Source: Ruditapes philippinarum (taxonomy: Eukaryota). From it: a DNA stretch of 64,000 nt. The DNA is taken from contig NW_026867139.1 of the NCBI RefSeq assembly GCF_026571515.1, positions 62,001 through 126,000 of the forward strand. The letters are read 5' to 3'. Position numbers and translations under genes: made by a program. Below the pieces are notes generated by a model. That model searched no databases and was not told the origin of the DNA. It saw nothing but the letters and a program-made list of their open reading frames with translations. How positions within the stretch are numbered: position 1 is the stretch's first letter; every line of letters begins with the position of its first letter. Below, one piece after another: positions 1 through 64,000 of the stretch.

Positions 1-1559
1 TATTGTCATTATTTCTTATAGGACTGGGCACTATGTTCAAGTTCAAAATAAAGTTTCTGTTCCTTAAATATAGATTTAAAGTTTTGGTACTTAGTTTTCA
101 CATAATGACATTGTTTATCTTAATGTATGTTAAACATAGATTAATCAGGATAGTATGATTGTCCTTCACAGTTTAATTTTTGATTGTTTTCACTATTTTG
201 GCACACTAAGACATCATTATGATGTTTTTCTAGATGAATTGATTAGAAAAATGCTTAAATTACATTACTGTTGTCAAAGATCATGTAATCATGTAAGTCA
301 CATAGATATATAACATTTTCCTCATCTTTATGTATGTTCTGTTTATAAATGGAAAGGCACATTACCCACCTACTTTTCATAATTTTATCTTTTGTGATTG
401 AAGTTTAACTATGGTATCGTCGGGTGCCCTTAATTCGTCCCTGTCCTAGAGTCAACACCCTTGCTGTGTATGTTAGAAAGTCTTAACAAATGTCTGTTAA
501 TGTATATTTTTATACATCAAAGTAAGTTTAAATGTATCTGCAAAATTTCTTTATCATAGAACGATTGGATCATAATGTATTATTGTGTATCAAACTGGCA
601 CTGTAAAATGCTTAGGGTAATGAATCATGGTCACCCGAGGGATATATGTTTTTTATGAATAATGTTGTATTTTAGAATTCGACATTTTATTTATCGTTAT
701 GAAATTAAAATGTTGTCAATAACATGAAGCATGTAGAGAGAATGAATGCGAATGTCATTTTATGTTGATGTTGTATTGTTCTCAATGGACATATTATGGC
801 AATCTAAAATAATGAAATACTTAAGAATAAATTTGTGGGTTTTGAAAGTTTGTGAACTTTTGCAATAACGTGAAGATCTTCACTCAGCATCTCAGAAATT
901 CACGACTATGACATTTTGTACTTCTTGTATTCACATTGCTTTCATCCCCATATTGTCTAGCTTGCATTTATTAATTGTGAACAAGCTATTATGAAAAAAA
1001 TCTTATGATGTAATCTTTTGTAAATTTATGATAATTATTACTGTTCATGTATTAACCTTTGTGTAATTGTATTATATATCCGGAATGTAAATTCAGTTCG
1101 TTCTAGTAATCGGACGTTCCGTCCTGTCCTGTTCTATAATTACTGGCAACGTTATCGCCACCATGATTATAATCATAATAATACCAAATTACAAAATAAT
1201 TATAGAACAAAACAGAACTATTATTTGTTTAGCTTTACCATTTACAGTTCATCGTTACATGTATACATATATGTCTGTCTCATTTCTTTAATCAATGACA
1301 ATGCTAGCGTAAATGGAGTATAACATACATAAAAATTATCATCTTACATTTATGTGTAGATATATAAGAATTATGAAACTTTGTTGTAGATTAATAATAA
1401 AATGCACTAAAATAAAACAGTAATGACTAAATTAAGATAGATTGAAATGTGCTTTGATATATACTGTTTTTCGGTTTATTCTATTGATACAAATAAGATA
1501 TCAATTGTTTAAAAAAACTGTTTGATAGAGTGAAATACACCGGTTGAAAACTGTCTTAT

Positions 1560-3265
1560 TTTAGATTTTTATCAAATGTGAAAAACAGCGCTATAATATG
1601 AAATTATTTTTATAATTTACCAAAATAAAACTTAAGATTTCTATTAAATTAATTCGAATATCAGCATATTCTTTTAAAATGTTTTGTCACGATGGGTTTC
1701 TATGTCCATGTTTCTAATGAATAAAGAAAAGAACAATTATATAAAGAAAATGTATTGCTTTACCTGGCAAAATATATAAATGGAGTCAATACGTAACAGA
1801 AACTCTAGTATTGATTTATTTTTAGTTTTGTTCTGTTCAAAATAATATTTCTTTTGACAATATATAAAGCATGTTTTGTTTTTTTACTATCTGTTATGTA
1901 TGTATAATTACATACAAAGTTGTATATTGGCAACAACATTATAATACTTGTATTGTTTTGAAGTGACAAATAGTGGCTTATAAATGTACTCTGCCGTGTT
2001 ATATTCTAGTTATAGTATTGAAAATGTATTGAATTTATCATTGTACAAGTTTGACATTGTGTATGATTATTTTAAAAGGTAAAGTAAATTATACTGTAAT
2101 GTTATGTTCTTGTATAATTTTAGATTTTTTTTATCAAATGTGGGTAACAACGCTATAGTGTGTGAAATTATTCATATAATTTACCAAACAAAACTTAAGT
2201 GTTTTACAAGAATGCGGATATCAGGACATTCTTTTAAAATGCTTTGTCACAATAGGTTTCTGTGTACAATGTCATGTTTCTTAGAAATAAACAAAAAGAG
2301 ACATATATGTATTGAAGAACAATTCTCTAAAAAGAATGTACTGCCTTATCTAGCAAAATATATAAATGGAGTCAGTTTGTAACAGAAACTCTATTGCTGA
2401 TTTATTTTTAGTTTTCGTCTGTTGAAAAATAATACATATAATTCTTTAAAAAATATATATGACATAGATTTTATTCCAACTATCTGTTATGTATGTATAA
2501 TTACATACAAAGTTGTATGTCCGCAACAACATTATAATACTTGTACGTATTGTTTTGTAGTGACAGGTTGTGGCTTATAAATTTACTAAGCATGTTATAT
2601 TTTAGTTAAAGTATTGAAAATGTATTGAATTTATCATTGTACAAGTTTGACATTGTGTATGATTATTTTAAAAGATTTTGTTCTGTTCCTGTCTAGTTTT
2701 AGATTTTGTTTTATCAAAATGTGGATAACAATGCTGTCATATAAAATTATTCATATAATTTACCAAACAAAACTTTAGATTTTATTACAAGAATTACAAG
2801 TATTGGCACATTCTTTCAAAAGGTTTTGTCACAATAGATTTCTATGTACCTGTTGATAAAGAAAAAAAATGATTTTCAAGAACAATTCTATAAAAAGAAT
2901 GCATTGCTTTACCTAGCAAAATATATAAAATGGAGTCATTACGTAACAGAAACTGTATTGTTGATATATTTTTAGTTTTCTTCTGTTCAAAATAATACAT
3001 ATATTTCTTTAAACAATATATGAGATTTTATTTTGACTTTATGTTATGTATGTATAATTACATACAAAGTTGTATATTCGCAACAACATTATAATACTTT
3101 TATTGTTTTATTTTTTTGAAGTGACAGATGATGGCTTATATATTACTATACCATGTTACATTCTAGTTAATGTATTGAAAATGTGTGGAATTGATCATTG
3201 TACAAGTTTATCATTGTGTATAATTATTTCAAAAGTTAAAGTAAATTATACTCTGTTTTGTTATG
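1560..3265. repeat. Three diverged tandem copies of a ~570-bp AT-rich unit
   Basis: Unit start 'agattt..tatcaaatgtg' recurs at ~1562, ~2122 and ~2701. Shared internal anchors include 'gcaaaatatataaatggagtca', 'tatgtatgtataattacatacaaagttgtat' and 'tcattgtacaagttt'. Confidence 0.85.
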
Positions 3266-3829
3266 CAACTTAAAATTGCCGCTGTTGACTCAAAAAAGAG
3301 CACGGTGACCTAAATTTAATTGGTTAAGTATGTGTTTCTTACTATATAACTAAGACCATGCAAAGTTTGTATGAGTTATCATTATACAGTTTTCGTATAG
3401 CCTATATTTTATATAGAAACTAAAGCCTATACATCTTTAACAATTATCACAAACTGATTTCCTCTTACTTTTCGCTATGTTTTGCTGGAACAATAAAATA
3501 CAATAAAATACAAATGTGTTCGTTATATATATTATTTATTCAAATATCTCTTAAACCGCTAAACTTTCCATCTATTCCATGACAAAGGAAAATGCTTGAT
3601 TTCTAATAGCAATTCAAAAACTAAAATTTGTTTATTTCACTTTTTAAGGTTCAGTCTTTGTATTGCTTCTCAGTAACATGGAAAAGTCAAATGTAAGATA
3701 TTTTTAAAGTTGGGATTGTGCCATCCACTTTATACCAAATGTATTTACGAGTAACTTTGCACGAGACTACTAGTATATGCTCTCAAATCTATCATCTGAC
3801 ATATCATCTGACATAATGCATATAATATA

Positions 3830-4142
3830 ATTGTATGATAGTTTGGGGACCTTTCTGTTGAAAAAGTGTCAAGAGGTAAAACGAATGCACATACACGCAC
3901 TGTGCGTAATAAGTTACCCGCACTCCATTGCATTCTCATTGATTGGCTCATTTTTTCCGGGGTTCTCATATTCAGATGCTCGTTCAATGGTTACTTTTTT
4001 CTGGGGCTTCATATTGTGACAACAGGGAATGTGTTTTTATTTTTGCCTATGATAGAAAAGAGAAAGAACATCACAACACTCGGAAATCTGATTTATACTC
4101 AAGGGTTACGCGTTGTGGTTCAATGCTCTGTCTATTACTTAT
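3830..4142. repeat. Dispersed repeat, same family as 58600-59350
   Basis: 'atagtttggggacctttctgttgaaaa', 'attgattggctcatttt', 'catattgtgacaacagggaatgtgtttt' and 'ctattacttatt' are shared with the 58.6-59.35 kb copies. Confidence 0.75.
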
Positions 4143-4589
4143 TCACATATAATATCGTTTTTACGATGCCTTTCTTTGAGCCCATCATACATAGAATGAT
4201 TAGGAAACGATTTGGAAAAGAGTTTCATTTTCCAGTGTAAAGGTTTCCATGAAGAGAGTAATTGCGGTATGAAAATTTCTCGTCAATATTCATGCACCTG
4301 TTTTGTTCAATCATTAAGTTACTCGATAATCGTTAATTTGCTAGTAAACGTTCATGAATGAGACAATCAGGAGTCTGTGTTTAATGCAATTTTTATGTAG
4401 TCTGTTTTACATAACCTTGGAAAATGAATTTATGTCTCCACAGTTTCTGAAACAGTCGCATCCTAATCTGCGAAATTGAATTGAGTTGGTCCATAATGAA
4501 AGGTGTGTGATACCATACATAATAAAGGCACGCGTGGCATGACTGCCTCTTGGGGTTGGAGATTTAATTTTGCTCTTTCTGTATATAAA

Positions 4590-5200
4590 GTCATCGATTT
4601 TTGGTAAAAAACACAGCCGTCATCAAACCATTAGTCTGATTCCTTCGCATATTTGCCATAGCATCAGTTTGGAAGTTCGTTTTTTTGAGGCTTGTTTTTT
4701 TACGACAATATAAAGCACAAAGCTCTAGCCCAAGACCGATGGCCGCTAGAGGGTCGGATGACATGGCCAGATGTTTTGATTGGCGTTTTGTTCTTTTTGT
4801 GTATAAAGTCTTTGAATTTCCGTAACTAAACACCAATATCTAGAGTCCGTCGTTTTTAAACCATTTGTCGGATTTCGTTGCTGCATTGACAATACTTTGG
4901 AGGTTCGTTTTTCAACAATATAAGACACATAGCTCTAACACAATTACAATGGCGGCTGGAGGTCCGCATGACATGGCAATGTTTAGATCGGCGATTTTTT
5001 CTTTTTGTTTAAGTTAACGCATTTTTGTAAAGAGTACCATTTTCTAAAGCCTACCGTCATAAAACGATTTGTCTGATTAGCGATAACAATAGCTGTGGGG
5101 TTCGTCTTAATGATAGTATAAGACATAAAGCTTTAGCCCGTGGGCATTGTCCGCTAGAGGCCCGCATTTCATGGTCGAAGTTTGGAACGGCGATTCGTGT
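4590..5200. repeat. About three diverged ~200-bp tandem units
   Basis: The motif 'agct(c/t)ta..c...g(c/t)cgct(a/g)gagg..cg.at..catgg' recurs at ~4720, ~4930 and ~5130. Confidence 0.65.
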
Positions 5201-5866
5201 CTTCATGTTTCATTTGAAAACGTTTTTGAATGTGTAATATTGTGAAGGTATCAAAAGGAAGCAATTTACACAATATCAGTGGCACTTCAAAACCACGTAA
5301 ATTACCAAAAAGAGGTCAAAATATGCAGAAATTGCCTTTACTGCGTTAGTAACGCAGTAGAAATATAGTTATAAATACTGAAAAATCAGTCATTAATCGC
5401 ACTAAGTATGTAAAATATTACTTGAATCTTGAAACTTTTTTACTTTTCCTTACATCTTAGTACATTTTTTCTCAAGTTTGATTTTATTGAAATATTTTGA
5501 CTCACCTGGAGGCATGTAGCTTTAAATTCATTTCATTCTCGCTCTCATCTTAAAATTGTTTATGTGTGGTTGTTAAAAAGTCTATAAAGAAGCAGGTGTA
5601 TTTCGTCAAAATTGGGATATATCACCTTAAATTTGCACATAAAACGACTTAACTGTTGGCACTTGTATATGGTAGGGTATATACATTATATGAAATTAAT
5701 ATACGCGATATGTATGTCCAGGTACGCGAATCATGTACCTGATTGTTTTCTCATTTTTTTTCTCTCAATGCATTACACAAACTGTGTTGTTCATTTTCAT
5801 TAACTTATTAGATTCACGTACATATGTGTAATATTTAGTGCGGTATTATTTTTTTGCATTGTATCT

Positions 5867-8800
5867 TTATGGCACGGATGAAAAGAAGTCGCGTTCATTC
5901 TCCATACTTCGCTTGAAGACGGTTAGCGCCATCTTGCGGTTTATTCTGCCATGTTTTTCCTCTTCATTGATCAACGTCTCAAGATCAATGTACCCGGTGT
6001 AAGTTGGGTCCAGATTCTCTTCGACCCATTGTGTGTACACTCCGAAATCGTTCTGCAATAAAAGTGATGGCGTTAAATAATGTCTAGGGGTTTTGTCAAC
6101 AGAACTGGTATCATGTGAATCACTTAAATACTTTGTAAATGGTATCAATTTTGGAATAGTTTATAATAACTTAGTGTTGAAAGCTATAGGTTTATTGAAA
6201 GACACTCGAATCCGTTTCTGGAACCAACTAGTACTAAGCAATGAGTGTAAAGTTTCTTTCTCGTGGAATCTAGCTTGCCAGAAATCCCACACGGCCTGCA
6301 AACTTTAATTAGATTACTAGTCCGGCGTGATAACCATTCGGCCACGTTGCCACTCATTTCCGGTTAATACATTTAATAAGATATGGTAGCTATGTCGCAT
6401 TAAGCATAGAGATTGATTTAAAAAAGTATTACAGTTATTACCATAAAATTAAAATTTACAAGATTTTAAGATGAATACATTGATGATGAATTGGTTACCA
6501 GTCGGATGTTTTGATGTAAAATTTGAATTTTGTGTTATTTGTCAGCTTACTTTAATCAAATTATAACCGCTTATTTAAAAAAACACCTTATGAAGGGCTG
6601 GCTTAAAACGTGTGTCTGTTTGCTTTAATTAAATTCGTACATTGAATAGATAAGTTGGTCTGGGTCATAGCTTGCTGTCTATTTACCAGTTTTGTTTTAA
6701 ACTCGTTGCCAAGGGCTAATGGGTAACGACCATGTTTCCCCCCATTTCATACCAGTATTGATAAGAACCTGCTAACATTAGGACGGTGAGTTGATGGCAG
6801 TTTTTCTGGGCTAAGAGCTTAAAGACGCATGTAACAATGTAACAATCTACTTGCCTGTTTTGCTGTAAGTTGTTTACCGAGCCACGGCCAGAGTTTGTAG
6901 CAAGGTAGCATAGCAGTGACGAAGTAAACTGCATCATAGTTGATGGCCATGTCATATAAATGATCAAGGTAATTTGAACAAGCTTTTCCGAGATGGATGC
7001 CACTTGTATACTTGATTGACCAAGCTTCTAACATGTGTTCGCTTAATCTAAGATACACCAGAAAATAAATAAAAAAATTCATATCATTTTATAACACTGA
7101 TTTAAAGCGAATGGTGGCCCTCGGTGTGGTGTGTTTGCCTCTCAACATGGGGACCACTGGTTTGGGACCATATTTCCGTATACTAAGTAATACATTCAGT
7201 ATTATTTAATTCCAAAAAAGCAAACTTGATAGTGATTAAAAAAGCTGCACTATTTCTTTTTACAATCGAGTTTAAATCAAATTATGTTTAAACTAATGAA
7301 CTATTATTTAAATAGTAAAACTTTTAGAGTGAAATCTTATAATAGTTATATGGAAGGTAAGGAAAGATAACTACCCTTTGTAAGATTCAGACATCTTCTG
7401 AAGCAGTTGTCTAACTTTACTATCTTTTGATTTTTGTAGAGCTAGTCCAATAAGTCTATACGTATTGTAGATGTACACAGAATCTTGAACTACTGTCCTA
7501 GGATGATAACTTGAGCCTTTGTTTACATAACAAAGACCAATAACAATGCGAAAAATAGGTTAGGCAGATCAATGCCACAATCTATAAAAATGAAAATAAA
7601 ACTACATGTTATCATATGTCTTGTTAGCGCAGCAGGTAGAGCAACCGTGTCAGTAATGAGTTTATCCGTACAGACAGAAGTTCGACTACTGGTACATTTT
7701 TTTTACCTCAGAACAGTCAATTGTTTGACCGGTTTTATGCATACATGAATATGAGATCGAATATTTCATTTCACTGTGATCAAAAAATACAAAAAGAAAA
7801 AAGAATAGAAATAAAAAATAAATATATACTATAAAATATATATCATAAGAAGAAAACAAAAAGGAAAACGAAAATAAATGAATAATTATAATGATAAAAA
7901 AAACAGAGCAAGAAGAAAAACCTGTGGTTATAAAATGGCACTACTTGGGGTTCGAACCTATGAGAACAAAACTCTAAAAGTTACAAATAATTTCGATCTA
8001 CCGACAGAACCATAACGGTAATACGCAAACGATACTGTAAGAATAATGCTATATAGTATTTGTAAGTGTTTACTTTTACGATATCGGATAATAATCCAGA
8101 TAACCCCGTTTTTGGACTTTCCCATGTACCGTTAAGACCAAATTATCATCCTAGGACAGTACATATGAACCTTTAAGTATTGAAAATAATCGATTATTTT
8201 GATAAAAAAAAATAATCCGTTAAATAAACACACTATACAATTATTGACTAGTGTGACATTGAATATGATGTGATATTCACAGGCAGATGGTAGATAAGTT
8301 GACCGAGGCGATTAAAAATTAATGAACGTGAATACATAATAAGCGCATTATTCACAAATTAAAATCGATCTTTAGGTAAACGTTGCTTAAAGAAGCATGC
8401 TAACAGATTTATGGTAATGTTCATCAATCTTTTGGAAATGTATTAAAATTTCGTTTATACTTTTCGAATGCTCTCGTCATTTCACAAATATTGTTTCTTA
8501 AAATTATTTGGCTCATTTGGAGGCATGTAGCTTTGACAATTTGAAAGGAGAGCCACATTTTGTTCAACATATTAAAATAATTAAATCACTTAAAAACGCA
8601 AAAAACACCGAGAAAATAATCTGCAAAGAACGCAACTTCAACCGGAAACCAAATCACAACCATATGAATGACAGTTACATCTAGTTCACTATATGCTATT
8701 ACAAGTTATTTGAAATATAACGTTTCTAGGTCTAGACATTTGAGTTATTGTGTTTTTAAAACTATTTTTTCAGCCAAATAATTATTGGGAACAAACAGTT

Positions 8801-9690
8801 TAAGGCTAAACTGAATTTACAGTAAATACATGTACTAGTATAATGACAAGAGTATCCGAAAAGTCTTCATTTTTGCAATAAGAAATGACGGTCAAGCTAG
8901 TTGACAGCCTTCATTAAATTTATAGCGTTATTGACGGCGACATGTCTATGTCATTCGTATAGATCAATTTTAGTTTAATACAAAACTTTTGCTTTTGAAA
9001 TCGTTTGTTAATATCCCCAGATGAAACAGTGAAATAGAATGGGGCAGGGGAATGATGGGGATGTAGGGGCGATATTGTACTTTAACATTCTGCCATTTGC
9101 CATCTAAAGTCTCATTTAACTTTTGTTATATCGCTTCAACAAATGAGCCGCGTCATGACAAAACCAACATAATGGGTTTGCGACCAGCATATGGATCCAG
9201 ACCAGCCTGTGCATCCGCGCAGTCTGATCAGGATCCATGCTGTTCGCAACAAGTAGAGAAACTGATAGCGAACAGCATGGATCCTGATCAGACTGCGCGG
9301 ATGCGCAGGCTGGTCTGGATCCATGCTGGTCGCAAACCCATTATGTTGGTTTTGTCGTGACGCGGCTCAAATAATTAGTATTGTCTGTTTTCAAATATTA
9401 AAAATTTATTACATTGCTATGGAAAGGGAAGGTTAGCAGGTTGAAATAAACTAATTAAAGATTATAGATCCTATATGTAACATAAAGAAAATTACTGTAC
9501 CAAAACTAGTAGGATTCAATTTGGTTGATGCCATTCCCCTAATTAGGGATGAGTTTAGTGACGCCTCTTGTTCTTCGATCGTTTCTGACCATAAATACTC
9601 GGACAAAATGGCCCCTTCATGGTCGTCTGCTTTAACCGCCACTAACAAAATGCAGAGTGGTACGACAACTTGCAGAAGAACGAATCTCAT
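5867..9690 (-). CDS. Secreted TenA/THI-4-family (thiaminase-like) protein, 4 coding exons, 231 aa once the MITE in exon 2 is removed; this allele may be disrupted
   Basis: Exons: 9690-9501, [8170-8162 + 7492-7375], 7047-6855, 6052-5867. Intron phases 1,2,0 are all consistent and the total is 696 nt. Protein features: signal-like MRFVLLQVVVPLCILLVAVKA; LSEYLW..SLIRGMASTKLNPTSFGSYVVQDSVYI (TenA F..Y..QD..Y); FVTAMLPCYKLWPWLGKQL (catalytic PC); YTQWV; FKRSMENERDFF (C-terminal E..F). Confidence 0.82.
6200..6353 (-). mobile_element. Degenerate tRNA-derived SINE (Meta-type core)
   Basis: The core 'ggaaccaactagtactaagcaatgagtgtaaagtttct' is shared with copies at 28.8, 44.8 and 48.8 kb; there is a tRNA-like head on the minus strand. 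Confidence 0.65.
7493..8159. mobile_element. 667-bp MITE with TA target-site duplication (Tc1/mariner-like), inserted in coding exon 2 of the TenA-like gene
   Basis: TIRs ctgtcctaggatgataac (7493) and attatcatcctaggacag (8159); TA at 7491-7492 and 8160-8161. Removing the element and one TA restores the reading frame. Confidence 0.9.
9144..9369. mobile_element. Fold-back palindromic MITE (~100-bp arms)
   Basis: tgagccgcgtcatgacaaaacc... matches ...ggttttgtcgtgacgcggctca. Further copies lie at 63241-63477 and, partially, at 60454-60521. Confidence 0.9.
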
Positions 9691-12199
9691 TTTGTTCAAT
9701 CTAAAAATCAACAAAATGAGAGAAGATTTCGTCTTGAGGGGCCTACGACCTGTTACATACTAAAACGTAACCAGCGTTTTTTGAATTTTTGCATATTTGG
9801 CATTCGTTTACCTAAGCAACAAATGCAATCGCATCTTTCCAACTACGGATAAAGAGCTGCATGAAGGCTGAGGTAAGGTTATGATGACAACTCGCCTATC
9901 TGATATCTTGCCCAGTTTGATGCAAGCTTCTCTAGCTCTCACACAAAATACAATGGTCTCAAAACCATCAACATATTTGTTTTCAGTTATTTAATATGCA
10001 CAGAAGTTAAAATTGCACCTAAGAGTTGTTATGTTTCATATAAACATCCCTATTATCACACCCGTTAACATGTACCGAGTAGAACAGCTTAATATGTAGG
10101 AAGAACTTAATTACTATATGAATGTTATTTTAAAACGGATTACTAAGATATGTTCTTTTTTTGTCTCTTTTTTATAGACATAATTTGTCTATGAGTCTAT
10201 GATAAAGTGTGCAGCAATCGATTGCAAGGTAAAGAACTTACCACTGATCTACTTGCAACCGGTTAACGGGTATGTTTATAATCTAAAAGTAAAACGTTGC
10301 AACGGTTTACATTTACAACAGTATAAACATTGCAAATTCTGTACTTACATCTTTTTTGTCAGACAAGACATGTATTAATCATATAGTTCCATATAAGTAT
10401 ACGAGCCTGCGGTATAATTTTATCTTTGATGACATTTTATTTTAAAAAATTGCCCAAAGTACAATTGTGGTGTAGAAGACATTTTGTTGAAACAAGGTCC
10501 TGTCAGAATCTTGTCAAGTTTTTTTTTAAACTTGCACCGTACCGTGTCGGTGAAAAAGGGTGTTCCTTTGTACCATGAACGAAACTTATCTTAATAAGAA
10601 GAAAGTCAATGCCAAAAAATAAACAAATCAAATGTAAATAGAAAATTGAAAGTGAGATTGTTATATAAGCGAGAAAATTTAGATAATCTATACACCGAAT
10701 AGCAAAAAGCAAAAAATATACCCAAGACATTTGTTGTGTCGGTAAAATAACGAAAGGTAACTTATTATAGTGCATGTACCAGGAAGATTAGAAAATATTG
10801 ATCATTTGCTTTATGAGCCGATCGTAGCAATAAGAAGTTACTAAATCTAGTTTAACCTGTTTTGCTATTTACAACATAATTATATAGATTAAGGCAAAGG
10901 AGAAAAAACTTTCAACCAGGCGACGATGCGAATATTTCGCAATCTGCCTGTGCCTGTATGACTAATAAATGGTGGTTTTTGTTTCCTTCGTGACCCTAGA
11001 CAATGAAGTGTGACACATCACAACAATGAAATATTTAAGCTGCACACTAAAAATGCATAACGACTGCAGACATAGCGAAATAGGACATGACAACACAAGA
11101 GAATTCTGTGGCAATGTCACATCGCTTTTGCCTTTGTCGAACAGGAGAGGCTCTGTAGTCCAGTGGTAACGCGTGGACTAGCAATCCAGGGGTTCAAACA
11201 CCCGCTCCTATATTAACAATATTAATGATCTTTTGGATGAAATCAGCACTGGTTATGTAAAAGGACCAGGGTAACCAATGTTAAACCAACAAAAATGCAA
11301 CAGAATTATACATTTTGTATTTATAATCATGTTTTATGCTACATTAAAATTGTTCATATATGTAAAAGCTTATTTTCATAAATATTATCATATATGGCAC
11401 GCTTCGTGTGAACAGATTTCAGACACGTAGACAAGGTGTGCCGTCGATACAGAAAGACGTCTGCGTATCGTCTGCGTATCATCCAACAATTTAGATCCAT
11501 TTATCTGCATTTATTAACATAAATAAATAAACAAATAAGTAAATAAATAAACGCACTATTGATGGAACGAGAGCAAGAGGTGAATGTGTTGTAAATTATT
11601 ATAAACGTATTTGAACTATTCGTTAAGTGAGCTTTGAAAAATAAAATGTACTTAAAAATTCTTACCTATGTTCAAAAGCAACGTCCAGGAGTTTTAACAA
11701 GATACCTTTTAAATGCGCAATTTAAATGTGTCCGTATGTGATGACAAAATATAACATTGCTTGCTAATTCTATATTTGAAAGATCAATAGCGCATATCGT
11801 CCTTGAAGAAACAGTAGCAAATATTTAGTTACAAAGTGCAAATAGCTTTCGCAATGATCAGAGTAATTCACGTTGAACATGTTATGAATATGCACGATAC
11901 TTTCTTTTGGTAAAGAAACACTATTAACATTATTGCTATTTCTTAATTCTCAAAAACTTTCAAGTTGATCAGTTGCAGTTTTCCAAACAGTACTCATATC
12001 CTTGTTTTTGTTACTTATAGTGACTTATAATGATTTTTAATTAATATTTAATATGAAAGAAAAATGCTACTTTGTTTACGGACAAATATGTTCACATTTA
12101 ACTCTTATATCTTCGAGATAAGTATCTCACATGCTCTACATGTATTGTAATATTGTAAAACACAGTTTGTCTTGTCTTTTTAAGAAAACTGAGACATAA

Positions 12200-12725
12200 T
12201 TATATAGAGGATATTGAATGAGTGTAAGTTCAGTAATTTAATATTCTATTTATCACATACCAAAAATAAAGACCGTTTATCATTTTTCATTGACGCACCT
12301 ATAGTGTAACGTTAACATTTAGCGCTTCTTTACGTTGTGTGTATAACGCAAATGACGTCACGTTAAAATATATGCACGTCCGTGAAATACCATTTTGAGG
12401 AGTCGCAAAATCGGCACGGGTATTTGCTAAATAGAGGTTATTAAATGGGTGTAATACTGAATTTATTTAACGAGTTTAATAAAATTATATTATGCGAGCC
12501 TCTTGCGAGCATTATATAATTTTATTCAACTAGTTCAATAAATTCAGTATTGGACTTATACGAATATAATATTCTATTTATCACATACCAAAATAACGAC
12601 CGTTTAAAGTGAACTATAATCATTTTTTTCATTGACGCACATAATGAGGTCACGTCAAAATGTATGCACGGCAGTGCATTACCATTTTACGGAGTCGCAA
12701 AAGCGGCACGAATATGTGATAAATA
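12200..12725. repeat. Repeat element with two direct copies flanking an imperfect hairpin
   Basis: 'atattctatttatcacataccaaaa...ggagtcgcaaaa.cggcacg' occurs at ~12241 and ~12570; an imperfect inverted repeat spans ~12453-12551. Confidence 0.65.
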
Positions 12726-13868
12726 ATTATATACTGGATTATGTCTATTATTTTTTTATATTTTAAATGAAAAAAAAAAACATGCACGTTTTATCATTAT
12801 CTAACAAAGGACATGTCTAAGTTTGTACACTATAAAGTCCTTAGTGGTAAAGCTCAGAACGTTGAAAAACACCGATTGTCTCCCTTAGCGACAAAACAAA
12901 GACAGACAAGTGCGTTTGAATTAGCAACACCTTTACAAACAAGAAGCGGGTATTTAGTCTTGGTTCTCTGAATTATGTACATGTATTTATTTTTCACTAA
13001 AATGTAACATTAAAATAAAACAGGGGTTAATGCATAAGCAGTGAGATGTAATTCAGCGGCTTGATATATCCTTATTATTGAAGAGAGGAGAGTTATGGCC
13101 CTTTGTTATAGCTTTCTACCAAGTTGTCTGAGGAGAGTTATGGCACTTGACTTTGTTTTAGCTTTTTAGCAAGTTGTCTCAAACCCTGTGTTTGAAAAAA
13201 GTTATGGCCCTTTCTTATAGCTTTCTTCTAAGTTTTCAAACCCTGTATCAGAATTTTGTATAGCTTGATACAGCTTAATAGAATGCTAATAAGTAATGTT
13301 GCTGATGATATACTCTTCATATTCCTGTTGCTTTCTCACAGTTGCAGTCCTTGATTTTAGTTTTAACAGCTATGATATGACATTTATAAGGTAAAATTCT
13401 TTTTCCTTCCATACACTATATAAATTCATTTGCATTGGATGAAATTTGAATAGGATGCATAATATAATACAAGGTTTAAGTTTTAAATTTGTTGAGTTGA
13501 CATTTCATGGAGTTATGTCCCTTTACTTTTACACCAAGTTTGTATCCAGATTATCAAAACCTTCTTGACAGGGTATTATGGAAAATTTGCTAGCAAGTCG
13601 GACTACTATGTGAATGAATAACAGGTGTTAGTCCTTACATACATATATATCAGTCCATAAAATAAAACCAATCTCCAATTTTTCATGTTTATTTAAAGCA
13701 AAGACTTTTTGTGTAGTGTAAAAATAAATCATCAAAACAGTATGATTATAAATAGATATAAATAGATAGAAAATATATTTATAACTAATTATTGTGTCAT
13801 CTATCATATAACAAACTGATACAACAAATTTTGAAACAAAAGATGAACAAATGGAAAAAGTAAAGAAT

Positions 13869-14151
13869 TTAAAGGGACTCATCTGAGGATTTTTGACATG
13901 ATGGGACTTGGATATTCATCAAAGAAATTTATATTTTTGATCTAGCTCTATACCAATAACTTGTGTGCAAAGTTTCAAAACATTTGCTGATCTCAGAGTA
14001 ATCAATTTTGTTGTGCAAAATGACCCAAAAAATGAAAAGCATTTAAATGCTTTTAACTCAAAAGGAGCTAAGAATGGCACTATTTACATTGTATTTAATT
14101 TTGAGTTTGTTTCTTATTTTAGGCTTATGCACGTCAGTGGAGTCCCTTTAA
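13869..14151. mobile_element. TTAA-flanked MITE (Kolobok-like ends)
   Basis: ttaa-agggactc ... gagtccct-ttaa. The same ends occur at 40460-40806 and there is a solo right end at ~60408-60427. Confidence 0.7.
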
Positions 14152-15369
14152 TATCACAGTTTATGATATGTTTTATTTGAATGTGGTATTTGTATATCAT
14201 ATACTTCTGTTATATAAATCTAATACAAAATCTTTTTTTTTTCTTTCTTATTAATCAAGGTAAAGAAAATATATCCTAGCTGCAGGAGTGTTTTGTAGAT
14301 TCCTATTTCTAGAAATTTAATTTCAGAAAGGAAAGCTGTGTAATCTTTGATGATCAATTTAAATAGCTTTTTATATTTGATACATGTACCAAGTTGCTAT
14401 GGTTACAATTATTAAATAGTTTTAGTACAGACATTTCATTCCATGAATTGATTATATAAAAAGAATATTCATGTCAAGATTTCTTTGAGATAAATCACAG
14501 TGGATTATATGGTATTTTCATTAGAAAGCAATGAATTTTCATCTGTTTGAGTAATACGCAAGTATTTTTATGCAAAAACGTATACACATCCTATTTTGAA
14601 TTATACAGGAAAAACATAAAATGTTAACCAATTAAAATTTAATATCACAAAAAATTATGCAACTGTCACTTTATTGCACAAAATTCAATATTTTCTATGT
14701 TTTATTTCACATTTCAATGCACATAGTATAACATCTTAAACTTTTAAAATGCACCTATTTCTAAACAACACAGGATATTTTGAAATTCATACTTAAATAT
14801 TTCACATATTTGTTGACTTCACATGCAAGATTTTTTTTAAATTTTCAATCTCATTCCTGAAAGAATAGATAAACAGTATATTGTTCAGATATTTTGTCTT
14901 ACTTTATCTTGTGATTTTTTAAGTAAATAAAGATGAGCAGAAAACAACATTATTAAAGGCCATTTTCCTAGAAATGCATATTTAACATTCTTTTTTTTTA
15001 AAAAATCATGATATGAGGAACATATCAATTGTACTATGCAAACATTTGTAAGAAACAAAATAAGAAAGACAAAAGGATAAAAAAGGAGGAAAATGGATAG
15101 CCCCTGTCAGCTTATTATGGAATATCTCTTCTATAAATCTAAATTTGTTAAGAATCTGCTCCTATCTAGAGACATGTCAACCTGAGATAATGTAAACATA
15201 ATGTAACAATCTCCAACATGGTTATATATACAATTAATAAAGGAAAATATGTAAAATCTTATTAAAACACACCCTTTTCCAGCAAAGCTGATGTGCAAGC
15301 ATCACATGAAATTTTAAAATTTGTGGATATTTGTATTCAAGTCACAATGACATAATGAAGGTCATATTT

Positions 15370-15584
15370 TAGCCCTTAATCTGTTGGAAACAAAAGTTAT
15401 TAGCCTTTGCCACCAGTATTGAGCAATACATGTCCACAAAAACCTGTGCAGTCCGACCAGGCTCTACACTGTTTGCTGACATTCTTCAAACTTTCACCTT
15501 GATATCCCTAAAATTGATAATGGACATTTCCAAAAACAGAAGCTAGACAAGTCTAGTGCACGCACTCAGCAGGTTACGGGTTAA
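15370..15584. mobile_element. Short interspersed element, probably a TTAA/piggyBac-type MITE
   Basis: 'tagcctttgccac...gtgcagtc.gaccaggctcta.actgtt...aaattgataatg' recurs at ~36245-36450 and ~41650-41835; this copy ends 'gggttaa'. Confidence 0.55.
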
Positions 15585-16957
15585 GTTTCAAGCTTTACTG
15601 GTGGAGTAAGATCTCAGGTGACCTTAGGCACAAGCAGGCATCCGTGTAGAAGCATCAAGCATTAATCATCTCTATGCTGGCTGAATAGCTTCCTCATATA
15701 CATAAAAATAACCAATGCCCCAAATGGGATTTAATTCACTTTGGTAAAAGGGCAAGTGTATTGAAGTCAGCAACCCTAACCACTCTGGCAAAAAAAACCC
15801 CACTTAATCTGAGAAAAGAACATTGTTTCAATTGTTTGTCCAAGCCATGCACGTGTCGAGATTTCAAGATATAATTATTCATTATATGCACAATACATGT
15901 AGAGATGAGGAAAATATCAGTTATTTATACCATACATAGTTACATGTATATTAAACAAGGTGAGTATCATAAATAAGTGTTATTTTACATTTTTCTTTTC
16001 ATACATTTAAATTAAAATAATATTTTGACACAACCAAAAGAATTATTTCCTAAATCATGAAATGTTACACAATTAGTATCCATCAATACACAAAAATATG
16101 CACAAATTCTTATAGGCCAGTGTCCATATATAAATTAAAAGAATCCGTATTCATTAACTTTTCAAACAGTAAGATATATGGATTTCTAATGCTGGTAAAT
16201 TTCAGAAGAACAAAATGTTTTTGATAAGAGTCAGATTTTGGCATTCTAACAGAAAATGAAATTCAACACCTATATGTTGGGGATAGAGTGTATCAAGATT
16301 TATATATTTTTTCAAAATTGTGATTCAAAATAAATATACTCATGTTTTACAGTTTATACTTTTATAGTAGTTTACCAAAAATTTACAAAACAATCTATTT
16401 CAAACCACACTGAAAAAATACATTTAGAAAATAAGAATATACATGTATTAGAAATACTTTATGGCACAGGGAGAGGATTTTCACTATTTTTGTTAAAACT
16501 TGCTTCTTTAGTCCATCTTATATAAACACAAAAATATACAACTTATTTATCAAAATCTTAACAACATCTAATTATTAATGTATAGTTATCTCAAGTTATT
16601 TATATTCTGTATAAATTTATTCAAGGAATACACAAATAAAATATCTATGTCTGTCCACTAATCATATGTTTAAATGGTTTATCAAAAATCATCAAGATAA
16701 TCGATATATTACCAAATGAATTTAACTGTTAAAAAAAGGTACACACTATTTTCTCGAGAAAAATTTGATAACTAAAAGAAGTAAATTCCAATAACATTAC
16801 ATATACATATGTGTGGTTATAATAGTTCTACTTCACAAATAAGAGTGAGAGTGCACTTGCTGTTCATCCAATCAAATAGCTTGATACATAATATTTCATC
16901 CAATCAGATTTCTTGATACAAATGTCTAATCCAAATGATCGTAACAAATACAAAATT

Positions 16958-19559
16958 TCATCCAATCATTGGTGCTGTAGCAACTTTTCCCTCACCATCA
17001 GTAAATATGCGTACACGGTCCTCTCTATAATCCATTGTAACCATGGAGTTTTCAGGTAAAATCTGTATCTGTTTAAATACAAATAACTGATCAGTCAAAA
17101 AAAAAACTATTTAGGAATTAGAAAAATGATATTTTTGTTATTAATCCATTATCTAAATCTTATATAATATCCAATTTTTCTCTGGGACGCCTTTGGGACA
17201 GACGCCTTAATTCTGGGACTTTCCCAAGCGTCCGGGATATTATGGCATGTATGTCTAAAATATGGCTGGACTATAATGAAAATGTCAAATCAGACCACTA
17301 TGTTAGAAAGATCATGTCACTGCTCAAATAAACTTACAAATGCTTATAGCAAGAGTACAATCATGTATTTTATTTTCTCAACTTTAATCATTTGTACATA
17401 ACTAGCTAATGTGATATTTCACTGACAAAATATTTGGATATATTTATTTGGAATTAAACAAACATATAACTAACAAAGCAGCAAAGGTATTCACAAAACA
17501 AAACAAGGATATAATCATGCTGATGTCAACTGATGTCTTTTTACAATTGACTTATAATGAAAATATTTGAACCTAACATACACACATTAAACTATACTCC
17601 ATAACAAGATAAAACATGTGAAACTAATGCCACACAATATAGAAATATAAACAATTTGCTGTTTGAAATGTTTAAATAAGTTGTTTAGAACATGTTGTTT
17701 TTATCCAAAAGCTATACTACAGTATAAAAAGTACAATTTGATAAAGAACTAGAGAAGTATTCAAACAGAATTTAGTTAAGTAATTCAGTTTTAAATGATA
17801 TTTTACTAATGATACTGTACTGACCGTTATATTTTTATATATTCCTCTGATAACATTCTCTGCCTCTGTACTTGGCTGAAAGAAAGAAAACAAATGCAAA
17901 AATAATACATTGTAATTTATATCGGATCTGAATTTGTACACTTAACGATCCTTATACTAGAAATGTGTTCAAAGAACATTATGATTATAACTATACACAT
18001 ATAACAATAAACCAATATAAATTAAAGCTAAAAGAGTATCACATGTCAACACCAGAAATGGTTCTACAACATTTTAATGTCTACAATTAGTTTTGTGCAT
18101 GTCATGGCTTTTTTATTTTCATGAATGTTTTAAATGTATGTACCATACATGTTATTTTAAATGTCCATGTATATGTATTCATTACTGTGATTACAGAAAT
18201 AAAGCTACTTGTATTTCCTTCACTCCACTTTAATCCAATTAAGAAATACCAATTTAATCCAATTAAGAAATACCACTTTAGTCCAACTAACTAATCAATT
18301 TAATATGAGATAACTGTTGAATAAACAAACAACCAATCAACATGTTGAATAAACAAGGTGACATGCAAAAAACACATAATAGATGAAAATACTTTGTATT
18401 ACAATGGGCGATTGAGATTAAATTCAATGTCCGTGTAAGTTATGTTTAAAAGATTTACAATATCTAAGTATACAACAGAACTATATCTCATGTTAAAAGT
18501 TTATGTTAACTGAGAAAGTAATCAAAAGTTACTAAAAATAATTGAAATAAACATATATAAAACCTTTATTTATTAACTTAATAAAAAATATTGAATGAGG
18601 GGTGAAGTGTCTTATTCATTATTGATTGTGGGGGGTAAAGTGGCTTCAAAATTTGAGGGGTGAAATGTCTTGTTCCCATTACTTTTGTGAATAACATGTT
18701 ACAGTAGTATGACTTCATTCTACCTATTAACAATATGATGCAAATTAAAAAATGACAGATGCAATTCAACATTAATTTATAACAATGACCCTCATTTATG
18801 ATTTTAAAATGGAACAATTCTTTAAAATCTGTAGCCCTGTTATGCCTGAACCTAGCTCAGAACAGTCAATTAATAAGTTAACGGATGTAATATAAATCCG
18901 TGCAAGTTGCAGTAAAGGACCAGTTCTGGTTTCACCAACACCATTTTCATTGAAATATGTGACTTTTAAATTTTTTGTCGATAATATAATGCAATGTGTG
19001 TCTAATAAGTTGGGAGCTCATTTTCTTATACAGTTTTGAATTGCTGGTTTCCTAGGAAAACATGCTGAATGAGTTGGAACAGGTCCTGTGCTGTAATTGG
19101 TCTACTTATAGTAGTTTCATGATTCCTAGTAAAGACATATTTGAATAATTTAAGGAGTAGGTAGTTATCGGTTATTGAACTGTTGCAGTTTTCAATTATT
19201 TGTTTTTGATTTTTGTTTTATTTGTTATTTCTCAAATGATACACAGAGCAGCTTGACATGTCCCAGTTTTAATTTCATAGATGCAGACAGTTCTCCTCTA
19301 TATATAGGGAGAACAGTCAGAGAGAAAACCCCAGGGTAGGGACTGGTAAGTTCAGGACACAAGTGACATATTTATCATACAAAAAATGCCACGCCCACTT
19401 AAGTGAGGAATAAAACTAGTACTGTAACTAGAAGTGTGACATGTACGCCATTTTTTAGGTATCGTTTAAATGTTATGTAATTTAAATAAATATGCTTACT
19501 AATCCTACAAGCTCAGGCCAACTTGTCTGTTCCCCTCCAGAATTACTTTCTTGCGACAT
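16958..19559 (-). CDS. Potato inhibitor I family (MEROPS I13; eglin c/CI-2-like) serine protease inhibitor, 73 aa, 3 exons
   Basis: Exons 19559-19500, 17875-17825, 17068-16958, all phase 0 GT-AG. Protein: MSQESNSGGEQTSWPELVGL/PSTEAENVIRGIYKNIT/IQILPENSMVTMDYREDRVRIFTDGEGKVATAPMIG. The WPELVG, TMDYR.DRVRIF and terminal P.IG signatures are present. Confidence 0.93.
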
Positions 19560-20004
19560 GTCAGCGTTGTTGTCTCCCTTGATGTGAATGGGAGAAATCA
19601 TTAAACTAAAATTGAAGTTTTACCTTAGTTACCAAATATTACCGATTGTTAGTGGTTTTAATCATAATTCAAACAAATGATATTACTCAATTATATTTCA
19701 GGTGCTTAATTTTGCAACAAAATATTATAAATCTTAAGTCTCCATTGAAAATAATTAAAGATCCCTAACCGGAAATATGTTCAAGGGAAGCAACTCTATC
19801 TGGAAACGTCCACCTTGTCAAAAAAGTGAATTCGTTGCATGTTAAGAAGAAAATACTTTCCACTCATTAATTAAAAACATTCTGTTCATCAATTGAACTG
19901 TGTGAATTGATTTGATAAATAGCCTATCGTTTTGGTTGACTGTTTTAGGTGTGAATAGTAAGAAAGTATTTTTGAAAGAATTCCGAATTCAACAAGTCGG
20001 AGCC
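19560..20004. promoter_or_regulatory. Probable bidirectional promoter and 5'UTRs
   Basis: Only 445 bp separate the divergent start codons; an ETS-like accggaaat lies at ~19768. Confidence 0.5.
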
Positions 20005-23000
20005 ATGGGTGACAAGAAACTTTTGTATGTGTCACTTTTTATTTTGGTTCTTGGACTGTCCGAGGTGCAAGTTTTTGGAAGTGATCATGACAAAAGTGAT
20101 AATTCTAAAGAAAAGAATAAGGTAATGAACTTTCATGTTACTTGAACTTGTAGGAATATGTCAAATCCAGTGATAATTATTTTGGACCAGTGAAAATTTT
20201 AAGAAATTTTAATATGAAAAAGGCAAAGCCTCAAAGCGAGCTCGATTTTCTTTTAACGTGAAATAGTATGAAATAATCGCTCATTTTTATTTCAAATGCA
20301 GTGACGAGTGCGTTAGTCCAATAGATTAGACGTTACAGGCTTGTTATAGTTTTATGTTGGTCAAGCCTGACGTCTAATAGTTATTGGTCAAAAACGCGTA
20401 GCATTTTGAAAAATTAAAAAAATGTCTGTTGACTTGCCTTTCAAGCTTTATTCAAAAGCTTATCTTCTGTTCTTTCAATTGCATGGTCTATCATTAACAA
20501 AAAGTTTCAAACAATGTACTTATTAATTAAAAATAAAATATAAATATCAATCTATTTCGCTCATCGGCCATACTGGTTTAGTAAAGCGTTTTACAGATTA
20601 ATTCCAATTTTTTGAACGGAAAAATATTTTCGAACACACTGACGGTGCATGGGCAATTATTTTGTTTAAAAAATATTCCGTTAGAAACTTCTGGAGTCAT
20701 TTAAACGCTTGCATTTGAATTAGCCAATCAGATTTCGCGCACTGTATGGCGGCCATTTGTATATCTGCTGTACATGGAATTTAATTAAATGAGAGGATTT
20801 AATCATGACTTTTCGGGTGTGACAGTTCAATTATTTTGTTGAAAGGTATTTAATTTTTAGTTTTGTTCATAAATAGTTCAAAATTTATGTAAATACACGC
20901 TGTTTTAATTGTTAAAATGCATTAGATCTAAATCAATGTCTAATGTCAAATTTTTTGCTACACGATTTTGCAAAGATCTGTTAAGACCTAACGTAACATG
21001 GAAAATGAAAAATGTAAAATATCAGATTAATGAATGATAAATATGAAATAGGTTACGTATAGGTCTTATAATTAGGACTAACGAGTGCGTGTGACGTTAC
21101 ACGTACTGTGTTAGATATGGCTCCGCCCCTGTCGTTAAATGAATAACGAGTTTTAAAAAACGTTGATAAAACTTTGTTTATTTTATTTCACTCTATAATT
21201 TTTCAAGCGAAATAAAGATTATTAAAAGTGAAATAAACGTAAAACTTAAAATGTTTGCGACATTAAGTATGAGACCCATAATGAGCACTATAAGGAACTA
21301 TAAAATTGACAACATAGGTCAGTTATATACCTTTAAAGACACAAGAATGCAAAATTTAAACAAAGTTTACCGTATGTTTTACGAGTTATGAAGATTTTTC
21401 TAAAGTAAAACTTGGCTAATAGAAGGGCTCTTTTTATGCCCCCGCCATATAATGGCAGGGGCATATAGTGTTACCCTGTTCCGTCATTCCGTCATTCCGT
21501 CATTCCGTCCTTCCGTCCTTCCGTCATCATCAGTTTCCGTTCATTATCTTAATAACCCTTGCACATATTGAACTCAAATTTGACATATGGATATGTCATG
21601 AGAAAATACAGGTCAAGTTCGAAATTGGTCATGGTTCGATGATTTTTGGCAGAGTTATGCCCCTTTTACATTGAAAATAATATGAAATTTTCAGTTTCCG
21701 TTCATTATCTCCCAAACGGTTCAAAACATTCAATTCAAAATTGACATATGGATATGTCATGACAAAATACAGGTCAAGTTCGAAATTGGTCATGGTTCGA
21801 TGATTTTTGGTAGAGTTATGCCCCTTTTACTTTGAAAATAATATGAAATTTTCAGTTTCCGTTCATTATCTCCCCAACGGTACAACACATTCAACTCAAA
21901 CTTAACATATTGATATGTCATGAGAAAATACAGGTCAAGTTCAAAGTTGGTCATGGTTCGATGATTTTTGGCAGAGTTATGCCCCTTTTACTTTGAAAAT
22001 AATATGAAATTTTTAGCTTCCGTTCATTAACTCCCCAATGGTACAACACATTCAACTCAAACTTGACATATGGATACGTCAAAGGAATGCGCAGGTCAAG
22101 TTTAAATTTGGTCATGGTTCAATGATTTTTTGCAGAGTTATGCCCCTTTCACTTTGAAAATAATATGAAATTTTCAGTTTCCGTTCATTATCTCCCCAAT
22201 CGTACAACACATTTAGCTCAAACTTGACATATCGATACGTCAAAGGAATGCGCAGGTCAAGTTCAAATTTGGTCATGGTTCGATGATTTTTGGCAGAGTT
22301 ATGCCCCTTTTTCTTTGAAAATAATATGAAATTTTCAGTTTCTGTTTATTATCTCCCCAACAGTATTAAACATTCAACTCAAATTTGACATATTGATACG
22401 TCAAAGGAATGCGCAGGTCAATTTCAAATTTGGTCATGGTTCGATGATTTTTGGCAGAGTTATGCCCCTTTCACTTTAAAAATAATATGAAATTTACAGT
22501 TTCTGTTCATTATCAACCCAACAGTGTTACATATTCAACTCAAAATTGACATATGGATATGTCAAAGGAATGCGCAGGTCAAGTTGGAATTTGGTCATGG
22601 TTCGATGATTTTTTGGCAGAGTTATGTCCCTTTCACTTTGAAAATAATATAGATACATCTTAGGAATAAGCAGTTTAAGTTTGAATTTGGTCGTGGTTCA
22701 ATGATTTTAGACAAACTTATCTTTCCTGAATGTTGAACTTTCAGTTTTAGCACTCATACTTTTGTGGAAATGTATATAGCCATTATGTTGGCTACAAATA
22801 TGCAATATGCTGTTTTTAAAAGGTTAAGACTGAATAATTTCAGTGCCTTGAACATTATATAAAAATGGTTTGTGTTAACATTGAAAAGTTTTAAGGGCTT
22901 TGAACTTAGAATGAAAAAAATAATTTGTGCAAACAAATTTGGAACTAAATATTATAACATTTGAAATTTTGGCTGCATGCGGGGGCATCCGTGGCATGAT

Positions 23001-26000
23001 GACACATTTCTAGTTCAGAAATGAGAAACTCTAATTATTCTATTATATAATAATTATGTAATAATGTAATAATGTTTTCCTATAGAAAATATTTTAGAAA
23101 CAAATAATAGCATTCAGCTAACAAATGACCCAGCAAAATTATTTTTTCTACTCAAAATGTTTAAAATATGTAAATATGTATATAAATGTTACCCTACCCC
23201 ACCCATTTTAAGTAGTTGTTTGATCATTTTTAGCTCGACTATTCGAAGAATATGAGAGCTATTGTAGTCGCCCCGGCGTCGGCGTCAGCGTCCGCGTCGG
23301 CGTCTGCGTTGGTTAAAGTTTTTTGTAAAGTCAAATATCTCAATTATTACTTGAGATATTCAATTGAAACTTACAATACTTATTTATAGTAACAAGGTAC
23401 ATCAGATTGACAAGTTGGATAACTCTGCCTACAATATTTACAGAATTATGCCCCTTTTTAACTTAGAAATTTTGGTTAAAGTTTTTTGTAAAGTCAAATA
23501 TCTCAATTATTGCTTGAGATATTCAATTGAAACTTACAATACTTATTTATAGTAACAAGGTACATCAGATTGACAAGTTGGATAACTCTGCCTACAATAT
23601 TTACAGAATTATGCCCCTTTTTAACTTAGAACTTTTGGTTAAAGTTTTTTGTAAAGTCAAATATCTCAATTATTGCTTGAGATGTTCAATTGAAACTTAC
23701 AATACTTATTTATAGTAACAAGGTACATCAGATTGACAAGTTGGATAACTATGCCTACAATATTGACAGAATTATACCCCTTTGGAACTTAAAAATTTTG
23801 GTTAAAGTTTTTTTGTAAAGTCAAATATCTCAATTATTGCTTGAGATATTCAATTGAAACTTACAATACTTATTTATAGTAACAAGGTACATCAGATTGA
23901 CAAGTTGGATAACTCTGCCTACAATATTTACAGAATTATGCCCCTTTTTAACTTAGAACTTTTGGTTAAAGTTTTTTGTAAAGTCAAATATCTCAATTAT
24001 TGCTTGAGATATTCAATTGAAACTTACAATACTTATTTATAGTAACAAGGTACATCAGATTGACAAGTTGGATAACTATGCCTACAATATTGACAGAATT
24101 ATACCCCTTTGGAACTTAAAAATTTTGGTTAAAGTTTTTTTGTAAAGTCAAATATCTCAATTATTGCTTGAGATATTCAATTGAAATTTAAAATACTTTT
24201 TTATAGTAACAATGTACATCAGTTTGCAAAATTGCATAACTCTGCCTGCAATATTTGCAGAATTATTTGCCCCTTTGAAACTTAGAAATTTTGGTTAAAG
24301 GTTAAAGGTCTTCAAAGATATTTACTTGAAACTTTACACATGCACTTAGGGTCATAATTGGAGGGTCATACTATCAAGCACTTAGAATAGTCGAGCGTGC
24401 TGTCCTACCGACAGCTCTTGTTCTACTTGGAGGGCCTAATTCAAAATATCCCTAAAATTTTCTCAAATCAGGGGCTGTTTTCAAAGTTTGCATAAATTTT
24501 CTTAAAAGTATATTGGATGCGCTTGTCAAATATAAAATACTTTTACCGTCTAGTTTTTATTTTATTAGACTTTGAAAATATCAGGTACCATATTTGATAA
24601 TAAATTTGGCACAATTTAGCCAAAAGATACCAATAATAATTTTATAATTAAAATGAAACACTTTTTTCTTATCAAGAGTGATCTGAGAGACACAAATAAT
24701 GTTCAAAGAAAAAAAAGAAAGAAAAAAAAAAGTTGCCTCTTCTGGGGCTTGAACCCGCGCCCCTCAGTTTCAATGCGGTTGACAGTAGTTCTAGTCTATT
24801 TGAGTACTCTTCAAAGTGGAGGTAATGCATTAGGTGCTGTTTGGCGCTACATTGTGACGTCACGTAAACAATACTTTAAACGTCTGTACAGCGTTAACGA
24901 CTGAATAAAAGATATTTGTGTTCGGATTCATTTTCTTAGTTAGACCATTTTCTTTCATTCTCGATAGTTTTCACAACAAAATTCGACAAAAAATTGTTTT
25001 TATTTATCAGATTTTTCAAACAAAATGGCGCCTTCAATTTTCTTCGATATTTCACAGCTTCCGTTATTCTGGTTTCCTGTCTAATTATGGTTCCCATAGA
25101 CGTGCGCGGGTGACCAGTCTACACATCCGTTTTCAGTCAGAATTCCTCAGTTTTTATCGTTATCTTTAAATTCGAAAGGTTGCGATGTGTCAAATTCGTT
25201 ACTTTGGACGAAAGTTTTCAAAACCATCACTTAGCAGGTACTCGCGTTACCGTAAAGCTCGCTTTGCGAGCAGGCCCTTCGGGCCAGCTCGTCGAGCTCG
25301 CTAGTAAAATATGTTGTAGAATAAATTAAAAACTGGAATTCGGTCTAGTAATTCAATATCTAAAATTCATTAAACTGTAAATGTAATGTGAAAGTAGGCA
25401 AAGTCTATGAACGGGGAAGTTCGTTAAAAAAAATTCCTGATCATTTTTTATTTTAATATTTCTGATTTAAAATTGTTATTCTATAACTTATGTACCGCTT
25501 CTATTTTCAATCGGAACAGTTCTACGATGATTCTCAACCCGTAAAGGCTCAAGTTGCGATTGTTCCATTATCAGAATAACTTGTTACATATTAATTGTTT
25601 GTTTGTTTTGGGTTTTATGTCACATCAACAGAGTATAGGTCATATTGCTACGTTCCAGCTTTACTGGTGGAGGAAGACCCCAGGTGCCCTTCTGTGCATT
25701 ATTTAAAGCACGAACGGGCACCTGAGTAGAACCACCGACGTTCCGTAAGCTAGCTGGATAGCTTCCTCACATGAAAGAATCCAAAGTCCCTGTCGGGATT
25801 AGAACCCACAGCAGTGAGGGGCAAGTGGTTTAAAGTCAACAACCTTATTTAAACCACTAGGCCACATTATGTAATTAATGACTTACATGTAAGTAAACTT
25901 AAAGATGCCAGTGTTCGAAATTAGCAGTAGTCCGATAGCCCCTGACTACTAAATTTCTCCTCGGGCTACCAACTTTTCACAGTAACATGCCCGACTAGGC

Positions 26001-29000
26001 TACTGTATTTTCAGAGGCAATATAAACAACTGTTTAGAACAAATGAATCATGCTAGTGAAATGTCTTTTGGGCTAGTGAATATTCCAATCTGGTAGTCCG
26101 ACCAGCCTTGTCAAGTAAAATCCTAATTTCCTACACTGAGATGCACAAGTCTAAACCACTTAATTAAGCCAGTGATAGAAAATCATTTCCATTATACAAT
26201 TTTAAGGAATATTAAGTACCAAGGTCCTAAGGGCACCATCCTTAGTTAACTTGGAACTATGAATGTTATCTCGGGTAGCTGAGGGAATGCCTTTTATGGT
26301 TAAGGCATGAGAATTGCAGCCACTGTTTATCTCTTTGTGATCTTAAGAGGCGACTAAATTGGGTCGAACAACTGGAGTCTATGCATCTCTTAGCTCCAGT
26401 AAGTGATGTGGTTTTCGCCCCTGGTGTTGCTTAAAAGTTTGTAACACTCAAAGTTAGCCAAAATCATCTTACCTGTTTCGCTATATGGTCTTTACCATAA
26501 AACAGTCTTTTGTTTTGATTGACCCTGTAAGCAGCAGTCACTTTGTCATTAGCAAGCAGCAATGTCGTTCCAATTTTAAAATGAAATTCAAGAAACATAT
26601 AAGTTAGTGAAGAATTTTAAAATCAATATATCTTTGTCATTTCAGTCTCTTCTTAAACTTAAAGAAGAATCTACAGATGAAGGTTCTTATATCACATACA
26701 TCAAATATAAGGTGGCTCATTCCGAGTTTCTTCATGGATTCATTGCCTCTTTATCTATGATCATTGTATCAGAACTCGGAGATAAAACATTCTTTATTGC
26801 TGCTATTATGGCAATGAGGCATTCAAGAGCAGTTGTGCTGGCAGGAGCCTTAGGAGCACTGGTTGCTATGACAATTCTGTCAGGTAAGATTAACATTTGT
26901 TGTTTTTTTTCTGTTCAATTTCTGATTCAGACTGATTGAGCCGTTGGCTGTTAGTTAATTTGCTAAAAGCACTATTAATGTCAGTTATTTTTTTTCAAAT
27001 ACAGTTGAGGAAATACAGAATAATTCCACTATCACAAAATAGATAAATTTATTTAGAAAAATGCTCAAGTTCGTCCTAAATTGCCACTATGCACATAAGT
27101 CACCAGACCCATGACTTATAAAGCAGGTGACTTAGATCAGCTTTATATTGATAAATTTAATGGACTAAAAGACAGAAAGCTGTCACTATTATTATCACTA
27201 TAGATAGGCTTTAGCTTCTGCTATATACCTTGCATATTCAATTGTAAATCTGATTCTATATGTGGCCAATTGCATTCTCAAATGTTAGTGTTGGATTTCA
27301 GATCTTCCAATTTTTAGCTCACCTGTGAGGCTGTCACAAAGTGACAGGGTGAGCATTTGTGATCGCTTTTCGTCCGTCTGTCCGTCCGTAAACTTTTACT
27401 TTTAAATGACATCTTATAAACCAATAAGGCAATTTCATCCAAACTTCACAGGAATGTTCCTTTGGTGGTCACCTTTAGAAATTGTTCAAAGAATTGAATT
27501 CCATGCAGAACTGTGGTTGCCATGGCAACCGAAAGAAAAAACTTTAAATATCTTCTTTTAAAAAACCCAAAGAGCTAGAGCTTAGATATTTGGCATGAAA
27601 CATCTTCTAGTGAGTGTCTACCAAGTTTGTTCAAATAAAAGCCCTGGGGTCAAAATTGGCCCCGTCCCAGGGGGTCATTGATTTTCCGTATATGCATAAA
27701 GTGAAAACTTAAAAAATCTTCTTTGAAAAAACCCAAATAGCTAGAGTTTAGATATTAAGCATGAAACATCTTCTAGTGAGTGTCTACAAAGTTTGATCAA
27801 ATAAAAGCCCTGGGGTCAAAATTGGCCCTGCCCCAGGGGGTCATTGATTTTCCTAACATGTATATGCATATAGCAAAAACTTAAAAAAATCTCCTTTGAA
27901 AAACCCCAAATAGCTTCAGTTTAGAAATTAAGCATGAAACATCTTCTAGTAAGTGTCCACAAAGTTTGTTCAAATAAAAGCCCTGGGGTCAAAACTGGCC
28001 CCGCCCCAGGGGTGTCATTGTTTTTAACTATATGTGTTTAGTAAAAACTTAAAAAATCTTCTTTTTAAAAAAACCAATGAGCTAGAGCTTAGATGTTAAG
28101 CATGAAACATCTTATTGATGTCTACCAAATTTGTTCAAATAAAAGCCCTTTGGTTAAAATTGGCACTGCAGGGGTGGGGGGGGGGAAGAGGTCATTGTTT
28201 TTCATTATATGTGTGTAGTAAAAACTTAACATCATGAAACATCTTCTAATGGGTGTCTTCCAAGTTTGTTCAAATAAAAGCCCTGGGGTTTAAACTGGCC
28301 CCCTCTGGGGGCCTATATACAGGTGAGCGACCTCAGGGCCATCATGGCCCTCTTGTTTTCATATTCATGTCACTACATTTTCCTTTTCAGAGAGTCACAA
28401 GTTGTTTTGAAAATTAAATAGATAAATAAAATATACTATGGTACATTTGTAGAAGTGGTACACACCAATCTTCATTTTGAAACCACTTATTCAGTGTTTT
28501 TCACGAAACATTAGAAATTAGGTAACTAGATTGGCTTGTTAAGGGATTACTAAGCCTGTTATAATAGACATTTATTATATAAATTTGTTTGAATTTCAGC
28601 CTTGCTTGGTTATGCCACAACTATTATCCCAAGACAAGTAACTTATTATGCATCTTCTATACTGTTTCTGGTGTTTGGAGTCAAGATGATCAAAGATGGT
28701 TTGTAACTTTATTTTTTTGGTTTATTTAGAATTTATGTCAGTTCAATTGTGTAGGAAGTTGTAAGCTAGTAGATACACTTTCGAATTCATTCCTTGAACA
28801 AACCAGTACTGAGCAATGAGTGTAAAGTTTCTTGCTCAAGGAAACAACGACTTGCCCCTTACAGGGTTTGAACCCATGCGGCTAGCGATCATTAGATTAC
28901 TATTCTGACATGTTAACCACTAGGTCATGCCGCCACTTAAGTTTTTTATGGTACTGTATGCTGTCTAACAACTAGGCGTAGGTCTTATAAAGAAAAATCA

Positions 29001-32000
29001 TATTGCGATATTTATGTATTATGAACTATATAAAATGCTTGATACCTACAGAACCTTGTCTTAAAGAGTTTATTATTAAGCATTACACGTATGTCCCAAT
29101 AATTGGTATGTCAGGGCCCTTTAATAAAAGATTTCACAATGTGTTAAAAAGGCATGGTAAAAATACTAAACCACTAAATGTAAGTGCTATTTGAAGCCAA
29201 CCTAATAAAAGATGACTACACTTCTATATTTAATAGAATTTTATGTTTGTATTAATAACAATTTATAGCTTCAATATATTGCATACTGTAATACAATATT
29301 GCAAAATGAAATATTGTGATATCCAATATATTGCACAACCCTAATAGCAACATCAGTGTTATGAATATGATTCATGCCAACAGTATAATTTGTTATTAAT
29401 GATGTTTTCAAATCCCACATACCATATTTTAGGAGCATTCAAATAAGTTTTAACTTTAATTCTTCTTATTATGTATCTTGATGCATACAATTTCACTCAA
29501 TAACTTGAAAAAATTCTATAAACATGGGGAAGGTTATAAATGAAATCTGGCATGATGCTGACAAATAAATTCAGTTGATTCTGAATCATAAATGCATTTA
29601 GTGTTTGAAGTTATTTTTTGTGCAATAGGATGGTAGTATTTCAAATGAATCGTAACACATTTCTTTTGGTAAATCGGCAAACTGTTAATCAATCTCATAA
29701 ATTGACAGTTTACCAAAATATTTTCAAACACTAAGCCGGTTAAAATTTTTGAGTACATATTTATCAAAATCAAATTGGTCGCATGGCTGTGCGGCGCCTG
29801 ACCAATTTAATTTTGTAAATACGTACACATAAACTTTAACTTATATGTACTGGTCGGGGACCATCAACCGGACACTTTTTGAACACTTTTCCGTACAGAT
29901 TTCAAAATTTTTAATCTAGAGACCTAAAAATTTGACATAGTTCAGTTAGGTTCTTCACCTAACTAAAAAACTAGTTTGTTTATTTCTAATCGTATTGACA
30001 CTTACATCTGAGGCTCGACAAGGAGGGTATCAAAATTACCTAAATTGTCTACGCTACAGTACCATGTGTCCGGACAGATATGTACATGACGTGATTTAAT
30101 TCAGATAAAAGCTTGGGTGTTTTGATTTTTGATTTCTAACATGATAAACAATATTTCAGCAACAAATGCTGACGTTTTGGATATTCTATTGTTTACTCTT
30201 CAAATGATTATAGCTGATATATGAGGTCAGGCATTGCTTTCTTGACCCCCAAATTGAACGTCAACATTTTTGAAATAGACATTAAAATATTACCATTTAC
30301 GGAGGTGGAAAATAAAATTATTTACTTAATTTAGGAGAAACATGCATTTATTGTTGATAAAAAAGTGACTGACAACAAATGAACAAAGAAAATACTATAT
30401 TGAGCATTTTCCGGGCCGTCCGGGTTTGGTGGTTGTCCGGTTTTGGTGGTCCCCAACCAGTAGTATTACATTATTTAAAGAGTTGTATCTTTTTTAGGAT
30501 ATTTTAAATACATTTAACATTTTATCATAGTTGTCAAACAGTGTTTAACACTATATAACATATGATTATAGGATGGTACATGTCTCCGGATGAGGCCCAG
30601 GAGGAATATGAAGAGGCCCAGGCAGAAATTAAAAAGAAAGAAGATGAGGTATAAAAATGTTTATGTTTCTAATAACAAACCTGAGTATATGCTTAACAGG
30701 GGTTAAAACACTGTTTTTGGAAAGCAGTTTTCTTACAGAACTACACAAGATTGAAGAACATAACAGATTATTAAAGTGTGGTCCTAACATGGCTCAATTT
30801 TCTGTGTAAAAATTTACAACTTTTTTTAATTTCATTTTAAAATTAAATATTTTATTGAATACATGTACATTTAAACCTTGTTTACTCGAACATGGATCGC
30901 TCAATCTCACCATCTGGTCTAGGCAAAATTCCTTGATATTATAATTATATTGTTCTACCACATAAACCTTAAACAAACAGACTTACAAATAATTATGTAG
31001 ATGAATTTTTCGTTTGACTGATATAAAATGGATTACCTCCATGCCACTGTCCTTGATAATCAGATAAAATACAATATTATTTAGACATGATAATACTTCA
31101 ACCTCAGTTAACTCTATCTAACTACCTATCTCTCAAACACATGTTCACATGCCCTCTGAGTACGAGGAAACAAAGTTTGACTGTACTTAGAATGCTTGTT
31201 GGAAATTTCATTTTAATATTAATTTGTGTCTCATTATCGTAATATCACTATAAGCATTATAATTTACTAATTCTTTTTTCACATTATGATTTACCATTGA
31301 CCAAACCTTTATATATTTACCATCAAAAGGACGTTAGTTGTTTGTAAAGTACTTCATACCACTGACAACCAAACTACCTAATTTCACTATTGCACTAATT
31401 TTTGGTAACTGCAACATTTCTATGGTGATATCCATACATATTTACCTCCCTTGCAAATCATTAAGATCATGAGTGAAAACTGAAAAGAATAAATATAACA
31501 AGGGAGATTAATTACATAAACTAGTTGTTCGTACAAAACCTAATTTAAAAGCACATTATGCCTCAAAAATCCATATTTATTAAATTCTTTAGAAATGTGA
31601 AACATGTGTTTAATAATGTTCTAAAAATAGATTTAGAGTATGTTACTTAGATATTTAACATCTGAAGGCTATGAAAGGTAGCGCTGAGTGGGCAGTAATG
31701 TGTTGTAAATGTAGCAAAATGCAAACAAAGTAGTATTTTTGGCTTCCATACTAATTACTAATTCACTGTATTGATTAAAATTATACCAATTGCCAACTAA
31801 GCAAAAGAAGCAAAGATAGCTATGACATCTCTAACGGCAAATGAGTATTTTTGGAGACTTACAAAATACCAAAAATTTAATGTTTTTGTGAAATAAAAAG
31901 ATGGCATTTCTGAGGCATAATGGGCCTTTGAATAATTGTATTTAGCATCTCTTTTGCTTGAATAGGTCGGTAATTATGAAACCTGAGGAAAAATCTTGTC

Positions 32001-33938
32001 AAATCCATTTCCAAATACTAGAATCAGTCATAGAAGTATACCTGTCAATTGTATTATCATGAACAATTTGAACTTAAAACTTGCTTAAATAAAATGTATT
32101 TCTTTTCTTCCAGCTTTTTTCATCAACTCAAGACATAGAGACAGGAATTATTCGAGGTCCTAAAAGAAATATACTCACAATGTTATTCAGTGCTATATTT
32201 ATAGAAGCCTTTGTTTTAACGTTTCTCGCAGAATGGGGGGATAGATCTCAAATAGCTACAATTATTCTCGCTGCACGTGAGGTAAGTCTTTAGCTCTTAG
32301 CCTGATGAAGGTAACCGATTCTGCCTTCGCAACCAGTGCAAACTAAGATTAGAAACATACTTTTTTGAAAATCTATATTAGTGTCTTCTTCCTAAATCCA
32401 TTTGTATAAGTAGTTTGGTCAAGATTGTATATCTGAATTGAATTTAGGAAAGTTTAGAATTAATATTAACTACACATCAATATAATTTGTATTTGTTGTT
32501 TGATCATTTTATACTGCAAAAAATATAAACTGCCCTCAAAGTAAGAGGGACAAGCCTTATATGTGTTATAAAGACCATAAAGATCTCTTCCGTCCTTATC
32601 AAGGGGAGTGCTAACCTTCTCTCCTTTCTTATAACACAATAAATTTGTGTACTTTCTGTCTTTATATATCAGCAAATTTGTAATATAGCTTTAGGACTAT
32701 TTCAAAATTTGCATATTGATAAAGATCATACACTAAAATTCAAGGAAACAGTTTTGATAAAAAGAACTTTGCTTGAGGGTATATTTGGTTACTTTGCATA
32801 TTAATATTGATAAAAGATTTGATGACATATCAAGATTCATTTGTTTTTTGCAAAATAAACATGTTTTGAATGTTTCATTAACTAAGGGGAGTAACTCATT
32901 CAAAATTTATATCCAGTACATGATCAGTCATTAGTAAGTAACAGGGTTATCACTAACTTATTAAGAAATTTATTAAACAGGACATTCACTCATTAAATAA
33001 GTAAAACAGTAGGGCATAATTAAATTTCAAATTGGTCAGTTATGTATAAATTATAATACAAGTACAATAAATAAGAATTCACCTAAATTTATACAAGGTT
33101 TTCTTTTGTTGTTCAATAAGGGTACTATGCAATATTATATTCATTGTTACAGGATGTAGTTGGTGTAATTATAGGAGGGTGTTTAGGCCACGCCCTCTGT
33201 ACAGGTTTAGCTGTTTTAGGAGGTAGAATTGTAGCGCAGAAAATATCAGCTCGAACAGGTATGTTATATGCATATTTTTTTTGGTCTTTACGAGTATATC
33301 GACTTTAAGTTAAAGTTGTAAATAATTAACTGGTGCAATGTCTTACTTTAACTTAGCCAAACAATATAAATATATTATGTTTAACCAATCTACACACCTA
33401 TTAATTTGTACAACTAGTGAAGATTGTGTAGAAATATTATAAAAATCTTAAACTGGCTAGATTTGAATCATCATAATCACAGGCAAGTGTGTTTTCTTCA
33501 ACAATGTAAAGATTTCACTATCAACTATCAGACTAAAGGAATGTGACTCAGAATGCTTTCAAAATATAAAAGGATATTTTGTCTGTGCTTGCATTTTCAC
33601 CTTTAGCCTGCTAGCGGCAACCACAGGTGTTTGACCCGTTAATTGATTATTTTGCCTGCTTCCCCCCCACCCTACCCAGAAAAAAAGTTGCATACATGTA
33701 TGTTATATATTTATCATTTGGGGGGGGATGACTATTTCTACCCATGCAAAGACAGAATATCGGCTTTTCTCTGTCTGATCAAGTTCAACACTGTTTGCTA
33801 TAAGTCAGTACTTATTTTGAGAATATCTCTATCTAGCTTTTATATGAATTTTAATATTTTATAATTTCAGTGACTATAGCTGGTGGAATAGTATTTATCA
33901 TATTCGCTGTCACTGCCTTCTTGATGGGTCCTGACTAA
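20005..33938 (+). CDS. TMEM165: TMEM165/GDT1 (UPF0016) Golgi Ca2+/Mn2+ antiporter, 290 aa, 7 exons
   Basis: Exons 20005-20121, 26646-26883, 28600-28698, 30572-30648, 32114-32281, 33153-33258, 33871-33938; all GT-AG and phase-consistent, 873 nt. Both family motifs are present (ELGDKT and EWGDRSQ), plus an N-terminal signal and the acidic loop EAQEEYEEAQAEIKKKEDE. Confidence 0.96.
21431..23015 (+). mobile_element. Helentron-associated non-autonomous element (HINE/DINE-like) with ~7 x 161-bp core repeats
   Basis: Structure: T-run, subterminal IR atgcccccgc / gcgggggcat, (ttccgtca/c)n microsatellite, tandem core containing 'ggcagagttatgcccctt', and a 3' end 'ctagtt'. Confidence 0.82.
23227..24422 (+). 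mobile_element. Second HINE-like element with ~6 x 163-bp core repeats
   Basis: Subterminal IR gctcgactattc / gaatagtcgagc, (ggcgtc)n microsatellite, near-identical 163-bp units, and a 3' hairpin gctgtc..gacagc followed by tcttgtt. Confidence 0.85.
25255..25305 (+). mobile_element. Possible Helitron-type 3' end
   Basis: GC hairpin ggcc-cttcg-ggcc nested in gcgagc..gctcgc, directly followed by CTAG|T. The 5' end was not identified. Confidence 0.4.
25595..25865 (-). mobile_element. tRNA-derived V-domain SINE
   Basis: Reverse complement of the copy at 59812-60032, with a (caaa)n-like tail. A degenerate copy lies at ~15588-15790. Confidence 0.8.
25909..26138. mobile_element. 230-bp hAT-like MITE with a 6-bp flanking duplication (AGATGC)
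   Basis: TIRs cagtgttcgaaatta / taatttcctacactg match at 13 of 15 positions; agatgc occurs at 25903-25908 and 26139-26144. Confidence 0.7.
27310..28357 (+). mobile_element. Third HINE/pearl-like element with ~167-bp core repeats
   Basis: tttttagctcacctg ... caggtgagc subterminal IR, (gtcc)n microsatellite, repeats of 'caaataaaagccctggggtcaaaa.tggccc', and a 3' palindrome agggcca-tca-tggccct followed by cttgtt. Confidence 0.85.
28760..28938 (-). mobile_element. tRNA-derived SINE (Meta-type core)
   Basis: Reverse complement of the 44765-44970 copy; contains a B-box-like gggttcaaaccc. Confidence 0.75.
29850..30460. mobile_element. MITE with TA TSD (Tc1/mariner/pogo-like)
   Basis: ta-ctggtcggggaccatcaaccggac ... 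gtccggttttggtggtccccaaccag-ta. Confidence 0.8.
31545..31931. mobile_element. TTAA-type MITE; partial second copy at ~42695-43010
   Basis: ttaaaagcacattatgcctca ... tgaggcataatgggccttt. The interior 'aattctttagaaatgt...aagtagtatttt.g.cttccatac...ggcaaatgagtatttttt' is shared with the 42.7-43.0 kb copy. Confidence 0.7.
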
Positions 33939-34938
33939 AGTGAGCTGAGTTCATGGTCTAGCAGATATATACATGTTAATATCCACATGAGATTGGTACT
34001 GTGATATTGCAGTGTTTCAATATTTTAATATAATATATTTATAATTTAGACCCTGAAGTGTATTTTTAGATCGCTAATCTATTAATAGACTAAATTTCTA
34101 TTTATAGACTGAACATCTATTTATGAAACAATAATTATGATATTTTGGATGGTATTCTGTTATCTTAATATAAAAAGGAAAATATAAGGTATTATATTCC
34201 TGTTGATTAAGATGGATTTTAAGTTATTACATGATACAAAATAGTTAGTGCTTAAATAGTTAAAATTTTAGAGATGTTGCCATAAATATACATATAAATT
34301 TACATAAAAAATTGCATTGACAATTGAATTATTTGTCCAACATCATAAAAAGCCCTTATCAAAGCTCAAGATATATAAAATGTATTATTAAGGTATAATA
34401 AAATATTCTGACAGAACTTCAGAACTAACTGGAATGCACCTCTCTTTTGTAATAATAAGATTTAAAATAAAAAATGTGATAAACATGAGATTTTGACAGT
34501 ACATAAGATTAACACTTTATTTTTATTATCAAAAGACTATCTTCTATTGCCTAAAACTTTTATAATTACAAATACAATTATTAATCTCTACTTGATTGTG
34601 GAATAAATTTCCAAAAGAAATAACTCTTTATGATTTTTTTAAATGGACAGGGTATTGTTTGTATTGTGTTTATTTGAAATCTTTTGATTTTACTTCTTAG
34701 CATTGAAAAAAGATACATGGTGTTATATCTGTCCGAACTGTAATAATTTGTATTGATAATATACATGATATATAACATACCTGTAAGTCAGTTTTGTTTA
34801 TGATTTTTGCTTCATTTGGAATAGATAACTGTTGAACACTTTGTATACTTAGGACTTTCATTGCAGTAACCTTTCCTGTTAATTGTTAAAACAGTCCTGA
34901 AAAATCTGGTGCCTTTATGAATATTTGAAAATTCTTTT

Positions 34939-36143
34939 ATAGTCTACGTAATTCTTGAAATTTGAAATTCAATAGAATGATTAACTGCAAATACAAAAAC
35001 TCAAAAATTTATTGTCTTAAATAGTTTGTTTAAATACATGTATAGAAAGTACATGGATTTTTAATCGAAATTCCTTTCTGAGTGTGGCAATTTTGTGGTT
35101 ATAATGATTTTTATATTATTCAAATATTTACAAAGTTGGTTTAGACAGTAAAAATGATTCTGCTTGTCTGTGTATAGCATTAGATAATTATGATAAAATT
35201 GAAATTATACACTACGTTTCAGTAGTGATTAATTTTTTTTTAAAACATTATCATTGAATATTATTTAAAAAGTCTTTCTTAAATGCTCGCCATTGATCAT
35301 TACATTATGATTTTATATTTCAAACATGGCCAATACTACATTTACATGAATGTAAATCTTTAGTCATTTTGGTGCATTGTTTATTAACCCTCGTCATATG
35401 AAATTTAAATAATTGATTTGCCCTGGTTTGCATTTTAGACTGTCAATTTTTAATGTGAGAAGTTTCTATGTCAAAATGCAGAATAAATTTCCAAAAGTTA
35501 ACTGATTAAATGCATTTGAATCTTTTTAGCATTGAAAAAAAGATACAGTGGTGAAACTGTTAAGTTGCATTTGAATTTGGAATATGTTCTTTTACTAGTC
35601 TACGTAATTCTTGAAATTTGAAATTCAATAGAATGATTAACTGCAAATACAAAAAACTCAAAAATTTATTGTCTTAAATAGTTTGTTTAAATACATGTAT
35701 AGAAAGTACATGGATTTTTAATCGAAATTCCTTTCTGAGTGTGGCAATTTTGTGGTTATAATGATTTTTATATTATTCAAATATTTACAAAGTTGGTTTA
35801 GACAGTAAAAATGATTCTGCTTGTCTGTGTATAGCATTAGATAATTATGATAAAATTGAAAATTATACACTACGTTTCAGTAGTGATTAATTTTTTTTAA
35901 AACATTATCATTTGAATATTATTTAAAAAGTCTTTCTTAAATGCTCGCCATTTGATCATTACATTATGATTTTATATTTCAAACATGGCCAATACTACAT
36001 TTACCATGAATGTAAATCTTTAGTCATTTTGGTGCATTGTTTATTAACCCTCGTCATATGAAATTTAAATAATTGATTTGCCCTGGTTTGCATTTTAGAC
36101 TGTCAATTTTTAATGTGAGAAGTTTCTATGTCAAAATGCAGAA
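34939..36143. repeat. Near-identical direct duplication of ~545 bp downstream of TMEM165
   Basis: The block 'tagtctacgtaattcttgaaa ... tcaaaatgcagaa' occurs at ~34939-35483 and ~35596-36143. Confidence 0.92.
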
Positions 36144-39100
36144 AGTTAACTGATTAAGATGCATTTGAATTTGGAAATGTTCTTTGTTAATTTTAGTGAT
36201 TACAGTATGAAAATGTTCAAATGTGAAGGTCATTAGTTTAGACCTTACTCTGCTGGGACAGAGAGTGATTAGCCTTTGCCACTAGTATAGAAGCGCACAG
36301 CTTGCATTTTTGTGCAGTCTGAGTGGGCTCTATACTGTTAGCTGACAGTCTTCAAATTTTCATTTCGATTTTCCTAAAATTGATAATGAAAAGTTCCAAA
36401 AATAGAAGGTGGACAAGTCCGTGTAAAAAAATTTAGCATAGTAAATGTTTAAAGTTCAGACTTTACGTAGGTCCAAGCTGGCTGTCCTCCGTTCTAATTG
36501 CATACAGAATCATCATTACTAAACATTAGTGTAGTTAAATTTGCAAGTTTAATTAAAAATTTGTCTACAAATGATGCTTAATAAGATTTAAAATGTTATT
36601 AAAGTGAAATTACTAAGTTTTTGGCATTGGCTTAGAATGTTTATGGTTCTACGTAGGGATTAGTGTCAATGTCTATATTCTTTTTTATAAGACATGTAGT
36701 AGGAAAATTTTTCATCCATTATAATCGGGTTTTGTGCACTTTCGTTTATCAGTACATTGGTATATTTTGATTCACTTAAAGCCAATTTAACCTTCTTTTT
36801 CATACATCTTGCATTTTTGTTGTTGCTTATATTTTGGTGTGTACATACATGTATAAAACAAACACTAATTGAGCCTTGGCAAAGAACCAAACTCTTGATC
36901 ATTTCATAGACATTTATTTAGCCATGATAATTTGTGAAACATTCCATGATTGTTGACCATTTGTTTTGAAATTCATTTGTTTTGAATTTACCAGTAATAA
37001 CTGAACCATGTACTTTATATCTGAAGTTAATTGTTAGGCCCTTATTCTCATTGATGTCCACAGTTGGTAAGAAAAAGTGAAGCAGTTAGCTCTATAAAGG
37101 GGGAATAAGGTCTGTGAATAAAGATACACCTTTATAGGTACACCTTTTCCTCTATATTGATAAATCTATCCTCTTGTTTTCTTCGCTGTCTCCCTGATCC
37201 GAGACCCAGACAAGGGTGACTAATATCAGCTTAAAAGTTCAGGCTTATACCTGTCCAATGACACTACTCACAGCATTTGGGGGCTTGGTTCAAGAACACA
37301 CATGCTTACCACATCCAATGCCTTGCTTTTTGGCAGTTATGTTTTGATAATAAAACTACCGGGGCTGTCATTGCATTTAGCTGTTTTAACCTTGCTCCCT
37401 GAGTCACGCATATTTAAAACTCGCAACAGCCGTGTGTGCTCACAAAAAATCTGTTGATAAATGCATGTATTCTTCTTTGTTAATGTATACCCAAATGTAT
37501 AGTTTTTATGAAAGAATATTGGTTCATATAAGCATTACAATTATTGAGTTAAAGTAAAAATGTTTAAACTAATGTATGAAATGGCAAATTGCCATTAAGA
37601 GAGATAATTGGATTTCATAGTAGTACTGATTATATCAATGTCCCTTTACACTCCACATCCATGTTGTTTGTTTGTTGTTTTTTTCATGTATTATCATGCA
37701 CTCGTGCAGATATGAACACTCTAAATTATTTTTATGAATATTTTGAAAATATTATATACAAAATTGCTAGGTCTCTGCTTAATATATAGATGCTCAATAA
37801 ATTTTATTTTCTTAACAGTTTTAGTTTGTTGTATGCGTATAATTAGACATGTAAATTGTTGTAAGTTAATATGCAATTTAAATTGCACATTTAAAATTTA
37901 TCATCGACCTCGCTTTTACATTCTTAATGTATATATCAATACGTTAATTGAATACCTTACACTTTTTTTACCGAGAATAAAATTACACATTTAACATAAA
38001 TGATAGTGGTTTGAACCAGTGCTATGAGTAATATGTTGTCCATGCCTTTACCATTATGACAATTTAGTAAAGTATGTAGTGTATAGTTAAGGACATGTAC
38101 AACTGTGGTTTGTAAGTTAATTACATTATATTGCATGTTTAAATTTTTATCCATGCATATTTTTACACTTTCCTTAATATGTGGTGGATAAATCATACAC
38201 TTTGCTTTAAAGTTTGATTTTGCTTAACACTTAATTACCAAGAATGAAATTACAAATTGTATTACATTTAAATGATAGTGGTTTTGAAGCCATAGCTATG
38301 AAGAATATGTTGTCCATGCCCTGTTACCCATATGATATACCAGTACATATTAGAAAAAAGGAGATTGGTTTTATTTCACTTGTTTTGGACAAATTACCAT
38401 GGTGACATGTACCTTTTTAAAAAAATGTGATTGACATAGGCTCATAGGGCAATAGGTTTCATTAATTACATCATTTTTCTCACTAAAAGCATAAATATAT
38501 CATCAACTTAGTGCAGTTACTTAAGGAGTTAACTTCCTTCACTGCACTAAGGCAACAATATATATATTTTGAATTTTTATTGACATTTCTACTTGAATTT
38601 TGAAGTTTATTTTATTGTCTATAAGCCAGAAATAAATAGCTTAGTGGCTTAAAAGGTCATGGAGGGAAGGCAAGAGGCTGTCTTTTCCTGCAGACTTTAT
38701 GTAAATGAAATGATATAATGCTACTAGCATATTATCATGTTAATCTATTTCTCTAAAGCTTACATTTTTGCTCATAAGATGAACAGTTCATGTCACAAAG
38801 TTTTGGTTTGTTTCATATTGTTACTTACAGATTATTGTTTTGATTATATAATGTATATTTTACTAATTGTGTATGTAGTGATTTAGTTTTTATATATAAT
38901 CAAATTGTTAACATACATTTGCCATATACAATTTGCATGGATAGTATGTTGTGAAGATGATGAAATTTGATAAGAGAATGTATTTCATGATTCATTCTAT
39001 AGAAAGGTAGTCGGGCAGAATGTGGAGATGTGACAGTCAAGTTGTCATGGTGATAGTGTGAAACATATCATAAAAAGCATTGACATATTTCATCAATAAG

Positions 39101-39699
39101 AGCTTCATGAAAAGATAATTATATTCACTCACCTTGACCGTGTACATGTCCCAAACATTTTTTGGTGAAACATATCCTCACCAATTTATCCTTTTGTCTG
39201 TAATTTAATAACCAACATCATAAATAATTGATGTGTGGTTCTTTACCAAAATTTCTTGTTAATTAGGTCAAGGTCACTGGTGCTATAATTAGATTTTCAT
39301 CTACCAGTACTCTTCATGGTATTAACCATGAGATGAAACCACATAAGGGTAGCATCAATGAGGGTATCTCATATCTTACATCTTAAAAAAGGATAAATTT
39401 ATGTTTAAAGTTGTATTGAAAATCTTTAATAACATGGTTAAAAAATTAACTTAACCTTCATAAGGTTAAATCAAACAAAGTTTTATATGATTAGTGTATA
39501 ACCTTGTTGTTTACTTTTTGGCCATGCTTCACTGCAAATGTTCTTTTTTTTCATGACTATAAATATTCCATGTTCATCATTTGTAAATATAATACATGTA
39601 TAATGATTATATATCAATCAGGAATTAGAGTAGTTTATGTTCTTTTCATTTTGTTCTTGTTTTCTGTATAATATGTCATTCCAGCAGTGCTAAAGTTGT

Positions 39700-39950
39700 G
39701 TTAAATTTTGACATTTAAGCTTAAAATGTTGACATTATACTGTAAAATGTTGACATTATTGAATTTTGACATTGAATTTTGAAAAATTTAAGCATTGATA
39801 TAAAAAAATGTTGGTATTGAATTGCGAACTGTTGACATTGAATTGTAAAATGTACACATTGAATTGTGAACTGTTTACATTAAATTGTAAAATGTTGACA
39901 TTGAGTCATAAAATGTTGACATTAAATAATGAAATACTGACATTGCATCT
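39700..39950. repeat. Degenerate 21-bp minisatellite
   Basis: Repeated unit approximately 'tgttgacattgaattgtaaaa'. Confidence 0.8.
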
Positions 39951-40459
39951 GGAATGGGTAAGATATAAACATCCATACATTACAAAGTTGTTAAATGTTT
40001 AAAATAGCACTAATTGGAAACTGTGCCAGAACTTCAAGTGGTGTGAATTGATAAATACACATGTATTAGAGAGATGGGGTTACTGATAGAAGCAAAGATC
40101 CTGTGATTTATATGTTTTTTGAACTGTTGAGTTACTAGTGTGTAGATGTTAAAAGTGGATAAATATACATGAGGGTTTGTTTTGAACCCCTGAAGGAAAT
40201 ACTAGTACTAAACAAACATTGATTTATTTGTTTTTAAAGAAGAACGTACATTTACAATATGCTGATCTGTGCTTATTGATTTCACATTATTTACAGCTGG
40301 AAAAAGGATTTTATTTATATTAAACTTACTTTAACTGAAGAAGTTGAAGTGGTGTCTGCCTCTCAAACTATTGGTCATTGTTCGAAGCCCCTTTTGGATC
40401 ATGACAATGGCTTCAGTACTGACAATGGCTTCAGTACCAATTAGTTCCAGGAAGCAGAC

Positions 40460-40806
40460 TTAAAGGGACTCCACTGAGTTTTTTTTTTGACATGATTGGA
40501 CTGGAAATAATTTTTCAAGATTAATGTTCGCACTTCCATTTGGTGTAGTTCTAGAAAAGTAACTTTTGTGAAAAATGTCAGATCAATCGTTTTCTAGTTT
40601 TTTTTCCAGAATGATTATTCTTGTTGTGAAAAATGACTGAATGCTTTTTAATCAAATCAGACTGTGAATAGCACAACAGTACGACTCCAAATTCTTTATT
40701 AGACTTATTCTTAATTTTTTTTTTGCATACCTTTCCGTTTCAAGTGCACCTGTTGATCTTATGTAAGAAATTAAAATTTTATATGACCTCAGTGGAGTTC
40801 CTTTAA
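40460..40806. mobile_element. TTAA-flanked MITE (Kolobok-like ends)
   Basis: ttaa-agggactccactgag ... ctcagtggagttcct-ttaa. Confidence 0.78.
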
Positions 40807-41864
40807 TAACAGTTTAGATCAGCTCCTAGGTATGAATTAAATGAACATTGTAAAATGGCTTTAATTGGTTTAATATCTTATAGTTATATTTTTATTATAA
40901 TTATTGTGTTTTCACTATTCTATGTAAACTTTGGTTTCTTGTTATTGAATATAATAGGACATACATGTATATTGTGCTGATTATTTAATGTCTGTTTAAT
41001 TGACTTTAAGAGCAACTTCCATTTTCATTGTCATTTATGTATTTTATACAAAGTTTACTCATTTACTATGCGCATGTCAACTGACGGCAATTTTGATCAT
41101 ATTTGAGTATAGGTATGTTTTTATTATTTTGTCTTTATTTCATAAAAACAATACCATGTTATTGCACTATTACTCTTTTGAATTTGCATGGCCTTCAAAT
41201 TACTCAATGCATCCAACAAGTTTTCTTTGTCCTTTGTGTTAAAAACACATCTTTCTTAACCATATTATTAAATTTTTCATAACTTGTTCTCAATAATAAG
41301 TCCCTGTTTTATTATGAATACTATTTATCTGAGGTCATGGTCACATTGTGAGGTTCAAAGTTAGATTTCTGAAAAAATGGTTAAAATTTCTAAATAAAGA
41401 TATCTGTTTTTTGTGGATGGATATATTTACGACATTGAAAGGTTATGTATATTAGAGGTTTTTCTTTGGAGATAATAAAAATGTACAGTCTAAATTTACA
41501 ATAAAAATGAAAGAGAAGAGGATAAGTGTTTTGTTTTTTATGATCATTATTTATTTTAAAATAATCATTATTGCACTAACATTTCAGGACTATATCTTTA
41601 AAAATGTATGATGAAAGTGTTTACAATTCAACATTCATACCATTAAATTTAACCCGGAGTGACTGCAACTGAAAGTGACTAGCCTTTGCCACCTGTATCG
41701 AGTCGGGCTAGCTTACACTTCACGTCTGACCCAGCCCTTTTCTGTTTGCCTTTCATGGTGATATACCAAACTTTGATAAATGGACACTTTCAGATACGGA
41801 AGCTGGCCAGTCCATTTAAGAAATTCAGCAGTTTAAGAAATTAAGAGTTAAGTAGAGCTGTATA

Positions 41865-42100
41865 CAGGGCTGCGTTTTATAGAAAGTCCTAAGTCCATCA
41901 AAAGTCTTATGACAACCTATAGGACTAACTTACAAACTACAATGGCACGAGGTGTAAATATTCATCTGCATTGCTAAACAAAAATTATAGAGTCTTAATA
42001 ATTATAAGAGTCATAAGTTAGGACATTTTCATTGAAACGAAAATTGTCACAGTTTTGGTCTTGGGACATATTTTGGGACTTTCCATGAAACGCAACCCTG
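41865..42100. mobile_element. 236-bp MITE
   Basis: ~28-bp imperfect TIRs cagggctgcgttttatagaaagtcctaa / ttgggactttccatgaaacgcaaccctg; no clear TSD. Confidence 0.72.
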
Positions 42101-42536
42101 GTCTGCATCATATATACATATTACAAACCATGGCACACACAAAAATATAAATTACAGGCAAATACCATGTACAAAGAATGTTACACATTAAAATTTGAAT
42201 ATTTCACATTTATGTTCCTTCATACACACCATGTTATCTAAATACATGTACCACATGCACAGTGAGAACAATTAAAATTCAGTACATAGGCATTGCTCAA
42301 TAAATTTATAATGTACGTTTGACTTTGCATTGCTGAATACAAAGGTAAAAGTCAGTATTTATTTTGTCGGATTCAGTTCATCTTGAGAGAGTCCTTTTTC
42401 AAGATAGTCCTTTCGTTTTTGTTACACGACATACCATAATGCTTATTTGTTAACTGTTGCCTGATGAAAACCCAACTTTCGAAATGTCTTGACTTGTTGC
42501 CTATGTTTTATTTTATATCTTCACGCAGACGACAAT

Positions 42537-45500
42537 TTACAAAAGTATAATGATAACAACAACAATGAGAAGGACCTCGCCCCAACCTACATCCCGTTTT
42601 GGTCTAAGTCGTCTGTGAACTGACAGAGCCTTTACTGTGTTTTGAACTTCTGCAAATAAAAGATAGTTCCTAATTAATTTTTTATTCAAACTCTTTAAAG
42701 GCACATTATGCCCCAGAAATCAAAATACATGTATTTTTTTTTAATTCTTTAGAAATGTCAAACATTGTTTTATAATGGATTAAGAGCATGTTAGATATTC
42801 AACAACTGAAAATTAGCTATGAACATGCAGTGATGTGTGGTAAAGGTATCAAAACTTAATCAAAGTAGTATTTTGACTTCCATACATTAAATTTCATTAA
42901 ATATACCATTTGACAACAGACCAAAATAAGCAAAAAGAGATTTTATGTATATGGCAAATGAGTATTTTTTCCTAAACCCTGACAAGATACCAAAAATAAA
43001 CAGGTTTTGAGAAATAAAATTTTTAGCGTTTGTATTTTGATGAGAAAAAGTCTTGGCATAAAGATGTAGCGATAATATAATACACATGAACCTTGCAGCT
43101 CTTTATACAGAAATCTGTATTTGGCTCATTTGTCTGGTCAAGAAAGTTCTTTTATTTCATAAAACATTACCCTTCAATACTTTGAAATACAGCAAACATT
43201 TCCTATATACAAGTCAAAGTTCGTGCATTGGCCAGACAAAAGAGCATAATGCCAATCGTCTTCCTGGTGAGCAATACCATTTCAGACATCAGTCATAAAT
43301 TAATTAATGCTCTCTAAAATCATCGAACAAACGTTAATTTTGGGATTAAAGTATATGTTGAGGCTACTAATTTGTGAAAATGTTAACAAATGAACTTCAC
43401 AAGAAAGCCTTAAAACTTCTTGTCAAATATGCAACAACAAGAATACTACTACCCAGCCTCCCTTCCCCCACTTCCTCATACTTAAACTTACCCGGCATTG
43501 GTTTCAGCTCGTATACTTCCAGTCCTTTACAAAGCTCAGCTGACAGGGGCGATAACTCTGACTGATAAACGATGTCATCTTTTTGGAGATGAAGCGATGT
43601 TTTCTTGTTGGGAAATTTAAACTGAAATAAATAAGTATGTTAATACCTTTTTGTTAAGAACAGCATATCCCTGTGTAAATGTGAAAGGGAAAATATACTT
43701 TACAGATCTAGAGTTGACTTCTTTTCAGTTTGTGAAATAAGAATACTGAGGCAGTACCGAAATAACATAAAGTTTCACGTCATTGATTGATGTTTTTTAC
43801 AGTACATTTTTTTATTTAATATTTTAGTATGCACTGCCGATGTCTTTAGGATACAAAACTAGTTCTGTGCCATGAGGTCAAACGAGACGTGGCTCTGTCA
43901 CTTTTTCGTGTTGTTGTTGTTGTTTTTTTTTTCAAACTTGTTTCAAAGAGTGGTAATCGCACCATGATTTCACAGTATTACCATCGATATTCTTTTAGAA
44001 TAACAAATGTCTTTTTTCAAATGTTTCACTAAAAGATCGTGCAAAAACTATTCGGCGACCTTTTCATGCATTCACACAGAAGCTGACTATTTTGTATCTT
44101 ATTGTATCATTCGCGTAAAGAAGTAAACTACGATAAGATATACACCTACCTCTTTATCTGGGTTTTTGAGAGCGTTCTTTATTTGTTGTAAGGTGACTAG
44201 TTCTTCATTAAATGCTAACACTCCACAATATTTGGCATCTGGTGAGTTTTTCATCGTCATCAACATCTGTTGAGGAACAAAATATTTATAATTAGAGGTA
44301 TGTGCAATAACAATATATTTGTTTGGAAAATAGAATAAGTAATTATAAACAGTAGTTTGAAGTAACATATTGTTAGTCGCGATTGATGCCGTGCTGCTAC
44401 TGTTGCTGCTGATATTGAAGATAGTTAAGGATGTGATGATGATTGTGGTGATGATGATAATGATGATGATGATGATGATGATGATGAAGATTATTGTATC
44501 AAGATTCAATTTCAGGAATTTTAGTTAAGAAAAAAAAAAGAAACATGATTAAATAAAACACCCAAAATTTCTCCTTATGCTTCAAAACATCAGATAATTA
44601 TAACATTACTGCAATAGCAACAGATATATCAATAAAAGGAATGTTAGCGGTCAAGATTGCCAGCCATAAAGTCTATCATAATTTTAGGCTTTAAATGTAT
44701 GCTAGCTTTGTAGTCTATATATCTATATACAACCACGACAACAATCATAAAATAACAACAAAAAAGTGGCTACATGGCCTAGTGATTTATGCGTCAGACT
44801 AAAAATCTTATAATCGCTAGCCGCATGGGTTCAAATCCCGTCAAGTGCGAGTCGTTTCCTTAAGCAAGAAACATTTTACACTCATTGCTCAGTACTGGTT
44901 GGTTCCAGGAACATATTCGAAAGTGTGTCTATCAGATTATAGCTTCCCACGCAGTCAAACTAAAATTCTGTTTAAACCAAAGTGACCACCTATACATTAA
45001 TCTTGCATTTTGTCCTGAGCGCGAAATGTCATTCAATTTTCTATGGGGATAATTAAACTGTAAAAAGTCTATACTGATTTAATACCAACTGTATAGTGCA
45101 CTCAATCGGCATTACATTGAAATAAGCACATTAAAATACCTTATCGAAATCTAACACCACACTCATGCCACCTTGAACCACGAACTGCACTTCCTTGTTG
45201 TGGATGGTGACCGCCTGGCCTTGTTTCTTCTGTACACCTCTCATCTGACCGTTCTTTAAGCTCGAAGTCACATAGTTAATGAAATATTCCTGTAATTATA
45301 TTATGAAAAAATGCAATACGGAAAGACTCCTACAAATGGAATAGCACATGAAAAATTATTGAAATAGTTATATTGAAGTTTATTGTATCAGACTGGAGTT
45401 CTTGAAGATCGTAATAAATCTAATCTTATAGTTGTCTTCTATAAGAGAGTTCTGTTCTTCGAATAAAAATAACATTCATAACAAAATAATAATAATAATA

Positions 45501-45887
45501 CTATGAAGAAGAAGAAGAAGTATTAAGAAGAAGAAGAACTTTTTGCAGTTCTGAGGGACATTAACCAATTCTGCACATACAAAATATGTTATTTTTCCAA
45601 TCCTGGAAACAACAATTTTGTATTCAAAGCTACACATAAATAAGTTCTGCGCTGTAAAAAACGCAGATAATGATATACACTTGTATTAACCATATTTTGA
45701 AAGTACCAAAGATATGCACATCTAAGCAATAGAGAGAAACATGCATTCGTTTCAGCCGAAAATATGCAATAAGATAAGCAATATTATTAACACATACCCC
45801 GTCCGATCTCTTCTTCATTTCCCCTACATGATATCCAAATGTCATGGCAACCAAGCATAGTAAAGAGAGTACATGAAACTTATTCAT
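42537..45887 (-). CDS. Secreted BRICHOS-domain prepropeptide, 199 aa, 5 coding exons, with a C-terminal hydrophobic peptide
   Basis: Exons 45887-45798, 45289-45140, 44266-44150, 43621-43492, 42649-42537; GT-AG, phases 0,0,0,1; 600 nt. Protein: MNKFHVLSLLCLVAMTFGYHVGEMKKRSDG/EYFINYVTSSLKNGQMRGVQKKQGQAVTIHNKEVQFVVQGGMSVVLDFDK/MLMTMKNSPDAKYCGVLAFNEELVTLQQIKNALKNPDKE/FKFPNKKTSLHLQKDDIVYQSELSPLSAELCKGLEVYELKPMP/EVQNTVKALSVHRRLRPKRDVGWGEVLLIVVVIIILL*. BRICHOS hallmarks: VVLDF (conserved Asp), a first Cys 17 residues later, and the L...LC.G..VY.L end. Confidence 0.85.
44430..44488. repeat. (GAT)n microsatellite in an intron
   Basis: Direct reading; it explains the poly-Ile stretch of ORF 44099-44509. 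Confidence 0.9.
44765..44970 (+). mobile_element. tRNA-derived SINE (Meta-type core)
   Basis: A-box tggcctagtg, B-box gggttcaaatcc, and core 'cactcattgctcagtactggttggttccaggaac'. Confidence 0.78.
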
Positions 45888-46761
45888 CTTTTAAATAATT
45901 GTTCCTGAAAAATAGACAAATCGATCAATGAAATAATCATTATTTAGTTTATTATCATTTTGATGATTTATGATGGAAAGATTATCATTTAGTATTATTT
46001 ATTATTATCATGATAATTATTATAATTATCATTTCATTTTATATTTATTATTAATCATCAACATCATCATCATCATCAATTATTATTATTATTATTTTAT
46101 TATTTATTTATTATTATTTTTTATATTAACCATCATAATATAGAATGTAGATAATTAGAAAATAAGACAAAATCATTGCGCTTTGAAACAACTCAACATG
46201 CCTTTATGTCCAATCCGTATAAACGTACAAATACTTTCAACTGTATTTTTTTAATATGTTTAATACGGTTTTCTTCTGGCTTATATACATTTTGAGGTAC
46301 GAATGTGTCTGAAAAAATAATGTCAATCAACCAATCACCAATCAGAAAAACTCGGTTTTAAACGTAATTAGTAATCTGTACCATGTGACCCGATTATATA
46401 CATATTAACATAGTTTTATTATATACGCATCGTATACTGTAAATAAAATTTTCCGCCTCCGCGATAGTTAAAAAAATAAAAACAGAATTAAAATCGATTT
46501 TAAACGATAACAACAAGATCCTGTTGTGGTCAAAATATTATCCGTCTTAAACCTCGTTGACGTCAAATCACGGGCTTAAGAAGTTTTAGCTGAAGGTATT
46601 AACAGTTTAAAATAACATAAATAAAGTGTTTATCACAGTCATAGTAGTATCAAGGAGTGGGGTTTTTTTAATCTGAAAACGGTTAGATGTTAAGACCCAA
46701 TCAGGAGCTTCAAAGATACATTTACTGCAGACTATAATACGATCATATATTTTCATCTTAA

Positions 46762-47490
46762 GGCCGTGTCTACACCTATTCAAGTTTCTTACATGTCACA
46801 TTTAGATAAGCTAAATAAATGGCCCTTTCAACATTTTTTCAGGCACAATTTTCACTGAAATGTCTCATTAAGATAGCCCAGGATTTATACCTTTTTCTTT
46901 GCAAGACTATCATGTTTCTGTAAAATATGTGGGAAAAAAAGCGGGAAAATGATGCAATTAGCTACAACAGAATGGAGTTCATTGAAAAAATGTGACAAAA
47001 ATTTATTTTGATGCAAATTCTTTATTTGATGAAAGTTGTTCACTAAGTGAACAAGATCATTTTAATCCATTTTGACTCTACTTAAAAAAAAGCGCTCTTT
47101 TTTATTTTTTTACAATGTATTTATTTATTTATTTTTTTTGCTCTTGTGTATCAGCGTATTGATTTGTTCCTTTGACCAAGACATTGTAATCATTTACTGA
47201 AATTCAAAGGGCATGTACACTGAATCAACAACAAAAAGTCAGAAAATAATAAAAATAACAGCACTATCAAACCTTCGGGCACATGTTTTGTGTCAAACCG
47301 GTGTTATCAGTGTCTTGACAGCCAAAAACTTGTAGAAAAATAGAACGTGTTCTAACTTTCTTGCAAGGAATTATCTTCTTGGATGTCACATAATTTCTCT
47401 TTAAAACTCATTCAAGTAGGGTGTCTACACTATCCAATACAAGAGAATATGATACTTGCATTCAAGACTTGGATAGGTGTAGACGGGCTC
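46762..47490. mobile_element. MITE with TAA TSD (PIF/Harbinger-like); partial copy at ~50238-50490
   Basis: taa-ggccgtgtctacacctattcaagt ... acttggataggtgtagacgggctc-taa; the left part is repeated at 50.24 kb. Confidence 0.68.
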
Positions 47491-47929
47491 TAACACTTGT
47501 TGATGACTCAGATTTCTACGGTGTTCCTAGAGCGCAAAGACGTATACATAGATCAACAGGGGCAGCCTTTTTTTTTGGGGGGGGGGGGTGTATGGGGGTG
47601 TATGCTTAGCCTGATTTGAGTTGAAACGCTTATCATTTTTGGTGATTTTTCACAATCAATATAATTATTCCGGAAAATACGGAGTGAGCTGATGATCCTA
47701 GGCTTACATCAAATGAAAATGCATTTGGGAAAAATAATTTTAGTCCCATCATGTCAAAAAAGCTATGTGAACTCCCTTTAACATTATCATTGACCAATGG
47801 ATTTGCCGTCTTTTGAATTTTGAACAGTTCGTTCAAATAATGAGGATCTTCAGTAAACAAAATATGAAAAATACAACAACGGCTGGACTGGCTCTATTCT
47901 GGTGGCAAGGGCCATTCATTAGAATTAAA

Positions 47930-47963
<34 letters not shown>

Positions 47964-50047
47964 ACAAAACAACAGAGAGCCCTATCAATATTCAATTTGA
48001 CTATATATAAGCTGGCTTGACCGTCACTAGAGGTGGAAGAACCTGAAAATAGAAAAAAATGAAATAAAAAAGAAATACAAAAATTCTTGTATTCGAATCT
48101 AAAGAATAAAATTATGATCGCATTTTGCATTACGGATTTATTCTTTTTTTTCGTTCATATCTGGGGTTCGATTTAATATTTAATACAATGTGTTTTTCAA
48201 TTATAGCCGGAAATGAAAGCACATACTAACATATTACTGGGGATATGTACAAATCAGCTATATGCAATTAAAATATTTGAAAATTCGAAAACAAATTGGC
48301 CTATCTGAATATACATGTATATAACACATTTTGTCTCACTTACAATGTCGTACATGGTCATCCGGGAATGATGGGGGAGAAGGGGGGGGGGGGGGGATTA
48401 GCGAAGGCATTGTTTTTCTTATTTGCTTAATGTAAATGTGCGCAAAAAGCTATACATAATACAAAATATTCATAAATCAAACAATAATAATATGTCCTTT
48501 TCAAAATCACCAAAGCAATTTCATAAAAGGCAATTTACTGTACATAATATGATTATTCTCAATATTATTTTTAATCAGAAGCAAATCGAAACACCTGGCT
48601 AATTACCCTGATTACCAATTACCCGTATAATAATTATAGTTGCAATTGATCACTGACCACAGACCTTTTTATGAAAGAATTTGACCATAAGTTAATAGTT
48701 CATAAGAATTTATTCTAGATCGATTGTGTTAAACCATTACACTCGTTGAAACACTGTTTAATCCGTTCCTGGAACCAACTAGTACCAATTAAGCAATGAG
48801 TTAAATAATTTTTGATTACGTTTGAACCGGCGCGACCAGCAATCGTTAGATACTAGTCCGACGCGTTAATTAGTCTGCCATATAGGTGTTCGGCTCATTG
48901 CATCCCCATTCCCATCATCTATCTCAGTATAAATATAAATACGAAAAATACGAAGTAAAATTAGGGCGTGGCTTTGCGACTAGAATATTAAAATAAAATA
49001 AAAAAGAAGATGAATACTAGTAACTAGCTTAGTCAATAAGACGCTAATAAGAAGAAAACGTCTTTAACAACTACAAACGTTCCTATATTGCTTTTTTGAG
49101 TTGTTTAAATCGTATAAATTTTTCTTAGAAGTGTCTGTTATGTAGAAAAATTACCAAGAAATGTGCAAATAAAACAATAAGATTGTAAGATTTAACAACA
49201 AATCGACCAGTTATAAGCATATAACGTAAACACCACCCATCCCCCCCCCCCTAAAAAAAAAACACTTCTATTTTGTAACGTTTCAAAAATGGTCTACGAG
49301 CATGCTAAGTACGAGTACTTATCACTTGAGGAAAGTAGCTATCAATAGTGAGCCCATAACACACACTTAAGTGTTGTATACTATTTACTATTTAGGTATA
49401 GAACAATGCAAAATGTAATGTGCGAAAACGATAAATAGAAAATGATTTATTTTTCGCGGTATATGAACATATTAAATGTTATATTTTACATCGAATGATA
49501 TTTAGAATATTTTCTTTTTCTTATATCAAAGTCTCAAAGTCTAACACGCCCGTCATTTGCCATAAGTTCATCTAGGAAAAGGCAATTATGATATTGTTGC
49601 GAAAACTTCTCTTTTTTGAAAAGCTTTGTTTATTCACTTTTTTCGCTTAAAAGTAAACCATTTCTCTATGCAGGTATATAATGAACAAGTCAATTCCAAG
49701 TGAAAGCAGGATTATATTTATTGCAGTAAATCAAAATAATGCATCATTCTATTTTCTATCAACAGTCAAAACCAAAGTAAAATTCTTAACATCTTCAACA
49801 AATACATTTCTTCAATTATTAACTCAAAAACAAATCAACTCCAAACCCCAACTCACTTCCTCAACCCCCCCCCCCCCCCCACAGCTAGAAAAGTTCCCAG
49901 CTTATATACCCTTCTGTTTGCGCAGCTAGGTTGGTGTGCAAAAGTAAATTGTCGCGCGACCCACTTGCGCTAACCAGTTTGGCACACAACTCATTGCGCG
50001 ACCTGAATGTTGCGCAACCTATTAAAAGTGCTGACAATGCCTTAAGT

Positions 50048-50155
50048 ATAGGTTAGTGTTTAATAATATGTATTAACAAAAATAATTGGTCAAGCCTGCC
50101 GCAGGCAGGCGACCAATTATTTTTTGTTAATGCGTATTATTAAACATTAACCTAT
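50048..50155. repeat. Imperfect palindrome with ~45-bp arms and a GC-rich centre
   Basis: ataggttagtgtttaataat...aataattggtc / gaccaattatt...attattaaacattaacctat. Confidence 0.8.
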
Positions 50156-52538
50156 TTAATGATCAACATTATTTTTTCAACCAAAAACAAGGCATTGCTC
50201 TAAATCACTGACAGCTCCGCCCTTTCGCTCTACAATATGTCTACACCTTGTCAAGTTTCTAACATGTCACATTTAGATAAGCTAATTAAATGGCCCTTTC
50301 AACATATAATCAGGCACATTTTTTACTGAAATGTCATAGAATTTATACCGACTATCAATTGCAGCCAGGAAAATGATGCAATTAGATGTTAATAAAATGT
50401 GTACATCCTTTTAAAATAAATGAAAAATACATAAGAGATTATGAATTGATACAAATTCGTTATTGGCTTCAAGTTATTCACTAACATTTAAAATCCCTAT
50501 TGATTTGCTCATTTGAAAAAAAACAATTCACTTTTTCATTTTTCTGAGTGTCAATTTAGGTTTACAGGTCCATTTACAATGAGTTTTCCAGCCAAAAATG
50601 TAAACATTGTATTCTTAGTGTCAAGGATTGTTTATGCAGTTCATTCCTATCAACTGAATTTGGAAAATATTTAGAGTTTAAAACAGTCAGCAATTTATAA
50701 CAGACATTTTTCTTAGAGTTAAAAGGATATAAAAAAGTTATTATTTAATCATTGTCTCTGCGTGCCCCACATGTATTATCTGTGTAATAAATTTGATTGT
50801 ATCCTCACATTCAGAAACACCTGACCTTTAAAAAAGTAATGTTAGCAATGCTTTGAAAACCTAGATATTTTACAAATCAGAGTGTAAACCCTTCCTCTAA
50901 CTCCTCCCTAATATAATGCATTATTGAAATTTGTTAGACTGTGGTTAGACGACAGATTAAGTGAATTTTATTTACTTAGTACACATTAACCAAAGTTAGA
51001 CTAAGCAGAAATTTGAAAAATACTGCAATGTGATTGGACAAAAAATAATGTTGATCATTAACAATGTTCAAAATGGCCTGCAACTGGTTCAGGTATACAG
51101 ACTGTTGTACAATACAAACATAAGTACTAAAATACATAATAGTTATATAAATTTAGATGTTAACACTCAATAGCATAATTATTATCTGTCCAATAATGCA
51201 ACTTAATACATGTAATAGTGCAAAATACACTTGTATTAATAAAGATATATGTACTATATATGGCTTATAAGACCAATACATTTACTACTGATTGACATTT
51301 CTATAAACTTATAATACTGACTGATAATTCATTAAACAACAGAAATATAATCTCTCCAGCTTTACAACATACAGTTCAACATTTGAACCGAGTAACCTGT
51401 ACATAGATAAAGCAGTAAGGAATCACATTCATAAAATCTGATATGACCAAATTATGCTTTGTTAACAACAATTGAGATGCTGAAGGGCTAAAAATAACTT
51501 AAACCTTGTACTTTTAGTCTGCGCGGCCTCTTATTGCGCGACCTCTCCATATTTGGAACTAGCATGCCTTTAATCTAAAATTAACTGAGCTGTGCCAATA
51601 TTCTGGACTGTTAATGACTCAATTGTTTTACAACAAAAATGAGTGAAAGTTAACATAAAAATTTTAACCAGCTTAGAAATGTTGTCCAGATATACCATCC
51701 TAAAAGAATACTCTTCTAGTAAAAGATTAGTTTCAAATTTCATAACAATATCATAATTCGCTTTTGTTGTCTTTTATCTAAATACACATTTTCTTTATAT
51801 TCATTTATTTTCAAAACATGTTCTTACTTTCTACACTCGTCTAGAATTAAAAATTATGTACGCACGGAATTTTATTCGCCAAATTACAGAACTTTGTCGC
51901 ATGAACAAATCTTGTCATATTTAAGCGTTGATACGAATTATATCTGACGGTTTCTATAGCTACTCTTCTGTTTTGATCTTTGTGAAGCAAAGGTTTTCGA
52001 TTCAGCGGAAGCCAATATTAATGCTTAGTAAAATATGTATAAGTAAAGAATAGATCTGGATTATAGAAATATATTTTAGAGTTGGTGAAAAAAACAATTT
52101 AGGAAAATAAGAAAAAAAGAAACAAGTTTTATATATAAAGGAGGATATCAGGATAATAAACATTTAAATAATAAGAGAAAATGGATTCCTTTAAGAACGA
52201 CAATATATTGATAATGACACAATTGAAAATGTTGCAGACTTAGTTTGATTTAGTCCGTTCGTGGGCAGAAGTGGTAAGTGATACTAGTAAGCATGCAACG
52301 CTCACGCCCTCAGATGTAAGCAATATTCAACATTTAATTGATATAAACAATAATGCGAAAGTATGACTTTGGAAACGTCTGCAGAATTGATCAAACGGCG
52401 TTGACAATGGAAGCCTCGATGTTATACAAAAATTAATGGAAACTGGCTATTTAAGTTATTATGACTATCGGGCGTAAATTGTCAAACAACAGGATGGACA
52501 AATAAGCATAAAAAAGTTTGACTGTTAAATGTATCAAA

Positions 52539-53774
52539 ATGAAGTTGAATATTTCTCAAAATGAGACACTGAAAACGGATTATGAAGCTGGATCTCAGCT
52601 CACGTATTACTTGATGAGAACTGAAGGTGTACTTATTTTGTTCTTAAATTCTTTCGTTCTATTTTCTATAACGTGCCAAAGAAGGCAATTTTCATCACTT
52701 TATTGGCTTCAGATTACATGCCTTGCCATTAATGATTTCATTGCTGGAATAGCAGTATTTCTTATATCATTTATAGACACAGCATTAATAAAGGAGAGTG
52801 TAGCGACATGTTCTTTAGCCATTGTTTTTCTCTTTGTGTCGCAATGTGCTTCGTTATATAACATTTTTGGGATCAGTTTATCCCGATTCATCGTCCTCAG
52901 GCGCACAGACACAGGCCCTAGACATTGGATGAAGTGCTACACAATTCTTGCTACTGTATTTTCTTGGACCTTGAGCATATTCTTATGCGCTCTGCCAATC
53001 GTCTTGTACAGTAAACCAGCACAATACAGCGAAACGAAATATTGTTCATATCCGAACATTTTTGGAGAAGACTTAAAGCAAGTAATGCTTATAACAACGG
53101 GATCATTTATAATGCCCCTCATATTTACAAACGTAATGTATATTACATTATTCTGTATACTCAATTCAAAATGGAAAAAGATTGCACCTGTTGAAGGACC
53201 TGTTACTGTCAATCAACAAGTGCCAGAATCATCAACAGGTAAGCGCAATGGATCGATTTTGAATAGCAAGACGCACAAGTGTGCCAATCCCACTGAACAG
53301 ACATCCAATTCTAGGACATTGCCAATAGCAAATATACGTAACACCGTGTCCAACATAGGAATAGAGATAACAAAAATCCAAAATTATACAAATAATCTGT
53401 CTGCAGAATCAACGTCACATAAAGCACAGTGTACGGAAATAAACTTACAAGCTCGCCAGTCTGCTCCGCGTGATGCACTACAAAGATCTAAACAGCGAGT
53501 GATAGCAATGAGGGCTCAACGTCAAATTCGTGTCTTTAGACTTGTCGGGATAATTTTATTGTTTCTGAATATATGTTCATGGCCCAGTATAATAGTATTT
53601 TTATTGAGAAGTCATAACCAGATAACTGCTAAAAGGAACAGTCTCATGATGGTCTTTACAACAATGTGTTTCAATTCTGCACTCAATCCTGTTTTATACG
53701 CTGCAACTCTTACTGAGTTCCGCAAATACATTTATGATGGATTTATCAAAATTAAAAACTATTTCAAATGTTAG
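52539..53774 (+). CDS. Intronless rhodopsin-like (class A) orphan GPCR, 411 aa
   Basis: Seven hydrophobic segments, N-terminal sequons NIS and NET, TM1 FLNSFV, TM2 LAIND, TM3 Cys and ISLSRF, TM4 Trp, TM5 Pro, a long ICL3, and TM7 NSALNPVLY followed by EFRK (helix 8). The first in-frame ATG is at 52539; the ORF track starts at a TTG. Confidence 0.93.
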   Translation: MKLNISQNETLKTDYEAGSQLTYYLMRTEGVLILFLNSFVLFSITCQRRQFSSLYWLQITCLAINDFIAGIAVFLISFIDTALIKESVATCSLAIVFLFVSQCASLYNIFGISLSRFIVLRRTDTGPRHWMKCYTILATVFSWTLSIFLCALPIVLYSKPAQYSETKYCSYPNIFGEDLKQVMLITTGSFIMPLIFTNVMYITLFCILNSKWKKIAPVEGPVTVNQQVPESSTGKRNGSILNSKTHKCANPTEQTSNSRTLPIANIRNTVSNIGIEITKIQNYTNNLSAESTSHKAQCTEINLQARQSAPRDALQRSKQRVIAMRAQRQIRVFRLVGIILLFLNICSWPSIIVFLLRSHNQITAKRNSLMMVFTTMCFNSALNPVLYAATLTEFRKYIYDGFIKIKNYFKC

Positions 53775-54059
53775 CTTAACTTGGCTGATCTGAGTCATTG
53801 TTTGTATGTTGCCCGCGCATGGTCAGTAGCGGAATTTCGTGCGTGCACGACAATTTCAATCACTAAACATATTGAGACAAATAAACTTTTGCCATCGTAT
53901 CAAAGTGCATATCGTAAAAACCATGGAGTAGAAACTGCTTTGATAAAAATGTATGATAATTTGCTGAAAGCAGTTGATGATGGACAAATTACAATAGTTG
54001 TTATGATTAACCTCAGTGCTGCGTTCGACACCATTGACATCCCCATTGCGCTTCATATA

Positions 54060-56687
54060 CCCTGTAAACATGCAGTGGTTGGGCCAACCACGGAAAAACG
54101 TCATAGGAAAATCGTTGTTGGGCCATGGTTGGCCCAACTCTAATTAACATGTACTATAAATGCAGTTGTTGGCCCAACGTCGAACCAACCATAAGTTAAT
54201 GCCAGCGACATTTCTGCATTGGCCCAATAACGATAAATATGTACTTTAAAACAGATGTTGGGCCAACGTTTGACCAACGATACATTTTCGTCAAATATAT
54301 TACTGCACCTGACCCAAAATTTATTTTTTTAAAGACAGATATGCATGTAGATATTTTACTGTATATAAACAGTACACTACAATGAGTAAAGACTAAAGTT
54401 TATAAAGTTTTTTTGAAGCCATGTTCAATATTGTCACATTCAAGAAATACTCATATAAATTAAATGAGAAATGTAAGAAATAATTAGTCGCCGGTAGAAA
54501 CCGGCGACTATATTTGTAACAGTTTAATATTATACCTATGGTAGGAGAAGGTATTAATTTCTGTAAATAAAAGCATAACAATTACTTAACAATTAAAGAC
54601 TACAATTGTTTTCAGTAATCTCAAAAATTCAAACATACAATAATGTTGCTCAATGAAATGAAATATTCAAATATTGATATCGTAATAAGCAACATTACAA
54701 TTTTTATAAAATGAAATAATGACGTATCCCTATGGATCAGTCATTGGATTTAGGGATGTTTTTCCTTTTTTTCAAAGTGTCAAGCGTTGTTACTTTTTGA
54801 GTCTAGAAATGACCAGGCTATGCAGTAGTAGGGGGTATGTATCAATAGATCTATAGAAATCTTGAAGATCTGATGTATAATCTAAAGCAATTATACATGT
54901 GCTGGAATAACCATAATAAACCTCCGGAATCTTCCACTCTGAACTCTAATTAACCTCTGGTTATGTTATCAATAAATGGAAATAGGATCATTTTGGCACT
55001 ACCCATCCTTTCCCTCGCTTGATTTCGAAGCTGCGTGGACGTGTTTACAGATAGATCTAAATAAATTTGTATTAGACTGCAATTTCTCAACACTGAAAAA
55101 TGTAAGTAGATCTAGAGTTTTTTACTTTAATCTTTTAAATAAACCCTCTAATATAGTAATGTATTTAAACCTGCATTTAAAACCTGTTATACTATCCACG
55201 TGACCAGGTCATGTGATTAATACAAAATGGCGGATTGGTAAAGGAAAATACTTTGATGTTTTCAGGTAAACAAGCCAGAATGAATTTGATTTTTGTAATG
55301 AAATTAAAACCATTTAATTATATCAGTGTTTATCAGCTTAAAATATGATATGTTTATAGTTTTACAACTGAATTTATTGTGATAACTGCAAAAAAAAATG
55401 CAAGTTAGTAAAAACTGACAAGCTACAATTAGCACTGCAGTGTTAAGCTCATACAATCTGTTCTGAGTATAAATAGGTAATTATGATTGATTATGAGTTA
55501 TTTGCAAAATTCTGCTTTGTTACTAGACTTTTTAGCAGTTACACCACTCATTGCAGTAGAGTGTATACGAAACTGTGTGTAAATTTAATTTTAAGTGTAA
55601 CTTCGCATTAAACACAAATTTCTTTAACCAACTGCAAAAATTGTTTTTATTGCATTTCAGACAGCAAATTTATGTCTAATTGGTAGAGCATTGTTCGCCG
55701 TGTTATGTCTCACACTTTGTCTCAGGAAGTTGTCCTAGAATACAACTGGGTTGGAAAAGGCTCGAAAAAACCATTCGAAAAACTTAGACTTAAAAAAGTC
55801 ATATTAGGTTTGTATTTTTACTTTTTCAAAGGTGATTTCACCGGTGCTAGAAAATTATTTTACACCGTGGGTGTAAGATGTGACTCTTGTGTTGTAAATG
55901 ATCATCATAACTCTATTTGTATTTTGACAGAATTATGCCCCTTTTTAACTTAAAAATTTTAGGTTAAAATTTTTAATTATGTCAAATATCTCTACTTACT
56001 ATTATATCTATTGACTTGTGATTCAAAATATTTCTTTACTATCAAAGTCTTATCCCCTTAGCTCTATTTGCATTTTGACAGATTTATGTGTACTAGTAAA
56101 TTATAATTAGTAGTGTATATTTAAATAAAATCAGTAAACTGTATAAATTTCAGATGCTGTAAGAGGAAGAAGACCGGGGTCTACTAATAATGAAATCGAG
56201 AAGACAATGAAGGAGTGGCTAAGATATGCCAAGGATAGGGAAGGCGGGCAGAGGAAGAGATTGACTAAAAAGTTGCAACAACAAAGAGAAGAAAATGAAA
56301 ATGATATGTGAACAACATTTAGTAATAAATTGTAGTAATTAGTATATATTTTGTTCTTTTATGAAAACAAGGCATTGGGCCAACGAAGGGCCAATGTTTA
56401 TTGTAGGAAACCAGTCAGTGGGCCAACGGGGGTCCAACAAGAAGAAGGGAAACCAGTTGTTGGGCCAACAGAGGGCTAACCATAGGAAGGAAAACCAGTC
56501 ATTGGGCCAATGGAGGGCCAACGATAAGAGTAGGAAAGCAGTTGTTGGGCCAACCATATACCAACCGTTGGCCCAACGTTGCCCCAATTAGCAAATTGAC
56601 ATTGGGCCTACGTTGGCATTATGTGTTGGGCCAACAAAGCAAATGTAATTGGCCCAACGTTGGGCCAACTACTGTCTGCTATCTGGG
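54060..56687 (+). mobile_element. 2.6-kb non-autonomous TIR DNA transposon (EnSpm/CACTA-like architecture) nested in the LINE
   Basis: TA at 54058-54059 and 56688-56689; ends ccctg.. / ..ctggg; many subterminal 'ttgggccaac/ttggcccaac' repeats at both ends. Removal restores the RT frame (LHILHDDFG). Confidence 0.85.
55661..56311 (+). pseudogene. Spliced remnant of a DUF4806-like transposon accessory gene
   Basis: Exons 55661-55807 and 56154-56311 (phase 1) give IVRRVMSHTLSQEVVLEYNWVGKGSKKPFEKLRLKKVILDAVRGRRPGSTNNEIEKTMKEWLRYAKDREGG..., matching the YNW.G...K..F and WLR.A.DR.GG pattern. There is an apparent frameshift near 55685. Confidence 0.7.
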
Positions 56688-58599
56688 TACTTCATGATGA
56701 CTTTGGCATAGATGACGTTCCTTTACAGTGGATCAAATCATACTTGACTGATAGAACCATGAAAGTTATCATAAACAATGAATCATCAAGACAAGAAAAC
56801 CTGATGTTTGGTGTGCCTCAAAGCTCCTTTGGTGGCCCAGTAATCTTTACCTTGTATATCGCAGCATTAAATAGAGTTGTGAAGAAATACCCGGCTCAGT
56901 TACATGGTTATGCTGATGATCATAAGGTCGCTCTACAAATTCAGGCTGGAAACAAAGAAAATGAAACTTATGTTCTTGAACAATTATCTGCTTGTTTGGA
57001 TGATATTTCTTCTTGGATGGCAAAGTATAAATTGAAAATGAACAATGCAAAAACAGAGATCATTTTATATGGTACCACACAACAGTTAGCAAAGGTTGAT
57101 ATACCCGGTGGGAATGTAGGTAATTGTTTTGTCAAATGTGTTGACCATGTAAGGGACTTGGGTGTTTGCTTTGATGCCAAACTTAGTTTTGACAGGCATA
57201 TACGAAAAAAGTGTCAAATAGCCTACTCTAAACTTAAGAACCTGAAATCCATTCGTAAGCATCTGTCTCAAAAAATCAATGGAAATACTAGTTCATGGTT
57301 AAGTCAATTCCCACATCGATTTTTGTAATGGACTTTTTGCAGAAATACCAGTTTATCAAATAGATCGACTTCAGAGACTCCAAAACCAGGCTGCTCGGGT
57401 AGTAATGAATGTGTATGACCAACCTATTGCTGATCTCAGAAAATCTTTACATTGGTTACCAGTCAAGGCACGGATTATGTTTAAAGTAATTCTTATTGTT
57501 TTCCGAGTAATACATGGAACAGCTCCAACGTATTTCATAACTTTGTTTAATTGTGTTAGCAGAATATACAGTCTAAGATCAGCTGCTGATGACACGTGTA
57601 CACAGTTTGTTGTGCCAAGACGCAGGACCAGACTTGCTGACAGATCTATTTCTGTTATGGGACCTAAATGGTGGAACGCCCTACCAAAAGAATTAAAGTG
57701 CATTGCATCGGAAATTGCATTCAGAAAAAGACTGAAAGCACACCTCTTTGAACAATTTTATAGATAAAAAGTTTCGTCAAATGTGTATATAGTTTTAAAC
57801 TGTGGAAATGACTTTGACATTATCGGATCTTGTGAAGCGCAACAGAATATAACTGTATAAAGTGTCGCGCTATAAAAATTCCTTTGATTGATTGATTGAT
57901 TGATTGATTTTAACTTTGATCACTCGTATGCTGTTGCATTTTCATTACAATTTTAACCTTTATGTTTGGTTTGGAGTCGCCGTTGCTTTTCAAATGTAAA
58001 ATGCTCACATGGATCTACGATTTTGTTGATGACCATAAATAAATGAATCAAAATGACATTGTAATTGATTTTATACCATTTGGTAAATACACCATTAGGA
58101 AAGTTCAACAACATAAACCTCCTTACTTATCTAAGTGCTAAGGGTTTTGTAGATTGCTCTCGGGTTGTTGTGTGACCAATTTAAACGTAGTGTGCCTTCC
58201 CTTGATATGAACATATTCTCGAATTAGTATTAACTGGTCATGTTAACATCATGTAGCCATGTTTTATAGCATAAATGGGACGATCTTTCCTTTCTTTTTT
58301 TCGTTCTTGAATTTAAGTTATCTAAAGAAATTCTTTCTTTATTAGTTCCCGCCGATTAAATGGCGTATGTTGCCACATTACAAAACTAATATTGATCAAA
58401 TTAGTCGTGTTATTGTCACGATCCTACACCAAACATTGCATACATGAATAGTGAGCAACAAAATATAGAAGATGGCTGTGTTATATGCAGAAACTATATT
58501 ATTTGTTTTATACTGTATCACATGCAGCCATGCCGACAAAAGGGCAGACTTTCGCGAAACACGATAGTGAAAAGGTTTTTGCTTTCTCTGTTTATATTG

Positions 58600-59352
58600 T
58601 ATCATAGTTTGGGGACCCTTCTGTTGAAAATCTGTCAGAGTTAAATCGTATACATATACATGTACAGTGCGTAAAACCTGCACTCCAGAGCATGCTCATT
58701 GATTGGTTTGTATCATAGTTTGGAGACCTTTCTGTTGAAAATGTGTCAGGGTTAAATCGTATACATATACATGTACAGTGCGTTAACTGGAGTGCGGGTA
58801 TTAGTTACCATCACGCCAGAGCATTCCCATTGATTGGCTCATTTTTGCTGGGGTTTACATATTGTGACGGCAGAGAAAGGGAAAGCGACAGAAATGTCAT
58901 ATTCAGATGTTCGTTCATTGGTTCATTTTTGCCAGGGTTTCGTATTGTGGAACAGAGAACGTGCTTTTATGTTTGACTATGATACAAAAGAGAAAGAACA
59001 CCAAAACACTCGGCAATCTGATTAATACTCGGGGGCTACGCCCCCTCGTACAGATCAGATAGCCTCGTGTTTCGGTGCTCTTTCTATTACTTATTTTTGC
59101 TGGGGTTTACATATTAATTGTGGCGGCAGAGAAAAGGAAATCGACAGAAATATAATATTCAGATGCTCGTTCATTGATTACTTTTTTCTGGGGTTTCATA
59201 TTGTGACAACAGGGAATGTGTTTTCATGTCTGACTATGATACAAAAGAGAAAAAAACATCAAAACACTCGGCAATCTGCTTTATACTCGGGGCTACGCCT
59301 CCTTGTACAAATCAGATATCCTCCTGTTTCTATGCTCTTTCTATTACTTATT
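58600..59352. repeat. Internally duplicated repeat element with hairpin modules
   Basis: Two ~250-bp units, each ending in an IR (aacactcggcaatctg..ggggctacgcc..atcagat...ctctttct); related to 3830-4142. Confidence 0.72.
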
Positions 59353-59811
59353 GACACTATTAAGTATTTAGAAAATAGATAATTAAAAGCAAACTGAGAC
59401 AGAAAAGCAACGACTTCAAAATGTAATTACATTTTCTAGATTATTACTTGGAAGCTTCAAAAAGAAAAACGGCGTTTCGTTTACGGTCACACAAACAACA
59501 CACCAGTTCAAAGCTTTTTGTTAATTAAATACAACTGCGAATGGAATGAACACAAATATGAACAGCAAAAGATAATAGAAGATCAAAGCTTATTGTATGT
59601 ATACTTAAACATGTCTTTTGTTAAAAAAGATAATTTTCAATTTCAGCATGATAATTAATGAGTTTTTTATCTAGGTTCAATGGTTCATGCGCTACATACA
59701 CGTTTTTTTTGCCTAAGTTTTTGTTAAATTGCACAGCTAGTTCTTTTTAACAATTCTTCCTCCCACAAAACATTTTACACTGCATTCAAATCTCATTACA
59801 TTTTCGAGAGA

Positions 59812-60032
59812 CTCACCGCTGTGGGTTCGAATCCCGACAGGTACTTTGGATTCTTTCATGTGAGGAAGCTATCCAGCTAGCTTACGGAACGTCGGTGGTT
59901 CTACTCAGGTGCCCGTTCGTGCCTGAAATAATGCACGGAAGGGCACCTGAGGTCTTCCACCACCAGTAAAGCTGGAACGTCGCGATATGACCTATACTGT
60001 GTCGATGTGACGTAAAACCCAAAACAAACAAA
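59812..60032 (+). mobile_element. 5'-truncated tRNA-derived V-domain SINE
   Basis: B-box gggttcgaatcc, core 'gtcggtggttctactcaggtgcccgttcgtgcctgaaataatgcacggaagggcacctgaggtcttcc', and a caaa tail. Confidence 0.82.
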
Positions 60033-61199
60033 ATAAATTTTCAACTGAACAGTTTATTTTATGTAAGAACGTACTGAGTTTATTTTACACAAGTTCTTAG
60101 TTTTAAATTTTGTCCAAAATAACGAGAATAATATCAGATGTTATCAGGTACCCTTAGTTTATGATGTTCCATAAGTGTCTAATATATTATTGATGTGCTC
60201 AATTGATATAATATCTATAACTTTCATATATATTTTTGTATATTAATCAAGTATTTATATAAAATGGTTGCCTACCGACTGCGTAGATGTTGGTGTTCGA
60301 AATTGAGTTTACTTACTACCGAAGTTTAGAAACACATACATAAAGTGTTGCATATTTCAAGATTTCAACAACAAATACAAAATAAAGCCATGGTTGCCAT
60401 GTCAAAAACCTCAGTGGAGTCCCTTTAATGTTACATAAAAATAGGAAATTATTTGAGCCGCGTCACGACAAAACCAACATAGTGGGTTTGCGACCAGCAT
60501 GGATCCAGACCAGCCTGCGCAATATTATCTAAAACTCATAAGTTATGCAGATATTTTGTGCTGTTGATGCATCAGCCAGTCATAAAATCCCTAAAACCTA
60601 CAGTGCATTGCGGGGAAAACTAACCATGTTTTTATTTTATCCATAGGCCTTTATGCTGACGATATATGAACGATCATGTATCTGATCATGATTTGAATGT
60701 AGTAGAAAGTCTTCAGCAGAATTTGGATGATATAGATCGATCGTGTAATTTTGTCTTTTCGCGTCTTATCTGTGATATGCAGGTTTCATAACCTCTGATC
60801 CCCTCAAAACCTCATTGTGTTTAGTTCCGCCCATTGTGCACACGCTTTCATTTACTTAGGGACCATACGCCGCTTTTCATGAAATGGCACGGAAGTGTCG
60901 TATGAACACATTTGCAGATGTTTTTGGATTCAAAGTTTTGCCGTTTTATGTTTTAATGTTGAATTTTGTTTAAGACGGTGCCAGGGGGCATGGACTGTGG
61001 TTTGCACTTGACAGTACCGTCCATGAAAAGGCTCGATTAGACCGAGCCTGCAACATTTTCAATTTTGGACTTTCTTTAGGGATTCTTATTTTCTCTATGT
61101 TAAACAATACATGTATGTTAAACCATCCAAATAAAATAAAATAAAAAAGTTATTATTTCAATTAACTTACTTTATGTATTGCAAAACAAAAAATAGAAA

Positions 61200-61800
61200 T
61201 GTAAAAATACAAAAATTATTAGGTGTCTATATTGATAAGAACTTGTCATGGAATAATCAAATTGAAGCACTTTGTCCAAAACTTAACTCAAAAATATATA
61301 GTATTAATGAGGCGAATATCTGACAGATGAAATAAAACAATTATTTTATAATGCATACATAATGTCGAATTTTGATTATTGCTGTACTGTTTGGAGCAAA
61401 GGAAATTTAAAGTCTTTAGATAAAATAGGTAAAATACAAATAAGAGCTGCAATGATTATTTAAAACAAAACATCAGGGATTTAAGAAATCAAGATATACT
61501 GCAAGAACTTTGGTGGATATCGTCCAATGAACGATGTAATTTTCATACTGGAATTCTTATTTATAACGCTTGTAATAACCTAGACCCATCTTATATATTT
61601 GAAATTTTGACTTTTTCCAGCGTTAAGATCAGCACCACATAATGACATAGTTATACCTAAGCATCGCACAAACTATGGTAAAAAGACTTTTTGCTACAAT
61701 GGTGCAAAGTTTTGTAATAGAATACCATCTAATATACGTTCTTCTAATTCTCTGACATCTTTTAAAAAAAGTATAAACAATATATCTTGCAGATCAAATA
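61200..61800 (+). mobile_element. Old, degenerate CR1-type LINE 3' fragment
   Basis: Broken frames read LGVYIDKNLSWNNQI, FDYCCTVWS and PKHRTNYGKKTFCYNGAK...SLTSFKK. Confidence 0.78.
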
Positions 61801-62517
61801 AATATCTTCAAAACTCTGTCATTACATATATAATATTTATTATGCATGTATATTTGTTAAAATATTTGTAAATGAAAATTGTATAAATGATATTTAATAC
61901 CTAAAAGGAGCGTTTGTCAAAAAAGATATTGGACAAAACCTTAATGAAAAACAAAGTAGTTGTTATTATGATGTTTTGTGTTTGTGTTTCTATATATTGT
62001 CTGGGATATTGTTATAACATTTAGATTAGAGGTGTCACGGTTAGCAAAACGGCGACTTAATAACCGCATGAACCGTGTAAAAGGTTTAAACGACCGTATC
62101 GAAAGAATTTTAAGATTTTTAAATAATGATAAGATAGCACATTTTGCTTCTATTTTGTTATACTTGACAACAATTACAAAACATATCTGATTACGAAGTA
62201 CCAATGTCTGTTAGGACTGTACTTCACAAGATAATATAGCGTGCAATTATTGGAGAAAAAATTCAACTAAACTACATAAAAATGTCATATCTTATCATAA
62301 ATAAACAAAAGTAATGTTAAAACATAATTTAAAACATCTTTGCATTCTAACCTCTTTTCCTATTATTTAACCGGTTTTGGGCTAAAACCTAACACGGATT
62401 TATAAACGTGACGCTCCGATATGTTCATAGAAAACAAATAACGTATCTTAATTTAAAATAGGAGTGTGTCGATTATATACATTTGTATCTTCATGTGTTA
62501 CCTTCTTTAAATAAAAA

Positions 62518-62577
<60 letters not shown>
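62518..62577. repeat. (TAT)n microsatellite
   Basis: About 19 units, read directly. Confidence 0.95.
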
Positions 62578-62579
<2 letters not shown>

Positions 62580-62905
62580 TCCTCGCTTTAATGGAATTGC
62601 ATGAAAGTGTGACATTGAAGGCCGTATGAACACTTCTAAATTAAAAAAAACAACATTTTCATATTTAAATGTTGAAATCTGATTAAGCCGGTGCTGGGGG
62701 GGGGGGGGCATGGTTACTACTATCACAATCCGAGCCTGCTTTGTCGTTTTCTACGTTCTATAGGGATTGCGTTTTCCCCTATTTTATGTAGGGAGGTATT
62801 TACTCTTTTTTACTTATACTGAATAACGTTACTATTTCATATTTTCGTACCATCTTAGATATAGTTGGTACACAGTACAAGCTCGTAATGTTATTATAGT
62901 TAAAG

Positions 62906-62976
62906 TTAAATGAGATTTTAACTTTTTATAGAAACGGAAACTTTCCGTTTCTATAAAAAGTTAAAATCTCATTTAA
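62906..62976. repeat. Perfect palindrome, 35-bp arms with a 1-nt spacer
   Basis: ttaaatgagattttaactttttatagaaacggaaa-c-tttccgtttctataaaaagttaaaatctcatttaa. Confidence 0.95.
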
Positions 62977-63240
62977 GTATAGGGGAGCTGCATGGTCAAT
63001 AGTTTTGAATGCTATATAATATTCACATCTGGTGAATTAATTAAACCTTCTTTTATTTTGATAATAGTTTTGCAATTCGAATTTTTAATATGTATATTTT
63101 TTTAAAGAAAAATCTTCTTTTTCTTATTTTCTCACTATGGTACATACTCATGTAACAAAAATTGTTTAAAAAAAGCAATGAATCTATTTGATAATGATAC
63201 AAAATAGCAACCATTATTGAGAAATTTTAGAAGCAACAAA

Positions 63241-63477
63241 TGAGCCGCGTCACGACAAAACCAACATAATGGGTTTGCGACCAGCATGGATCAAGACCAG
63301 CCTGCGCATCCGCGCAGTCTGATCAGGATCCATGCTGGTCGCTTATAAACCCTATTACAAGTAGAGAAACTGATAGCGAACAGCATGGATCCTGATCAGA
63401 CTGCGCGGATGCGCAGGCTGGTCTGGATCCATGCTGGTCGCAAACGCATTACGTTGGTTTTGTCGTGACGCGGCTCA
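63241..63477. mobile_element. Fold-back palindromic MITE, same family as 9144-9369
   Basis: Near-identical arms and a shared spacer 'acaagtagagaaactgata'. Confidence 0.9.
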
Positions 63478-64000
63478 AATTATATTGCAAAATTGAACTG
63501 CGCCTGACCTGACTCATGTGACTGATGTACAAAATATAATGGTAATGAAATAATGTATTTCAAAATAGTTTGTTTCAGCTGCTGGCCAGGCCTATCAAAA
63601 GCATTTTTTCTCTCGAAAACATGTATCTATTTCGAAACTCAAACGGTCTTTATAATAATTAATATACAATGTATAGCCTACATCGATTTGATATATCATA
63701 AACTAGATCTATTGTGTTTCGAAATATTCGTAAAGTTTGAGTAATCCAGAAATTATCAGTAACTAAAATATATATATATATATCATACATCTTTTTGAAT
63801 TCGCATCATTTAGTAGTGAAAACATATAAAGCATACTGTAAACGCGATATTGAATAGAGCGGACACTTCCTTAACCTTTTACTTCACTCGGCCTGTTGAA
63901 CTCAGCCTGTTGAATAAATAATAGCGTCGCGGGCATGCGTCGTGACCTAAGATAAAAAGAAAACTGTTGATTTTTAACATATTATCAACAAAATAGGAGT

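Follow-up and report, generated by a model that had tools for sequence, protein, structure and literature searches.

A minus-strand gene of the Manila clam, Ruditapes philippinarum, encodes a 199-aa protein that we read, with a probability of roughly 0.45, as a BRICHOS pre-pro-protein with an aggregation-prone client of its own, the aliphatic segment at its C-terminus, which a furin-type convertase would cleave off. The gene lies in a stretch of 64,000 nt (hereafter, the window), and the evidence comprises the conservation of the C-terminus, profile and structural matches of the central domain, and a basic site between the two.

Gene structure and conservation of the C-terminus

The ORF comprises five exons at positions 42537-45887 of the window. 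Every intron is bounded by GT and AG, and the joined frame of 600 nt gives 199 aa and a stop. Its translation was identical, letter for letter, to RefSeq protein XP_060577865.1 from the same species (hereafter, P0005), and this database protein was used for the whole-protein analyses. The five-exon ORF of the initial annotation is thereby confirmed; its description of the gene as hidden was wrong, as the ORF was already in RefSeq. The gene is thus real and annotated but unnamed: RefSeq calls the product "uncharacterized protein LOC132734975", the RefSeq record has no BRICHOS annotation attached, and a literature search on two LOC identifiers found nothing. For the 43492/42649 junction, support comes from the RefSeq model and from homologues sharing the same C-terminus, and the position of an AATAAA hexamer is consistent with exon 5 as the terminal exon. 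The exons and features are as follows.

45798..45887, minus strand: exon 1, residues 1-30, with the start codon at 45887-45885
45887-45834, minus strand: signal-peptide-like segment, approximately residues 1-18, a hydrophobic N-terminus judged by inspection
45815-45807, minus strand: conserved dibasic site KKR, residues 25-27
45140..45289, minus strand: exon 2, residues 31-80, with the N-terminal extra beta-strands, the first BRICHOS strands and Asp77
45151-45149, minus strand: Asp77, invariant in the four-sequence alignment
44150..44266, minus strand: exon 3, residues 81-119, with BRICHOS strands, Cys94 and helix 1
44227-44225, minus strand: Cys94, invariant in the four-sequence alignment
43492..43621, minus strand: exon 4, residues 120-162 and one additional nt, with the inter-helix strand, helix 2 with Cys150 and the last BRICHOS strand
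43531-43529, minus strand: Cys150, invariant in the four-sequence alignment
42537..42649, minus strand: exon 5, residues 163-199 and the stop, with the linker, basic site, GWGE and V/I/L run
42614-42594, minus strand: RRLRPKR basic site, residues 175-181
42593-42540, minus strand: 18-aa tail, residues 182-199
42587-42576, minus strand: GWGE, invariant across the family
42575-42540, minus strand: 12-residue V/I/L run, ending at the stop codon
42539-42537, minus strand: TAA stop, the end of exon 5
42507..42512, minus strand: AATAAA polyadenylation-signal hexamer, 25-30 nt past the stop, a sequence match only

All features that had been listed initially (signal-like segment, Asp, Cys pair, RRLRPKR and 18-aa tail) were found at their coordinates when checked. 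The description of the tail also held, as P0005 has an acidic head (D and E) and 12 consecutive V/I/L residues there, with no K, R, H or Cys (pI 4.05, GRAVY 2.53, monoisotopic mass 1962.2 Da). Apart from trinucleotide microsatellites, no other V/I/L run of at least 12 residues occurs in any of the window's six frames, and such runs numbered 0-1 in 20 shuffles. A chance ORF or a microsatellite artefact as the source of the tail was ruled out by its conservation and mixed codons. The GWGE-plus-hydrophobic motif occurred once in the 1.4-Gb genome, at this locus, which argues that the tail is not a generic sorting cassette.

Three homologues were found, i.e., one from Mercenaria mercenaria, XP_045203976.2, the orthologue recovered by a search with exon 2, and two from transcript-like Logan contigs. 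With P0005 they make up a family of four sequence clusters (P0004, P0005, P0006 and P0007), beyond which further homologue searches found nothing. GWGE, exactly 12 aliphatic residues and a stop codon are kept in all four, and this segment is the best-conserved part of the protein, with a mean pairwise identity of 69% against 38% for the BRICHOS region and 25% for the linker, although conservation statistics from four clusters are thin. An RxKR motif is present in three of the four at a fixed distance, two residues ahead of GWGE (RPKR in P0005 and P0004, RQKR in P0006). P0007, the most distant of the homologues, shows KKPKGEPG in its place, suggesting that cleavage may not be universal or may be performed by another enzyme. 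The hydrophobic N-terminus and the N-terminal dibasic site are shared by all four. The last exon, basic site and tail, whose loss from orthologues would have spoken against the initial annotation, are therefore largely retained. Its expected paralogues with variable tails were not found in the clam's own genome, where the search returned two degraded copies only, both without the tail exon, and the tail pattern is unique to this locus. The precursor is best explained as lineage-restricted.

Evidence for a BRICHOS-like domain

The BRICHOS hallmark is one conserved Asp and two disulfide-forming Cys (PMC2751770, PMC9627735), and these have counterparts in the invariant D77, C94 and C150 of the clam family, the disulfide itself being predicted. 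Matches to the Pfam profile PF04089 (length 91) covered it almost completely in three of the four family members and were all below its gathering score of 25 bits, which no member reached: P0005 scored 15.3 bits (E 0.023) over profile positions 6-90 of 91, P0006 13.9 bits (E 0.063), P0007 20.3 bits (E 6.5e-4), and P0004 had no match. Pfam searches with single exons gave no BRICHOS match, the locus escaped a scan of the genome in six frames with PF04089, and phmmer of P0004 against the PDB returned nothing meaningful. When a profile of the family was compared with the PDB, the two best matches were both proSP-C BRICHOS (E 0.064), and the alignment placed the Asp and the first Cys on those of proSP-C. 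A published survey of the domain used a cut-off of E < 1e-5 on PF04089 (PMC9627735); the clam family falls below such cut-offs, which implies that such surveys overlook divergent BRICHOS precursors of invertebrates.

The AlphaFold model of P0005 was of moderate confidence (mean pLDDT 60, core 75-89), and that of P0006 had the same order of strands and helices. The six best Foldseek matches of the model were all 2YAD, the crystal structure of proSP-C BRICHOS (prob 1.0, E 7e-3). Aligned to 2YAD by VIA-align, the model gave Z 8.8 and rmsd 3.1 over 72 of 79 residues, and in a search of 48,161 chains 2YAD ranked first with Z 7.8, scores that are close to the stated noise ceiling of this tool (Z 7-8). 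The nearest clusters in the ESM Atlas, by features and by structure, were BRICHOS, ITM2 and gastrokine, with TM 0.56-0.62 for the ITM2 clusters among the structural neighbors. When the N-terminal strands were included, the model also resembled LolA/LolB-type lipoprotein carriers (Z 6.0, 99 residues). Given these models, a BRICHOS fold is supported for the clam protein, with the domain predicted at approximately residues 55-160 and with two extra N-terminal strands. The BRICHOS-like domain of the initial annotation thus stands on a near-full-length sub-threshold Pfam match, the invariant Asp and Cys pair and the proSP-C structure, while remaining below the Pfam cut-off.

Docking of the tail found no support in the models. 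The initial annotation had asked whether the tail docks as a strand on the BRICHOS sheet, and both AlphaFold models show it as a free low-confidence helix; its aliphatic run has 12 residues, compared with 4-7 in the modelled BRICHOS strands. The linker was of low confidence in both models and is probably disordered. A complex prediction between BRICHOS residues 30-162 and linker/tail residues 163-199 scored 0.00 and carries no weight either way.

Proposed processing and alternative fates of the tail

[quoted passage not shown] Processing by proprotein convertases is usual for such proproteins, whose client is beta-prone, and proSP-C has so far been the sole one with an aliphatic membrane segment as client (PMC10182729, PMC9714404, PMC2751770). 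The R-x-K/R-R motif of convertase substrates occurs in the linker in three of the four sequences as a candidate site, from which release of the 18-mer is predicted.

If the protein is a precursor of this kind, the signal peptide would direct it into the ER and be cleaved, and the BRICHOS domain would fold there with a Cys94-Cys150 disulfide. The client would be the extreme C-terminus, i.e., GWGE and 12 beta-prone Val/Ile/Leu-type residues, which BRICHOS may hold or shield in cis or trans during its membrane partitioning. A furin-type proprotein convertase would cleave after RPKR181 in the late secretory pathway, and the second dibasic site, KKR27, probably serves N-terminal trimming. The products would be a soluble module of ~16.6 kDa and an acidic-headed peptide of 18 residues that stays membrane- or lipid-associated; which of them is the functional one we infer as part of the best explanation. 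The pairing logic would be that of proSP-C and the layout that of Bri2 and arenicin, in which the cargo is C-terminal behind a convertase site. Two general considerations count against this explanation, as a helix of 12 hydrophobic residues is short to span a bilayer, and a signal peptide combined with a hydrophobic C-terminus and nothing beyond it is the hallmark of a GPI signal.

The hydrophobic run could accordingly be a GPI-attachment signal removed by the ER transamidase, with the BRICHOS domain GPI-anchored on the cell surface and the basic stretch as a spacer or linker, a reading that we consider unlikely. The hydrophobic C-terminus ends at the stop with no charged residue after it, and small-residue triplets are available at G184-W-G186 in all four sequences and at D182-V-G184 in two, besides Ala/Ser triplets 18-20 residues ahead of the run in three. 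In a canonical signal, however, small residues at omega and omega+2 are followed by a spacer that starts at omega+3 and extends to at least omega+9 (~7 residues or longer), and hydrophobicity begins at about omega+10 (bioRxiv 10.1101/838680). The conserved candidate sites would place the run at omega+4 or omega+6, and the upstream candidates, which are absent from P0006, would require a strongly basic spacer of 15-17 residues. At title and abstract level, a literature search returned nothing on GPI-anchored BRICHOS proteins. GPI propeptides that are discarded normally show little conservation, whereas the clam tail, with its invariant GWGE, is conserved more strongly than any other segment. 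This alternative, already raised in the initial annotation, is weakened by geometry and conservation, and the hydrophobic C-terminus and small triplets still fit it.

It is doubtful, in our assessment, that the tail is a short type-I anchor from which cleavage at RPKR sheds a functional BRICHOS module (a gastrokine-like factor or chaperone), leaving the 18-residue stub as waste. The architecture and the RxKR site fit this equally, gastrokine-2 and ITM2 were nearest in the Atlas structure search, and gastrokines are secreted BRICHOS proteins. The Bri2 BRICHOS domain, too, is shed and secreted (PMC10182729). An anchor would need hydrophobicity alone, yet every homologue keeps GWGE and a run of exactly 12 residues, and the tail is better conserved than the rest of the protein. 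The basic cluster would also be lumenal of the segment with nothing cytosolic after it, which would be unusual for a type-I anchor under the established positive-inside rule. We regard as very improbable that the basic site goes unused and that the tail stays on a soluble secreted protein, packing against the BRICHOS sheet or mediating oligomerization or lipid binding. The lack of RxKR in P0007 would agree with an uncut tail, as would the resemblance of the model with its N-terminal strands to LolA/LolB-type carriers, whose half-barrel accommodates acyl chains; against it stand RxKR at a fixed distance from GWGE in three of the four homologues, the undocked tail of both AlphaFold models, and an aliphatic strand longer than any modelled BRICHOS strand.

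Comparison with known BRICHOS precursors

Read as a BRICHOS precursor with a releasable client, the clam protein is comparable in its combination of parts to proSP-C (SFTPC), in which BRICHOS and a poly-Val/Ile/Leu, strongly beta-prone membrane-type segment also occur in one precursor. [quoted passage not shown] ProSP-C differs in being a type II membrane protein with an N-terminal client of ~23 residues and no C-terminal region, whereas in the clam protein a signal peptide that looks cleavable is combined with a C-terminal 12-residue client behind a convertase site and GWGE. The extra strands of the clam BRICHOS are missing from proSP-C (PMC9714404), and sequence identity between the two proteins is 16-19%. 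The SP-C propeptide region PF08999 gave no match at E up to 10, and this, with the C-terminal position of the client, places the clam protein outside the proSP-C family. Of the initial annotation, the fold and the conservation of the tail and basic site are supported; the roles that it suggests for the peptide, as a surfactant, functional amyloid, coating or defence peptide, are hypothetical.

Bri2 (ITM2B) likewise has BRICHOS followed by a short C-terminal peptide (Bri23) behind a furin-type site, but it is a type II membrane protein, and what is released is a beta-hairpin, soluble and disulfide-bonded, rather than an aliphatic segment. Arenicin, alvinellacin, capitellacin and nicomicin are lophotrochozoan, and their precursors have the same layout, with a signal peptide followed by a BRICHOS pro-region and the mature peptide at the C-terminus (PMC6780910, PMC6265681, PMC9756803); in the reviews consulted, such BRICHOS-AMPs are described from polychaetes only. 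Their cargo is cationic, amphipathic and mostly a Cys-bonded beta-hairpin, whereas that of the clam carries two acidic residues, lacks basic residues and Cys, and is not amphipathic. A cationic antimicrobial peptide of the arenicin type was ruled out by this composition (D, E, no K/R/H, pI 4.05). Gastrokines (GKN1/2/3) are similar as small secreted proteins of ~180-200 aa with a signal peptide, BRICHOS and a short C-terminal region, and the gastrokine-2 cluster was among the nearest Atlas neighbors; their C-terminal regions differ in being polar and beta-prone with conserved Cys, without an aliphatic run or GWGE.

Among invertebrates, the clam protein is a possible counterpart of the precursor of lung surfactant protein C. 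The broader idea that a second natural 'SP-C system' arose in heterodont clams, independently of the one in vertebrate lungs, is quite unlikely at present; in such a system, a BRICHOS-chaperoned, convertase-released poly-Val/Ile/Leu peptide would be a stable lipid-embedded or lipid-organizing product, e.g., surfactant-like, functional-amyloid or membrane-active, in secretions of gill or mantle or in mucus. For the present, its practical value is modest. BRICHOS biology rests largely on proSP-C as the one natural guard of an aliphatic, amyloid-prone membrane segment, and among BRICHOS architectures a 2023 review named proSP-C as the sole exception (PMC10182729). The clam protein, if the reading is true, would be a second example, evolutionarily separate, with its client at the opposite end of the chain and a BRICHOS of the common extended type. 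It would then allow a direct test of how BRICHOS recognizes poly-Val/Ile/Leu segments and would show whether such peptides serve outside lungs.

Gene structure, annotation and relatives

The five exons join into 600 nt that translate to 199 codons plus a TAA stop. All four introns in the 3.35-kb gene (42537-45887, minus strand) start with GT and end with AG, and an AATAAA hexamer lies 25-30 nt 3' of the stop codon.

Features of the gene and of its degraded copies (contig C5597 of the R. philippinarum assembly)
45887-45798, minus strand: exon 1, start of the joined ORF
45815-45807, minus strand: second basic site KKR, conserved just after the signal peptide
45289-45140, minus strand: exon 2 of the joined ORF
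44266-44150, minus strand: exon 3 of the joined ORF
43621-43492, minus strand: exon 4 of the joined ORF
42649-42537, minus strand: exon 5, ends with the TAA stop
C5597:4806-6750, plus strand: degraded copy L011, exon-like pieces
C5597:5697-6207, minus strand: degraded copy L012, exon-like pieces

The features named in the initial annotation, i.e., the hydrophobic N-terminus, Asp77, Cys94, Cys150, RRLRPKR (175-181) and the 18-residue tail (182-199), were located at verified coordinates. The gene is, however, annotated rather than "hidden", because its joined translation is letter-for-letter equal to the 199-aa RefSeq protein XP_060577865.1 (hereafter P0005), listed as "uncharacterized protein LOC132734975" with neither a name nor a domain annotation.

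A 55-aa JGI-contig fragment (P0008) runs from exon 3 (44150-44266, minus strand) into the intron with a single residue difference (NPNKE in place of NPDKE); this points to an allele of the gene carried by another sample. Intron 2 contains a tRNA-like stretch (44775-44841, plus strand) that scored 20.4 bits against Rfam tRNA (gathering score 29) and in which ARAGORN found no tRNA; a tRNA-derived SINE has probably left this stretch behind. At about 44440-44500 (intron 2) and 45500-45540 (intron 1), trinucleotide microsatellites of the (ATC/ATG)n-like and (CTT)n-like types generate long open frames, e.g., a poly-Ile run and a 141-aa frame around exon 3, that could mislead an ORF-based reading.

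A search of 1.84 billion representative proteins with exon 2 retrieved P0004 (XP_045203976.2, 196 aa), which is listed for the hard clam Mercenaria mercenaria as an uncharacterized protein, and a profile of P0004 and the exon pieces retrieved P0005 and two proteins from Logan assemblies, P0006 (178 aa) and P0007 (202 aa). As the latter two are each complete on contigs of 1.1-1.7 kb, as against 3.35 kb and four introns for the clam gene, these contigs are most simply read as spliced transcripts from other species. All family statistics refer to these four sequence clusters only. Exon-wise protein searches of the genome revealed two degraded copies on C5597, with pieces resembling exons 2, 3 and 4 (57-80% identical to the clam gene). 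In-frame stops and a frameshift interrupt them, and the second Cys of the BRICHOS domain has been lost; the tail exon was found in neither, and from their sequences both are probably pseudogenes.

Assignment of the BRICHOS domain

Independent lines of evidence converge on BRICHOS, and the assignment rests on their agreement. The superfamily is defined by three residues, one Asp and two Cys (PMC2751770, PMC9627735), and Asp77, Cys94 and Cys150 are invariant in the four-sequence alignment. Three of the four members match the Pfam BRICHOS profile PF04089 below its 25-bit cut-off (P0005, 15.3; P0006, 13.9; P0007, 20.3 bits), the P0005 match spanning positions 6-90 of 91, whereas P0004 had no match at all. 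When the family profile was compared with all PDB sequences, the two best matches were the proSP-C BRICHOS domain (E 0.064), with the Asp and first Cys aligned.

The AlphaFold2 model of P0005, built from the four-sequence alignment, had a mean pLDDT of 59.9, rising to 75-89 in the core (55-115 and 130-160). In a Foldseek search of the PDB, its top six matches were the six chains of the proSP-C BRICHOS crystal structure 2YAD (probability 1.00, E 7e-3, TM by target 0.57-0.67). VIA-align superposed it on 2YAD with Z 8.8 (rmsd 3.1 Å, 72 of 79 residues), and 2YAD again came first (Z 7.8) when 48,161 representative chains were scanned independently; these Z values are close to the aligner's stated noise ceiling, and the model confidence is moderate. 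The P0006 model has the same strand and helix order, with two extra N-terminal strands and one more strand separating the helices, as is typical of BRICHOS domains other than that of proSP-C (PMC9714404, PMC10182729). ESM Atlas neighbours of P0004 and P0005 fell into BRICHOS, ITM2, gastrokine and OAF clusters (features 0.91 and 0.89; structure TM 0.56-0.62). On sequence and modelled structure, we conclude that the protein carries a divergent BRICHOS domain; the predicted fold is supported by the invariant residues, by 2YAD as the top structural match and by the recurrent sub-threshold PF04089 matches, although no member reaches the cut-off of that profile.

Residues 26-159 of the P0005 model, including two extra N-terminal strands, also resemble bacterial LolA/LolB lipoprotein carriers and ependymin-related proteins (Z 4-6 over about 100 aligned residues), in which a half-barrel accommodates lipid tails; this modelled likeness may be merely a common arrangement. 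The best six-frame PF04089 match of the genome (L001, C3026:53861-53965; 23.4 bits, just below the cut-off) lies in another BRICHOS-like exon that has no relation to the locus described here.

The aliphatic tail and its flanking sites

In P0005, the last 12 residues are Val, Ile and Leu only and directly abut the stop codon. Five V/I/L runs of at least 12 residues occur across the six frames of the 64-kb window, of which four are translated trinucleotide microsatellites and only the tail has mixed codons; 20 shuffles gave 0-1 such runs. The tail proved conserved: all four homologues have an invariant GWGE, exactly 12 V/I/L/F/A/C-type residues and a stop codon.

Mean pairwise identity among the four homologues
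GWGE plus 12: 69%
BRICHOS core: 38%
Signal peptide: 29%
Linker before the tail: 25%

In the 1.4-Gb assembly, a DNA pattern covering GWGE and seven hydrophobic codons matched this locus only (reversed control pattern, four matches), so that other genes do not share the tail as a cassette. The computed values for the 18-mer are 1962.2 Da, GRAVY 2.53 and pI 4.05.

Three homologues carry a furin-type R-x-K/R-R motif whose end lies two residues before GWGE (RPKR, RPKR, RQKR), but the most distant, P0007, has KKPKGEPG instead, so that conservation of this site holds for three of the four. All four also have a basic site just after the signal peptide (KKR, EKR, LKR, RRR; a full RxKR in two). With basic sites both near the N-terminus and before the tail, convertase-type sites bracket the BRICHOS module on either side.

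Proposed processing of the precursor and its place among BRICHOS proteins

BRICHOS precursors are pre-pro-proteins whose domain shields a beta-prone segment of its own chain, and proprotein convertases usually free the mature part (PMC9714404, PMC10182729). The clam protein fits this template, but its predicted client is a C-terminal aliphatic run preceded by a convertase site and not a polar or Cys-bonded hairpin. Because of this fit, we propose that the signal peptide would direct entry into the ER, the BRICHOS domain would fold with a Cys94-Cys150 disulfide, GWGE plus 12 would be shielded during its partition into the membrane, and cleavage after Arg181 would yield a soluble module of ~16.6 kDa and an 18-mer that has an acidic head and resides in lipid. 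We infer every step beyond the sequence facts, and give the course as a whole a probability of roughly 0.45.

Were the tail a mere anchor and the shed BRICHOS module the product, it would be hard to account for a GWGE without variation, a run of fixed length and the highest conservation in the protein, and we regard this as unlikely. A GPI signal would agree with the general look of the protein. In canonical signals, however, the spacer extends from omega+3 to omega+9 or beyond, and hydrophobicity sets in at about omega+10 (bioRxiv 10.1101/838680). The conserved small triplets here place the hydrophobic run at omega+4 or omega+6, and alternative sites 18-20 residues upstream are absent from P0006. 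Nor would one expect a discarded propeptide to show the strongest conservation in its protein, as this tail does, and a GPI signal also seems unlikely. An uncut tail that docks on the protein or oligomerises it is very unlikely: neither AlphaFold model (P0005, P0006) docks the tail on the BRICHOS sheet, the arrangement for which the initial annotation had proposed a check.

The proposed BRICHOS precursor resembles proSP-C, so far the only known one with an aliphatic client (PMC10182729), in pairing the domain with such a client, and shares the C-terminal-cargo layout of Bri2 and the layout of polychaete BRICHOS-AMP precursors. Membership of all three families is ruled out, by orientation and lack of the SP-C propeptide region PF08999 in the profile search (proSP-C), by a tail composition outside the cationic, Cys-bonded definition (BRICHOS-AMPs) and by topology (Bri2, unlike the clam protein, is a type II membrane protein). 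The protein is best classed as a BRICHOS family of its own, divergent and lineage-restricted, whose cargo is of a new type. Published BRICHOS surveys required PF04089 at E < 1e-5 (PMC9627735), and surveys with this demand would miss the clam family.
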